From Escherichia coli (GTDB lineage Bacteria; Pseudomonadota; Gammaproteobacteria; Enterobacterales; Enterobacteriaceae): a stretch of DNA of 64,000 bases. A program made the position numbers and the translations under genes. This document shows positions 1-64,000 of the stretch, in pieces. The stretch lies in NCBI RefSeq assembly GCF_009931435.1, contig NZ_CP043414.1. One strand, written 5' to 3'. The notes beneath the pieces are model-generated. The model did not search any database and was not told the DNA's origin. It worked only from the letters and a program-made list of their open reading frames with translations. Every line of letters begins with the position of its first letter. Position 1 is the first letter of the stretch.

Positions 1-1184
1 CGCCTCCCCCTATACCAGAGGCGGTTCCTGACACAGATTCTCCCTCCCAAAGTCTTAACATTCAAAACACCGCAACACCACCTGAACAATCCCCAGTTAA
101 AAGCAAACGATTCACTACCTTTTGGGTATGGTTTTTTTTCCTGTTGTCGTTAGGTATCTGTGTAGCACTGGTAGCGTTTTCAAGTCTTGATACACGTCTT
201 CCTATGAGCAAATCGCGTATTTTGCTCAATCCACGCGATATTGACATTAATATGGTAAATAAAAGTTGTAACAGCTGGAGTTCCCCGTATCAGCTCTCTT
301 ACGCGATAGGCGTGGGTGATTTGGTGGCGACATCACTTAACACCTTCTCCACCTTTATGGTGCATGACAAAATCAACTACAACATTGATGAACCGAGCAG
401 TTCCGGTAAAACATTATCTATTGCGTTTGTTAATCAGCGCCAATACCGTGCTCAACAATGCTTTATGTCGGTAAAATTGGTAGACAATGCAGATGGTTCA
501 ACCATGCTGGATAAACGTTATGTCATCACTAACGGTAATCAGCTGGCGATTCAAAATGATTTACTGGAGAGTTTATCAAAAGCGTTAAACCAACCGTGGC
601 CACAACGAATGCAGGAGATGCTCCAGCAAATTTTGCCGCATCGTGGTGCGTTATTAACTAATTTTTATCAGGCTCATGATTATTTACTGCATGGCGATGA
701 TAAATCATTGAACCGTGCCAGTGAATTACTAGGTGAGATTGTTCAATCATCCCCCGAATTTACCTACGCGAGAGCAGAAAAAGCATTAGTTGATATCGTG
801 CGCCATTCTCAACATCCTTTAGATGAAAAACAATTAGCAGCACTGAATACAGAAATAGATAACATTGTTACACTGCCGGAATTGAACAACCTGTCCATTA
901 TATATCAAATAAAAGCGGTCAGTGCTCTGGTAAAAGGTAAAACAGATGAGTCTTACCAGGCGATAAATACTGGCATTGATCTTGAAATGTCCTGGCTAAA
1001 TTATGTGTTGCTTGGCAAGGTTTATGAAATGAAGGGGATGAACCGGGAAGCAGCTGATGCATATCTCACCGCCTTTAATTTACGCCCAGGGGCAAACACC
1101 CTTTACTGGATTGAAAATGGTATATTCCAGACTTCTGTTCCTTATGTTGTACCTTATCTCGACAAATTTCTCGCTTCAGAATAA
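1..1184 (+). CDS. cadC: CadC, membrane-integrated ToxR-like activator of cadBA; 5' end lies outside the window (frame open from position 3)
   Basis: Frame is open from window start to the stop at 1184; translation has a TM segment (FWVWFFFLLSLGICVALVAF) and periplasmic sensor domain matching CadC as I recall it; sits directly upstream of cadBA. Confidence 0.9.
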   Translation, partial: PPPIPEAVPDTDSPSQSLNIQNTATPPEQSPVKSKRFTTFWVWFFFLLSLGICVALVAFSSLDTRLPMSKSRILLNPRDIDINMVNKSCNSWSSPYQLSYAIGVGDLVATSLNTFSTFMVHDKINYNIDEPSSSGKTLSIAFVNQRQYRAQQCFMSVKLVDNADGSTMLDKRYVITNGNQLAIQNDLLESLSKALNQPWPQRMQEMLQQILPHRGALLTNFYQAHDYLLHGDDKSLNRASELLGEIVQSSPEFTYARAEKALVDIVRHSQHPLDEKQLAALNTEIDNIVTLPELNNLSIIYQIKAVSALVKGKTDESYQAINTGIDLEMSWLNYVLLGKVYEMKGMNREAADAYLTAFNLRPGANTLYWIENGIFQTSVPYVVPYLDKFLASE

Positions 1185-1547
1185 GTGAATCCGGGTTGAT
1201 TCATACTCGGGAATATTTGTTGTTGATTTTTTGTATGCTTTTGTTGGTATAATATGTTGCGGCAATTTATTTGCCGCATAATTTTTATCACATAAATTTA
1301 ACCATGGAATATTCCGCAATCTATTGTAAACATTGAATGTTTATCTTTTCATGATATCAACTTGCGATCCTGATGTGTTAATAAAAAACCTCAAGTTCTC
1401 ACTTACAGAAACTTTTGTGTTATTTCACCTAATCTTTAGGATTAATCTTTTTTTTTGAGTAATCTTGTCGCCAGTTTGGTCTGGTCAGTAAATAGTTACG
1501 CATCATGACCCGGACTCCAAATTCAAAAATGAAATTAGGAGAAGAGC
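1185..1547 (+). promoter_or_regulatory. cadC-cadB intergenic region containing the Pcad promoter and CadC/H-NS target sites (exact sites not resolved)
   Basis: 363 bp AT-rich intergenic region between cadC stop and cadB start, with RBS 'aggag' about 8 nt before the cadB ATG; placement follows the known cadBA regulatory architecture. Confidence 0.5.
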
Positions 1548-2882
1548 ATGAGTTCTGCCAAGAAGATCGGGCTATTTGCCTGTACCGGTGTTGTTGCCGG
1601 TAATATGATGGGGAGCGGCATTGCATTATTGCCTGCGAACCTTGCAAGTATCGGTGGTATTGCTATCTGGGGTTGGATTATCTCTATTATTGGTGCAATG
1701 TCGTTGGCTTATGTATATGCCCGACTGGCAACAAAAAACCCGCAACAAGGTGGCCCAATTGCTTATGCCGGAGAAATTTCTCCTGCATTTGGTTTTCAGA
1801 CAGGTGTTCTTTATTACCATGCTAACTGGATTGGTAACCTGGCGATTGGTATTACCGCTGTATCTTATCTTTCCACCTTCTTCCCTGTATTAAATGATCC
1901 TGTTCCGGCGGGTATCGCTTGTATTGCTATCGTCTGGGTATTTACCTTTGTAAATATGCTCGGCGGTACCTGGGTAAGCCGTTTAACCACTATTGGTCTG
2001 GTGCTGGTTCTTATTCCTGTAGTTATGACTGCTATTGTTGGCTGGCATTGGTTTGATGCTGCAACTTATGCTGCTAACTGGAATACCGCAGGTACTACTG
2101 ATGGTCATGCGATCATTAAAAGTATTCTGCTCTGCCTGTGGGCCTTCGTGGGTGTTGAATCCGCAGCGGTAAGTACTGGTATGGTTAAAAACCCGAAACG
2201 TACCGTTCCGCTGGCAACCATGCTGGGTACTGGTTTAGCAGGTATTGTTTACATCGCTGCGACTCAGGTGCTTTCCGGTATGTATCCGTCTTCTGTAATG
2301 GCAGGCTCCGGTGCTCCGTTTGCAATCAGTGCTTCTACTATCCTGGGTAACTGGGCTGCGCCGATGGTTTCTGCATTCACCGCTTTTGCGTGCCTGACTT
2401 CTCTGGGCTCCTGGATGATGCTGGTAGGTCAGGCAGGTGTGCGTGCCGCTAACGACGGTAACTTCCCGAAAGTTTATGGTGAAGTCGACAGCAACGGTAT
2501 TCCGAAAAAAGGTCTGCTGCTGGCTGCAGTGAAAATGACTGCCCTGATGATCCTCATCACTCTGATGAACTCTGCCGGTGGTAAAGCATCTGACCTGTTC
2601 GGTGAACTGACCGGTATCGCAGTACTGCTGACTATGCTGCCGTACTTCTACTCTTGCGTTGACCTGATTCGTTTTGAAGGCGTTAACATCCGCAACTTTG
2701 TCAGCCTGATCTGCTCTGTACTGGGTTGCGTGTTCTGCTTCATCGCGCTAATGGGCGCAAGCTCCTTCGAGCTGGCAGGTACCTTCATCGTCAGCCTGAT
2801 TATCCTGATGTTCTACGCTCGCAAAATGCACGAGCGCCAGAGCCACTCAATGGATAACCACACAGCGTCTAACGCACATTAA
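1548..2882 (+). CDS. cadB: Lysine/cadaverine antiporter
   Basis: 444-aa ORF, APC-family polytopic membrane protein matching CadB; immediately upstream of cadA. Confidence 0.95.
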   Translation: MSSAKKIGLFACTGVVAGNMMGSGIALLPANLASIGGIAIWGWIISIIGAMSLAYVYARLATKNPQQGGPIAYAGEISPAFGFQTGVLYYHANWIGNLAIGITAVSYLSTFFPVLNDPVPAGIACIAIVWVFTFVNMLGGTWVSRLTTIGLVLVLIPVVMTAIVGWHWFDAATYAANWNTAGTTDGHAIIKSILLCLWAFVGVESAAVSTGMVKNPKRTVPLATMLGTGLAGIVYIAATQVLSGMYPSSVMAGSGAPFAISASTILGNWAAPMVSAFTAFACLTSLGSWMMLVGQAGVRAANDGNFPKVYGEVDSNGIPKKGLLLAAVKMTALMILITLMNSAGGKASDLFGELTGIAVLLTMLPYFYSCVDLIRFEGVNIRNFVSLICSVLGCVFCFIALMGASSFELAGTFIVSLIILMFYARKMHERQSHSMDNHTASNAH

Positions 2883-2961
2883 TTAAAAGTATTTTCCGAG
2901 GCTCCTCCTTTCATTTTGTCCCATGTGTTGGGAGGGGCCTTTTTTACCTGGAGATATGACT

Positions 2962-5109
2962 ATGAACGTTATTGCAATATTGAATCACATGGGGGTTTAT
3001 TTTAAAGAAGAACCCATCCGTGAACTTCATCGCGCGCTTGAACGTCTGAACTTCCAGATTGTTTACCCGAATGACCGTGACGACTTATTAAAACTGATCG
3101 AAAACAATGCGCGTCTGTGCGGTGTTATTTTTGACTGGGATAAATATAATCTCGAGCTGTGCGAAGAAATTAGCAAAATGAACGAGAACCTGCCGTTGTA
3201 CGCGTTCGCTAATACGTATTCCACTCTCGATGTCAGCCTGAATGACCTGCGTTTACAGATTAGCTTCTTTGAATATGCGCTGGGTGCTGCTGATGATATT
3301 GCTAACAAGATCAAGCAGACCACTGACGAATATATCAACACTATTCTGCCTCCGCTGACCAAAGCACTGTTTAAATATGTTCGTGAAGGTAAATATACTT
3401 TCTGTACTCCTGGTCACATGGGCGGTACTGCATTCCAGAAAAGCCCGGTAGGTAGCCTGTTCTATGATTTCTTTGGTCCGAACACCATGAAATCTGATAT
3501 TTCCATTTCAGTATCTGAACTGGGTTCTCTGCTGGATCACAGTGGTCCACACAAAGAAGCAGAACAGTATATCGCTCGCGTCTTTAACGCAGACCGCAGC
3601 TACATGGTGACCAACGGTACTTCCACTGCGAACAAAATTGTTGGTATGTACTCTGCTCCGGCAGGCAGCACCATTCTGATTGACCGTAACTGCCACAAAT
3701 CGCTGACCCACCTGATGATGATGAGCGATGTTACGCCAATCTATTTCCGCCCGACCCGTAACGCTTACGGTATTCTTGGTGGTATCCCACAGAGTGAATT
3801 CCAGCACGCTACCATTGCTAAGCGCGTAAAAGAAACACCAAACGCGACCTGGCCGGTACATGCCGTAATTACTAACTCAACCTATGATGGTCTGCTGTAC
3901 AACACCGACTTCATCAAGAAAACACTGGATGTAAAATCCATCCACTTTGACTCCGCGTGGGTGCCTTACACCAACTTCTCACCGATTTACGAAGGTAAAT
4001 GCGGTATGAGCGGTGGCCGTGTAGAAGGGAAAGTGATTTACGAAACCCAGTCCACTCACAAACTGCTGGCGGCATTCTCTCAGGCTTCCATGATCCACGT
4101 TAAAGGTGACGTAAACGAAGAAACCTTTAACGAAGCCTACATGATGCACACCACCACCTCTCCGCACTACGGTATCGTGGCGTCCACTGAAACCGCTGCG
4201 GCGATGATGAAAGGTAATGCTGGTAAGCGTCTGATCAACGGTTCCATTGAACGTGCGATCAAGTTCCGTAAAGAGATCAAACGCCTGAGAACGGAATCTG
4301 ATGGCTGGTTCTTTGATGTATGGCAGCCGGATCATATCGATACCACTGAATGCTGGCCGCTGCGTTCTGACAGCTCCTGGCACGGCTTCAAGAACATCGA
4401 CAATGAGCACATGTATCTTGACCCGATTAAAGTTACCCTGCTGACCCCGGGGATGGAAAAAGACGGCACCATGAGCGACTTTGGTATTCCGGCCAGCATC
4501 GTGGCGAAATACCTCGACGAACATGGCATCGTTGTTGAGAAAACCGGCCCGTATAACCTGCTGTTCCTGTTCAGCATCGGTATTGATAAGACCAAAGCAT
4601 TGAGTCTGCTGCGTGCTCTGACTGACTTCAAACGTGCGTTCGACCTGAACCTGCGTGTGAAAAACATGCTGCCGTCTCTGTATCGTGAAGATCCTGAATT
4701 CTATGAAGATATGCGTATTCAGGAACTGGCTCAGAATATCCACAAACTGATTGTTCACCACAATCTGCCGGATCTGATGTATCGCGCATTTGAAGTTCTG
4801 CCGACAATGGTTATGACTCCGTATGCGGCGTTCCAGAAAGAGCTGCACGGTATGACCGAAGAAGTTTACCTCGACGAAATGGTAGGTCGTATTAACGCCA
4901 ATATGATCCTTCCGTATCCGCCGGGAGTTCCTCTGGTAATGCCGGGTGAAATGATCACCGAAGAAAGCCGTCCGGTGCTGGAGTTCCTGCAGATGCTGTG
5001 TGAAATCGGCGCTCACTATCCGGGCTTTGAAACCGATATTCACGGTGCATACCGTCAGGCTGATGGCCGCTATACCGTTAAGGTATTGAAAGAAGAAAGC
5101 AAAAAATAA
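2962..5109 (+). CDS. cadA: Inducible lysine decarboxylase
   Basis: ORF track starts at 2923, but the ATG at 2962 (MNVIAILNHMGVYF...) gives the 715-aa CadA; PLP fold-III decarboxylase motifs (STHKLL). Confidence 0.95.
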   Translation: MNVIAILNHMGVYFKEEPIRELHRALERLNFQIVYPNDRDDLLKLIENNARLCGVIFDWDKYNLELCEEISKMNENLPLYAFANTYSTLDVSLNDLRLQISFFEYALGAADDIANKIKQTTDEYINTILPPLTKALFKYVREGKYTFCTPGHMGGTAFQKSPVGSLFYDFFGPNTMKSDISISVSELGSLLDHSGPHKEAEQYIARVFNADRSYMVTNGTSTANKIVGMYSAPAGSTILIDRNCHKSLTHLMMMSDVTPIYFRPTRNAYGILGGIPQSEFQHATIAKRVKETPNATWPVHAVITNSTYDGLLYNTDFIKKTLDVKSIHFDSAWVPYTNFSPIYEGKCGMSGGRVEGKVIYETQSTHKLLAAFSQASMIHVKGDVNEETFNEAYMMHTTTSPHYGIVASTETAAAMMKGNAGKRLINGSIERAIKFRKEIKRLRTESDGWFFDVWQPDHIDTTECWPLRSDSSWHGFKNIDNEHMYLDPIKVTLLTPGMEKDGTMSDFGIPASIVAKYLDEHGIVVEKTGPYNLLFLFSIGIDKTKALSLLRALTDFKRAFDLNLRVKNMLPSLYREDPEFYEDMRIQELAQNIHKLIVHHNLPDLMYRAFEVLPTMVMTPYAAFQKELHGMTEEVYLDEMVGRINANMILPYPPGVPLVMPGEMITEESRPVLEFLQMLCEIGAHYPGFETDIHGAYRQADGRYTVKVLKEESKK

Positions 5110-5122
5110 TTAGCTCGTACAA

Positions 5123-5150
5123 GGGAAGTGGCTTGCCACTTCCCTTTTTT
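5123..5150 (+). terminator. Rho-independent terminator after cadA
   Basis: GC-rich inverted repeat gggaagtggc/gccacttccc followed by a T6 run. Confidence 0.6.
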
Positions 5151-5167
5151 GCTCATAAGGAGAACAC

Positions 5168-6625
5168 ATGAAAACACCCTCACAGCCGCGCGCGATATAC
5201 TATATCGTGGCGATCCAAATCTGGGAGTACTTCAGTTTTTACGGCATGCGTGCCTTACTCATTCTCTATCTCACCCATCAGCTTGGTTTTGATGATAACC
5301 ATGCCATCAGTCTGTTCAGCGCATATGCATCTCTGGTTTACGTTACCCCTATTCTCGGCGGCTGGCTTGCCGACCGCCTGCTCGGCAATCGTACTGCGGT
5401 AATTGCCGGCGCGCTGTTAATGACCCTTGGCCATGTAGTGCTGGGCATTGATACAAATTCAACCTTTAGCCTGTATCTGGCGCTGGCAATCATTATTTGT
5501 GGCTACGGTTTATTCAAATCAAACATCAGCTGTTTGCTTGGCGAGCTCTATGCCCCTGACGATCATCGACGTGATGGCGGTTTTTCGCTGCTGTATGCTG
5601 CGGGCAATATCGGTTCTATCGCAGCCCCCATCGCCTGCGGCCTGGCTGCTCAGTGGTATGGATGGCATGTTGGCTTTGCCCTTGCGGGTGGTGGCATGTT
5701 TATCGGTTTGTTGATTTTCTTAAGCGGTCATCGTCATTTCCAGTCCACGCGTAGTATGGATAAAAAAGCACTCACTCGAGTGAAATTTGCCTTACCGGTA
5801 TGGAGCTGGTTAGTGGTGATGCTCTGTTTAGCCCCAGTATTTTTTACCCTACTGCTGGAGAACGACTGGTCCGGATATTTGCTGGCGATCGTTTGCCTTA
5901 TTGCTGCACAAATCATTGCCCGCATGATGATCAAATTCCCCGAACACCGCCGTGCTCTTTGGCAAATTGTATTGTTGATGCTTGTCGGAACGTTGTTCTG
6001 GGTACTGGCACAACAGGGCGGCAGCACCATCAGCTTGTTTATCGATCGCTTTGTGAATCGTCAGGCATTCAATATTGAAGTGCCGACTGCGCTATTCCAG
6101 TCAGTGAATGCGATTGCAGTGATGCTCGCTGGGGTTGTTCTGGCCTGGCTGGCGTCGCCAGAAAGCCGCGGCAATTCAGCATTGCGCGTCTGGCTGAAGT
6201 TTGCCTTTGGCTTACTGCTGATGGCTTGTGGCTTTATGTTGCTGGCATTTGATGCCCGACATGCAGCGGCTGGCGGTCAAGCGTCAATGGGCGTGATGAT
6301 ATCCGGGCTGGCGCTAATGGGCTTTGCTGAACTCTTTATTGACCCGGTGGCGATTGCGCAAATCACGCGTCTGAAAATGTCTGGCGTATTAACCGGTATT
6401 TATATGCTGGCAACAGGCGCGGTCGCCAACTGGCTGGCAGGCGTCGTGGCACAGCAGACGACAGAGTCGCAAATTAGCGGTATGGCAATTGCAGCTTACC
6501 AGCGATTCTTTTCTCAGATGGGAGAGTGGACGTTGGCTTGTGTCGCGATCATCGTGGTATTGGCCTTTGCTGTCCGTTTTCTGTTTAGCACGCCGACGAA
6601 TATGATACAGGAGAGCAACGATTAA
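5168..6625 (+). CDS. dtpC: Proton-dependent dipeptide/tripeptide permease (POT family)
   Basis: 485-aa polytopic membrane ORF matching DtpC/YjdL; position between cadA and lysU as in K-12. Confidence 0.9.
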
Positions 6626-6861
6626 CTGTCGTAAAAACAATTGGTTATGAATAAATTAACTTTCAGTTTATCACACTAATAAATCGAGATTAATAAGTCA
6701 TTTAAACCATTTTTATGGTTATTTATTAGTGATATCAACTTGAGGTAAGCGTTAGTTTCGATAAGATAAACTGAGTTATTAATAGTCGAGGCAGATAATA
6801 CAGTGTACCGATCTGTCTCTTTATCTACGCTAAATTGAAAGCTGGATTTAGAGGAACCAAA

Positions 6862-8379
6862 ATGTCTGAACGAGAAACACGGGGAGCCAATGAGGCTATT
6901 GATTTTAACGATGAACTGAGAAATCGCCGCGAAAAACTGGCGGCACTACGTCAGCAAGGTGTGGCGTTTCCCAATGATTTTCGCCGCGACCATACCTCTG
7001 ACCAGTTGCACGAAGAGTTTGATGCGAAGGATAACCAGGAACTGGAATCCTTAAACATTGAAGTCTCGGTTGCTGGCCGAATGATGACCCGTCGTATCAT
7101 GGGGAAAGCCTCCTTTGTAACGTTGCAGGATGTCGGTGGCCGTATTCAACTGTACGTTGCACGAGATAGCCTGCCAGAAGGTGTTTATAACGATCAGTTT
7201 AAAAAATGGGACCTCGGCGACATTATCGGTGCCCGCGGTACGCTGTTTAAGACGCAAACTGGTGAGCTTTCCATTCACTGTACTGAGTTACGCCTGCTGA
7301 CTAAGGCACTGCGTCCATTGCCGGATAAATTCCATGGCTTACAGGATCAGGAAGTCCGTTATCGTCAACGTTATCTGGACCTCATCGCTAACGATAAATC
7401 CCGTCAAACGTTTGTTGTCCGTTCAAAAATTCTGGCCGCTATCCGTCAGTTCATGGTCGCTCGCGGTTTTATGGAAGTAGAAACCCCAATGATGCAGGTA
7501 ATTCCAGGTGGGGCATCTGCTCGCCCGTTTATTACCCATCATAATGCTCTGGATTTGGATATGTACCTGCGTATTGCGCCGGAGCTATATCTGAAACGTC
7601 TGGTTGTAGGTGGTTTTGAACGGGTATTCGAAATCAACCGTAACTTCCGTAATGAAGGTATTTCTGTTCGTCATAATCCTGAGTTCACGATGATGGAACT
7701 CTACATGGCGTATGCGGATTACCACGATTTGATTGAACTGACGGAATCACTGTTCCGCACTCTGGCACAAGAGGTACTGGGTACCACTAAAGTCACTTAT
7801 GGCGAGCATGTGTTTGATTTCGGCAAACCGTTTGAAAAACTCACCATGCGCGAAGCAATCAAAAAATATCGTCCAGAAACCAATATGGCGGACCTGGATA
7901 ATTTTGATGCTGCTAAAGCATTAGCTGAATCTATCGGAATTACGGTAGAGAAAAGCTGGGGGCTGGGACGCATTGTCACGGAGATCTTTGATGAAGTGGC
8001 AGAAGCACATCTGATTCAGCCAACCTTTATCACGGAATATCCGGCAGAAGTGTCACCGCTGGCGCGCCGTAATGATGTTAACCCGGAAATCACCGACCGT
8101 TTTGAATTCTTCATCGGTGGTCGTGAAATCGGTAATGGTTTTAGCGAATTAAACGACGCAGAAGATCAGGCGGAACGTTTCCAGGAACAGGTTAACGCTA
8201 AAGCTGCAGGTGACGACGAAGCCATGTTCTATGACGAAGATTACGTGACTGCGCTGGAATATGGTCTGCCGCCAACCGCGGGTCTGGGTATTGGTATCGA
8301 CCGAATGATTATGCTGTTTACTAACAGTCATACTATTCGCGACGTTATTCTCTTCCCGGCGATGCGTCCACAGAAATAA
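6862..8379 (+). CDS. lysU: Lysyl-tRNA synthetase, inducible isozyme
   Basis: 505 aa from the ATG at 6862 ([31 protein letters not shown]...); class II aaRS; the ORF-track start at 6835 is an upstream extension. Confidence 0.95.
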
Positions 8380-8390
8380 ATTTCATTTTA

Positions 8391-8425
8391 ACGAACGAAG
8401 CAGTCAGACGACTGCTTCGTTCGTC
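8391..8425. terminator. Hairpin between convergent lysU and ghoT, possibly bidirectional
   Basis: Inverted repeat aacgaacgaagcagtc / gactgcttcgttcgt with 4-nt loop; AT-rich tract on the ghoT-sense side. Confidence 0.5.
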
Positions 8426-8497
8426 GTTCCACAAATCCAGTTTCGAGGAGAGACGCTTCGTTTCAAGATAACCAGCGGGTCCACTCAACTACAGCTC

Positions 8498-8671
8498 CTA
8501 AAAGAGAGAAAAAAGTAATGCCACAGGCAGGCTCATTGGCCAGGTTATTCCGACCAGAAATGCACTAAGTAAACGAATATGTGTTTTCTCATGTGAGATA
8601 AACCAGATAATGACAAAGGATATGTTCACACCAATCACATAAAAAATTAATATTTTAGAGAATAGTGCCAT
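8498..8671 (-). CDS. ghoT: GhoT membrane-lytic toxin of the type V GhoT/GhoS toxin-antitoxin pair (57 aa; below the ORF-track length cutoff)
   Basis: Minus-strand translation reads MALFSKILIFYVIGVNISFVIIWFISHEKTHIRLLSAFLVGITWPMSLPVALLFSLF*, matching GhoT/YjdO; lies directly downstream of ghoS. Confidence 0.85.
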   Translation of the reverse strand: MALFSKILIFYVIGVNISFVIIWFISHEKTHIRLLSAFLVGITWPMSLPVALLFSLF

Positions 8672-8698
8672 TTTTTATGTTCTTCTTATCCTTCCTGA

Positions 8699-8995
8699 CT
8701 ACTTGTAAAACTGACGGAAATAGTCATCAACTGTCATAATGTTGAGGTCAAAATCAATATCCGGTAAGTCTAAGCATTTGAGCCTGATTAAATCTTCGAT
8801 TTCACTTGCGGCTAACGATGTCGTTATTGCGAAGGAATTTTCATTCAATTGTCGTGGTATCCCATATTCATCAGCCACGATAGAGGAGAAATTCATATCA
8901 TACATCAATGATCTTAACCTTAAGAACACTGAGGAATAAGATGATGGATAATCAAAAGAAACAACATAAGTATTGAACTTGTTTTTACCTTCCAT
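8699..8995 (-). CDS. ghoS: GhoS antitoxin (sequence-specific endoribonuclease) of the type V TA pair
   Basis: 98 aa from the ATG at 8995 (MEGKNKFNTYVVSFDYPSSY...) matching YjdK/GhoS; the ORF-track start at 9037 is an extension. Confidence 0.85.
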   Translation of the reverse strand: MEGKNKFNTYVVSFDYPSSYSSVFLRLRSLMYDMNFSSIVADEYGIPRQLNENSFAITTSLAASEIEDLIRLKCLDLPDIDFDLNIMTVDDYFRQFYK

Positions 8996-9223
8996 AATAT
9001 GACTCCTATCAATATTAAACGCTCTGGGGACGCACAACTTATTAACCCCGATCGATGATTCTCATATAGGAGATATTCTTTTTTTTTTGCTCAGTAAAGG
9101 GGATGACTTGGGACAAGAAAACGCTCTCTCTGACCATTCTTTGTGCATCCCCCTACCCTTCAGATTCTCTCCTGCATCACACCGCGGAGAGCATGAAAAA
9201 TATCGTGACTCTGTACTCTCCCA

Positions 9224-9496
9224 TCAACTGCGAATATCATCATACTCCCGCGTTTTATCAAATTCGTGTTTCGCAAATGGACATAATGGGATAATTTTTC
9301 GTTTTTCCCGACGCATTTTTTCCACGACTTTCGCAACCAGCTGTTTACCAATCCCTTGCCCTTTCAGGCTTTCATCGACATCGGTATGTTCGATAATCGC
9401 TAAATTCTCTCCGGTCGGCACAAAGACAATTTCAGCGATTTGCTTGCCCTGTTCGTCATTAATGTAAAATTTATTGTGGCCTTCGTGTATTTCCAT
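9224..9496 (-). CDS. yjdJ: Small GNAT-family acetyltransferase
   Basis: 90-aa ORF matching YjdJ; position between ghoS and yjdI. Confidence 0.8.
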
Positions 9497-9507
9497 TTTA
9501 CCCTCGC

Positions 9508-9738
9508 TTATTTATGACGGTATTTCAGCGCGCCGCTCGGGCACGTATCAATCACTTTAACCACAGTGGCAACGTCGACTTCATCCGGCATGATCCACGG
9601 CTTTCGTTTGAGATTAAATAACTTGCCGTTGCCACGTACGCAATTGCCAGAATGCTGACATATCGCAGTGTTGAAATAGACATCGATCTTTTCGCCGGTA
9701 TAACAGCGATAACCCCCGTCCAGTAGCGCCTGATCCAT
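9508..9738 (-). CDS. yjdI: Small cysteine-rich ferredoxin-like protein (DUF1271)
   Basis: 76-aa ORF with a Cys cluster (CQHSGNC...C) matching YjdI. Confidence 0.8.
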
Positions 9739-9918
9739 GACCTTCCCTCTCTCATCAGTATGGTTTTCACTATAAGCATAGCCCTGGAATCTTCATACAG
9801 CACTGGCAGTTTCCGTTGCCAGAGTCTCTTCCCCTATATAGCCAATCATTCTTACTCCCTTTGAATTACCCGCCTCATCAGAGATAATGCTTAAGAAATT
9901 TGTCACACAAGGAAGCTG

Positions 9919-11550
9919 ATGAGACATTCATTGCCCTACCGTATGTTACGCAAACGTCCGATGAAATTGAGTACCACTGTGATCTTAATGGTCAGCGCGG
10001 TACTGTTCTCGGTGCTATTGGTGGTGCATCTGATTTACTTCTCGCAAATCAGTGATATGACGCGAGACGGGCTAGCCAACAAGGCACTGGCAGTGGCGCG
10101 TACCCTCGCCGACTCGCCGGAAATCCGTCAGGGCTTGCAGAAAAAACCGCAGGAGAGCGGCATCCAGGCCATCGCGGAAGCCGTGCGCAAACGCAACGAT
10201 CTGCTGTTTATTGTCGTTACCGATATGCAAAGTCTTCGCTACTCGCATCCTGAAGCCCAGCGTATTGGTCAGCCATTTAAAGGTGATGACATCCTTAAAG
10301 CGCTGAATGGCGAAGAAAATGTCGCTATCAATCGCGGTTTTCTGGCGCAGGCTTTACGCGTATTTACCCCCATCTACGATGAAAATCATAAACAAATTGG
10401 CGTGGTGGCGATCGGCCTTGAGTTAAGTCGCGTGACCCAACAGATCAATGACAGTCGCTGGAGCATCATCTGGTCGGTATTATTTGGCATGCTGGTCGGG
10501 CTGATTGGCACCTGCATTCTGGTTAAGGTACTGAAAAAAATCCTTTTCGGCCTGGAACCCTACGAAATCTCCACGCTGTTTGAGCAACGCCAGGCCATGT
10601 TGCAGTCTATCAAAGAAGGCGTCGTTGCCGTGGACGATCGCGGCGAGGTCACGCTGATCAACGATGCCGCACAAGAATTGCTGAATTACCGTAAGTCGCA
10701 GGACGATGAGAAACTGTCGACGCTAAGCCACGCGTGGTCACAGGTGGTAGATGTCTCGGAAGTGTTACGCGACGGTACCCCGCGGCGCGACGAAGAGATT
10801 ACGATTAAAGACCGGCTATTACTGATCAACACCGTTCCGGTGCGCAGTAATGGCGTTATCATCGGTGCCATTTCAACCTTCAGAGACAAAACTGAAGTAC
10901 GTAAACTGATGCAGCGACTCGATGGTCTGGTCAACTATGCTGACGCACTTCGTGAACGATCCCACGAATTTATGAATAAATTGCACGTGATTCTCGGATT
11001 ATTGCATCTGAAGAGTTATAAGCAGTTGGAAGATTACATTCTCAAAACAGCCAATAACTATCAGGAAGAGATTGGCTCTCTGCTGGGTAAGATCAAATCT
11101 CCGGTTATCGCTGGTTTTTTAATCAGCAAGATTAACCGCGCGACCGATTTAGGCCATACGCTGATTTTAAACAGTGAAAGCCAGTTGCCAGACAGCGGCA
11201 GTGAAGACCAGGTCGCGACGCTGATTACCACGTTGGGAAATCTGATAGAAAACGCGCTGGAGGCATTAGGACCGGAACCCGGTGGCGAAATTAGCGTAAC
11301 ATTGCACTACCGTCACGGCTGGCTGCACTGTGAAGTTAACGATGATGGACCGGGGATCGCACCCGACAAAATCGATCACATTTTTGACAAAGGTGTCTCG
11401 ACAAAAGGAAGCGAGCGAGGCGTCGGTTTAGCACTTGTCAAACAACAGGTAGAAAATCTCGGCGGCAGCATCGCCGTGGAATCGGAACCCGGGATTTTCA
11501 CACAATTTTTTGTCCAGATACCCTGGGACGGGGAGAGGTCGAACAGATGA
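9919..11550 (+). CDS. dcuS: C4-dicarboxylate sensor histidine kinase
   Basis: 543-aa ORF with N-terminal TM/periplasmic PAS and C-terminal HATPase motifs matching DcuS. Confidence 0.95.
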   Translation: MRHSLPYRMLRKRPMKLSTTVILMVSAVLFSVLLVVHLIYFSQISDMTRDGLANKALAVARTLADSPEIRQGLQKKPQESGIQAIAEAVRKRNDLLFIVVTDMQSLRYSHPEAQRIGQPFKGDDILKALNGEENVAINRGFLAQALRVFTPIYDENHKQIGVVAIGLELSRVTQQINDSRWSIIWSVLFGMLVGLIGTCILVKVLKKILFGLEPYEISTLFEQRQAMLQSIKEGVVAVDDRGEVTLINDAAQELLNYRKSQDDEKLSTLSHAWSQVVDVSEVLRDGTPRRDEEITIKDRLLLINTVPVRSNGVIIGAISTFRDKTEVRKLMQRLDGLVNYADALRERSHEFMNKLHVILGLLHLKSYKQLEDYILKTANNYQEEIGSLLGKIKSPVIAGFLISKINRATDLGHTLILNSESQLPDSGSEDQVATLITTLGNLIENALEALGPEPGGEISVTLHYRHGWLHCEVNDDGPGIAPDKIDHIFDKGVSTKGSERGVGLALVKQQVENLGGSIAVESEPGIFTQFFVQIPWDGERSNR

Positions 11551-12266
11551 TCAATGTATTAATTATCGATGACGACGCAATGGTCGCGGAGCTGAATCGC
11601 CGATACGTGGCACAAATCCCAGGCTTTCAATGCTGTGGAACAGCCTCGACGCTGGAGAAAGCCAAAGAGATTATCTTCAATAGCGATACGCCTATCGACC
11701 TGATATTGCTCGATATCTATATGCAAAAAGAGAACGGGCTCGATTTACTGCCTGTCCTGCATAACGCGCGTTGCAAAAGTGATGTGATTGTCATCTCCTC
11801 CGCAGCCGATGCGGCAACCATTAAAGATTCGCTGCATTACGGTGTCGTGGATTACCTGATCAAACCCTTCCAGGCTTCCCGCTTTGAAGAGGCGCTCACC
11901 GGCTGGCGGCAAAAGAAAATGGCGCTGGAAAAACATCAGTATTATGACCAGGCCGAGCTTGATCAGCTAATCCACGGCAGCAGCTCCAACGAGCAAGATC
12001 CTCGTCGCTTGCCAAAAGGCTTAACACCACAGACGTTACGCACGCTGTGCCAGTGGATTGACGCGCATCAGGACTATGAGTTTTCAACCGACGAGCTGGC
12101 TAATGAGGTTAACATCTCGCGTGTTTCCTGCCGTAAATATCTCATCTGGCTGGTCAACTGCCACATCTTGTTCACCAGTATCCATTATGGCGTCACAGGT
12201 CGTCCGGTTTATCGTTATCGTATTCAGGCAGAACATTACTCACTACTTAAACAATATTGCCAATAA
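11547..12266 (+). CDS. dcuR: C4-dicarboxylate response regulator
   Basis: 239-aa ORF overlapping the dcuS stop by 4 nt; receiver domain with conserved Asp (LLDIYM) matching DcuR. Confidence 0.95.
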   Translation: MINVLIIDDDAMVAELNRRYVAQIPGFQCCGTASTLEKAKEIIFNSDTPIDLILLDIYMQKENGLDLLPVLHNARCKSDVIVISSAADAATIKDSLHYGVVDYLIKPFQASRFEEALTGWRQKKMALEKHQYYDQAELDQLIHGSSSNEQDPRRLPKGLTPQTLRTLCQWIDAHQDYEFSTDELANEVNISRVSCRKYLIWLVNCHILFTSIHYGVTGRPVYRYRIQAEHYSLLKQYCQ

Positions 12267-12834
12267 CGATCACGGTTATCTGTAAGTAATAATTATTACA
12301 GTAATGCAAAATACCCCTGGCACAAGTTACATCGTTCATCAGTAAAACTTGTGCCAGATCAAATATAATTCCCCCTCTCTCACCGCTGAAAATTAATATC
12401 TCTTCGGATGAACGGTGTTTTTAATTTCAAAACGCTAACAAAAGTTAATTAACTATTATGTCGCCCGCATTATGTGTATTTTTACCCACAAATGGGTAGT
12501 TAAGAATAATCTATAAACCTGATGATACCTACCCTGAGAACAAAAAATATACCGATAAGTATCAATAAGATAGCAGCAAACAAAACATTAACATCTGCGT
12601 AGTACAAACTATAAACCCATCGCCAGAGAGTATTTCTCTCTGAAAAAACCGCTTATCACAGTGCATAAATTTGCCGCTGCTTTAATCAGCCAATATTCAC
12701 TGTGAGGTATTTACTCAAGCCGGTAACGACCAAACGGATATTTAGTCAAGCTCTGAAAACAGTTCATACAAAACAGAACGTGACTGTGATCTATTCAGCA
12801 AAAATTTAAATAGGATTATCGCGAGGGTTTACAC
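12267..12834 (+). promoter_or_regulatory. Long dcuR-dcuB intergenic region, expected to carry the dcuB promoter and its regulator sites (not resolved individually)
   Basis: 568-bp AT-rich non-coding stretch upstream of dcuB; regulatory function inferred from known dcuB control by DcuR/FNR. Confidence 0.4.
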
Positions 12835-14175
12835 ATGTTATTTACTATCCAACTTATCATAATACTGATATGTCTGTTTTATGGTGCCAGAAAGGGCGGT
12901 ATCGCGCTGGGTTTATTAGGCGGTATCGGCCTGGTCATTCTGGTCTTCGTCTTCCACCTTCAGCCAGGTAAACCACCGGTTGATGTCATGCTGGTTATCA
13001 TTGCGGTGGTGGCGGCCTCGGCGACCTTGCAAGCTTCGGGCGGTCTTGATGTCATGCTGCAAATTGCCGAGAAGCTGCTGCGCCGCAATCCGAAATATGT
13101 CTCAATTGTCGCACCGTTTGTAACCTGCACGCTGACCATTCTTTGCGGTACGGGTCATGTGGTTTACACCATTCTGCCGATCATCTACGACGTTGCTATT
13201 AAGAACAACATCCGTCCGGAACGTCCGATGGCGGCAAGTTCTATCGGTGCACAGATGGGGATTATCGCAAGTCCAGTGTCGGTTGCGGTTGTATCTCTGG
13301 TTGCGATGCTGGGTAATGTCACCTTTGATGGCCGCCATCTTGAGTTCCTCGACCTGCTGGCAATCACCATTCCATCGACGTTAATCGGTATCCTGGCGAT
13401 CGGTATCTTCAGTTGGTTCCGCGGTAAAGATCTGGATAAAGATGAAGAGTTCCAGAAATTCATCTCCGTACCGGAAAACCGTGAGTATGTTTACGGTGAT
13501 ACCGCGACGCTGCTGGATAAAAAACTGCCGAAAAGCAACTGGCTAGCAATGTGGATCTTCCTCGGGGCAATCGCTGTAGTTGCACTTCTTGGTGCTGATT
13601 CGGACCTGCGTCCATCCTTCGGTGGCAAACCGCTGTCGATGGTACTGGTTATTCAGATGTTTATGCTGCTAACCGGGGCGCTGATTATTATCCTGACCAA
13701 AACCAATCCCGCGTCTATCTCAAAAAACGAAGTCTTCCGTTCCGGTATGATCGCCATCGTGGCGGTGTACGGTATCGCATGGATGGCAGAAACCATGTTC
13801 GGTGCGCATATGTCTGAAATTCAGGGCGTACTGGGTGAAATGGTGAAAGAGTATCCGTGGGCCTATGCCATTGTTCTGCTGCTGGTTTCCAAATTTGTAA
13901 ACTCTCAGGCTGCGGCGCTGGCGGCGATTGTTCCGGTCGCGCTGGCGATCGGCGTTGATCCGGCATACATCGTGGCTTCAGCACCGGCTTGCTACGGTTA
14001 TTACATCCTGCCGACTTATCCGAGCGACCTGGCAGCGATTCAGTTTGACCGTTCCGGCACCACCCACATCGGTCGCTTCGTCATCAACCACAGCTTTATT
14101 CTGCCGGGGTTGATTGGTGTGAGCGTATCGTGCGTCTTCGGCTGGATCTTCGCTGCGATGTACGGGTTCTTATAA
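12835..14175 (+). CDS. dcuB: Anaerobic C4-dicarboxylate (fumarate/succinate) antiporter
   Basis: 446-aa polytopic membrane ORF matching DcuB; followed by fumB. Confidence 0.95.
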
Positions 14176-14252
14176 ATGCACTTTGCGTGCCGCCCGTGAC
14201 TGCGCGGCACGCCATTTTCGAATAACAAATACAGAGTTACAGGCTGGAAGCT

Positions 14253-15899
14253 ATGTCAAACAAACCCTTTATCTACCAGGCACCTTTCCCGATGGGGAAA
14301 GACAATACCGAATACTATCTACTCACGTCCGATTACGTTAGCGTTGCCGACTTCGACGGCGAAACCATCCTGAAAGTGGAACCAGAAGCCCTGACCTTGC
14401 TGGCGCAGCAAGCCTTCCACGACGCTTCTTTCATGCTCCGCCCGGCACACCAGAAACAGGTTGCTGCAATTCTTCACGATCCAGAAGCCAGCGAAAACGA
14501 CAAGTACGTGGCGCTGCAATTCTTAAGAAACTCAGAAATCGCCGCCAAAGGCGTGCTGCCAACCTGCCAGGATACTGGCACCGCGATCATCGTCGGTAAA
14601 AAAGGTCAGCGCGTGTGGACCGGAGGCGGCGATGAAGAAGCGCTGTCGAAAGGTGTCTATAACACCTATATCGAAGATAACCTGCGTTACTCACAAAACG
14701 CGCCGCTGGACATGTACAAAGAGGTCAACACCGGCACGAACCTGCCTGCGCAAATCGACCTGTACGCGGTAGATGGCGACGAATACAAATTCCTCTGCGT
14801 CGCCAAAGGCGGTGGCTCTGCCAATAAAACGTATCTCTACCAGGAAACCAAAGCTTTGCTGACTCCCGGCAAACTGAAAAACTTCCTCGTCGAGAAAATG
14901 CGTACACTCGGTACTGCAGCCTGCCCGCCGTACCATATCGCGTTTGTGATTGGCGGTACGTCTGCGGAAACCAACCTGAAAACCGTCAAGTTAGCAAGCG
15001 CTCACTATTACGATGAACTGCCGACCGAAGGGAACGAACATGGTCAGGCGTTCCGAGATGTCCAGCTGGAACAGGAACTGCTGGAAGAGGCCCAGAAACT
15101 CGGCCTTGGCGCGCAGTTTGGCGGTAAATACTTCGCGCACGACATCCGCGTGATCCGTCTGCCACGTCACGGCGCATCCTGCCCGGTAGGTATGGGCGTC
15201 TCCTGCTCCGCTGACCGTAACATTAAAGCGAAAATCAACCGCGAAGGTATCTGGATCGAAAAACTGGAACACAATCCAGGCCAGTACATTCCACAAGAAC
15301 TGCGTCAGGCCGGTGAAGGCGAAGCGGTGAAAGTCGACCTTAACCGCCCGATGAAAGAGATCCTCGCCCAGCTTTCGCAATACCCGGTATCCACCCGCTT
15401 GTCGCTCACCGGCACTATTATCGTGGGTCGCGATATTGCACACGCCAAACTGAAAGAGCTGATTGACGCCGGTAAAGAACTGCCGCAGTACATCAAAGAT
15501 CACCCGATCTACTACGCGGGTCCGGCGAAAACGCCTGCCGGTTATCCATCAGGTTCACTTGGCCCAACCACCGCAGGTCGTATGGACTCCTACGTGGATC
15601 TGCTGCAATCCCACGGCGGCAGCATGATCATGCTGGCGAAAGGTAACCGCAGTCAGCAGGTTACCGACGCGTGTCATAAACACGGCGGCTTCTACCTCGG
15701 TAGTATCGGCGGCCCGGCGGCGGTACTGGCGCAGCAGAGCATCAAGCATCTGGAATGCGTCGCTTATCCGGAGCTGGGTATGGAAGCTATCTGGAAAATC
15801 GAAGTAGAAGATTTCCCGGCGTTTATCCTGGTCGATGACAAAGGCAACGACTTCTTCCAGCAAATCGTCAACAAACAGTGCGCGAACTGCACTAAGTAA
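14253..15899 (+). CDS. fumB: Class I fumarate hydratase, anaerobic isozyme
   Basis: 548-aa ORF matching FumB; dcuB-fumB arrangement as in E. coli. Confidence 0.95.
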
Positions 15900-16021
15900 C
15901 CTCTTCGGCCCAGCGCCTGGCAGCATGCTGCCAGGTGATCCCCCTGGGCCACCTCTTTTGCGATTGTAATTTCACGCTTGCTGGTGAATAGTCAGTATTT
16001 TTCCTGACTTGCGAACTCACC

Positions 16022-16672
16022 ATGACCCGCACACTCAAGCCGTTAATTCTTAACACCGGCGCACTGGCGCTAACGTTAATCCTGATTTATACCGGCATTT
16101 CGGCCAATGACAAACTCACCTGGCTGATGGAAGTGACACCGGTGATTATTGTCGTGCCGCTACTGCTTGCCACCGCCAGACGTTACCCGTTAACGCCGCT
16201 GCTCTATACGCTCATTTTCTTTCATGCCATCATCCTGATGGTCGGCGGGCAATACACCTACGCGAAAGTCCCCGTTGGTTTTGAGGTGCAGGAATGGCTG
16301 GGGTTGAGCCGTAATCCGTATGACAAGCTGGGGCATTTTTTCCAGGGGCTGGTGCCTGCACTGGTGGCGCGAGAAATTCTCGTTCGCGGGATGTACGTGC
16401 ACGGACGTAAAATGGTGGCGTTTCTGGTCTGCTGCGTGGCGCTGGCGATAAGCGCGATGTATGAATTAATCGAGTGGTGGGCAGCGCTGGCAATGGGTCA
16501 GGGAGCGGATGATTTTCTCGGCACCCAGGGCGACCAGTGGGACACGCAATCCGATATGTTCTGCGCGCTGCTTGGCGCATTAACGACGGTGATATTCCTC
16601 GCTCGCTTTCATTGCCGCCAGCTACGGCGCTATGGCTTAATCACCAGAGCGCCGGAAGCGATTACCTCTTAA
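16022..16672 (+). CDS. yjdF: Inner-membrane protein YjdF; the 3' end may be altered at a deletion junction
   Basis: 216-aa membrane ORF matching YjdF over most of its length; its stop shares nucleotides with the melA stop on the opposite strand. Confidence 0.8.
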   Translation: MTRTLKPLILNTGALALTLILIYTGISANDKLTWLMEVTPVIIVVPLLLATARRYPLTPLLYTLIFFHAIILMVGGQYTYAKVPVGFEVQEWLGLSRNPYDKLGHFFQGLVPALVAREILVRGMYVHGRKMVAFLVCCVALAISAMYELIEWWAALAMGQGADDFLGTQGDQWDTQSDMFCALLGALTTVIFLARFHCRQLRRYGLITRAPEAITS

Positions 16673-18024
16673 CGGTGCAACCAGCCTGGCAGCCAGTCGC
16701 CGTGGGCGGCAATCAGGTCGTCAACAAGAGCATATATTTCGTCAATGCCCAGCACGGCGGCAGTATGCGGGTCCATCATCGCGGCGTGGTAAACACGGTC
16801 GCGATTTTCTGTGAGAATGGCTTCCGTCAGCAGCGTCTGTACGTTGATGTTGGTTTGCATCAGGGCGGCCAGATGCGAAGGTAGCGTACCGACTTTGGTC
16901 GGCTGAATGCCATTAGCATCAACTAAACAGGCCACTTCCACGCAACATCCTTGTGGCAGGTTATCAATCAAACCATCGTTACGGACGTTGCCATAAATCA
17001 CACTCGGCTCGCCAGTCCAGATAGCGTTCATGATTGTGCTGGCATATTCCCGTGACGGTTTAATATCAATCCGGGAGGCGTTCTTATACTCCTCCAGCTC
17101 TTTATGCCAGTTCGCCAGCTGCTCGACGCAGCGTTTCGGGTACTCATCCAGCGGTACTTTATAACGCTCAATCAAATCCTCACGACCTGGCTTAATAAAC
17201 CACGGCGTGTACTCAGCAAAATGTTCTGACGATTCCGTGACGAAGTAGCCCAGCTTTTTGAACATTTCGTAGCGCACAATATTCTGGCAGCGAGTATTGC
17301 CATGAATATTCGGCTTCGGTGCCTGCCCTGCTTCATAAGCCGCCAGCAGTTCCGGGTAGAGATTCACGTAACTGCCGTCGGCGGTTTTGCGCTCCAGTTC
17401 CAGGTAAAACGCCATATGGTTGATACCTGCGCAACGGTAACGCAGCGTAGCCGGGTCGATATTGAGGTCACGCGCCAGCTCTTCCGCCGTTCCCTGCACC
17501 GAATGGCACAGCCCTACCTGTTTGATATGCGGATAGCGGGCATACATCGCCCAGGTATTCATCGCCATTGGGTTAACATAGTTGAGCATGGTGGCATCGG
17601 GGCAGACTTCCGTCATGTCCTCGCAAATTTGCCACAGGTGCGGAATGGTACGCAGCGCGCGCATAATACCGCCCGGCCCCAGCGTATCGGCAATGGTTTG
17701 TTCCAGACCGTGGCGCTTACAGACCTCGAAATCAGTCACCGTGCAAGGTTCATAACCGCCAATCTGAAATGCCACCACGACAAAATCGGCATCCTGTAAG
17801 GCTTCTTTCTGTTGGGTGTGGCAGGTGATTTTGCCGCTGGCCCCTGCTGAATCCATCAGCTTGCGCACCACAATATGCGACTCTTCCAGGCGGGTGGGAT
17901 CAATGTCCATCAGGGCAATATGCGCCGTTTTCAGCGCCTCGCGATGGAACACATCACCAAGAATATTTTTAACGAAAATCGTCGAACCAGCGCCGATAAA
18001 TGTAATTTTGGGTGCAGACATCAT
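16669..18024 (-). CDS. melA: Alpha-galactosidase (melibiase), NAD/Mn-dependent GH4
   Basis: 451-aa ORF (MMSAPKITFIGAGSTIF ... LPGWLHR) matching MelA; divergent from melR. Confidence 0.95.
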   Translation of the reverse strand: MMSAPKITFIGAGSTIFVKNILGDVFHREALKTAHIALMDIDPTRLEESHIVVRKLMDSAGASGKITCHTQQKEALQDADFVVVAFQIGGYEPCTVTDFEVCKRHGLEQTIADTLGPGGIMRALRTIPHLWQICEDMTEVCPDATMLNYVNPMAMNTWAMYARYPHIKQVGLCHSVQGTAEELARDLNIDPATLRYRCAGINHMAFYLELERKTADGSYVNLYPELLAAYEAGQAPKPNIHGNTRCQNIVRYEMFKKLGYFVTESSEHFAEYTPWFIKPGREDLIERYKVPLDEYPKRCVEQLANWHKELEEYKNASRIDIKPSREYASTIMNAIWTGEPSVIYGNVRNDGLIDNLPQGCCVEVACLVDANGIQPTKVGTLPSHLAALMQTNINVQTLLTEAILTENRDRVYHAAMMDPHTAAVLGIDEIYALVDDLIAAHGDWLPGWLHR

Positions 18025-18306
18025 GCAGATCTCCTGGCTTGCTTGAATAACTTCATCATGGCAGGCGAATCTGCAGAAAACCTCCGGCTTCCAGGTTGAG
18101 CATTCCCATAAACTCAGATCCTGCGTGAAGTGTCAGTAAATCTGAGTTTATGGGAATAAATTACCTGAAAAGCAGAGTTTTCGGCCTCATGGTACTCGGA
18201 TGATCCCTTCGCCCCTCTGGCAAGAGGACGAAAACCGTGCTCCCACTCGCAGTCATCCTCCCTCACTCCTGCCATAATTCTGATATTCCAGGAAAGAGAG
18301 TCATCC
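18025..18306. promoter_or_regulatory. Divergent melR/melA promoter region (MelR and CRP sites expected)
   Basis: 282-bp intergenic region between divergently oriented melA and melR; sites not individually resolved. Confidence 0.5.
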
Positions 18307-19215
18307 ATGAATACAGATACGTTTATGTGCAGCAGCGACGAAAAACAGACCCGCAGCCCGCTGTCGCTGTATTCGGAATACCAGCGGATGGAGATTGAGT
18401 TTCGCGCACCGCATATCATGCCCACCAGCCACTGGCATGGTCAGGTCGAAGTGAATGTGCCTTTCGATGGCGATGTGGAATACCTGATCAACAATGAAAA
18501 AGTGAGTATCAATCAGGGACATATCACGCTGTTCTGGGCCTGTACACCGCACCAACTAACAGATACCGGAACCTGTCAGAGCATGGCGATTTTTAATCTG
18601 CCGATGCATCTGTTTCTCTCCTGGCCGCTGGATAAAGACCTGATTAACCACGTCACTCACGGCATGGTGATCAAATCACTGGCGACACAGCAACTTAGCC
18701 CGTTTGAAGTGCGCCGCTGGCAGCAGGAATTGAACAGTCCGAACGAGCAAATTCGCCAGCTCGCCATTGATGAAATTGGCCTGATGCTCAAGCGATTTAG
18801 CCTCTCTGGCTGGGAACCGATTCTGGTCAATAAAACCTCGCGCACACACAAAAACAGCGTCTCGCGCCATGCGCAATTTTATGTCAGCCAGATGCTGGGC
18901 TTTATTGCCGAAAACTATGATCAGGCGCTGACCATCAACGATGTGGCTGAGCACGTCAAACTTAACGCCAACTATGCAATGGGGATATTCCAGCGGGTCA
19001 TGCAATTGACGATGAAACAGTACATTACCGCGATGCGCATCAACCACGTTCGCGCGTTACTGAGCGATACCGATAAAAGTATTCTCGATATTGCCCTGAC
19101 GGCAGGCTTTCGTTCGAGTAGCCGTTTTTACAGCACGTTCGGCAAATATGTCGGCATGTCACCGCAACAATACCGCAAACTTAGCCAACAGCGCCGCCAG
19201 ACGTTTCCCGGCTAA
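18307..19215 (+). CDS. melR: AraC-family melibiose operon activator
   Basis: 302-aa ORF with C-terminal AraC-type HTH matching MelR. Confidence 0.95.
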   Translation: MNTDTFMCSSDEKQTRSPLSLYSEYQRMEIEFRAPHIMPTSHWHGQVEVNVPFDGDVEYLINNEKVSINQGHITLFWACTPHQLTDTGTCQSMAIFNLPMHLFLSWPLDKDLINHVTHGMVIKSLATQQLSPFEVRRWQQELNSPNEQIRQLAIDEIGLMLKRFSLSGWEPILVNKTSRTHKNSVSRHAQFYVSQMLGFIAENYDQALTINDVAEHVKLNANYAMGIFQRVMQLTMKQYITAMRINHVRALLSDTDKSILDIALTAGFRSSSRFYSTFGKYVGMSPQQYRKLSQQRRQTFPG

Positions 19216-19413
19216 AGACGATATCAGTATCAGCCAAAAAAATAGTTTAGCCGTCGATAATAAGCAGTGAAAATAAATCAAAATAATCACATAACATATT
19301 GTTTATAAAAATGAATATATAAAAAATGTTTGTTTTTCATGCGCTTTACAGCCCGAAAAGGCCGGAAGATACTTGCCCGCAACGAAGATTCCTTCATAAC
19401 CGGGTAAGCAATG

Positions 19414-21681
19414 ATGAAAGTATTAATTGTTGAAAGCGAGTTTCTCCATCAGGACACCTGGGTCGGTAACGCCGTTGAGCGTCTGGCAGATGCTTTAAGC
19501 CAGCAAAATGTTACCGTGATTAAATCCACCTCCTTTGATGATGGCTTTGCCATTCTCTCTTCAAACGAAGCCATTGACTGCCTGATGTTCAGCTATCAAA
19601 TGGAACATCCGGACGAACATCAAAACGTCAGACAATTGATCGGTAAGCTTCATGAGCGCCAACAAAACGTGCCGGTCTTCCTGTTGGGCGATCGGGAAAA
19701 AGCCCTCGCCGCAATAGACCGAGATCTGCTGGAGCTTGTCGATGAATTCGCCTGGATTCTGGAAGATACCGCCGACTTTATCGCCGGACGCGCCGTTGCC
19801 GCAATGACCCGCTACCGCCAGCAGCTGTTGCCGCCACTGTTCAGCGCGCTGATGAAATATAGCGACATCCATGAATATTCCTGGGCAGCGCCAGGCCACC
19901 AGGGCGGCGTTGGCTTTACCAAAACACCCGCCGGACGTTTTTACCATGACTACTATGGTGAAAATCTGTTCCGCACCGACATGGGCATCGAACGGACTTC
20001 CCTCGGTTCTTTGCTTGACCATACTGGCGCATTTGGCGAAAGCGAAAAATATGCCGCACGCGTATTTGGTGCCGATCGCTCCTGGTCGGTAGTCGTCGGT
20101 ACTTCCGGCTCTAACCGTACCATCATGCAGGCTTGCATGACCGATAACGATGTAGTGGTCGTTGACCGTAACTGCCATAAATCCATCGAACAAGGCTTGA
20201 TGCTGACAGGCGCGAAACCGGTCTACATGGTGCCAAGCCGCAACCGCTACGGCATTATCGGGCCAATTTATCCGCAGGAAATGCAACCTGAAACCTTGCA
20301 GAAGAAAATCAGTGAAAGCCCGCTGACCAAAGACAAAGCCGGGCAAAAACCGTCTTACTGCGTGGTAACCAACTGCACCTATGACGGCGTGTGTTATAAC
20401 GCTAAAGAAGCGCAGGATCTGCTGGAAAAAACTTCCGATCGTCTGCACTTTGACGAAGCCTGGTACGGCTATGCACGTTTCAACCCGATCTATGCCGATC
20501 ACTATGCCATGCGCGGTGAACCTGGCGATCACAACGGTCCTACCGTTTTCGCCACCCACTCAACCCACAAACTGCTGAATGCGCTGTCACAGGCCTCTTA
20601 CATTCATGTGCGTGAAGGTCGTGGGGCGATTAACTTCTCCCGCTTCAACCAGGCATACATGATGCATGCCACCACCTCCCCGCTGTATGCCATCTGTGCA
20701 TCTAACGACGTGGCGGTGTCGATGATGGACGGCAACAGCGGCCTGTCACTGACCCAGGAAGTGATCGACGAAGCGGTTGATTTCCGTCAAGCGATGGCAC
20801 GGCTGTATAAAGAGTTCACCCATGACGGTAGCTGGTTCTTCAAACCGTGGAACAAAGAAGTGGTCACCGATCCACAAACCGGCAAAACCTACGACTTTGC
20901 TGACGCGCCAACCAAACTGCTGACCACCGTTCAGGACTGCTGGGTAATGCATCCGGGCGAAAGCTGGCACGGCTTCAAAGATATTCCGGATAACTGGAGT
21001 ATGCTCGACCCAATTAAAGTCAGCATTCTCGCACCGGGAATGGGTGAAGATGGTGAACTGGAAGAAACCGGTGTTCCGGCGGCGCTGGTCACTGCCTGGC
21101 TTGGTCGCCACGGCATTGTGCCTACCCGCACCACTGACTTCCAGATTATGTTCCTGTTCTCTATGGGCGTAACCCGTGGGAAATGGGGAACTCTGGTTAA
21201 CACCCTTTGCTCCTTCAAACGCCACTACGACGCCAACACACCGCTGGCGCAGGTGATGCCGGAACTTGTTGAACAATATCCTGACACTTACGCGAATATG
21301 GGGATTCACGATCTGGGTGACACCATGTTTGCCTGGCTAAAAGAAAATAACCCTGGCGCACGGTTGAACGAAGCCTATTCCGGCCTGCCGGTGGCGGAAA
21401 TCACCCCGCGTGAAGCGTACAACGCAATTGTCGATAACAATGTCGAACTGGTATCCATTGAAAATCTGCCTGGACGCATCGCGGCAAACTCAGTTATCCC
21501 GTATCCGCCAGGAATCCCGATGCTACTGTCTGGTGAAAACTTCGGCGATAAAAACAGTCCACAGGTAAGTTATTTACGCTCCCTGCAATCCTGGGACCAT
21601 CATTTCCCTGGATTTGAACACGAAACTGAAGGGACTGAAATTATTGACGGTATTTACCACGTCATGTGTGTGAAAGCGTAA
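19414..21681 (+). CDS. adiA: Biodegradative (acid-inducible) arginine decarboxylase
   Basis: 755 aa from the ATG at 19414 (MKVLIVESEFLHQDTWVGNAVERLADALSQ...); paralogous to CadA. Confidence 0.95.
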   Translation: MKVLIVESEFLHQDTWVGNAVERLADALSQQNVTVIKSTSFDDGFAILSSNEAIDCLMFSYQMEHPDEHQNVRQLIGKLHERQQNVPVFLLGDREKALAAIDRDLLELVDEFAWILEDTADFIAGRAVAAMTRYRQQLLPPLFSALMKYSDIHEYSWAAPGHQGGVGFTKTPAGRFYHDYYGENLFRTDMGIERTSLGSLLDHTGAFGESEKYAARVFGADRSWSVVVGTSGSNRTIMQACMTDNDVVVVDRNCHKSIEQGLMLTGAKPVYMVPSRNRYGIIGPIYPQEMQPETLQKKISESPLTKDKAGQKPSYCVVTNCTYDGVCYNAKEAQDLLEKTSDRLHFDEAWYGYARFNPIYADHYAMRGEPGDHNGPTVFATHSTHKLLNALSQASYIHVREGRGAINFSRFNQAYMMHATTSPLYAICASNDVAVSMMDGNSGLSLTQEVIDEAVDFRQAMARLYKEFTHDGSWFFKPWNKEVVTDPQTGKTYDFADAPTKLLTTVQDCWVMHPGESWHGFKDIPDNWSMLDPIKVSILAPGMGEDGELEETGVPAALVTAWLGRHGIVPTRTTDFQIMFLFSMGVTRGKWGTLVNTLCSFKRHYDANTPLAQVMPELVEQYPDTYANMGIHDLGDTMFAWLKENNPGARLNEAYSGLPVAEITPREAYNAIVDNNVELVSIENLPGRIAANSVIPYPPGIPMLLSGENFGDKNSPQVSYLRSLQSWDHHFPGFEHETEGTEIIDGIYHVMCVKA

Positions 21682-22004
21682 CCACTATTCCGCTGAAGGC
21701 GTAATTGTTAAATAACATTACGCCGCCTGGCTTGAGGCCTTTTTAGTATGGCAACGTTTTCATAAAAATTGCTGCAAACAAAAATGTCATACTTTTTGCG
21801 CGGTCCCACCCCGCGCTTTTTTTCGCCTGTTATTTATCCTGTAAAAAAATATGTACATGAGAAATTACTATAAAAATTTGTAATATTAGTAAAACTCGTT
21901 ATTTTTATGCATGTTTATATTCATCATACAATTATATAACCATTTCCCGGTATCGCTTTGCTTTAGCGAGAACTGGTCTTTTATTCGCACTCAGGAGTAC
22001 ATGT

Positions 22005-22766
22005 ATGAGGATTTGCAGCGACCAACCTTGTATTGTTTTATTGACTGAAAAAGATGTCTGGATAAGGGTGAATGGGAAAGAACCTATTAGCCTTAAAGCT
22101 AACCATATGGCGTTATTAAATTGTGAAAATAATATTATCGACGTCTCCTCTCTTAATAACACTTTGGTTGCTCATATTAGTCACGACATCATCAAAGATT
22201 ACCTCCGGTTTCTGAATAAAGATCTCTCGCAAATACCAGTATGGCAACGTAGTGCTACGCCCATCCTCACCCTGCCATGCCTGACGCCAGACGTCTTTCG
22301 CGTTGCCGCGCAACATAGCATGATGCCCGCTGAAACTGAGTCAGAAAAAGAACGAACACGTGCATTATTATTCACAGTGCTATCCCGTTTTCTCGACAGT
22401 AAAAAATTCCTTTCATTAATGATGTATATGTTACGTAATTGTGTAAGTGACAGCGTTTATCAAATTATTGAAAGCGATATCCACAAAGACTGGAATCTTA
22501 GTATGGTAGCCAGTTGTTTATGTCTTAGCCCAAGCCTGTTAAAGAAAAAGCTGAAAAGCGAAAACACCAGTTATAGCCAAATAATCACCACCTGCCGCAT
22601 GCGTTATGCCGTCAATGAATTAATGATGGACGGTAAAAATATCTCTCAGGTCTCACAGTCGTGTGGCTACAACAGTACGTCGTACTTTATTTCTGTCTTT
22701 AAAGACTTCTACGGTATGACGCCTCTGCATTATGTTAGTCAGCACAGAGAGCGCACTGTCGCCTGA
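22005..22766 (+). CDS. adiY: AraC-family regulator of the arginine-dependent acid-resistance system
   Basis: 253-aa ORF with C-terminal AraC HTH, low GC, between adiA and adiC. Confidence 0.9.
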   Translation: MRICSDQPCIVLLTEKDVWIRVNGKEPISLKANHMALLNCENNIIDVSSLNNTLVAHISHDIIKDYLRFLNKDLSQIPVWQRSATPILTLPCLTPDVFRVAAQHSMMPAETESEKERTRALLFTVLSRFLDSKKFLSLMMYMLRNCVSDSVYQIIESDIHKDWNLSMVASCLCLSPSLLKKKLKSENTSYSQIITTCRMRYAVNELMMDGKNISQVSQSCGYNSTSYFISVFKDFYGMTPLHYVSQHRERTVA

Positions 22767-22902
22767 TTTTTAACCTTAACGAAGAGCTATATTAATAACG
22801 GCATCAGCGATAACCCGGTCGATAATAATTCAACTATCGAATGCAGGCGTATGATATGACGTAATTTATTGTCACGAAGCTCGCCTTCGCAGGAGTTTAA
22901 TT

Positions 22903-24240
22903 ATGTCTTCGGATGCTGATGCTCACAAAGTGGGCTTAATCCCCGTCACCCTGATGGTGTCGGGGAATATTATGGGGTCAGGTGTTTTTCTGTTACCTGC
23001 AAACCTGGCCTCCACTGGCGGGATTGCCATTTATGGATGGTTGGTGACGATTATCGGTGCGCTGGGGCTCTCGATGGTATACGCCAAAATGTCGTTCCTC
23101 GACCCAAGTCCTGGTGGTTCTTACGCTTACGCCCGCCGCTGCTTTGGCCCGTTTCTCGGTTATCAAACCAACGTCCTCTACTGGCTGGCCTGCTGGATCG
23201 GCAATATCGCCATGGTGGTCATTGGCGTAGGATATTTAAGTTACTTCTTCCCGATTCTGAAAGATCCACTGGTATTAACCATCACCTGCGTCGTGGTGCT
23301 GTGGATCTTCGTCCTGCTGAACATTGTCGGTCCGAAAATGATCACCCGCGTGCAGGCCGTTGCCACCGTGCTGGCGCTGATCCCCATCGTCGGGATTGCC
23401 GTATTTGGCTGGTTCTGGTTCCGTGGTGAAACCTATATGGCGGCATGGAACGTCAGCGGCCTGGGCACCTTCGGCGCGATTCAAAGTACCCTTAACGTTA
23501 CGCTGTGGTCGTTCATCGGTGTGGAAAGTGCCTCCGTTGCCGCAGGTGTGGTGAAAAACCCGAAACGCAACGTCCCTATCGCCACCATTGGTGGGGTATT
23601 GATTGCCGCCGTTTGCTATGTACTTTCTACCACCGCGATTATGGGGATGATCCCTAATGCCGCACTGCGCGTTTCTGCTTCGCCATTCGGTGATGCCGCA
23701 CGGATGGCGCTGGGTGACACCGCCGGGGCCATTGTTTCTTTCTGCGCAGCTGCGGGTTGCTTAGGTTCACTGGGCGGCTGGACATTGCTGGCGGGTCAAA
23801 CGGCGAAAGCCGCTGCCGATGACGGGCTGTTCCCACCGATTTTTGCTCGTGTAAACAAAGCGGGTACGCCAGTGGCGGGGCTGATTATCGTCGGAATTTT
23901 GATGACCATCTTCCAGCTCAGCAGCATTTCGCCAAACGCGACCAAAGAATTCGGTCTGGTTTCTTCCGTGTCGGTCATCTTTACACTGGTGCCATATCTT
24001 TACACCTGTGCGGCGTTACTGCTGCTCGGCCACGGCCACTTTGGTAAAGCACGCCCTGCATATCTGGCTGTTACTACCATTGCCTTCCTCTACTGCATCT
24101 GGGCCGTGGTGGGGTCCGGGGCGAAAGAGGTTATGTGGTCATTTGTCACCCTGATGGTCATCACCGCCATGTATGCGCTGAATTACAACCGGCTGCATAA
24201 AAACCCGTATCCCTTAGATGCACCAATAAGCAAAGATTAA
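22903..24240 (+). CDS. adiC: Arginine/agmatine antiporter
   Basis: 445-aa APC-family membrane ORF matching AdiC. Confidence 0.95.
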
Positions 24241-24263
24241 TTCCCCTTAATCCAGCAAACATA

Positions 24264-24300
24264 AAAGCCAACCTTAAGAACTTAAGGTTGGCTTAATTTT
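24264..24300 (+). terminator. Rho-independent terminator after adiC
   Basis: Inverted repeat agccaaccttaag / cttaaggttggct followed by aatttt. Confidence 0.6.
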
Positions 24301-24343
24301 GCTTTGCGAGCATATGCGCACTTTGTTCGATGGAAACACCGTG

Positions 24344-25987
24344 ATGTTGAAGCGCCTACTAAAAAGACCCTCTTTGAATTTACTCGCCTGGCTATTGTTG
24401 GCCGCTTTTTATATCTCTATCTGCCTGAATATTGCCTTTTTTAAACAGGTGTTGCAGGCGCTGCCGCTGGACTCGCTGCATAACGTACTGGTTTTCTTGT
24501 CGATGCCGGTCGTCGCTTTCAGCGTGATTAATATTGTCCTGACACTAAGCTCTTTCTTATGGCTTAATCGACCGCTGGCCTGCCTGTTTATTCTGGTTGG
24601 CGCGGCTGCACAATATTTCATAATGACTTACGGCATCGTCATCGACCGCTCGATGATTGCCAATATTATTGATACCACCCCAGCAGAAAGTTATGCGCTG
24701 ATGACACCGCAAATGTTATTAACGCTGGGACTCAGCGGCGTACTTGCTGCGCTAATTGCCTGCTGGATTAAAATCAAACCGGCCACCTCGCGCCTGCGCA
24801 GTGTTCTTTTCCGTGGAGCCAATATTCTGGTTTCTGTGCTCCTGATTCTGCTGGTCGCCGCACTGTTTTATAAAGACTACGCCTCGCTGTTTCGCAACAA
24901 CAAAGAGCTGGTGAAGTCCTTAAGCCCCTCTAACAGCATTGTTGCCAGCTGGTCATGGTACTCCCATCAGCGACTGGCAAATCTGCCGCTGGTGCGAATT
25001 GGTGAAGACGCGCACCGCAACCCGTTAATGCAGAACGAGAAACGTAAAAATTTGACCATTTTGATTGTCGGCGAAACCTCGCGGGCGGAGAACTTCTCCC
25101 TCAACGGCTACCCGCGTGAAACTAACCCGCGGCTGGCGAAAGATAACGTGGTCTATTTCCCTAATACCGCATCTTGCGGCACGGCAACGGCAGTTTCAGT
25201 ACCGTGCATGTTCTCGGATATGCCGCGTGAGCATTACAAAGAAGAGTTGGCACAGCACCAGGAAGGCGTGCTGGATATCATTCAGCGAGCGGGCATCAAC
25301 GTGCTGTGGAATGACAACGATGGTGGCTGCAAAGGTGCCTGCGATCGCGTGCCTCACCAGAACGTCACTGCGCTGAACCTGCCTGGTCAGTGTATCAACG
25401 GCGAATGTTATGACGAAGTGCTTTTCCACGGGCTGGAAGAGTACATCAATAACCTGCAAGGTGATGGCGTAATTGTCTTACACACCATCGGCAGTCACGG
25501 CCCGACCTATTACAATCGCTATCCGCCACAGTTCAGGAAATTTACCCCTACCTGCGACACCAACGAGATCCAGACCTGTACCCAAGAGCAACTGGTAAAC
25601 ACTTACGACAATACGCTGGTCTACGTCGACTATATTGTTGATAAAGCAATTAATCTACTGAAAGAACATCAGGATAAATTTACCACCAGCCTGGTTTATC
25701 TTTCTGACCACGGTGAATCGTTAGGTGAAAATGGCATCTATCTGCACGGTTTGCCTTATGCCATCGCCCCGGATAGCCAAAAACAGGTGCCGATGCTGCT
25801 GTGGCTGTCTGAGGATTATCAAAAACGGTATCAGGTTGACCAAAGTTGCCTACAGAAACAGGCGCAAACGCAACACTATTCACAAGACAATTTATTCTCC
25901 ACGCTATTGGGATTAACTGGCGTTGAGACGAAGTATTACCAGGCTGCGGATGATATTCTGCAAACTTGCAGGAGAGTGAGTGAATGA
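24344..25987 (+). CDS. eptA: Lipid A phosphoethanolamine transferase
   Basis: 547 aa from the ATG at 24344 ([19 protein letters not shown]...); sulfatase-family membrane enzyme; the ORF-track start at 24299 is a TTG extension. Confidence 0.9.
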
Positions 25988-26652
25988 AAATTCTGATTGT
26001 TGAAGACGATACGCTGTTATTGCAGGGATTGATTCTGGCGGCGCAAACCGAAGGCTACGCGTGCGATGGCGTGACAACCGCGCGGATGGCGGAACAAAGC
26101 CTTGAGGCAGGTCATTACAGCCTGGTGGTACTGGATTTAGGGTTACCCGACGAAGATGGGCTGCATTTTCTCGCCCGAATCCGGCAGAAAAAATACACCC
26201 TGCCGGTGTTAATTCTCACCGCCCGCGATACCCTTACCGACAAAATCGCCGGGCTGGATGTCGGTGCCGATGACTATCTGGTGAAGCCTTTTGCGCTGGA
26301 AGAGTTACATGCCCGTATCCGCGCCCTGCTACGACGCCATAATAATCAGGGTGAAAGTGAGCTGATTGTTGGCAATCTGACGCTGAATATGGGTCGCCGT
26401 CAGGTATGGATGGGCAGTGAAGAGTTGATTCTGACGCCCAAAGAATATGCTCTGCTATCACGGTTAATGCTCAAAGCAGGCAGTCCGGTGCATCGGGAAA
26501 TTCTCTACAACGACATCTATAACTGGGACAATGAACCCTCGACCAACACCCTGGAAGTGCATATCCACAATCTGCGCGACAAAGTGGGCAAAGCCCGTAT
26601 CCGCACCGTGCGCGGCTTTGGCTATATGCTGGTCGCGAATGAGGAAAACTAA
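25984..26652 (+). CDS. basR: Response regulator BasR/PmrA
   Basis: 222-aa OmpR-family ORF overlapping the eptA stop (ATGA); matches BasR. Confidence 0.95.
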
Positions 26653-26661
26653 TTGAATCTG

Positions 26662-27753
26662 ATGCGTTTTCTGCGCCGACCAATATCGCTGCGCCAACGG
26701 CTGATATTGACCATCGGGGCCATTTTGTTGGTGTTTGAGCTGATCAGCGTCTTCTGGCTATGGCATGAAAGTACCGAGCAGATTCAGCTGTTTGAGCAGG
26801 CGCTACGCGACAATCGTAACAACGATCGCCACATCATGCGTGAGATCCGCGAGGCGGTCGCCAGCCTGATTGTCCCTGGCGTCTTTATGGTCAGCCTGAC
26901 GCTATTTATCTGCTATCAGGCGGTACGCCGCATCACCCGCCCGCTGGCGGAGCTGCAAAAAGAGCTGGAAGCGCGCACCGCCGACAACTTAACGCCCATT
27001 GCCATTCACAGCGCCACCCTCGAAATCGAAGCGGTGGTTTCAGCGTTAAACGATCTGGTCAGTCGCCTGACCAACACGCTGGATAACGAAAGGTTGTTTA
27101 CCGCTGACGTCGCGCACGAACTGCGAACGCCACTGGCGGGGGTGCGTTTGCATCTGGAACTGCTGGCGAAAACGCATCACATTGATGTAGCACCGTTAGT
27201 GGCACGACTTGATCAGATGATGGAGAGTGTCTCCCAGCTACTGCAACTGGCGCGTGCCGGACAGTCATTTTCTTCCGGTAATTATCAACATGTAAAACTG
27301 CTGGAAGATGTCATTCTCCCCTCGTATGACGAACTCAGTACCATGCTCGACCAGCGCCAGCAAACCCTGCTATTACCAGAGAGCGCCGCCGACATCATCG
27401 TTCAGGGTGATGCAACCCTGCTGCGGATGTTATTGCGAAACCTGGTAGAAAATGCCCATCGTTACAGCCCGCAAGGCAGCAACATTATGATTAAGCTGCA
27501 AGAAGATGGCGGAGCGGTCATGGCCGTTGAAGATGAAGGACCGGGTATTGATGAGAGTAAATGCGGGGAGTTGAGTAAAGCGTTTGTACGTATGGACAGC
27601 CGTTATGGCGGGATTGGTCTGGGGTTAAGTATTGTCAGCCGCATTACACAGTTGCATCACGGGCAGTTTTTCCTGCAAAACCGGCAAGAGACTTCTGGCA
27701 CACGGGCCTGGATACGGCTGAAAAAAGATCAGTACGTGGCAAACCAGATATAA
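26662..27753 (+). CDS. basS: Sensor histidine kinase BasS/PmrB
   Basis: 363 aa from the ATG at 26662 (MRFLRRPISLRQRLILTIGAILLV...); the ORF track begins 9 nt upstream at a TTG. Confidence 0.9.
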   Translation: MRFLRRPISLRQRLILTIGAILLVFELISVFWLWHESTEQIQLFEQALRDNRNNDRHIMREIREAVASLIVPGVFMVSLTLFICYQAVRRITRPLAELQKELEARTADNLTPIAIHSATLEIEAVVSALNDLVSRLTNTLDNERLFTADVAHELRTPLAGVRLHLELLAKTHHIDVAPLVARLDQMMESVSQLLQLARAGQSFSSGNYQHVKLLEDVILPSYDELSTMLDQRQQTLLLPESAADIIVQGDATLLRMLLRNLVENAHRYSPQGSNIMIKLQEDGGAVMAVEDEGPGIDESKCGELSKAFVRMDSRYGGIGLGLSIVSRITQLHHGQFFLQNRQETSGTRAWIRLKKDQYVANQI

Positions 27754-27818
27754 AGAAAGCTGCTGACCACCAGCACGCTGAACACGGTAGTTAAACTTTC
27801 ATAAACACGGTTTTTCAT
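27729..27818 (-). CDS. pmrR: PmrR small membrane protein (29 aa), antisense to and overlapping the 3' end of basS
   Basis: Minus-strand translation MKNRVYESLTTVFSVLVVSSFLYIWFATY* matches PmrR as I recall it; below the ORF-track cutoff. Confidence 0.75.
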   Translation of the reverse strand: MKNRVYESLTTVFSVLVVSSFLYIWFATY

Positions 27819-27929
27819 TGCACTCTCCTCCGTTAACCTGGAGGAGAGTATGCGCGTCAGAGATTAAGTGAACCTTAAGAGTTCAATTGGCCTGATAAGA
27901 CAGCGTCACATCAGGCCATCCGTTTCAGC

Positions 27930-29432
27930 TTATTCATCAATTCGCGGATGTTGCTGCACCAGGCGGGTACGTTTCGCCTGCAAATCGGCAATCTCGTGGT
28001 CAATATCATCGATTTTCTGCTCGATATTATCGTAATGCTCGACGAGAATTTCCTTCGCTTCCTGTATATCTGACGCCGCCGGTGTCGCACCTTTCAACGG
28101 ACGATTCGCCGTCTCTTTCATGGTTACGCCGGTGATTAAACCAACCACCGCCACTACCATCAGGTAATAGGCAGGCATCATCAGATTCTGCGAGCTTTCG
28201 ACCAGCCAGGCCGCCAACGTTGGCGTCAGACCGGCAACCAGCACCGAAATATTAAATGCCGCCGCCAGCGCGCTGTAACGGATATGCGTCGGGAACATCG
28301 CTGGCAAGGTAGAAGCCATAACGCCCGTGAAGCAGTTAAGGATCACCGCCAGCATCAGTAACCCGGCAAAAATCAGGCCGATGACGTTACTGTTAATCAG
28401 AATAAACGCCGGGATCGCCAACACAAACAGTGCAACACTACCAAGTAGCACAAACGGACGACGGCCAAAACGGTCACTCAGCAAGCCCATCACCGGCTGG
28501 ACAAACAGCATACCGATCATAATGGCGATAATAATCAGCACCCCGTGGTCTTCGGAGTAATGCAGGTTATGCGACAAATAACTCGGCATATAGGTCAGCA
28601 ACATGTAGTAAGTCACGTTGGTGGCAATTACCAGACCAATACATGTCAACAGGCTGCGCCAGTATTTAGTGGCAATCTCTTTAAACGAGACTTTCGGACC
28701 ATCCTGCAAACCTTCGCGGTCGCCCTGTTCCAGTTTATCAACATGCTGCTGGAACGCCGGAGTTTCTTCCAGCGCATGGCGCAGGTAAAGCCCGATAATC
28801 CCTAACGGCAGAGCAATAAAGAACGGAATACGCCAGCCCCAGTCGAGGAAGTTCGCTTCGCCGACAATGGTCGAAATTAACACCACCACGCCCGCACCCA
28901 GCACAAACCCGGCAATAGAACCGAAGTCCAGCCAGCTGCCCATAAAGCCACGTTTACGGTCAGGGGAGTATTCCGCAACAAATATCGACGCCCCGGTATA
29001 TTCACCGCCGACCGAGAAACCTTGTGCCATCTTACAGATCAACAGCAGAATCGGTGCCCAAATACCAATCGTGTCGTAGGACGGTATTAAACCAATACAG
29101 AACGTACTGATCGACATAATCACAATAGTGATAGCGAGGATCTTCTGGCGACCATATTTATCGCCCAACATACCAAAGAAGAGTCCGCCAAGCGGTCGAA
29201 TCAGAAAGGGAACGGAGAAAGTGGCAAGTGCAGCAACCATCTGCACGCTGGGGTCAGCCCCCGGGAAAAAAACTTTACCTAATGCGTAAGCAACAAAACC
29301 ATAAACACCAAAATCGAACCATTCCATTGCATTACCCAGTGATGCTGCGGTAATGGCTTTACGCAGTTTACCGTCATCAATAATAGTGACATCACGAAGG
29401 GTAATCGGTTTTACTTTTTTCCTTTTCAGCAT
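27930..29432 (-). CDS. proP: Proline/glycine betaine:H+ symporter (osmosensory MFS transporter)
   Basis: 500 aa from the ATG at 29432 (MLKRKKVKPITLRDVTIIDDGKLRKAI...); C-terminal coiled-coil tail; the ORF-track start at 29465 is an extension. Confidence 0.95.
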   Translation of the reverse strand: MLKRKKVKPITLRDVTIIDDGKLRKAITAASLGNAMEWFDFGVYGFVAYALGKVFFPGADPSVQMVAALATFSVPFLIRPLGGLFFGMLGDKYGRQKILAITIVIMSISTFCIGLIPSYDTIGIWAPILLLICKMAQGFSVGGEYTGASIFVAEYSPDRKRGFMGSWLDFGSIAGFVLGAGVVVLISTIVGEANFLDWGWRIPFFIALPLGIIGLYLRHALEETPAFQQHVDKLEQGDREGLQDGPKVSFKEIATKYWRSLLTCIGLVIATNVTYYMLLTYMPSYLSHNLHYSEDHGVLIIIAIMIGMLFVQPVMGLLSDRFGRRPFVLLGSVALFVLAIPAFILINSNVIGLIFAGLLMLAVILNCFTGVMASTLPAMFPTHIRYSALAAAFNISVLVAGLTPTLAAWLVESSQNLMMPAYYLMVVAVVGLITGVTMKETANRPLKGATPAASDIQEAKEILVEHYDNIEQKIDDIDHEIADLQAKRTRLVQQHPRIDE

Positions 29433-29695
29433 AGCTTTCCTCGCAGAGTTGGCCCATTTCCGCAAACGCCAGAAAAATCAGCGCGACGGCCGCAAAAGGG
29501 GAGCGGGAATTGCAGGATGCAATCTCTGTAACAAGCGTAGCGGGTTTGCTTACACCCTCCGGTTAAGGAATGTACAATCAAACCAGTTGACGCCTGAATT
29601 GGGCAGTTAATGAGCTTTTTACCCTACCAGTGTTTAAATTTGTGATCAACTTCACACATGGTTTTCGTTTAGGAGTCATTGATGTAACTGATTAT

Positions 29696-30574
29696 TTACA
29701 CCAAATTTACAGAGAAGATTTCCTCGACCATTGCCCCCGCCAGACGCTGCGCTGAACAGAGTCGTGGCATCCCCAGTGCGACAGTTTGCCAGCGTTGGGT
29801 CACTGACCAGCAAACGGGTTGTTTATCTGCCGTGGACCACTTTCCCAGCCAACTTAAAAAATCAGCATGATCCCCACCCGTCGGGGCGGTTGAAGAGGTA
29901 AACCACTGATGGTAATAGTGACGAGTGGTCGTTGCCGCATTAATACTCTCTGCCAGATGTTGTGTCGCTTTCACGCGCAAATCATCAAGCAACAACGCCA
30001 CCGCTTGCGGGCTTCCCAGACGGCAGGCATCGCCAAATGCCCCCCAGCGCAACTCCTCCAGAACGATAAAACAGCGCCCAGGCAACGACCAGGCGTTATA
30101 CGCACCAGCACGCCAGCGGGTAAAAATTTGCTCACTCTGATCACCGGCCTGTACCAGTAATCCTCGTTGCGTTAACGCCTTTTCCTTCCAGCGACAACGG
30201 GCTGAAAACAACTCATACAAGGCGGCAATTTGCTGGGGGAGCTCCGGGAAAGCAGAGTGCTGGCGGTGATCCATTTTTTGCAGCAGCGCCAGATGCTGCG
30301 CGATCTGCGTCAGCGCCAGATGACCGGGATCCAGCATCGACGCCAGTTTTTCCACCAATGTCAGACGCAGGCTAAGCGGCGCATTTAACATGCCGCCGTT
30401 CGTCCATGACTGAAGCTGTACGCGCGCAAGAAGTTCCTGCATCAGTCGTTCACGAAACTGCTGCTGATGGGCTTGTGGATGGCGGGCATCATCGCCCTGC
30501 GCCAGATCCACTAAAAAGCGGGGATGAATCGACTCCAGCACACGACCGGGGCCGTCAAGTAACGTCTTGGTCAA
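29696..30574 (-). CDS. yjcZ: Uncharacterised protein YjcZ
   Basis: 292-aa ORF overlapping the crfC stop by 4 nt; matches YjcZ. Confidence 0.8.
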   Translation of the reverse strand: MTKTLLDGPGRVLESIHPRFLVDLAQGDDARHPQAHQQQFRERLMQELLARVQLQSWTNGGMLNAPLSLRLTLVEKLASMLDPGHLALTQIAQHLALLQKMDHRQHSAFPELPQQIAALYELFSARCRWKEKALTQRGLLVQAGDQSEQIFTRWRAGAYNAWSLPGRCFIVLEELRWGAFGDACRLGSPQAVALLLDDLRVKATQHLAESINAATTTRHYYHQWFTSSTAPTGGDHADFLSWLGKWSTADKQPVCWSVTQRWQTVALGMPRLCSAQRLAGAMVEEIFSVNLV

Positions 30575-32799
30575 TATCGTTCTGCCGTGAAAAGTGTTTG
30601 AATATCATCGCGTAACAGCTGAGCGTCGATGTAAATCCAGCCATGAGTCATCACAGTCTGCTGCAATTGCTGCTGCATCAGCCTGACCACCGATTCATTT
30701 TGTTGACGCAGAGCCAGACTTTCGCGTAAACGCGTCTGTAATTCCGTCAAACATGAAGCAAACTCAGCGAAAAAAGTATTCATGCCTGCCGTAACAGATT
30801 CATCGACCTGCTCTGCCAGAACTTTAGCCATTTGTTGGCAATAAAGATCGACTTCTGCGCTTAATGCTCGTTGCAACGCACTGTAATCAACCGTCTCTAT
30901 CGGGGATTTCTCATTTCCCCGTCCCCAGTCGGGCTGATTCAACCAGCGCGAAAAAGTCTCACGCACAACGCCTAAACGCGTGCTCTGCTCGTCCATTGCG
31001 TCCTGGCGCGAAATGACTTCACTGAACAGCTGGCGAGTGTTGAAGTGGGGAACTGCGCCGTGAAAAACAGGAAAATGAAACCCAGAACGAAACCCTGACT
31101 CGCTCAATTCCATTTTGACTTGTTGCTCAATGGGCCGAATAACATCGGTTAACACCCGGCAAAGAGTGGATTCAAGCTCGGCAAAACGCAGCGTAAAGTC
31201 GCGACTGATGGTGTTCTGCGCCGTCTGTAACAGTGTCTCACAGCAGGTACGAATCTCGCTTAATGACCCCGAATCATCCTGAAACAACGCGGCTAACTGG
31301 GCATTCACCGCATCTTGCTGTTGACGCAGAAAGAGGTTGGCGGAGGTCAGGGCCAGCTCGATTTCATGTTTAATCTCGCCGCTCACCTGAGCCTGATTGA
31401 GTTGAAATAGCTGCAAACTTTCTTCGATCTGGTGGATATTTTGCCGCAATTGTTCACAAGCGACGTTTAACCCGTGCGCACGAAAATCCAGGTATTCCCG
31501 CGCCTGCTGCGCGTAATTCAACAGTTTATGCGCGGCAGATCGCAGAGCATACAACGAGGCGTTAGCGTAAGCGGCATGAAGCAACGCCTGAATTGGCTGG
31601 GCGAACAGCGAATCTTCCCACAACTGATCGGCAGCATGACGAATATGTTCGAGGTCCGCCAGGTCGGCATGACGCCAGCGCCTGCCGAGCGCGGCATGGG
31701 CAAAATCTTCCACCCAGCGTTGTTGCTCTGGCGCGGGTAACTTACCGTTGTTGGCTAACTCATTACGCGCCCGATTCGCCAGGTAGCCCCACATCGACGA
31801 CACTGGAAATATCTGCTGTGGCGTAATACAGCCTTTCATCAGCGTCCCGGAAATCAGTGCCCGCACCTGGTCGGCGTCGTCACTGTTACGATCCTGTTGA
31901 TCGAACTTATTGACCAGCACATACAGCGGCACCGATTGCCCCACCGCCAAAATCGCCTCACGGACCTCGTCATCGGAGATCGATTTCAGTTGCGTATAAT
32001 CCAGCACCGCCAGTACCGCCGAGGCGCGAGCCAGCTGCTGGTTAAGCATTTTTTGCAGATGCGGTTGCCCGGCTTCATTTGGCCCAGGGGTATCCAGTAA
32101 CGTCAACTGACCGGGATAACTCTCCAGCCCCGCCAGATGGACAAACTCCACTTCAATCACGGGAATATGCTCAATGGCGGCGTAAGCAGAAAAAGGAAAA
32201 TCGACGTCCAGCGCCTTCGCCAGTCGCACCAAATCATTCAAACTTTTCAGACAATGAAAAATAGGCTGGGCACCCAGATAATATTTTTCGAAAGCGACGC
32301 CATTTTCGATCCGCTGCATAAGCGCACGCATATCTTTATCTATTTCCAGCACATCGGTCAGATGCTTAATATCGCAGTCACGCAGGCGCTGTTGTAATTG
32401 TTGAATTAAACAGTCGATTGGCGCGACATGTGAAAAATGCAGTACCGGTTCTTTTTGCCCGGGCGTATGACGAATAAGCGTCGGCAGCGCAGTCATTGGG
32501 CGATTGCGATTAGGCAGAACCTCCGTACCAACAATGGCATTAATGGTGGTTGATTTCCCTGCTTTCATAGTACCGACAATCGCCAGCACCATTTCCAGTC
32601 GGGAAATTTTACGCAACTCATTATTCAGCATCGCGTGACGTTCGGCGATATTAGGCTGACTCCAGGGTAAAGCCAGTTGTGGCGCATCGTCTCCGGGTAC
32701 AGAGAGAGGCATTTTTTCCAGTAACTGCAACTGTTGGCGAGAAAGCTGTAACAGGCGTTCAGCCTCCTGACTTAACTCATACAGGGTCTGTGTGTACAT
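30571..32799 (-). CDS. crfC: Dynamin-like large GTPase CrfC/YjdA
   Basis: 742-aa ORF with P-loop GTPase motif (GTMKAGKST) near the N-terminus and long coiled-coil-rich remainder. Confidence 0.85.
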   Translation of the reverse strand: MYTQTLYELSQEAERLLQLSRQQLQLLEKMPLSVPGDDAPQLALPWSQPNIAERHAMLNNELRKISRLEMVLAIVGTMKAGKSTTINAIVGTEVLPNRNRPMTALPTLIRHTPGQKEPVLHFSHVAPIDCLIQQLQQRLRDCDIKHLTDVLEIDKDMRALMQRIENGVAFEKYYLGAQPIFHCLKSLNDLVRLAKALDVDFPFSAYAAIEHIPVIEVEFVHLAGLESYPGQLTLLDTPGPNEAGQPHLQKMLNQQLARASAVLAVLDYTQLKSISDDEVREAILAVGQSVPLYVLVNKFDQQDRNSDDADQVRALISGTLMKGCITPQQIFPVSSMWGYLANRARNELANNGKLPAPEQQRWVEDFAHAALGRRWRHADLADLEHIRHAADQLWEDSLFAQPIQALLHAAYANASLYALRSAAHKLLNYAQQAREYLDFRAHGLNVACEQLRQNIHQIEESLQLFQLNQAQVSGEIKHEIELALTSANLFLRQQQDAVNAQLAALFQDDSGSLSEIRTCCETLLQTAQNTISRDFTLRFAELESTLCRVLTDVIRPIEQQVKMELSESGFRSGFHFPVFHGAVPHFNTRQLFSEVISRQDAMDEQSTRLGVVRETFSRWLNQPDWGRGNEKSPIETVDYSALQRALSAEVDLYCQQMAKVLAEQVDESVTAGMNTFFAEFASCLTELQTRLRESLALRQQNESVVRLMQQQLQQTVMTHGWIYIDAQLLRDDIQTLFTAERY

Positions 32800-33200
32800 A
32801 GAAAATTTTTCCTTAAAGCAAATTTTATTACTTTTATTTAGCCAGATTGTTTTTGAGTTCTGTTTTCGGCTTTTATAATTACTGCAAGAAATAATTTTAT
32901 ATTTAGAGTGTTGTTTTTTATTAGAATAAATAACGTCTTCCGATACGTTTAAAACGTCAGAAAGATAAAAATATCATTTGAATTAAAAAAAGAACAAGTA
33001 GAGCATTAACCTTATCTTAAATAATAAATGGAGGCAAAAAGATTATTTTCTTTTTGCGTTTCCTTTCAAATGAAAACGATCGTCGTCTAAAATCAGCAGT
33101 ACCCCCGACAAACTCAGGGATTTTGTGTATAATTGCGGCCTTTTTCGGCAATCTGCCGTTTTTTGGCGCTTTTGCCCTGCTGACTTTTGAGGAAATCCAC

Positions 33201-33536
33201 ATGTCATTACCACACTGCCCAAAATGCAACTCCGAATACACCTACGAAGATAACGGCATGTACATCTGCCCGGAATGTGCCTACGAATGGAACGACGTAG
33301 AACCTGCACAGGAAAGCGACGAGCTGATCGTTAAAGATGCTAACGGCAATCTGCTGGCTGACGGCGACAGCGTTACCATCATTAAAGATCTGAAGGTGAA
33401 AGGTAGCTCTTCGATGCTGAAGATCGGTACCAAAGTGAAAAACATTCGCCTGGTTGAAGGCGACCACAACATCGATTGCAAAATCGACGGTTTTGGTCCG
33501 ATGAAACTGAAATCTGAGTTTGTGAAAAAGAACTGA
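33201..33536 (+). CDS. phnA: Zinc-ribbon protein PhnA/YjdM
   Basis: 111 aa from the ATG at 33201 ([31 protein letters not shown]...); CxxC...CxxC zinc ribbon; extended -10 (tgtgtataat) about 70 bp upstream. Confidence 0.9.
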
Positions 33537-33559
33537 TTGTATTGCTCAATGTAATATTG

Positions 33560-33715
33560 GCACATGATCGGTAGGCCGGATAAGGCGCTCGCGCCGCATC
33601 CGGCTACGGTGCCGACTGCCTGATGCGACGCTCGCGCGTCTTATCAGGCCTACAAATTCTCGCACCATCCGGCAACGGTGCCTAATGCGACGCTTACCGA
33701 GTCTTATCAGCCCCC
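33560..33715. repeat. BIME/REP cluster of several palindromic units
   Basis: Repeated gcctgatgcgacgc...gtcttatcaggcctac and ggtaggccggataaggcg...ccgcatccggc motifs typical of enterobacterial REP elements. Confidence 0.85.
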
Positions 33716-33775
33716 GCTCATCTGTATAATTTTCGAACTACACTTAACTGGCTTCTCTTAACTGAGGTCACCATC

Positions 33776-34219
33776 ATGCCGTTAAGTCCCTACCTCTCTT
33801 TTGCTGGTAACTGTTCCGATGCGATTGCCTATTATCAACGCACGTTGGGCGCGGAACTGCTTTATAAAATCAGCTTCGGCGAAATGCCGAAATCAGCGCA
33901 GGACAGCGCCGAGAACTGCCCTTCCGGAATGCAATTTCCCGATACCGCCATCGCTCATGCCAACGTGCGCATTGCCGGAAGCGACATCATGATGAGCGAT
34001 GCCATACCGTCAGGAAAAGCCAGCTACTCCGGCTTTACGCTGGTACTCGATTCGCAACAGGTCGAAGAAGGAAAACGCTGGTTTGACAACCTTGCCGCTA
34101 ACGGAAAAATCGAAATGGCCTGGCAGGAAACTTTCTGGGCGCATGGCTTCGGCAAAGTCACCGATAAATTTGGCGTACCGTGGATGATTAATGTCGTCAA
34201 ACAACAACCAACGCACTAA
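33776..34219 (+). CDS. yjdN: VOC/glyoxalase-family protein YjdN (PhnB)
   Basis: 147-aa ORF matching YjdN/PhnB. Confidence 0.85.
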   Translation: MPLSPYLSFAGNCSDAIAYYQRTLGAELLYKISFGEMPKSAQDSAENCPSGMQFPDTAIAHANVRIAGSDIMMSDAIPSGKASYSGFTLVLDSQQVEEGKRWFDNLAANGKIEMAWQETFWAHGFGKVTDKFGVPWMINVVKQQPTH

Positions 34220-34245
34220 CCCGCCGGGAGGCCCGCCCTCCCGCA

Positions 34246-34296
34246 CTGTCATCGAATTCCCGTTAACTCTTCATCTGTTAGTCACTTTTAGTTAAC
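34246..34296 (+). promoter_or_regulatory. Putative Pho box / phnC promoter
   Basis: CTGTCAT at 34246 and CTGTTAG at 34275 with TTAAC-containing repeats 50-100 bp upstream of phnC; consistent with PhoB control of the phn operon, exact site boundaries uncertain. Confidence 0.5.
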
Positions 34297-34351
34297 AAAA
34301 TCGTCACGATAATCCGCCACGATGGAGCCACTTTTTTAGGGAGGCTGCATC

Positions 34352-35140
34352 ATGCAAACGATTATCCGCGTCGAACAACTGAGCAAAACCTTCAATCAGC
34401 ATCAGGCGCTGCACGCGGTTGATCTGAACATTCATCACGGTGAAATGGTGGCTCTGCTTGGGCCGTCGGGTTCCGGCAAATCCACCCTTTTACGTCACTT
34501 AAGCGGCCTGATTGTCGGCGATAAAAAGCCAGAATGCCGCGTCGAACTGCTGGGCCGCACCGTCCAGCAAAATGGCCGCCTGGCCCGCGATATCCGCAAA
34601 AGCCGCGCCAACACCGGCTACATCTTCCAACAATTCAACCTGGTGAATCGCCTGAGCGTACTGGAGAACGTGCTGATTGGCGCGCTCGGCAGCACGCCGT
34701 TCTGGCGTACCTGTTTTAGCTGGTTCACCCGCGAGCAGAAACAGCGTGCGTTACAGGCACTGACTCGCGTTGGGATGGTGCACTTTGCCCATCAGCGCGT
34801 TTCCACGCTCTCCGGCGGCCAGCAGCAGCGTGTGGCGATAGCCCGTGCGCTGATGCAGCAGGCGAAGGTGATTCTGGCCGATGAACCCATCGCCTCGCTG
34901 GACCCGGAATCGGCCCGCATCGTGATGGATACCCTGCGCGACATCAACCAGAACGACGGCATCACCGTGGTGGTGACGCTGCATCAGGTGGATTACGCCC
35001 TGCGCTACTGCGAACGCATCGTCGCCCTGCGCCAGGGGCACGTCTTCTACGACGGCAGCAGCCAACAGTTTGATAACGAACGTTTTGACCATCTCTACCG
35101 CAGCATTAACCGCGTCGAAGAGAACGCGAAAGCTGCCTGA
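34352..35140 (+). CDS. phnC: Phosphonate ABC transporter ATP-binding protein
   Basis: 262-aa ORF with Walker A (GPSGSGKST), ABC signature (LSGGQQQR) and Walker B. Confidence 0.95.
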
Positions 35141-35164
35141 CATCCCCATCATTGAGGAAAACGA

Positions 35165-36181
35165 ATGAACGCTAAGATAATTGCCTCGCTGGCCTTCACC
35201 AGCATGTTCAGCCTCAGCACCCTGTTCAGCCCGGCACACGCCGAAGAGCAGGAAAAGGCGCTGAATTTCGGCATTATTTCAACGGAATCACAGCAAAACC
35301 TGAAACCGCAATGGACGCCTTTCCTGCAAGATATGGAGAAGAAACTGGGCGTAAAGGTCAACGCCTTCTTTGCTCCGGACTACGCGGGCATTATCCAGGG
35401 GATGCGCTTCAATAAAGTGGATATCGCCTGGTACGGCAATCTGTCGGCGATGGAAGCGGTGGATCGCGCCAACGGTCAGGTCTTCGCCCAGACGGTCGCG
35501 GCGGATGGATCGCCGGGTTACTGGAGCGTGTTGATCGTCAACAAAGACAGTCCGATCAACAACCTGAACGATCTGCTGGCGAAGCGTAAAGATCTCACCT
35601 TTGGCAATGGCGATCCTAACTCCACCTCTGGCTTCCTCGTCCCCGGCTACTACGTCTTCGCCAAAAACAATATCTCCGCCAGCGACTTCAAGCGCACCGT
35701 CAACGCCGGGCATGAAACCAACGCGCTGGCCGTCGCCAACAAGCAGGTGGATGTGGCGACCAACAACACCGAGAACCTCGACAAGCTGAAAACCTCCGCA
35801 CCGGAGAAGCTCAAAGAACTGAAGGTGATCTGGAAATCGCCGCTGATCCCAGGCGATCCGATCGTCTGGCGCAAAAATCTTTCCGAAACCACCAAAGACA
35901 AGATCTACGACTTCTTTATGAACTACGGCAAAACGCCGGAAGAGAAAGCGGTGCTGGAGCGCCTGGGCTGGGCCCCGTTCCGCGCCTCCAGCGACCTGCA
36001 ACTGGTGCCAATTCGCCAGCTCGCGCTGTTTAAAGAGATGCAGGGCGTGAAAGGCAATAAGGGACTGAATGAGCAGGACAAGCTGGCAAAAACCACCGCC
36101 ATTCAGGCGCAACTGGATGATTTGGACCGCCTGAACAACGCGTTAAGCGCAATGAGTTCGGTGAGTAAAGCGGTGCAGTAA
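35165..36181 (+). CDS. phnD: Phosphonate ABC transporter periplasmic binding protein
   Basis: 338-aa ORF with N-terminal signal peptide; matches PhnD. Confidence 0.95.
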   Translation: MNAKIIASLAFTSMFSLSTLFSPAHAEEQEKALNFGIISTESQQNLKPQWTPFLQDMEKKLGVKVNAFFAPDYAGIIQGMRFNKVDIAWYGNLSAMEAVDRANGQVFAQTVAADGSPGYWSVLIVNKDSPINNLNDLLAKRKDLTFGNGDPNSTSGFLVPGYYVFAKNNISASDFKRTVNAGHETNALAVANKQVDVATNNTENLDKLKTSAPEKLKELKVIWKSPLIPGDPIVWRKNLSETTKDKIYDFFMNYGKTPEEKAVLERLGWAPFRASSDLQLVPIRQLALFKEMQGVKGNKGLNEQDKLAKTTAIQAQLDDLDRLNNALSAMSSVSKAVQ

Positions 36182-36187
36182 TGTGCT

Positions 36188-36295
36188 CGATCGGTCCCCT
36201 CTCCCTTGAGGGAGAGGGTTAGGGTGAGGGGGGAAATACGCACGCTGATGCCCTCACCCCGGCCCTCTCCTACAGGGAGAGGGAGAAAACATTAA
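36188..36295. repeat. GC-rich nested palindromic element between phnD and phnE (family not assigned)
   Basis: Three inverted-repeat pairs: cccctctccc/gggagaggg, agggtgagggg/ccctcacccc, ccctctcc/gggagaggg. Confidence 0.6.
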
Positions 36296-36307
36296 ACGGA
36301 GCCAAAC

Positions 36308-37087
36308 ATGCAAACCATCACCATCGCCCCACCCAAGCGCAGCTGGTTCTCGATCTTCAGCTGGGCCGTTGTTCTCGCCGTACTGGTCGTCTCGTGGCAG
36401 GGCGCGGAAATGGCCCCGCTCACGCTGATTAAAGACGGCGGCAACATGGCGACGTTCGCCGCCGACTTCTTCCCGCCCGATTTCAGCCAGTGGCAGGATT
36501 ACCTCACCGAAATGGCCGTCACGCTGCAAATCGCCGTCTGGGGCACTGCGCTGGCAGTCGTTCTCTCCATCCCCTTCGGCCTGATGAGCGCCGAAAACCT
36601 GGTGCCGTGGTGGGTTTACCAGCCCGTTCGCCGCCTGATGGACGCCTGCCGCGCCATTAACGAGATGGTCTTCGCCATGCTGTTCGTGGTCGCCGTCGGT
36701 CTCGGTCCGTTCGCTGGCGTACTGGCGCTGTTTATCCACACCACCGGCGTGCTCTCCAAACTGCTTTCCGAAGCGGTAGAAGCAATTGAACCCGGCCCGG
36801 TGGAAGGTATTCGCGCCACTGGTGCCAACAAGCTCGAAGAGATCCTCTATGGCGTGCTGCCGCAGGTGATGCCGCTGCTGATCTCCTACTCCCTCTATCG
36901 CTTCGAATCCAACGTCCGTTCGGCCACCGTTGTTGGCATGGTCGGCGCTGGCGGGATCGGCGTCACGCTGTGGGAAGCGATTCGCGGTTTCCAGTTCCAG
37001 CAAACCTGCGCCCTGATGGTGCTGATTATCGTCACGGTCAGCCTGCTGGATTTCCTCTCTCAACGGTTGCGTAAGCACTTTATCTGA
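36308..37087 (+). CDS. phnE: Phosphonate ABC transporter permease, intact reading frame
   Basis: Uninterrupted 259-aa polytopic membrane ORF matching PhnE. Confidence 0.9.
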
Positions 37088-37107
37088 TAAGCGAGGCATT
37101 GATAGCT

Positions 37108-37833
37108 ATGCACTTGTCTACACATCCGACCAGCTACCCAACACGCTATCAGGAGATAGCCGCAAAACTTGAGCAGGAGCTTCGTCAACACTACCGCTGC
37201 GGCGACTATCTTCCCGCCGAGCATCAACTGGCGGCACGCTTTGAGGTGAATCGCCACACCCTGCGCCGCGCCATCGACCAACTGGTGGAAAAAGGCTGGG
37301 TACAGCGCCGTCAGGGCGTCGGCGTGCTGGTGCTGATGCGCCCGTTCGATTACCCGCTCAACGCCCAGGCGCGTTTTAGCCAGAACCTGCTGGATCAGGG
37401 TAGCCATCCCACCAGCGAAAAACTGCTGTCGGTGCTGCGCCCGGCCTCCGGCCACGTCGCTGACGCGCTGGGGATAACCGAGGGCGAGAACGTTATCCAC
37501 CTGCGCACCCTGCGTCGGGTCAACGGCGTCGCACTCTGTTTAATCGACCACTACTTTGCGGACCTCACTCTCTGGCCGACGCTGCAACGCTTCGACAGCG
37601 GCTCGCTGCACGATTTTTTGCACGAGCAAACGGGAATTGCGCTGCGCCGCAGCCAGACGCGGATCAGCGCCCGCCGCGCCCAGGCCAAAGAGTGCCAGCG
37701 TCTTGAAATTCCGAATATGTCGCCGCTGCTGTGCGTGCGCACCCTTAACCACCGTGACGGTGAAAGCAGCCCGGCGGAGTACTCCGTCAGCCTGACGCGC
37801 GCCGACATGATTGAATTCACCATGGAGCACTGA
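37108..37833 (+). CDS. phnF: GntR-family repressor of the phn operon
   Basis: 241 aa from the ATG at 37108 (MHLSTHPTSYPTRYQEIAAK...); N-terminal GntR HTH. Confidence 0.9.
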   Translation: MHLSTHPTSYPTRYQEIAAKLEQELRQHYRCGDYLPAEHQLAARFEVNRHTLRRAIDQLVEKGWVQRRQGVGVLVLMRPFDYPLNAQARFSQNLLDQGSHPTSEKLLSVLRPASGHVADALGITEGENVIHLRTLRRVNGVALCLIDHYFADLTLWPTLQRFDSGSLHDFLHEQTGIALRRSQTRISARRAQAKECQRLEIPNMSPLLCVRTLNHRDGESSPAEYSVSLTRADMIEFTMEH

Positions 37834-38286
37834 ATGCACGCAGATACCGCGACCCGCCAGCACTGGATGTCCGTGCTGGCGCACAGCCAACCGGCTGAAC
37901 TGGCTAACCGCCTTAAAGCGCTAAACATCACCGCCGACTATGACATGATCCGCGCCGCCGAAACCGGCCTGGTACAGATTCAGGCGCGAATGGGTGGCAC
38001 CGGCGAACGCTTTTTTGCTGGCGACGCTACGCTCACCCGCGCCGCTGTACGCCTTACTGACGGCACGCTCGGCTACAGCTGGGTGCTGGGGCGCGACAAA
38101 CAGCACGCCGAACGCTGCGCGCTGATTGACGCGCTGATGCAGCAATCTCGCCACTTTCAAAACTTATCAGAAACCCTTATTGCCCCGCTGGACGCTGACC
38201 GTATGGCACGCATTGCCGCACGCCAGGCCGAAGTGAACGCCAGTCGGGTCGACTTCTTTACGATGGTTCGCGGAGACAACGCATGA
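37834..38286 (+). CDS. phnG: C-P lyase core complex subunit PhnG
   Basis: 150-aa ORF starting immediately after the phnF stop (tgaATG). Confidence 0.9.
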
Positions 38287-38867
38287 CCCTGGAAACCGCT
38301 TTTATGCTTCCCGTGCAGGATGCCCAGCACAGTTTTCGTCGCCTGTTAAAGGCCATGAGCGAGCCGGGCGTGATTGTCGCCCTGCATCAACTCAAACGCG
38401 GCTGGCAGCCGCTGAATATCGCCACCACCAGCGTGCTGCTGACGCTGGCCGATAACGACACGCCGGTGTGGCTTTCTGCGCCATTAAGTAACGATATCGT
38501 CAGCCAGAGCCTGCGTTTTCATACCAACGCGCCGCTGGTCAATCAGCCGGAACAGGCGACCTTCGCAGTGACGGATGAGGCGATTGCCAGCGAGCAGCTC
38601 AACGCCCTTTCCATCGGCACCGCCGTTGCGCCGGAAGCCGGTGCGACGTTGATTTTACAGGTCACCAGCCTGAGCGGCGGACGCATGCTGCGCCTCACCG
38701 GCGCGGGTATTGCCGAAGAACGGATGATCGCCCCGCAACTGCCGGAGTGCATTCTGCACGAACTCACCGAGCGCCCGCACCCGTTCCCGCTCGGCATCGA
38801 CCTGATCCTGACCTGCGGCGAGCGCCTGCTGGCTATCCCGCGAACCACTCATGTGGAGGTGTGCTGA
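38283..38867 (+). CDS. phnH: C-P lyase core complex subunit PhnH
   Basis: 194-aa ORF with 4-nt overlap to phnG. Confidence 0.9.
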
Positions 38868-39931
38868 TGTACGTTGCCGTGAAAGGGGGCGAAAAGGCGA
38901 TCGACGCCGCCCACGCCCTGCAAGAGAGCCGACGCCGGGGCGATACTGATTTGCCTGAACTGAGCGTCGCCCAGATTGAACAGCAGCTTAATCTCGCGGT
39001 GGATCGCGTGATGACCGAAGGCGGCATTGCCGACCGTGAACTGGCGGCACTAGCGCTGAAACAGGCCAGCGGCGATAACGTTGAAGCGATTTTCCTGTTG
39101 CGCGCCTACCGCACGACGCTGGCAAAGCTGGCGGTGAGCGAGCCGCTCGACACCACCGAGATGCGGCTCGAACGCCGTATTTCGGCGGTTTATAAAGACA
39201 TTCCCGGCGGCCAGTTGCTTGGCCCGACCTACGACTACACCCATCGCCTGCTCGATTTCACCCTGCTGGCGAATGGCGAAGCGCCGACGCTGACCACCGC
39301 CGACAGCGAGCAAGCCCCATCGCCGCACGTTTTCAGCCTGCTGGCGCGTCAGGGGCTGGCGAAGTTTGAAGAGGATAGCGGCGCACAGCCGGACGACATC
39401 ACCCGCACGCCGCCGGTTTACCCCTGCTCACGTTCTTCCCGTTTGCAGCAGCTCATGCGCGGAGACGAAGGCTATTTGCTGGCGCTGGCCTACTCCACCC
39501 AGCGTGGTTACGGACGCAATCACCCGTTCGCAGGCGAAATCCGCAGTGGCTATATCGACGTGTCTATTGTGCCGGAAGAGCTGGGATTTGCGGTGAACAT
39601 CGGCGAACTGCTGATGACCGAGTGTGAAATGGTCAACGGTTTTATCGACCCGCCGGATGAGCCGCCGCACTTCACGCGCGGCTACGGGCTGGTGTTCGGC
39701 ATGAGCGAGCGCAAAGCGATGGCAATGGCGCTGGTTGACCGCGCTCTACAAGCCCCGGAGTACGGCGAGCACGCGACAGGCCCGGCGCAGGATGAAGAGT
39801 TCGTGCTGGCGCATGCCGACAACGTCGAAGCCGCAGGCTTTGTCTCGCACCTCAAACTCCCGCACTACGTCGATTTCCAGGCCGAACTGGAGCTACTCAA
39901 ACGTCTGCAACAGGAGCAGAACCATGGCTAA
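38867..39931 (+). CDS. phnI: C-P lyase subunit PhnI (ribose-1-methylphosphonate 5-triphosphate synthase component)
   Basis: 354 aa from the ATG at 38867 ([16 protein letters not shown]...), overlapping the phnH stop; the ORF-track start at 38747 is an extension. Confidence 0.9.
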   Translation: MYVAVKGGEKAIDAAHALQESRRRGDTDLPELSVAQIEQQLNLAVDRVMTEGGIADRELAALALKQASGDNVEAIFLLRAYRTTLAKLAVSEPLDTTEMRLERRISAVYKDIPGGQLLGPTYDYTHRLLDFTLLANGEAPTLTTADSEQAPSPHVFSLLARQGLAKFEEDSGAQPDDITRTPPVYPCSRSSRLQQLMRGDEGYLLALAYSTQRGYGRNHPFAGEIRSGYIDVSIVPEELGFAVNIGELLMTECEMVNGFIDPPDEPPHFTRGYGLVFGMSERKAMAMALVDRALQAPEYGEHATGPAQDEEFVLAHADNVEAAGFVSHLKLPHYVDFQAELELLKRLQQEQNHG

Positions 39932-40769
39932 TCTGAGCGGCTACAACTTTGCCTACCTCGACGAGCAGACCAAACGTATGATCCGCCGCGCCATCTTAAA
40001 AGCGGTGGCGATCCCCGGTTATCAGGTGCCGTTTGGCGGGCGCGAGATGCCGATGCCATACGGCTGGGGAACTGGTGGTATCCAGCTTACCGCCAGCGTG
40101 ATTGGCGAAAGCGACGTGTTGAAGGTGATTGACCAGGGCGCGGATGACACCACCAACGCCGTATCAATTCGCAACTTTTTCAAGCGCGTGACCGGGGTAA
40201 ACACCACTGAACGTACGGATGATGCGACGCTTATCCAGACGCGCCACCGCATCCCCGAAACGCCGCTGACCGAAGATCAGATCATTATTTTCCAGGTGCC
40301 GATCCCCGAACCGCTGCGCTTTATCGAGCCGCGCGAAACGGAGACCCGCACTATGCACGCGCTGGAGGAGTACGGCGTGATGCAGGTGAAACTGTATGAA
40401 GATATCGCCCGCTTCGGTCATATCGCCACCACCTACGCCTATCCGGTGAAGGTGAACGGACGCTACGTAATGGACCCATCGCCGATCCCGAAATTTGATA
40501 ACCCGAAAATGGACATGATGCCCGCCCTGCAACTGTTTGGCGCGGGGCGCGAGAAGCGTATTTATGCGGTGCCGCCGTTTACCCGCGTGGAAAGCCTCGA
40601 TTTCGACGATCATCCGTTCACCGTTCAGCAGTGGGATGAACCCTGCGCCATCTGCGGATCGACCCACAGCTATCTCGATGAAGTGGTGCTGGATGACGCC
40701 GGAAACCGCATGTTTGTCTGTTCCGATACCGATTATTGCCGCCAACAGAGCGAGGCGAAAAGCCAATGA
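39924..40769 (+). CDS. phnJ: C-P lyase PhnJ (radical-SAM-dependent C-P bond cleavage enzyme)
   Basis: 281 aa from the ATG at 39924 (MANLSGYNFAYLDEQTKRMIRR...); C-terminal Cys cluster CxxC...C...C. Confidence 0.9.
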   Translation: MANLSGYNFAYLDEQTKRMIRRAILKAVAIPGYQVPFGGREMPMPYGWGTGGIQLTASVIGESDVLKVIDQGADDTTNAVSIRNFFKRVTGVNTTERTDDATLIQTRHRIPETPLTEDQIIIFQVPIPEPLRFIEPRETETRTMHALEEYGVMQVKLYEDIARFGHIATTYAYPVKVNGRYVMDPSPIPKFDNPKMDMMPALQLFGAGREKRIYAVPPFTRVESLDFDDHPFTVQQWDEPCAICGSTHSYLDEVVLDDAGNRMFVCSDTDYCRQQSEAKSQ

Positions 40770-41524
40770 ATCAACCGTTACTTTCGGTCAATAACCTGAC
40801 CCACCTCTACGCACCGGGCAAAGGCTTCAGCGACGTTTCTTTTGATTTATGGCCGGGGGAAGTGCTGGGCATCGTCGGGGAATCCGGTTCCGGGAAGACC
40901 ACGCTGCTGAAATCAATCTCCGCGCGCCTGACGCCGCAGCAGGGGGAGATTCGCTATGAAAACCGTTCCCTCTATGGCATGAGCGAAGCCGACCGCCGCC
41001 GTTTACTGCGCACCGAATGGGGCGTGGTACATCAGCATCCGCTCGACGGCCTGCGTCGCCAGGTCTCGGCAGGCGGCAATATCGGCGAACGGCTGATGGC
41101 GACCGGGGCGCGTCATTACGGCGATATTCGCGCCACCGCGCAGAAGTGGCTGGAAGAGGTGGAGATTCCCGCCAACCGGATCGACGACCTGCCGACCACT
41201 TTTTCCGGCGGTATGCAGCAGCGTTTGCAGATTGCCCGCAACCTGGTGACGCATCCGAAGCTGGTGTTTATGGATGAACCGACCGGCGGGCTGGATGTAT
41301 CAGTGCAAGCGCGCCTGCTCGATCTGCTGCGCGGTCTGGTGGTGGAGCTGAACCTGGCGGTGGTGATTGTCACCCACGATCTGGGCGTCGCCCGCCTGCT
41401 GGCGGACCGTTTGCTGGTGATGAAGCAAGGGCAAGTGGTGGAGAGTGGGTTAACCGACCGCGTGCTCGACGACCCGCATCACCCGTATACCCAGCTGCTG
41501 GTGTCATCGGTTTTGCAGAATTGA
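40766..41524 (+). CDS. phnK: C-P lyase-associated ABC-type ATPase PhnK
   Basis: 252 aa from the ATG at 40766 (MNQPLLSVNNL...); Walker A GESGSGKTT. Confidence 0.9.
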   Translation: MNQPLLSVNNLTHLYAPGKGFSDVSFDLWPGEVLGIVGESGSGKTTLLKSISARLTPQQGEIRYENRSLYGMSEADRRRLLRTEWGVVHQHPLDGLRRQVSAGGNIGERLMATGARHYGDIRATAQKWLEEVEIPANRIDDLPTTFSGGMQQRLQIARNLVTHPKLVFMDEPTGGLDVSVQARLLDLLRGLVVELNLAVVIVTHDLGVARLLADRLLVMKQGQVVESGLTDRVLDDPHHPYTQLLVSSVLQN

Positions 41525-41535
41525 GCCTTGCTTGT

Positions 41536-41690
41536 GTCGGGTGGCGCTGCGCTTACCCGACCTACGGTACATGTAGGCCGGATAAGGCGTAGCCGCCATC
41601 CGGCTTATCAGGCCTACAAAACCATCGTAATACATTGATATTGATTCATTTGTAGGCCGGATAAGGCGCAGCCGCCATCCGGCAAAAACA
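41536..41690. repeat. BIME/REP cluster inside the phn operon, between phnK and phnL
   Basis: Tandem/inverted copies of gtaggccggataaggcg...ccgccatccggc and ttatcaggcctac REP motifs. Confidence 0.85.
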
Positions 41691-41703
41691 CGAAGAGGCC
41701 AAA

Positions 41704-42384
41704 ATGATCCGCGTCGAAAACGTCAGTAAAACCTTCATCCTGCACCAACAAAACGGCGTGCGCCTGCCCGTCTTACAACGCGCCTCGCTCACCGTCAACG
41801 CGGGCGAATGCGTGGTGCTCCACGGCCATTCCGGCAGCGGCAAATCAACCCTGCTGCGCTCGCTGTACGCTAACTATCTGCCCGACGAAGGGCAAATTCA
41901 GATCAAACATGGTGACGAGTGGGTAGACCTGGTCACCGCGCCAGCGCGCAAAGTGGTGGAAATCCGCAAAACCACCGTCGGCTGGGTGAGCCAGTTTCTG
42001 CGGGTCATCCCGCGTATTTCGGCGCTGGAAGTGGTAATGCAGCCGCTGCTCGATACCGGCGTTCCGCGTGAAGCCTGCGCCGCTAAAGCCGCCCGTCTGC
42101 TCACCCGCCTGAACGTGCCGGAACGTCTGTGGCACCTGGCGCCATCGACCTTCTCCGGCGGCGAACAGCAGCGCGTCAACATCGCGCGCGGCTTTATCGT
42201 CGATTACCCCATTCTGCTGCTCGACGAACCTACTGCCTCGCTGGACGCCAAAAACAGCGCCGCGGTGGTGGAACTGATCCGCGAAGCTAAAACCCGCGGC
42301 GCAGCCATCGTCGGCATCTTCCACGACGAAGCCGTACGCAATGACGTCGCCGACCGCCTCCACCCAATGGGAGCCTCTGCATGA
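41704..42384 (+). CDS. phnL: C-P lyase-associated ABC-type ATPase PhnL
   Basis: 226-aa ORF with Walker [10 protein letters not shown]. Confidence 0.9.
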
Positions 42385-43517
42385 TTATCAATAACGTCAA
42401 ACTGGTGCTGGAAAACGAAGTGGTACACGGTTCGCTGGAGGTGCAGGACGGCGAAATTCGCGCCTTTGCCGAAAGCCAGAGCCGCCTGCCAGAAGCGATG
42501 GACGGCGAAGGTGGCTGGCTGCTGCCGGGGCTGATTGAGCTGCATACCGACAACCTCGATAAATTCTTCACTCCGCGCCCGAAAGTGGACTGGCCTGCCC
42601 ACTCAGCGATGAGCAGCCACGACGCGCTGATGGTGGCGAGCGGCATCACCACGGTGCTGGATGCCGTGGCGATTGGCGACGTGCGCGACGGCGGCGATCG
42701 GCTGGAGAATCTGGAGAAGATGATCAACGCCATCGAAGAGACGCAGAAACGCGGGGTCAACCGCGCCGAGCACCGTCTGCACCTGCGCTGTGAACTGCCG
42801 CATCACACTACGCTGCCGCTGTTTGAAAAACTGGTGCAGCGCGAGCCGGTCACGCTGGTGTCGCTGATGGACCACTCGCCGGGCCAGCGCCAGTTCGCCA
42901 ATCGCGAGAAGTATCGCGAATATTACCAGGGCAAATACTCGCTCACCGATGCGCAGATGCAGCAGTACGAAGAGGAACAACTGGCGCTTGCCGCACGCTG
43001 GTCGCAGCCGAATCGCGAAACCATCGCCGCAATATGCCGCGCGCGACAAATTGCCCTCGCCAGCCACGATGATGCTACGCACGAGCACGTTGCCGAATCC
43101 CACCAGCTTGGCAGCGTAATCGCCGAATTTCCCACCACGTTCGAAGCGGCGGAAGCTTCGCGCAAGCATGGCATGAATGTATTGATGGGCGCGCCGAATA
43201 TTGTGCGCGGCGGTTCGCACTCCGGCAACGTGGCGGCAAGCGAACTGGCACAGCTTGGCCTGCTGGATATCCTCTCTTCCGACTACTACCCCGCCAGCCT
43301 GCTCGATGCGGCATTTCGCGTCGCCGATGACGAGAGCAACCGCTTTACGCTGCCGCAGGCGGTGAAGCTGGTGACTAAAAATCCGGCGCAGGCGCTTAAT
43401 CTTCAGGATCGCGGGGTGATTGGCGAGGGCAAACGCGCCGACCTGGTGCTGGCGCATCGCAAGGGCAACCACATTCATATCGATCACGTCTGGCGTCAGG
43501 GTAAAAGGGTGTTCTGA
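42381..43517 (+). CDS. phnM: PhnM, amidohydrolase-family ribosyl-methylphosphonate triphosphate diphosphatase
   Basis: 378-aa ORF with 4-nt overlap to phnL; matches PhnM. Confidence 0.9.
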
Positions 43518-44074
43518 TGACGGGAAAACTGATTTGGTTAATGGGGGCCTCTGGCTCCGGAAAAGACAGTCTGTTGACGGAACTCCGCCAGCGGGAACAA
43601 ACTCAGCTACTGGTAGCGCATCGCTACATCACGCGCGCCGCCAGCGCCGGAAGTGAAAACCATATCGCCCTGAGCGAGCAGGAGTTTTTTACCCGCGCGG
43701 GGCAGAACCTTCTGGCCTTAAGCTGGCACGCCAACGGCCTGTATTATGGCATCGGCGTCGAGATTGACCTCTGGCTACACGCCGGATTCGACGTGGTGGT
43801 CAACGGCTCACGCGCGCATTTGCCGCAGGCGCGGGCGCGCTATCAATCGGCTCTGCTGCCTATCTGTTTACAGGTGTCACCGGAGATCCTGCGCCAGCGT
43901 CTGGAAAACCGTGGTCGTGAAAATGCCAGTGAAATTAACGCCCGGCTGGCGCGCGCTGCCCGCTATACTCCTCAGGATTGTCTTACGCTCAATAATGACG
44001 GCAGCCTGCGCCAGTCGGTCGACAAGCTGCTGACGCTGATTCATCAGAAGGAGAAACACCATGCCTGCTTGTGA
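43517..44074 (+). CDS. phnN: Ribose 1,5-bisphosphate phosphokinase PhnN
   Basis: 185-aa ORF with P-loop GASGSGKDS; overlaps the phnM stop. Confidence 0.9.
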
Positions 44075-44495
44075 GCTTCGTCCGGCCACGCAGTACGACA
44101 CCGACGCGGTTTACGCGCTGATTTGTGAGCTAAAACAGGCGGAGTTTGACCACCATGCGTTTCGCGTGGGCTTTAACGCCAACCTGCGCGACCCGAACAT
44201 GCGCTACCATCTGGCGCTGCTGGAAGGCGAAGTTGTCGGCATGATCGGCCTGCATTTGCAGTTTCATCTGCATCATGTCAACTGGATCGGCGAAATTCAG
44301 GAACTGGTGGTGATGCCGCAGGCGCGCGGTCTGAACGTCGGCAGTAAATTACTGGCATGGGCCGAAGAAGAAGCCCGCCAGGCCGGGGCCGAAATGACCG
44401 AGCTTTCCACCAACGTCAAGCGCCACGACGCGCACCGTTTCTATCTGCGCGAAGGCTACGAGCAGAGCCACTTCCGCTTCACCAAGGCGCTGTAA
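44061..44495 (+). CDS. phnO: Aminoalkylphosphonate N-acetyltransferase PhnO (GNAT)
   Basis: 144-aa ORF overlapping phnN by 14 nt. Confidence 0.9.
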
Positions 44496-44496
44496 C

Positions 44497-45255
44497 ATGA
44501 GCCTGACCCTCACACTTACTGGCACTGGCGGCGCACAGGGTGTTCCCGCATGGGGCTGTGAGTGCGCGGCCTGCGCCAGAGCGCGGCGCTCACCGCAGTA
44601 TCGCCGCCAGCCATGCAGCGGCGTCGTGAAGTTTAACGACGCGATCACCCTGATCGACGCCGGACTGCACGATCTCGCCGATCGCTGGTCGCCCGGATCG
44701 TTCCAGCAGTTTTTGCTGACGCACTACCATATGGATCACGTGCAGGGGCTGTTTCCGCTGCGCTGGGGCGTGGGCGATTCGATCCCGGTCTACGGCCCGC
44801 CGGATGAACAGGGCTGCGACGATCTGTTTAAACATCCGGGCCTGCTTGATTTCAGCCACACGGTGGAGCCATTTGTGATGTTTGATTTGCAGGGATTACA
44901 GGTCACGCCGCTGCCGCTCAACCATTCGAAACTCACTTTCGGCTATCTACTGGAAACGGCACATAGCCGGGTGGCGTGGCTGTCTGACACCGCAGGCCTG
45001 CCGGAAAAAACGGTGAAATTTTTATGCAATAATCAGCCACAGGTAATGGTGATTGATTGCTGCCACCCACCGCGCGCGAATTCGCCACGCAATCACTGTG
45101 ATTTAAACACCGTGCTGGCGCTGAATGAAGTTATCCGCTCGCCGTGCGTGGTTCTGACACATATCAGCCATCAGTTTGATGCGTGGCTGATGGAGAACAT
45201 ACTGCCGTCAGGGTTTGAGGCGGGGTTTGATGGGATGGAGATTGGGGTGGAGTGA
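44497..45255 (+). CDS. phnP: Metallo-beta-lactamase-fold cyclic phosphodiesterase PhnP
   Basis: 252-aa ORF with HxHxDH motif ([10 protein letters not shown]). Confidence 0.9.
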
Positions 45256-45289
45256 TGGGTGAGGGGCGATGCCTGCTCTAAACTCAACA

Positions 45290-45598
45290 TCACCGCCCAT
45301 ACTCATCTTCCATTCTCCGCTCTTCATCTTCTAGCTGCCGACGCTCCTGATCCAGCTGGCGCTGGCGATCGTCCAGCTGCCTGCGGCGATCTTCATATTG
45401 TCTGCGCCGATCGTCGTTCACTTCACGCTGCCAGCCGTCGTCGCGCCAATCTTCATAGTCTCGCCCACGGTCAGGGTTATAAGCATCGTTAATCGCCTGC
45501 TGAATATTGCCAATGGTGTCGTCGATAATATCGGCCTGGGCCGGAACGGTGGACAGCGTGAGCAGGGTGAATAAAAGAAATAGCGGAAAACGTTTCAT
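45290..45598 (-). CDS. yjdP: Small secreted low-complexity protein YjdP (Arg/Asp/Glu/Gln-rich)
   Basis: 102-aa ORF with signal peptide (MKRFPLFLLFTLLTLSTVPAQA) and charged repeats (RRRQYEDRRRQLDDRQRQLDQERRQLEDEE). Confidence 0.8.
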   Translation of the reverse strand: MKRFPLFLLFTLLTLSTVPAQADIIDDTIGNIQQAINDAYNPDRGRDYEDWRDDGWQREVNDDRRRQYEDRRRQLDDRQRQLDQERRQLEDEERRMEDEYGR

Positions 45599-45666
45599 TA
45601 GCCAACCTCAAAAAGAAACTCTATCCACATTAGTCATTACTCATCCATGCAAGTAGTGGATGAATC

Positions 45667-45984
45667 TCAATTTTTCCGCTGCTCTATTGCCGTAATCGCC
45701 TCCACGCGTTGTTGATGACGACCGCCTTCGTACTGCGCGCCCAGCCACGCATCCACAATCATTTTTGCCAGTTCGAGGCCAACCACTCGTGAACCAAAAG
45801 CCAGTGCAACTTCACTGGCGTAATGCGGATAATCAGTGCGCTCTGACGACCTGGTTTCTTTATCAATCCCCTCACTCATTGACCATGAATAAAAGGCTGG
45901 CACAGCAACGCAGAATCCTGCGGTGCCAGCGACATGACCGCCCATTGCTCCGGTACGTTTTTTAATAAGAAACACCGGTTGCAT
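45667..45984 (-). pseudogene. rpiB: rpiB-like remnant: the C-terminal ~45 residues and a short N-proximal block match ribose-5-phosphate isomerase B, but the central part is missing and the N-terminus is diverged
   Basis: Translation ...ETRSSERTDYPHYASEVALAFGSRVVGLELAKMIVDAWLGAQYEGGRHQQRVEAITAIEQRKN matches RpiB segments as I recall them, but the ORF is 105 aa against ~149 aa for RpiB, with no match to the central catalytic region. Confidence 0.55.
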
Positions 45985-46236
45985 TGATTAATTGTGCTCA
46001 GTATTTGCCGAAGTACAATATATATAATAAATATATAAAACACCTCATATTATTTACAGAGATAATAAATTCGCGTACTTTTCCCTCTTCAGCACAAATG
46101 CCTAATAAAATGGCTCGTTCCGCTCACACTTCCACTTATTAAAATCGCAATTTCCCAATTATGATAACGCCAGCTTTAAATGACGTATTTTGCATGGATT
46201 ACATATTTACGACACAAATGATAAATGGAGATTTAT

Positions 46237-48222
46237 ATGAATAACTCTCGGTTATTCCGTTTGAGCAGGATTGTTATTGCGTTAACTGCCGCCAGCGGCA
46301 TGATGGTAAATACCGCTCACGCAACAGATGAAGCGAAAGCCGCCACTCAATATACCCAACAGGTTAATCAGAATTACGCCAAATCATTACCGTTTAGCGA
46401 TCGTCAGGATTTTGACGATGCCCAGCGCGGATTTATCGCCCCGCTGCTGGATGAAGGTATTCTGCGCGATGCGAATGGCAAAGTTTACTACCGCGCGAAT
46501 GATTACAAATTTGATATTAATGCCGCTGCGCCGGAAACCGTAAACCCCAGCCTGTGGCGTCAGTCGCAGATCAACGGCATTTCTGGTCTGTTCAAAGTCA
46601 CCGATAAAATGTATCAGGTGCGCGGCCAGGATATCTCTAACATTACATTCGTTGAGGGCGAGAAAGGCATTATTGTTATCGACCCACTGGTGACGCCGCC
46701 TGCCGCAAAAGCCGCACTTGACCTTTACTTCCAGCATCGTCCGCAAAAACCGATTGTTGCTGTTATTTACACCCACAGCCACGCCGACCATTATGGCGGT
46801 GTGAAAGGCATTATCTCTGAAGCGGATGTTAAATCTGGCAAAGTGCAGGTGATCGCTCCGGCAGGCTTTATGGACGAAGCCATCAGCGAAAACGTGCTGG
46901 CGGGTAACATCATGAGCCGCCGTGCGCTCTACTCTTACGGTCTGTTACTGCCGCACAACGCGCAAGGCAACGTGGGCAACGGCCTGGGCGTGACGCTGGC
47001 AACGGGCGACCCGAGCATTATTGCGCCAACCAAAACGATTGTCAGAACTGGCGAGAAGATGATTATCGACGGCCTGGAGTTTGACTTCCTGATGACTCCG
47101 GGTAGCGAAGCGCCAGCCGAAATGCACTTCTATATTCCGGCCCTGAAAGCCCTGTGTACCGCCGAAAACGCCACGCATACCCTGCACAACTTCTACACCC
47201 TGCGCGGCGCGAAAACCCGCGATACCAGCAAGTGGACAGAGTATCTGAACGAAACGCTGGATATGTGGGGTAACGACGCGGAAGTACTGTTTATGCCGCA
47301 CACCTGGCCGGTCTGGGGCAATAAGCATATCAATGATTATATTGGTAAATATCGCGATACTATCAAATACATTCACGACCAGACCCTGCACCTGGCGAAC
47401 CAGGGTTACACCATGAATGAAATTGGCGACATGATTAAGCTGCCACCTGCGCTTGCCAATAACTGGGCCAGCCGCGGCTATTACGGTTCTGTTAGCCACA
47501 ACGCCCGTGCAGTGTATAACTTCTATCTCGGCTATTATGACGGCAATCCAGCTAACCTACATCCGTACGGTCAGGTGGAGATGGGCAAACGTTACGTGAA
47601 AGCGCTGGGCGGTTCCGCCCGTGTCATCAACCTGGCGCAAGAAGCGAACAAGCAAGGGGATTACCGCTGGTCAGCAGAGTTGCTGAAACAGGTGATTGCC
47701 GCCAATCCGGGTGACCAGGTGGCGAAGAATCTGCAAGCGAATAACTTTGAACAGCTGGGCTATCAGGCCGAGTCCGCCACCTGGCGCGGTTTCTACCTGA
47801 CCGGCGCAAAAGAGCTGCGCGAAGGGGTGCATAAGTTCAGCCACGGCACCACGGGTTCTCCGGACACCCTTCGCGGGATGTCGGTCGAAATGCTGTTCGA
47901 CTTTATGGCCGTTCGCCTCGATAGCGCGAAAGCCGCAGGTAAGAATATCAGCCTGAACTTCAATATGAGCAACGGCGATAACCTCAACCTGACGCTGAAC
48001 GATAGCGTGCTTAACTACCGTAAAACGCTGCAACCTGAAGCCAACGCCTCTTTCTACATCAGCCGTGAAGATCTTCACGCCGTGCTGACCGGACAAGCCA
48101 AAATGGCGGATCTGGTAAAAGCGAAGAAAGCCAAAATTATTGGCAATGGCGCGAAACTGGAAGAAATTATTGCCTGTCTGGATAATTTCGATTTGTGGGT
48201 GAATATCGTAACCCCAAATTAA
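46237..48222 (+). CDS. yjcS: Putative alkyl/aryl sulfatase (metallo-beta-lactamase fold) YjcS
   Basis: 661 aa from the ATG at 46237 ([29 protein letters not shown], signal peptide); HxHxDH motif ([10 protein letters not shown]). Confidence 0.9.
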
Positions 48223-48229
48223 TGCCACT

Positions 48230-48270
48230 CACTTTTGGGGGCGCTTAAGCCCCCAAAAGTATTTATTTTA
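48230..48270 (+). terminator. Rho-independent terminator after yjcS
   Basis: cttttgggggc / gcccccaaaag inverted repeat followed by a T-rich tract (tatttatttt). Confidence 0.65.
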
Positions 48271-48430
48271 AAAATACATACAACCAATTAATACATAAAA
48301 TATATAAGTTATGAATGCGGTGGCTGAATAAAGCTATTTTTATTCATCGAGAAAATAGCCATACTGACGCCTTCAATGGATATTGATATTCACTACAGAT
48401 ATTGTTCGCAGCAGACAGGATGTATTTAAT

Positions 48431-48706
48431 ATGCCAACAGTTCTCTCTCGCATGGCGATGCAACTCAAAAAAACAGCCTGGATAATTCCCGTCTTCATGG
48501 TTTCGGGATGCTCATTATCTCCGGCAATCCCGGTGATCGGCGCTTATTATCCCAGCTGGTTTTTCTGCGCCATTGCCAGCCTTATTTTGACGCTCATCAC
48601 GAGGCGAATTATTCAGCGGGCAAATATCAATCTGGCATTTGTCGGAATTATTTATACCGCCCTTTTTGCTCTCTACGCCATGCTGTTCTGGCTGGCATTT
48701 TTCTAA
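48431..48706 (+). CDS. ytcA: Small lipoprotein-like membrane protein YtcA
   Basis: 91 aa from the ATG at 48431 (MPTVLSRMAMQLKKTAWIIPVFMVSGCSL...), lipobox-like SGC; directly upstream of mdtN. Confidence 0.75.
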   Translation: MPTVLSRMAMQLKKTAWIIPVFMVSGCSLSPAIPVIGAYYPSWFFCAIASLILTLITRRIIQRANINLAFVGIIYTALFALYAMLFWLAFF

Positions 48707-48724
48707 TCTATTTGAGACGCGCTC

Positions 48725-49756
48725 ATGGAAAGTACGCCGAAAAAAGCTCCTCGCAGTAAATTCCCTGCTCTGTTAGTGGTTGCGTTGGCGCTGGTTGCCC
48801 TTGTTTTCGTTATCTGGCGCGTAGACAGTGCGCCATCAACTAATGACGCCTACGCGTCAGCAGATACCATTGATGTGGTGCCGGAAGTCAGCGGTCGCAT
48901 TGTAGAACTGGCGGTCACCGACAACCAGGCGGTGAAACAGGGCGATTTGCTGTTCCGCATCGACTCGCGCCCGTACGAAGCCAATCTGGCGAAAGCCGAA
49001 GCCTCCCTCGCGGCGCTGGATAAGCAAATTATGCTCACCCAGCGTAGCGTTGACGCACAACAGTTTGGTGCCGACTCGGTTAATGCCACGGTAGAAAAAG
49101 CCCGTGCCGCCGCGAAACAGGCCAGTGATACATTACGCCGCACCGAGCCATTACTGAAAGAAGGTTTCGTCTCAGCGGAAGACGTTGACCGTGCAAGAAC
49201 GGCGCAGCGCGCCGCAGAAGCAGATCTTAATGCCGTATTGTTGCAGGCGCAGTCAGCCGCCAGCGCCGTCAGCGGCGTGGATGCGCTGGTGGCGCAACGT
49301 GCGGCAGTGGAAGCGGATATTGCGTTGACGAAACTGCATCTGGAAATGGCGACCGTTCGCGCGCCGTTTGATGGCCGAGTCATTTCCCTCAAAACCTCGG
49401 TTGGGCAATTTGCTTCTGCCATGCGCCCTATTTTCACCCTAATCGACACTCGTCACTGGTACGTGATCGCCAACTTCCGCGAAACCGATCTGAAAAATAT
49501 TCGCTCGGGTACACCCGCAACGATTCGCCTGATGAGCGACAGCGGCAAAACCTTCGAGGGTAAAGTGGATTCGATTGGCTACGGCGTGCTACCGGATGAC
49601 GGCGGTCTGGTGCTGGGCGGCCTGCCGAAAGTGTCTCGTTCTATTAACTGGGTCCGCGTTGCCCAGCGTTTTCCGGTCAAAATCATGGTTGAAAAACCTG
49701 ACCCGGAAATGTTCCGCATCGGCGCTTCGGCAGTCGCTAATCTTGAGCCGCAATAA
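48725..49756 (+). CDS. mdtN: Efflux pump membrane-fusion (periplasmic adaptor) protein
   Basis: 343-aa ORF with N-terminal TM anchor and coiled-coil; matches MdtN. Confidence 0.9.
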   Translation: MESTPKKAPRSKFPALLVVALALVALVFVIWRVDSAPSTNDAYASADTIDVVPEVSGRIVELAVTDNQAVKQGDLLFRIDSRPYEANLAKAEASLAALDKQIMLTQRSVDAQQFGADSVNATVEKARAAAKQASDTLRRTEPLLKEGFVSAEDVDRARTAQRAAEADLNAVLLQAQSAASAVSGVDALVAQRAAVEADIALTKLHLEMATVRAPFDGRVISLKTSVGQFASAMRPIFTLIDTRHWYVIANFRETDLKNIRSGTPATIRLMSDSGKTFEGKVDSIGYGVLPDDGGLVLGGLPKVSRSINWVRVAQRFPVKIMVEKPDPEMFRIGASAVANLEPQ

Positions 49757-51807
49757 TGAGCGCGCTCAACTCCCTGCCATTACCGGTGGTCAGGCTGCTG
49801 GCGTTCTTTCATGAAGAGTTAAGCGAGCGGCGACCAGGCCGCGTGCCGCAGACTATGCAACTCTGGGTAGGCTGCTTGCTGGTGATTCTGATCTCGATGA
49901 CTTTTGAGATCCCTTTTGTGGCGTTATCACTGGCAGTGCTGTTTTACGGTATTCAGTCGAACGCGTTTTACACCAAATTTGTCGCGATCTTGTTTGTGGT
50001 CGCCACGATGCTGGAAATCGCCAGCCTGTTTTTGATCTACAAATGGTCATATGGCGAACCGTTGATCCGATTGATCATTGCCGGACCGATCCTGATGGGC
50101 TGTATGTTTTTGATGCGCACCCATCGGTTGGGGCTGGTCTTTTTCGCCGTCGCCATTGTCGCTATTTACGGGCAAACCTTCCCCGCCATGCTCGACTATC
50201 CGGAAGTGGTCGTGCGCTTAACGCTGTGGTGTATCGTTGTCGGCCTCTACCCGACGTTATTGATGACGTTAATCGGCGTGCTGTGGTTTCCCAGCCGTGC
50301 TATCACGCAGATGCATCAGGTGCTTAATGATCGGCTTGATGATGCCATTAGCCACCTGACGGACAGCCTCGCACCGCTACCCGAAACGCGGATTGAAAGA
50401 GAGGCGCTGGCGCTGCAAAAACTCAATGTCTTTTGCCTCGCGGACGATGCCAACTGGCGAACTCAGAGCGCATGGTGGCAAAGCTGCGTGGCAACGGTAA
50501 CCTACATTTACTCGACGCTGAATCGCTACGATCCCACCTCTTTTGCTGATTCTCAGGCAATTATTGAATTTCGGCAAAAATTAGCCTCAGAAATCAACAA
50601 ACTGCAGCATGCCATTGCCGAAGGTCAGCGCTGGCAAAGCGACTGGCGGATCACTGAAAGTGAAGCGATGGCGGCACGGGAATGTAACCTGGAGAATATC
50701 TGCCAGACATTGTTGCAACTGGGTCAGATGGACCCAAATACGCCGCCAACGCCCGCCGCCAAACCGCCATCAATGGTCGCCGATGCTTTTACCAATCCAG
50801 ACTATATGCGCTACGCGGTAAAAACGCTGCTCGCCTGTTTGATCTGTTACACCTTCTACAGCGGCGTGGACTGGGAAGGCATTCACACCTGTATGCTGAC
50901 CTGCGTGATCGTCGCTAACCCCAATGTCGGTTCGTCGTACCAGAAGATGGTGTTGCGTTTTGGCGGGGCTTTTTCCGGCGCAATTCTGGCGCTGTTATTC
51001 ACGCTACTGGTCATGCCCTGGCTGGACAATATTGTCGAATTGCTATTTGTGCTGGCACCGATTTTCCTGTTAGGCGCATGGATTGCCACCAGCTCTGAAC
51101 GCTCTTCTTATATCGGCACACAGATGGTGGTCACCTTCGCGCTCGCCACGCTCGAAAACGTTTTTGGCCCGGTGTACGACCTGGTGGAAATTCGCGATCG
51201 CGCCCTGGGTATCATCATTGGTACCGTGGTGTCCGCGGTGATTTACACCTTTGTCTGGCCTGAAAGTGAAGCGCGCACACTGCCGCAAAAACTGGCTGGC
51301 GCGCTGGGTATGTTGAGTAAAGTAATGCGGATCCCACGCCAGCAGGAAGTCACGGCTCTGCGCACTTATCTGCAAATTCGTATAGGTCTGCATGCGGCGT
51401 TTAATGCCTGTGAAGAGATGTGCCAACGCGTGGCGCTGGAGCGTCAACTGGACAGCGAAGAACGCGCGTTACTGATTGAACGTTCGCAAACGGTTATTCG
51501 TCAGGGCCGCGATATTCTTCACGCCTGGGATGCAACCTGGAACTCGGCGCAGGCGCTGGATAACGCACTACAGCCGGACAGAGCAGGCCTGTTTGCCGAC
51601 GCACTGGAGAAATACGCCGCCGGCCTGGCAAGCGCATTCAGTCGTTCTCCTCAAATAACGCTTGAAGAAACACCCGCCTCGCAGGCCATTCTGCCGACCT
51701 TATTAAAACAGGAGCAACACGTCTGCCAGCTTTTCGCCCGCTTGCCAGACTGGACAGCCCCGGCATTAACGCCCGCCACGGAACAGGCACAAGGAGCCAC
51801 GCAATGA
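49756..51807 (+). CDS. mdtO: Efflux pump inner-membrane component (FUSC/aromatic acid exporter family)
   Basis: 683-aa polytopic membrane ORF overlapping the mdtN stop; matches MdtO. Confidence 0.9.
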   Translation: MSALNSLPLPVVRLLAFFHEELSERRPGRVPQTMQLWVGCLLVILISMTFEIPFVALSLAVLFYGIQSNAFYTKFVAILFVVATMLEIASLFLIYKWSYGEPLIRLIIAGPILMGCMFLMRTHRLGLVFFAVAIVAIYGQTFPAMLDYPEVVVRLTLWCIVVGLYPTLLMTLIGVLWFPSRAITQMHQVLNDRLDDAISHLTDSLAPLPETRIEREALALQKLNVFCLADDANWRTQSAWWQSCVATVTYIYSTLNRYDPTSFADSQAIIEFRQKLASEINKLQHAIAEGQRWQSDWRITESEAMAARECNLENICQTLLQLGQMDPNTPPTPAAKPPSMVADAFTNPDYMRYAVKTLLACLICYTFYSGVDWEGIHTCMLTCVIVANPNVGSSYQKMVLRFGGAFSGAILALLFTLLVMPWLDNIVELLFVLAPIFLLGAWIATSSERSSYIGTQMVVTFALATLENVFGPVYDLVEIRDRALGIIIGTVVSAVIYTFVWPESEARTLPQKLAGALGMLSKVMRIPRQQEVTALRTYLQIRIGLHAAFNACEEMCQRVALERQLDSEERALLIERSQTVIRQGRDILHAWDATWNSAQALDNALQPDRAGLFADALEKYAAGLASAFSRSPQITLEETPASQAILPTLLKQEQHVCQLFARLPDWTAPALTPATEQAQGATQ

Positions 51808-53270
51808 TCAATCGTCAACTTTCACGCCTGCTGTTGTGCAGCATTCTCGGCAGCACGACGCTGATTTCCGGCTGTGCCCTGGTACGTAAGGATTCTGCGC
51901 CTCATCAACAGCTCAAACCGGAACAAATCAAACTGGCCGATGATATTCATCTTGCCAGCTCCGGTTGGCCGCAGGCGCAGTGGTGGAAACAACTCAATGA
52001 CCCGCAGTTGGATGCTTTGATCCAACGGACGCTAAGTGGTTCACACACCCTCGCCGAAGCGAAACTGCGGGAAGAAAAAGCGCAGTCGCAGGCCGATTTG
52101 TTAGATGCCGGTTCACAATTACAGGTCGCAGCGTTAGGGATGCTCAACCGCCAACGTGTCTCGGCGAACGGCTTTTTAAGCCCTTATGCTATGGATGCGC
52201 CAGCACTGGGTATGGACGGGCCGTACTATACGGAAGCCACAGTCGGTTTGTTTGCCGGACTGGATCTTGATTTGTGGGGTGTGCATCGCTCAGCGGTTGC
52301 CGCCGCCATTGGCGCGCATAATGCAGCGCTGGCAGAAACCGCAGCAGTAGAGCTATCGCTGACCACGGGCGTAGCGCAGCTTTATTACAGTATGCAGGCC
52401 AGCTATCAGATGCTCGATCTGTTAGAACAAACTCGCGATGTGATTGATTACGCGGTGAAAGCGCACCAGAGCAAAGTGGCGCACGGCCTGGAAGCGCAAG
52501 TGCCTTTCCACGGCGCGCGGGCGCAGATTCTGGCGGTCGATAAACAAATTGCTGCCGTTAAAGGGCAAATCACCGAAACGCGAGAATCTCTGCGTGCATT
52601 GATTGGCGCAGGAGCCAGCGATATGCCGGAGATCAAAGCGGTGGCATTACCGCAAGTCCAGACCGGTATTCCGGCGACACTCTCTTATGAGTTGCTCGCC
52701 AGACGCCCGGATCTGCAAGCCATGCGTTGGTATGTTCAGGCGTCATTAGATCAGGTGGATTCCGCGCGGGCGCTGTTCTACCCGAGCTTTGATATCAAAG
52801 CATTTTTCGGCCTTGATGCCATCCACCTGGATACCTTATTCAAAAAAACCAGTCGCCAGTTCAATTTCATTCCTGGTCTGAAATTACCGCTGTTTGATGG
52901 TGGACGGTTGAATGCCAATCTCGAAGGCACGCGCGCCGCCAGCAACATGATGATTGAACGTTACAACCAGTCAGTACTGAATGCGGTGCGCGACGTTGCA
53001 GTCAACGGCACGCGTCTGCAAACGCTCAACGACGAGCGGGAGATGCAGGCAGAACGCGTAGAAGCAACGCGCTTCACCCAGCGCGCTGCCGACGCCGCCT
53101 ACCAACGAGGCTTAACCAGTCGCTTACAGGCCACCGAAGCCCAGTTGCCGGTGCTTGCCGAAGAGATGTCATTACTGATGCTGGACAGCCGCCGGGTGAT
53201 CCAAAGCATTCAGTTGATGAAATCGCTGGGTGGCGGGTATCAGGCGGCTCCCGTCGTCGAGAAAAAATAA
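51804..53270 (+). CDS. mdtP: Efflux pump outer-membrane factor lipoprotein
   Basis: 488-aa ORF with lipoprotein signal (LISGCALV); OMF/TolC-like; 4-nt overlap with mdtO. Confidence 0.9.
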   Translation: MINRQLSRLLLCSILGSTTLISGCALVRKDSAPHQQLKPEQIKLADDIHLASSGWPQAQWWKQLNDPQLDALIQRTLSGSHTLAEAKLREEKAQSQADLLDAGSQLQVAALGMLNRQRVSANGFLSPYAMDAPALGMDGPYYTEATVGLFAGLDLDLWGVHRSAVAAAIGAHNAALAETAAVELSLTTGVAQLYYSMQASYQMLDLLEQTRDVIDYAVKAHQSKVAHGLEAQVPFHGARAQILAVDKQIAAVKGQITETRESLRALIGAGASDMPEIKAVALPQVQTGIPATLSYELLARRPDLQAMRWYVQASLDQVDSARALFYPSFDIKAFFGLDAIHLDTLFKKTSRQFNFIPGLKLPLFDGGRLNANLEGTRAASNMMIERYNQSVLNAVRDVAVNGTRLQTLNDEREMQAERVEATRFTQRAADAAYQRGLTSRLQATEAQLPVLAEEMSLLMLDSRRVIQSIQLMKSLGGGYQAAPVVEKK

Positions 53271-53399
53271 AATGTCAGCCGCGTGATGGCTGTCACGCGG
53301 TATTTCGTTTCGTCACGTCAAAACTGACGACAGCCTGTTTTTCGTCAGAGTTTTGAACAAATAGTGCCCGTAATATCAGGGAATGACCCCAAATAAAAT

Positions 53400-53416
53400 G
53401 TGGCATAAAAGATGCA
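53400..53416 (+). promoter_or_regulatory. Sigma54 (-24/-12) promoter of fdhF
   Basis: TGGCATaaaagaTGCAT matches the TGGCAC-N5-TTGCA consensus, about 50 bp upstream of the fdhF ATG; upstream repeats (gtcaaaactgacga ... cgtcagagttttgaac) are consistent with an FhlA UAS. Confidence 0.6.
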
Positions 53417-53467
53417 TACTGTAGTCGAGAGCGCGTATGCGTGATTTGATTAACTGGAGCGAGACCG

Positions 53468-55615
53468 ATGAAAAAAGTCGTCACGGTTTGCCCCTATTGC
53501 GCATCAGGTTGCAAAATCAACCTGGTCGTCGATAACGGCAAAATCGTCCGGGCGGAGGCAGCGCAGGGCAAAACCAACCAGGGTACCCTGTGTCTGAAGG
53601 GGTATTATGGCTGGGATTTCATTAACGATACCCAGATCCTGACCCCGCGCCTGAAAACCCCCATGATTCGTCGCCAGCGTGGCGGCAAACTCGAACCTGT
53701 TTCCTGGGATGAGGCACTGAATTACGTTGCCGAGCGCCTGAGCGCCATCAAAGAGAAGTACGGTCCGGATGCCATCCAGACGACCGGCTCCTCGCGTGGT
53801 ACGGGTAACGAAACCAACTATGTAATGCAAAAATTTGCGCGCGCCGTTATTGGTACCAATAACGTTGATTGCTGCGCTCGTGTCTGACACGGCCCATCGG
53901 TTGCAGGTCTGCACCAATCGGTCGGTAATGGCGCAATGAGCAATGCTATTAACGAAATTGATAATACCGATTTAGTGTTCGTTTTCGGGTACAACCCGGC
54001 GGATTCCCACCCTATCGTGGCGAATCACGTAATTAACGCTAAACGTAACGGGGCGAAAATTATCGTCTGCGATCCGCGCAAAATTGAAACCGCGCGCATT
54101 GCTGACATGCACATTGCACTGAAAAACGGCTCGAATATCGCGCTGTTGAATGCAATGGGCCATGTCATTATTGAAGAAAATCTGTACGACAAAGCGTTCG
54201 TCGCTTCCCGTACAGAAGGCTTTGAAGAGTATCGTAAAATCGTTGAAGGCTACACGCCAGAGTCGGTTGAAGATATCACCGGCGTCAGCGCCAGTGAGAT
54301 TCGTCAGGCGGCGCGGATGTATGCCCAGGCGAAAAGCGCCGCCATCCTGTGGGGCATGGGTGTAACCCAGTTCTACCAGGGCGTGGAAACCGTGCGTTCT
54401 CTGACCAGCCTCGCGATGCTGACCGGTAACCTCGGTAAGCCGCATGCGGGTGTAAACCCGGTTCGTGGGCAAAACAACGTGCAGGGTGCCTGCGATATGG
54501 GCGCGCTGCCAGATACTTACCCTGGCTACCAGTACGTGAAAGATCCGGCTAACCGCGAGAAATTCGCCAAAGCCTGGGGTGTAGAGAGTCTGCCAGCACA
54601 TACCGGTTATCGCATCAGCGAGCTACCGCATCGCGCAGCGCATGGTGAAGTGCGTGCCGCGTACATTATGGGCGAAGATCCGCTACAAACTGACGCGGAG
54701 CTGTCGGCAGTACGTAAAGCCTTTGAAGATCTGGAACTGGTCATCGTTCAGGACATCTTTATGACCAAAACCGCGTCGGCGGCGGATGTCATTTTACCGT
54801 CAACGTCGTGGGGCGAGCATGAAGGCGTGTTTACTGCGGCTGACCGTGGCTTCCAGCGTTTCTTCAAAGCAGTTGAACCGAAATGGGATCTGAAAACGGA
54901 CTGGCAGATTATCAGTGAAATCGCCACCCGTATGGGTTATCCGATGCACTACAACAACACCCAGGAGATCTGGGATGAGTTGCGTCATCTGTGCCCGGAT
55001 TTCTACGGTGCGACTTACGAGAAAATGGGCGAACTGGGCTTCATTCAGTGGCCTTGTCGCGATACTTCAGATGCCGATCAGGGGACTTCTTATCTGTTTA
55101 AAGAGAAGTTTGATACTCCGAACGGTCTGGCGCAGTTCTTCACCTGCGACTGGGTAGCGCCAATCGACAAACTCACCGACGAGTATCCGATGGTACTGTC
55201 AACGGTGCGTGAAGTCGGTCACTACTCTTGCCGTTCGATGACCGGTAACTGTGCGGCACTGGCGGCGCTGGCTGATGAACCTGGCTACGCACAAATCAAT
55301 ACCGAAGACGCCAAACGTCTGGGTATTGAAGATGAGGCATTGGTTTGGGTGCACTCGCGTAAAGGCAAAATTATCACCCGTGCGCAGGTCAGCGATCGTC
55401 CGAACAAAGGGGCGATTTACATGACCTACCAGTGGTGGATTGGTGCCTGTAACGAGCTGGTTACCGAAAACTTAAGCCCGATTACGAAAACGCCGGAATA
55501 CAAATACTGCGCCGTGCGCGTCGAGCCGATCGCCGATCAGCGCGCCGCCGAGCAGTACGTGATTGACGAGTACAACAAGTTGAAAACTCGCCTGCGCGAA
55601 GCGGCACTGGCGTAA
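53468..55615 (+). CDS. fdhF: Formate dehydrogenase H (selenocysteine- and molybdopterin-containing); in-frame UGA at 53885-53887 decoded as Sec
   Basis: Two ORF-track fragments (53468-53887, 53936-55615) are in the same frame and joined by a single TGA; flanking sequence ...NNVDCCARV-U-HGPSVAGLHQSVGNGAMSNAINE... matches FdhF around Sec140. Confidence 0.95.
53885..53932 (+). promoter_or_regulatory. SECIS stem-loop directing SelB-dependent selenocysteine insertion at the fdhF UGA
   Basis: UGA followed immediately by cacggcccatcggttgcaggtctgcaccaatcggtcggtaatggcg, matching the canonical fdhF SECIS hairpin (loop GGUC). Confidence 0.9.
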
Positions 55616-55629
55616 TACAGTCCTTTCTA

Positions 55630-55658
55630 CAGCCTCCTTTCGGAGGCTGTTTTTTTAT
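55630..55658 (+). terminator. Rho-independent terminator after fdhF
   Basis: acagcctcc / ggaggctgt inverted repeat followed by T7. Confidence 0.8.
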
Positions 55659-55708
55659 CCATTCGAACTCTTTATACTGGTTACTCCCTACCCAATCGTA
55701 TTATCAAA

Positions 55709-56398
55709 ATGAAAAAAATTATCGCATTGATGTTGTTTTTGACATTCTTTGCCCACGCGAACGGCTCCGAGCCTGGCAGTCAGTATCTCAAGGCTGCAGA
55801 GGCTGGAGACCGACGCGCACAATATTTTCTTGCCGACAGCTGGTTTAGCTCCGGCGATTTGAGCAAAGCCGAATATTGGGCACAGAAAGCCGCCGACAGC
55901 GGTGATGCTGATGCCTGCGCGCTGTTGGCGCAGATCAAAATCACCAATCCGGTCAGTCTGGACTATCCACAAGCAAAAGTTCTTGCAGAGAAAGCGGCGC
56001 AAGCGGGCAGTAAAGAAGGTGAAGTAACGCTGGCGCATATTCTGGTAAATACGCAAGCGGGTAAACCGGATTATCCAAAGGCGATTTCGCTGTTAGAAAA
56101 CGCCTCGGAAGATCTGGAGAACGACTCTGCCGTCGATGCCCAAATGCTGCTTGGTTTGATTTACGCCAACGGCGTGGGCATTAAGGCCGACGATGACAAG
56201 GCAACCTGGTATTTCAAACGCAGCTCTGCGATTTCCCGAACCGGTTATTCCGAGTACTGGGCGGGAATGATGTTCTTAAATGGTGAAGAAGGTTTTATCG
56301 AGAAGAACAAACAGAAGGCGCTGCACTGGCTGAACCTGAGCTGTATGGAAGGGTTTGATACCGGGTGTGAAGAGTTTGAAAAATTAACTAACGGTTAA
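55709..56398 (+). CDS. yjcO: Sel1/TPR-like repeat protein YjcO, secreted
   Basis: 229-aa ORF with signal peptide and Sel1-like repeats (AQYFLADSWFSSGD, AQMLLGLIYANGVG). Confidence 0.85.
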   Translation: MKKIIALMLFLTFFAHANGSEPGSQYLKAAEAGDRRAQYFLADSWFSSGDLSKAEYWAQKAADSGDADACALLAQIKITNPVSLDYPQAKVLAEKAAQAGSKEGEVTLAHILVNTQAGKPDYPKAISLLENASEDLENDSAVDAQMLLGLIYANGVGIKADDDKATWYFKRSSAISRTGYSEYWAGMMFLNGEEGFIEKNKQKALHWLNLSCMEGFDTGCEEFEKLTNG

Positions 56399-56440
56399 TG
56401 TAGGCCTGATAAGACGCGGCAAGCGTCGCATCAGGCATCC
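56399..56440. repeat. Single REP element between yjcO and gltP
   Basis: gtaggcctgataagacgcggcaagcgtcgcatcaggc matches the REP consensus. Confidence 0.8.
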
Positions 56441-56476
56441 ACACATTGCCGGGTGTATGTCCCCGGCAATCCTCAA

Positions 56477-57790
56477 TTATTGATCCGCAGTTTTATCAAA
56501 TTTGCCCAGCACTTCGCGCTCATAAGCCAGCGCTTTCTTACGGTCAAATTTGTGTTCCCACTTGGCAATCACCAGCACCGCCAGCGCATTACCCACCACG
56601 TTCAGCGCAGTACGCGCCATGTCGAGGATACGGTCAACACCGGCAATAAACGCCAGACCTTCCAGCGGGATCCCTACGCTGCCCAGCGTTGCCAGCAACA
56701 CCACAAACGACACGCCCGGCACGCCAGCAATCCCTTTCGAGGTCACCATCAGCGTCAGCACCAGAATGATTTCCTGCCAGATGGACAGGTCAATGCCATA
56801 CAACTGCGCGATGAAAATAGCGGCAATACTTTGATACAGCGTCGAACCATCAAGGTTAAAAGAGTAACCGGTCGGCACCACGAAACTGGTGATCGACGCC
56901 GGTGCACCATAGGCTTCCATCTTCTCAATAATTCGCGGCAGCACGCTTTCAGAGCTGGCAGTGGAGTACGCCAGAATCAGCTCATCTTTCAGAATACGAA
57001 TCAGGATCCAGACGCTTAACCCACACAGGCGCGCCACAATTCCCAATACCACCAGCGCGAAGAACAGAATGGCGAAATGCACCAGCAGCACCAGTTTCGC
57101 CAGTGGCCACAGAGACGAGAAACCAAAGTTAGCCACCGTCACCGCAATCAGCGCAAACACACCCACCGGCGCATAACGCATCACCATATGAGTCACTTTA
57201 AACATGGTTTCAGAGATGGAGCGGAACACGGTCACCAGCGGTTCACGATGCGTCGCGGGCAGGGAGGAAAGCCCCAGACCAAACAGTACCGAGAAGAAGA
57301 TGATCGGTAACATTTCGCCTTTCGCCATCGACGCCACAATGTTCGTCGGCACCAGAGACAAAATCGTGCCCATAATACCGTGGGAACTGCTCTGTACCGC
57401 TTCTGTAGTGCTCTGATATTTCGAGATATCGACGGTTGCCAGCTGCGACATATCCACCCCGGCACCGGGCTGGAAGACGTTCGCCAGGGTGATCCCCAGA
57501 ATGATGGCGACAGTGGTGATCACCTCGAAATAGATAATGGTTTTCGCGCCAATACGCCCGAGCTGTTTGGCATCACCAACACCCGCAATACCCACCACCA
57601 GCGTGGAAATAACAATCGGCACAACAATCATTTTGATCAGATGGATGAAGATATCACCCGCCGGAGAGAGCAAATTGACGACCAGCCATTCGCGACTGTC
57701 GCTATGGTAGTGCAGGTAGCTTCCCAGGAGAATGCCCAGCACCATAGCAAACAGAATCTGCCAGGCCAGGCTGAATTTTATATTTTTCAT
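56477..57790 (-). CDS. gltP: Glutamate/aspartate:proton symporter (DAACS family)
   Basis: 437 aa from the ATG at 57790 (MKNIKFSLAWQILFAMVLGILLG...); the ORF-track start at 57913 is an extension. Confidence 0.95.
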   Translation of the reverse strand: MKNIKFSLAWQILFAMVLGILLGSYLHYHSDSREWLVVNLLSPAGDIFIHLIKMIVVPIVISTLVVGIAGVGDAKQLGRIGAKTIIYFEVITTVAIILGITLANVFQPGAGVDMSQLATVDISKYQSTTEAVQSSSHGIMGTILSLVPTNIVASMAKGEMLPIIFFSVLFGLGLSSLPATHREPLVTVFRSISETMFKVTHMVMRYAPVGVFALIAVTVANFGFSSLWPLAKLVLLVHFAILFFALVVLGIVARLCGLSVWILIRILKDELILAYSTASSESVLPRIIEKMEAYGAPASITSFVVPTGYSFNLDGSTLYQSIAAIFIAQLYGIDLSIWQEIILVLTLMVTSKGIAGVPGVSFVVLLATLGSVGIPLEGLAFIAGVDRILDMARTALNVVGNALAVLVIAKWEHKFDRKKALAYEREVLGKFDKTADQ

Positions 57791-58130
57791 CAGAATAACT
57801 TCCTCAATGGAGCGCCGTTCCCGTTCAGAAACGCGAGAACGTGACATACTGCCAGGGCATGAATTGTGTTGCGTTGGTTTGTAGATTTTTTTAACGCTTA
57901 TAATCAGTATCATTTGCGCGGTATGTTGCGCAACCCTTTAACAACAGAGCTTTTCGCTGCATTAATGCATAATAACGCGAGTTTATGGTAGGATTAATGA
58001 ATAACCATTTGTTATGGAAAGATTTTTATTTGTTTAATCTGCAATAATACTGATTGGTGATTATTTTTGGTATATGTTCATTCGATTGTTTTTTATGCAG
58101 CTCAATAACATAATCTTCATCACCAAATGA

Positions 58131-58727
58131 TTAATCTGATCTCCGCTGCAACAGTTTCGCCAAATTAATCGACTCGACCAGCTGTGTCCGGTTGATCCGG
58201 GGTGAGTTGAGATCCATCACTTTTTGCCATAGTTCGATGGCTTGCGCGTAATTCGCCTGCATAAACGCATCGGAAGCCAGCAGCATCAGAGCGGTGATTT
58301 CGTTAGAGTCCAGCGCGAGGGCTTTGTCGATCATTGCGCGAGTCTGGGCGGTCATATGCTGGCTGGCCTGGTAATAAAGCACCGTCGCCAGCGCCGCATA
58401 CAGTTCAGCGTTCTCACCACGTAATTGCAACGCCTGACGGTACGCCAGCAGCGAATTGCTGTAATCGTTTTGCCACAGATAATACTCGCCCAGTAACGCC
58501 CATTGTTCGCTGTTTTGTGGATTAGCGCGGATTTTATCCTGCAATGCCTGAAGCTGCGCTTCCGGGGTTTGCTGGCTGGCAAACTGATGTAGCGGATCGC
58601 GCTGACGCTGATACTCCGCACGCACCGCCTGCCATTTCTGGCTTAACAGATAACTGCCAACACAGAGAAATACCATCAATATCGTGAGTGTTGTCAGCAT
58701 CTTCACCGGTATTTGAGGCTGTTTCAT
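58131..58727 (-). CDS. nrfG: TPR-repeat heme lyase accessory protein NrfG
   Basis: 198 aa from the ATG at 58727 ([21 protein letters not shown]...); TPR motifs. Confidence 0.9.
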
Positions 58728-59107
58728 CGCTTCGCCCTTACCCGCCAGAGGATCAAGGCCATCGCCAGTAACAACACCACTGGCAGCGCCCACAACACGA
58801 GCGTCTGACCGGTTAACGGTGGGTTATAGCGAACAAAATCTCCGTAACGTTCGGTCATCCAGCCAATGATTTCGACTTCACTTTTCCCCTCCGCCACCAT
58901 GCTGTAAACCTGATGGCGCATACTGACTGCCACCGGCGCATTGGATTCCAGTAAGTTCTGATTCTGGCACTGCGGGCAGCGTAACTGGCTGGCAATAGTT
59001 AACGCCTGTTCCTGTTGTTGCGGATTGGCGAATTGCCATGTGTCTACGACCTGAGCGCGCGCAAAACAGGTAAATAACAGCAGTAGCGTGAGAAGACCTT
59101 TATTCAT
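58724..59107 (-). CDS. nrfF: Cytochrome c heme lyase subunit NrfF (CcmH-like)
   Basis: 127-aa ORF with CxxC motif (LRCPQCQNQ), overlapping nrfG. Confidence 0.9.
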
Positions 59108-60758
59108 CGCGCTTCCTTCCCCGCCATCCGCTTAACAATGCGCCCGCAATCATCAACAATCCTCCCCCCCAGATCCAGCGCACACCGCTTTGTACATACA
59201 AACGAAAAGCGTAACGATCCGCTCCGGTTTTCTCGCCCATGACCGCATACCAGTCATGGATGCCGTTCCAGCGAATTGCCGGTTCCATCATTTGCTGACG
59301 ACGTGCTTCGTAAAAACGCCGCTCCGGCGTCAGTTCACCAATGCGTTGCTGATGGTCAAACAGCGCCACTATCGCTTTTTCGCTGGTGTAATTACCTTTG
59401 GCTTGCAGATCGAGGCGCTCAAAACGGAAGGTATATCCTGCCAGAGTCACCTGCTGACCCGGCTGTAAATTCAGGCTGATCTCCTGACGGCTGACGCTTG
59501 AAACCACGATCCCCGCGGCAAATAACAGCACACCCGCATGCGCCAGCAGCGCCGGAAGCTGCACGCGTTTGCCAGAGACAAACGTCGTCAGCACAATCAC
59601 CACCAGCATCAACAGACCAAACGGTAACGTTGCGCGGTTAAAATATGGCGCACCAACGGAGAGGCGTCCCCAGCCCAGCAGGCCGTAAATCATCGGATAA
59701 AGCGTTCCCACCAGCACGATCAGTAGCACTGCGCAAAACAGCAACAGCGTAGCGAGGATTAACATTTCCCGCGATAACCCCGATAAACGCACCGCCGGGC
59801 CACCGTCCCGCGCTCGCCAGCCATACAGAGCCAGAGACGCAAGGCTAATCAACGCAAACAGGCTGAACAACGGCACGGCGCGGACGTTATCCAGTGCGAA
59901 CGCATGAACCGAAACCAGAATGCCAGAACGGACAATTAAGGTGCCCAGCAGCGACAGCATCAGAGTAACTATCGCCAGTAACAGCGACCAGTGGCGGAAA
60001 ATCCCCCGCTGGCGTGTCAGGGACAAACTGTGCAGCAGCGCAGTGGCAGAAAGCCAGGGTAATAAAGAGGCGTTTTCCACCGGATCCCAGAACCACCAAC
60101 CGCCCCAGCCCAGTTCGCAATAGGCCCACCAGGAACCAAGGATGATCCCCGCAGTTAATGCGCTCCAGCCAGGTAGTGCCCAATGCCAGCAAATTCGGGC
60201 GCTGACACAATCAAACTCGCCGCGCAGTAGACTCGCCAGCGCCACGCTCGCCGCTACCATCAAACCGCCATAGCCAAGGTAAAGCAGCGGTGGATGAAAG
60301 ATAAGACCGGGATGTTGCAGCATCGGATTGAGATCTCGGCCTTCGATTGCTGGCGGAAATATCCGCGCAAACGGATCGGACCACAGCACCACAAACAGCA
60401 ACAGTGCGGCGAGCATGAGAGATAAAACGGCTAATGTCAGCGGAAATAGCGGATCGGTTTGCTGCCGATAATGCCAGGCAAACAGCGCACTCCACGCGGA
60501 AAGGAGTAGCACCCAAAGTAGCAACGAACCTTCATGCCCTCCCCACACTGCCGCCAGTTTGAGTTCCCACGACAGCAGGCTGTAGCTATGTTGGGCGACA
60601 TAAATGACCGAGAAATCGCTGATGAGAAAACAATACGACAGTACGCCAAAAGCGATCAGCAGGAGCGCGAACTGTGCCAGAGTGCCGATGCAAGTGAGTC
60701 GCATCATGGCAGGCCAGCGCAACCGCACTCCCGCAAAGGTTGTCAACGGGGTCAACAC
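59100..60758 (-). CDS. nrfE: Cytochrome c-type biogenesis heme lyase NrfE (CcmF-like)
   Basis: Large polytopic membrane ORF; start placed at the GTG giving 552 aa, while the ORF track extends 8 codons further to a TTG at 60782; start is uncertain. Confidence 0.85.
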   Translation of the reverse strand: MLTPLTTFAGVRLRWPAMMRLTCIGTLAQFALLLIAFGVLSYCFLISDFSVIYVAQHSYSLLSWELKLAAVWGGHEGSLLLWVLLLSAWSALFAWHYRQQTDPLFPLTLAVLSLMLAALLLFVVLWSDPFARIFPPAIEGRDLNPMLQHPGLIFHPPLLYLGYGGLMVAASVALASLLRGEFDCVSARICWHWALPGWSALTAGIILGSWWAYCELGWGGWWFWDPVENASLLPWLSATALLHSLSLTRQRGIFRHWSLLLAIVTLMLSLLGTLIVRSGILVSVHAFALDNVRAVPLFSLFALISLASLALYGWRARDGGPAVRLSGLSREMLILATLLLFCAVLLIVLVGTLYPMIYGLLGWGRLSVGAPYFNRATLPFGLLMLVVIVLTTFVSGKRVQLPALLAHAGVLLFAAGIVVSSVSRQEISLNLQPGQQVTLAGYTFRFERLDLQAKGNYTSEKAIVALFDHQQRIGELTPERRFYEARRQQMMEPAIRWNGIHDWYAVMGEKTGADRYAFRLYVQSGVRWIWGGGLLMIAGALLSGWRGRKRDE

Positions 60759-60837
60759 GTTGACCCCAAGACTTAACAACAACGCCAGAAAACCGACTTC
60801 AGGAAGGAATACGTCCAGAAACCACCTCTTTTCTGGC

Positions 60838-61794
60838 TTACGCCACCGTTAACTGCCCGGCGTAGAGAATGAAAAAGCGCAGCATCAACACGCCGACCAG
60901 GCTGGCTCCACACGCCGCCAGCACGGCAGGAATGCCGGAACTACGATTCACCCACGGTTTGAGCAACATTGGCACAATCAGCCCCAGCCCGGCGACACCA
61001 AGCCAGAACCACCACGTCCAGAAACCACCGCCCAATGCTGCCACCAGCGCACGCACTTTGCCGTCATCGCCCAGCGCCAGTCCAACAAAAAACGCCACCA
61101 GCAGGAAGATTTCGCCCCATACCACAGGGATCTCCATACGGTGTACAAAGTGCGCTTCCGTGGAGTGCGGATTACTGCGCTGGCGTATCGCCATAGCGAT
61201 CAACGCCACCGCCGCACCGGACGAAATGCCGGAGAAGAGGAACAGCACCGGTAAAATCGGATTATTGAGGAACGGATATGATTTCAGCGCCGACAGCAGA
61301 AAGCCGGTATAAGCCCCCAGCAACACCGCCAGCACCAGCATTAGCGTTTCCAGTCCGCGGTGAACGGGCGTCAGCAGACTCAGAACCTTTTGTACGATCC
61401 CCAGCTTCGGCAACCAGCGTTGTTGCAGGGCAAGCAAATCATGTTCAAAGATTTTCGCCAGCCACAGCACCAGCACCACCATGTAGAGCTGAAACAGCAT
61501 CACCCCCATCGACATCACCGAGGTAAAACTGTAATGGAACATCAGCTTCCAGAAGGTCCACGGTCTTGTCAGGTGGAAGACGAGAATCAACAGACCGAGG
61601 ATCACCGCGCCAGGCCCGACAATCAGCGTGGTGCGCAACAACGTACTGTCTGCACCGCCCGCCTGCGGGTAGAAGCGACGTAACAGCACGGCCAGCGTCA
61701 CCAGACCGGCAGAAATACCAATCAAAAACAGGTAGATGGCAATCGGCCAGTCCCACACCAGCGATTCAAAATGAAATGCGGAAGTCTGCGTCAT
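60838..61794 (-). CDS. nrfD: Nitrite reductase membrane quinol-oxidase subunit NrfD
   Basis: 318-aa polytopic membrane ORF (NrfD/PsrC family). Confidence 0.9.
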   Translation of the reverse strand: MTQTSAFHFESLVWDWPIAIYLFLIGISAGLVTLAVLLRRFYPQAGGADSTLLRTTLIVGPGAVILGLLILVFHLTRPWTFWKLMFHYSFTSVMSMGVMLFQLYMVVLVLWLAKIFEHDLLALQQRWLPKLGIVQKVLSLLTPVHRGLETLMLVLAVLLGAYTGFLLSALKSYPFLNNPILPVLFLFSGISSGAAVALIAMAIRQRSNPHSTEAHFVHRMEIPVVWGEIFLLVAFFVGLALGDDGKVRALVAALGGGFWTWWFWLGVAGLGLIVPMLLKPWVNRSSGIPAVLAACGASLVGVLMLRFFILYAGQLTVA

Positions 61795-62462
61795 TGGCTC
61801 ACCTCCCCGTATTTAAACGGTACGCGGTACAGCTTCGGTTTGGTTCCCAGCGCCAGCTTGTAGCGGTAAGTGGGCTTCTGGCGTAGCAGTTGCGAAATCT
61901 CACTGTTGGGATCGTCCAGATTGCCAAACGTCAGCGCCTTCGTCGGGCAAGCCTCAACGCACGCAGGCAGCTTACCGGCCTGCAAATTGGTCTTACGGCA
62001 GAAATCGCATTTGTCCGCCGTCTTCGTGACCGGATGGATAAAGCGCACGCGGTACGGACAGGCGGCGATGCAGTACTGACAACCGACGCAGAGATCTGGG
62101 TTAACATCGACAATCCCGCTGGCAGCATCGCGAAAAGACGCACCCGTTGGGCAGACGTCAACGCACGGTGCATGGTCGCAGTGCTGGCAAGACTTACGAA
62201 AGAAGCGATATTTCACATCAGGAAATTCGCCCTGCGGCTCGCTACGAATAATTGTCAGGCGCGAGACGCCTTCCGGCACCTTGTTCACTTCCCGACAAGC
62301 ATCCATACAGGCAGTACAGCCGATGCATAACGACTCGTCATGCACCATGCCGTAACGCACCCCATTGATATTCAACGTTTTCGCCACCACGCGTCCTGCG
62401 GTGCCGCTGACGGCTGCCAGCACGCCGACGCCGGTGAGAAACTGGCGACGAGACCAGGTCAT
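61791..62462 (-). CDS. nrfC: Nitrite reductase 4Fe-4S ferredoxin subunit NrfC
   Basis: 223-aa ORF with Tat-like signal (RRQFLTG) and several CxxCxxCxxxCP clusters. Confidence 0.9.
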
Positions 62463-63025
62463 GGCTGCTCCTTAAGCAACGGAACAGACGCCGGGTTAAA
62501 GTTCGGATTGGTGCGCTGATCGCTGTGGCAATCGACGCAAATCTTAATCCGTCCTTTGTCACTTAACGTCTGCATCGTATCTTGCTGTGGATGCAGGGAA
62601 TGGCAGCTGGCGCACGCCACTTTGGTTACGTGGACATCGTGCGGCCAGAACGCTTTTTGCAACTGTTCCGGCAGATGGCAGGACATACAGACGCTGTTCT
62701 GCTCTCCAACCTTGTACATCGGCTCGTTAAAGCGCATCACATCTTTCACCCCTTCGCGGTGTTGCGGTGATGGCTGGCCGTGACAGTTGGTGCAGGTGAC
62801 CGGCAGTTTGTTATTCGGGTTGATAACGGAAGCATGTTTGCCATGCATACCTTCGGTATCTGGTTTATGACAGTCCAGACAGGCGGCATCCGGGTTACGC
62901 TGCTGGGTAACTTCGTAGCGATCACCAGATGCCTGCGACGCAGGGGTAGCGGTAATTCCGTTCAGGCTCCACAACAGGCCCGACGCCAGCACCCCGGCAG
63001 TTAATAACGAACGTAATACGCTCAT
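62459..63025 (-). CDS. nrfB: Pentaheme cytochrome c NrfB
   Basis: 188 aa from the ATG at 63025 ([11 protein letters not shown]...); five CxxCH motifs; the ORF-track start at 63031 is a GTG extension. Confidence 0.9.
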
Positions 63026-63070
63026 ATTCACTCCATTGTGTTTTCCGCCCCTTGCGAGGCGGAACGGGGG

Positions 63071-64000
<930 letters not shown>

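Follow-up and report, generated by a model that had tools for sequence, protein, structure and literature searches.

At positions 53468–55615 of the 64-kb window (the whole stretch of DNA that was analysed) lies what is almost certainly the intact fdhF gene of an E. coli-type chromosome, encoding formate dehydrogenase H, with the UGA at codon 140 read as selenocysteine. The evidence consists of the anatomy of the sequence, its identity to a gene characterised by experiment, and the conservation and compensatory changes seen among relatives. SelB binding, Sec insertion, and dependence on FhlA and sigma-54 would follow from published work on the same sequence in E. coli. fdhF is the founding example of bacterial selenocysteine recoding, with genetics, biochemistry and structure done over decades. 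The gene described here, with its UGA and SECIS, is that textbook E. coli gene, already known and with nothing new about it, and its presence in another E. coli-type chromosome raises no new question. The features of the locus are collected in Table 1.

Table 1. Features of the fdhF locus, in coordinates of the window
Feature	Position	Strand	Basis
Candidate enhancer-like element, TCGTCACGTCAAAACTGACGA (53310–53330) and a further TTTCGTCAG (53340–53348)	53310..53348	+	Uniqueness in the window, conservation across species, position
Sigma-54 (-24/-12) element, GTGGCATAAAAGATGCA; GG at 53402–53403, GC at 53414–53415	53400..53416	+	Identity to ChIP-seq site, conservation
Shine-Dalgarno sequence GGAG, 8 nt ahead of the ATG	53456..53459	+	Direct reading of the sequence
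fdhF CDS, 715 aa and stop codon	53468..55615	+	One internal TGA, identity to PDB entries, TIGR01591
SECIS (Rfam, 55 nt), encodes Arg138 to Ala156, overlaps the UGA	53880..53934	+	RF01988 match; pairing in 42 sequences
UGA codon 140, recoded as selenocysteine	53885..53887	+	Alignment with X140; position set by Rfam SECIS_2
Minimal SelB-binding upper stem-loop, GGUUGCAGGUCUGCACC, nt 15–31 counted from the U of the UGA	53899..53915	+	Definition in PMC8659212; invariance and compensatory changes
Intrinsic terminator: 9-bp stem ACAGCCTCC/GGAGGCTGT, TTTC loop, then seven T; 14 nt past the stop codon	55629..55657	+	Terminator scan and direct reading

Reading frame and product

Translation of the whole 2148-nt stretch on the plus strand gives a single frame of 716 codons, in which the TGA of codon 140 is the sole internal stop and the terminal codon is a TAA at 55613–55615; no frameshift or second internal stop was found in this frame. 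The list of open reading frames breaks the gene into two pieces, 53468..53887 (+, 139 aa) and 53936..55615 (+, 559 aa), both in the same frame. The second piece begins at an internal ATG (Met157, 53936) only because the program that lists ORFs requires a start codon; the reading frame itself is already open from 53888. The original prediction had described two fragments of one frame separated by one TGA, and both the list and the translation agree with this description.

The predicted 715-aa product is the same as E. coli formate dehydrogenase H (PDB: 1aa6) at every residue other than codon 140, and there the UGA aligns with selenocysteine X140 of the structure. The identity over residues 1–715 holds also for PDB entries 1fdo, 2iv2 and 7z0t. 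In the NCBIfam collection, the equivalog model for Fdh-alpha, TIGR01591, matches the product with 1095.7 bits against a cut-off of 666.25, covering profile positions 1–672 of 672, whereas the FDH-N model, TIGR01553, scores 249 bits, under its cut-off of 814. The 715-aa selenoprotein that had been proposed is thus the protein of the solved FDH-H structure, with Sec at position 140. Residues C8, C11, C15, C42, U140, H141 and R333 can all be read from the sequence; we take the four cysteines to be those of the N-terminal [4Fe-4S] cluster, and Sec140, His141 and Arg333 presumably make up the active site, as in the FDH-H structure.

In RefSeq, K-12 and the closest genome each have the orthologous 2148-nt stretch annotated as one fdhF CDS that is not a pseudogene, and the region was found in 5418 of the 5426 complete E. 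coli genomes. The correct annotation of fdhF is a single 715-aa selenoprotein that carries a translation exception at codon 140, not two fragments or a pseudogene.

Divergence from K-12 and gene neighbourhood

The fdhF CDS differs from that of K-12 (b4079) at 41 positions, all of them synonymous third positions, five before the UGA and 36 after it; 20 of these differences cluster in codons 329–393. With every one of the 41 synonymous, before the UGA as well as after it, purifying selection acts on the protein encoded by each piece. Not a single base differs from K-12 in 53870–54012. The intergenic region upstream has a further three differences (53277, 53358 and 53392), and there is one downstream (53619). 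The UGA, the SECIS, the -24/-12 element and the inverted repeat are all spared, and the protein, the surroundings of the SECIS and the sigma-54 element are the same as in K-12.

These observations bear on the view that fdhF is a pseudogene, in which a nonsense mutation struck codon 140 and the frame downstream is a decaying remnant. Such a view takes its plausibility from the mechanical ORF call, with its 139-aa and 559-aa pieces; it has to contend, however, with the presence of the same TGA at the same codon of the characterised E. coli gene, where the solved structure has Sec, and with the exact SECIS that directly follows this TGA. The downstream differences from K-12, synonymous in 36 of 36 cases, are unlike those of a decaying remnant, and RefSeq calls the orthologues intact. 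We regard the pseudogene reading as extremely improbable and effectively refuted.

The neighbours of fdhF are arranged as in K-12, with mdtP upstream and yjcO downstream, and the 64 kb as a whole are syntenic with K-12 positions 4288271–4360000. The melB gene and the als operon are absent relative to K-12; these are ordinary polymorphisms, with both junctions common to more than 1200 complete E. coli genomes. A search of the 64-kb window for tRNA genes, selC included, found none, and synteny with K-12, together with this lack of a tRNA gene, places selA, selB, selC, selD, fhlA and rpoN outside the window.

A strain might carry an intact gene with intact signals and yet have lost selABCD, fhlA or the hyc/hyp partners, so that translation would simply end at the UGA and yield nothing beyond the 139-aa fragment. 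None of these genes lies within the 64-kb window, and even the top match of this lineage among the complete E. coli genomes compared reaches no more than 98.1% identity, over 24.5 kb. Purely synonymous divergence over 715 codons, with SECIS and promoter unchanged, argues instead for ongoing selection on the full-length protein; selection on full-length FdhF requires the machinery, and any loss must therefore have been very recent. Loss of the machinery seems to us very unlikely.

The SECIS element

The Rfam model SECIS_2 (RF01988) matches the region of the UGA over model positions 1–55 with 87.1 bits (gathering score 70, E = 1.4e-18), a score that, with the model built from enterobacterial fdhF, shows the identity of the sequence and not independent structure. 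The related SECIS_3 model reaches only 35.8 bits, against a threshold of 63. The minimal SECIS has been defined as 17 nt located 11 nt from the UGA, with U17, G23 and U24 essential (PMC8659212). This published 17-nt element, GGUUGCAGGUCUGCACC, sits 11 nt past the UGA in the window and has all three nucleotides in place: the bulged U17 is at 53901, and G23 (53907) and U24 (53908) are within the apical loop GGUC (53906–53909). The canonical fdhF SECIS that had been recognised after the UGA is borne out by both the RF01988 score and the minimal element. An fdhF fragment comprising amino acids 130–179 directs 30–40% Sec recoding in vivo, in a SECIS- and selenium-dependent manner (PMC4513850), and the protein sequence of residues 130–179 encoded here is the same as that of this fragment.

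A stable hairpin had also been expected in 53885–53932. Folding of this segment does give a hairpin, with a minimum free energy of -14.9 kcal/mol, but the stability is no better than that of shuffled sequences (-13.15 +/- 2.62 kcal/mol, z -0.67, with 49 of 200 shuffles folding as well), so that the hairpin stands and its special stability does not. Hairpin stability alone is a weak test that does not discriminate, and being more stable than composition predicts is not a formal defining feature of RF01988. RNAalifold, applied de novo to an alignment of 42 sequences, did not recover the SECIS and returned another, weak structure of -4.31 kcal/mol with no compensatory pairs. As neither folding nor RNAalifold was informative, we assessed the published structure by counting its pairs, with controls made by sliding and by shuffling.

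Pairing in related sequences

The window and 81 species-level genomes contributed 42 distinct sequences to the alignment. The scan for relatives demanded the TGA and flanking codons, and the UGA and columns 1, 3, 4, 6–10, 12 and 13 are conserved by construction. About 39 further matches of the scan, in unrelated taxa, were discarded as chance, being surrounded by stops or lacking an FdhF-like context.

The published pairing is kept in 90.5% of the cells of the 42-sequence alignment, compared with 22–47% when the partners are slid. Cells changed on both sides number 19, against 5.5 +/- 1.8 in shuffles, and none of 500 shuffles reaches 19. The compensatory changes are GC to UA at nt 15–31 and UA to AU at nt 18–29, and almost all come from one clade, the Pasteurellaceae, so that they amount to about one evolutionary event per pair. 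Pair counts favour a bulged U17 over a bulged U18, and neither U17 nor the GGUC loop varies in any of the 42 distinct sequences.

In the Pasteurellaceae, the substitutions His149 to Leu and Gln150 to Lys alter the hairpin at nt 29 and nt 31. Both pairs are restored by third-position changes, themselves synonymous, in the codons of Ser145 (nt 15) and Val146 (nt 18), and U17 stays as the bulge. It is fairly probable, in our view, that codons 145–150 are under dual constraint, the protein and the RNA signal having co-evolved. Separately, the patch of 20 synonymous differences in codons 329–393 may be an imported recombinant segment of this lineage. Neither dual constraint nor a recombinant segment, if true, changes the identity of the fdhF locus.

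Invariance of the signal is also relevant to the idea that ribosomes pass the UGA by SECIS-independent near-cognate readthrough, inserting Trp or Cys, rather than by SelB-mediated insertion of Sec. Low-level misreading of UGA independent of SECIS is a recognised background, and the dual-luciferase study had a SECIS-less control construct (PMC4513850). Against this, the same study found recoding of the fdhF fragment to be SECIS- and selenium-dependent, the solved protein of identical sequence has Sec at position 140, and U17, G23, U24 and the 11-nt spacing are present in the window and invariant in the 42 distinct sequences. We give near-cognate readthrough a negligible chance, and SelB-mediated insertion of Sec is the preferred reading.

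Promoter and upstream region

Sigma-54 promoters need an enhancer-binding activator, which for fdhF of E. coli is the formate-activated FhlA. The sequence TGGCATAAAAGATGCA, at 53401–53416, fits the GG-N10-GC form of TGGCAC-N5-TTGCA. The window has no other match to TGGCA-N7-TGCA, and 1.18 are expected by chance; a single match proves nothing by count, and it is the identity to a mapped site and the conservation across species that do. The full element, GTGGCATAAAAGATGCA, is site OS41 (fdhF, b4079) of the E. coli sigma-54 ChIP-seq map (PMC4591121), and the sigma-54 site of Salmonella fdhF is TGGCATAAAACATGCATA (PMC3844500). A sigma54-type promoter had been placed about 50 bp upstream of the gene; the element lies 52–68 nt from the ATG and is the same as the ChIP-seq site, in rough agreement with that placement. 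Transcription probably starts near 53427, which would give a 5' UTR of about 41 nt. Dependence of fdhF on rpoN and fhlA, and its anaerobic induction by formate, are known in E. coli and Salmonella (PMC11291172, PMC3844500).

Among 74 species-level fdhF loci, TGGCA-N7-TGC[AT] occurs within 350 nt upstream of the gene in 52. The palindrome CGTCA-AAAC-TGACG, or CGTCAAAACTGACG, is found at 53316–53329, inside TCGTCACGTCAAAACTGACGA and 78 nt upstream of the -24 element; CGTCA-N4-TGACG has one match in the window, against 0.12 expected. This inverted repeat is present in 49 of the 74 loci, with the sigma-54 element alongside in 49 of 49 and a modal spacing of 78 nt. From its position and from general knowledge of the fdhF upstream activating sequence (UAS), we take the region 53310–53348 to be the putative FhlA upstream activating sequence of fdhF, and the inverted repeat is, on the same grounds, a candidate FhlA site. 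The FhlA-binding sequence of fdhF is not given in PMC11291172 or PMC7658346.

Proposed mechanism

By analogy with the characterised E. coli gene, transcription of fdhF would start from the sigma-54 promoter at 53400–53416, driven by formate-activated FhlA, which would bind the conserved inverted repeat at 53310–53348, some 105 nt before the start site. A substantial share of ribosomes would not treat the UGA of codon 140 as a stop. The mRNA just 3' of the UGA would fold into the SECIS, whose upper stem-loop (53899–53915) would be bound by domain 4 of SelB; SelB, carrying Sec-tRNASec and GTP, would then deliver selenocysteine when the UGA occupies the A site. Ribosomes failing to insert Sec would be subject to release by RF2 and leave a 139-residue fragment. 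In the full-length protein, Sec140 would become the molybdenum ligand in the active site. FdhF is the catalytic subunit of formate hydrogenlyase, dependent on selenium and molybdenum, with Mo-bis-PGD, [4Fe-4S] and selenocysteine.

Comparison with known systems

The orthologues of fdhF in other Enterobacterales and in Pasteurellaceae share with the window the CARV-U-HGPSV context of Sec, the GGUC loop, the bulged U17 and the architecture of the hairpin. Pasteurellaceae have U15-A31 and A18-U29 where the window has G15-C31 and U18-A29, with residues 149–150 changed from HQ to LK, and in Morganellaceae, Hafnia and Edwardsiella, G30 breaks the G16-C30 pair. Most Enterobacterales share also the sigma-54 element and the upstream inverted repeat of the window, whereas in seven Pasteurellaceae loci, five of which were examined over just 200 nt upstream, the sigma-54 element was not found.

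Selenoproteins of the same broad family include FdnG and FdoG of E. coli and FdhA of Desulfovibrio, which, like FdhF, have the Mo/W-bis-PGD fold and an in-frame UGA for Sec at the homologous active-site position; among PDB entries, those with 'selenocysteine-containing' in the name match FdhF at E of about 1e-45. Unlike FdhF, FdnG, FdoG and Desulfovibrio FdhA are periplasmic, Tat-exported proteins of about 1000 aa, with other partners and other SECIS sequences.

The fdhF reading frame and its product

The gene for formate dehydrogenase H, fdhF (window 53468-55615, plus strand), is one frame of 716 codons, in which the sole internal stop is a TGA at 53885-53887 (codon 140) and the terminal codon is TAA (55613-55615). 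A mechanical ORF list divides this same frame into 139 aa (53468..53887) and 559 aa (53936..55615); the latter piece starts at Met157 because the ORF lister requires a start codon, and the 16 codons from the TGA to the Met157 ATG are all open. Translation of 53468-55615 reveals no further stop or frameshift between the pieces, and the original prediction of a single frame interrupted by one TGA holds.

The 715-aa product, searched with a placeholder residue at codon 140, matches the chain shared by PDB structures 1aa6, 1fdi, 1fdo, 2iv2 and 7z0t ('formate dehydrogenase H') at all residues bar 140, where the chain has X, the selenocysteine (Sec). Against NCBIfam TIGR01591 (Fdh-alpha equivalog), whose cut-off is 666, it reaches 1095.7 bits; with other molybdoenzyme models, including those for nitrate reductase and FDH-N, it stays far under the cut-offs. 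The four N-terminal iron-sulfur cysteines (C8, C11, C15, C42), His141 and Arg333 are present. Identity to the FDH-H chain with Sec at 140 bears out the predicted 715-aa selenoprotein; the observation on fdhF is confirmed, and its interpretation as a selenoprotein gene is supported.

Positions of features in the window
Feature	Position	Strand	Remark
Bulged U17	53901	+	minimal SECIS
Loop residues G23, U24	53907, 53908	+	minimal SECIS
Sigma-54 -24/-12 element GTGGCATAAAAGATGCA	53400-53416	+	GG and GC 10 nt apart
Conserved upstream block	53310-53348	+	includes palindrome CGTCAAAACTGACG at 53316-53329, further TTTCGTCAG
Shine-Dalgarno GGAG	53456-53459	+	read from sequence
Terminator	55629-55657	+	9-bp GC-rich hairpin and seven-T run; ends fdhF
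Terminator-like hairpin (10 bp)	53278-53301		directly after mdtP stop
STnc630 sRNA	27722-27887	-	182 bits (gathering score 55)
REP/BIME-type palindrome	33574-33650	+	extragenic
REP/BIME-type palindrome	56403-56468	-	extragenic
REP/BIME-type palindrome	41527-41695		extragenic
GC-rich imperfect palindromic repeat	36181-36297		between phnD and phnE
melB-less junction	16648-16669		between melA and yjdF
als/rpiB-less junction	45804-46013		between yjdP and yjcS

The SECIS element

Rfam family SECIS_2 (RF01988), one of just three Rfam families above threshold across the whole window, matches 53880-53934 over all 55 positions with 87.1 bits (gathering score 70, E 1.4e-18), a score that mainly reflects identity to the founding sequences of the family. 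Counting from the U of UGA, nt 15-31 are GGUUGCAGGUCUGCACC (53899-53915), which is the published 17-nt minimal SECIS, starting 11 nt past the UGA; SelB needs U17, G23 and U24 of this element (PMC8659212). The canonical fdhF SECIS is thus in place, with the published spacing. Folding of 53885-53932 does give a hairpin, at -14.9 kcal/mol, but shuffled sequences reach comparable values (z -0.67), and de novo RNAalifold on relatives returns another, weak structure instead of the SECIS hairpin; therefore, hairpin stability, the check put forward with the original prediction, is not decisive.

A species-level scan (one genome per species) with the pattern TGYGCNCGNGTNTGACAYGG (C-A-R-V-UGA-H-G) gave at least 120 loci. 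Among those listed, 81 are genuine fdhF with open frames on both sides, the rest being chance matches; the 81 come from Enterobacterales, Pasteurellaceae, two Coriobacteriales MAGs, one MAG that carries the label Desulfovibrio desulfuricans and two with no label finer than Proteobacteria. They supply 41 distinct 55-nt sequences; adding the window makes 42. In this alignment, 90.5% of cells are paired under the published structure, as compared to 22-47% after shifting the 3' partners by 1-3 columns. Both-side changes occupy 19 cells versus 5.5 +/- 1.8 in column shuffles (0/500 reach 19), though they are essentially single-clade (Pasteurellaceae) and therefore represent roughly one event for each pair. 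Among the informative changes, G15-C31 is replaced by U-A in 8 sequences and by U-G in 2, and U18-A29 by A-U in 8. The U17-bulged register beats the U18-bulged one, under which 10 cells at that pair stay unpaired. In 42/42 sequences, U17 and the GGUC loop are unchanged; the scan pattern itself imposes the UGA and, within columns 1-13, most positions.

In the Pasteurellaceae genes (loci L007, L023, L059, L062, L069, L087, L091 and L099 of the scan), residues 149-150 are LK, not HQ; this alters hairpin nt 29 and 31, and synonymous changes at nt 18 and 15, respectively, restore pairing. Morganellaceae, Hafnia and Edwardsiella, with QR at these two residues, lose the G16-C30 pair instead.

For a fragment of fdhF covering aa 130-179, recoding in vivo reached 30-40% and depended on the SECIS and on selenium (PMC4513850). 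The comparative test and these published experiments together make the SECIS assignment secure.

Divergence from K-12 and lineage

The fdhF coding sequence differs from K-12 at 41 sites (5 before the UGA, 36 after), all in third codon positions and all synonymous. There is no difference from K-12 in 53870-54012, a stretch that takes in the UGA and the SECIS together with their surroundings. Judged from sequence comparison, the 41/41 pattern is the signature of a full-length protein, translated and selected, rather than of a gene cut at codon 140.

Codons 329-393 (54454-54646) hold 20 of the 41 differences within 65 codons, and of the 14 differences from RMDEC465, the closest genome, 9 likewise lie in 54424-54631; this patch looks like recombination from a more divergent allele.

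The fdhF region is found in 5418/5426 complete E. coli genomes at 95-99% identity, with a single fdhF CDS annotated between mdtP and yjcO without a pseudogene flag. Its identity is 99.3% to strain RMDEC465, 98.15% to K-12, 96.7% to L037 (a genome that bears the label E. coli strain SCPM-O-B-8794) and 95.6% to E. albertii. The entire window aligns collinearly, in reverse orientation, with K-12 MG1655 4288271-4360000 (93.8-97.7% identity), and the best complete genome reaches 98.1% over the 24.5 kb of 39500-64000, the one long stretch for which all 5426 served as comparison. From these identities, the source is an E. coli-type chromosome of a lineage poorly represented among complete assemblies and without a close complete-genome representative.

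The phn region is the most divergent from K-12 (93.8-95.6%). Relative to K-12, the window is missing melB, the same junction occurring in 1264/5426 complete genomes and therefore being a common polymorphism, and the als operon (alsRBACEK) with most of rpiB, a junction common to 1568/5426.

Promoter and upstream region

The predicted sigma54-type promoter about 50 bp upstream was recovered as GTGGCATAAAAGATGCA, 52-68 nt upstream of the ATG. TGGCA-N7-TGCA has this one match in the window, with about one expected by chance, and the promoter call therefore rests on other grounds: GTGGCATAAAAGATGCA is identical to OS41, a sigma-54 ChIP-seq site attributed to fdhF and marked there as a confirmed promoter (PMC4591121); Salmonella has a near-identical site at fdhF, with expression listed as FhlA-dependent (PMC3844500); and the element lies upstream of fdhF in 52/74 species loci among the matches listed. 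Transcription starting near 53427 would leave a leader of 41 nt.

In a promoter-anchored alignment of relatives, a conserved block TCG(T/A)CACGTCA-N4-TGACGA is followed by TTTCGTCAG. The palindrome CGTCAAAACTGACG is unique in the window (0.12 expected), and the inverted repeat is found in 49/74 loci among the matches listed, always with the promoter and at nearly fixed spacing (mode 78 nt, as in the window), which is where a sigma-54 promoter would be expected to have its enhancer. The fdhF UAS lies near -110 and is bound by FhlA. We take the conserved block to be this putative FhlA site; by position and by what is known of fdhF, it is probably the FhlA enhancer.

The terminator-like hairpin after mdtP, just upstream of the enhancer region, has a GTCAC motif that many, not all, promoter-anchored relatives share at this relative position.

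Other repeats and RNAs

STnc630 is an enterobacterial Rfam sRNA. The REP/BIME set includes an naRNA4 match (99 bits) and, downstream of yjcO, a copy that scores below threshold (46 bits); the phnK-phnL gap holds an extra REP pair outside the K-12 alignment. The phnD-phnE repeat, with arms CCCTCTCCC...GGGAGAGGG / GGGTGAGGGG...CCCTCACCCC, likewise has no K-12 alignment and resembles a boxC-type intergenic repeat.

Expected selenocysteine insertion and known systems

The anatomy of the gene, its identity with the characterised one and its conservation across relatives are observed directly. In the established sel system, SelD makes selenophosphate, SelA converts Ser-tRNASec to Sec-tRNASec, SelB-GTP binds Sec-tRNASec via domains 1-3 and SECIS via domain 4, bringing Sec to the UGA, and RF2 terminates ribosomes that miss Sec insertion (PMC4513850). 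By analogy, SelB-GTP at the SECIS would deliver Sec to the fdhF UGA here, and ribosomes missing this step would be terminated by RF2. Transcription is expected to require sigma-54 and formate-activated FhlA (PMC11291172). The window contains no tRNA gene and, by synteny, none of selA, selB, selC, selD, fhlA and rpoN; purely synonymous divergence argues that the machinery is present or was very recently lost.

The feature is already known, fdhF being the textbook case of bacterial selenocysteine recoding. The sole practical consequence is to annotate one 715-aa selenoprotein, not two fragments.
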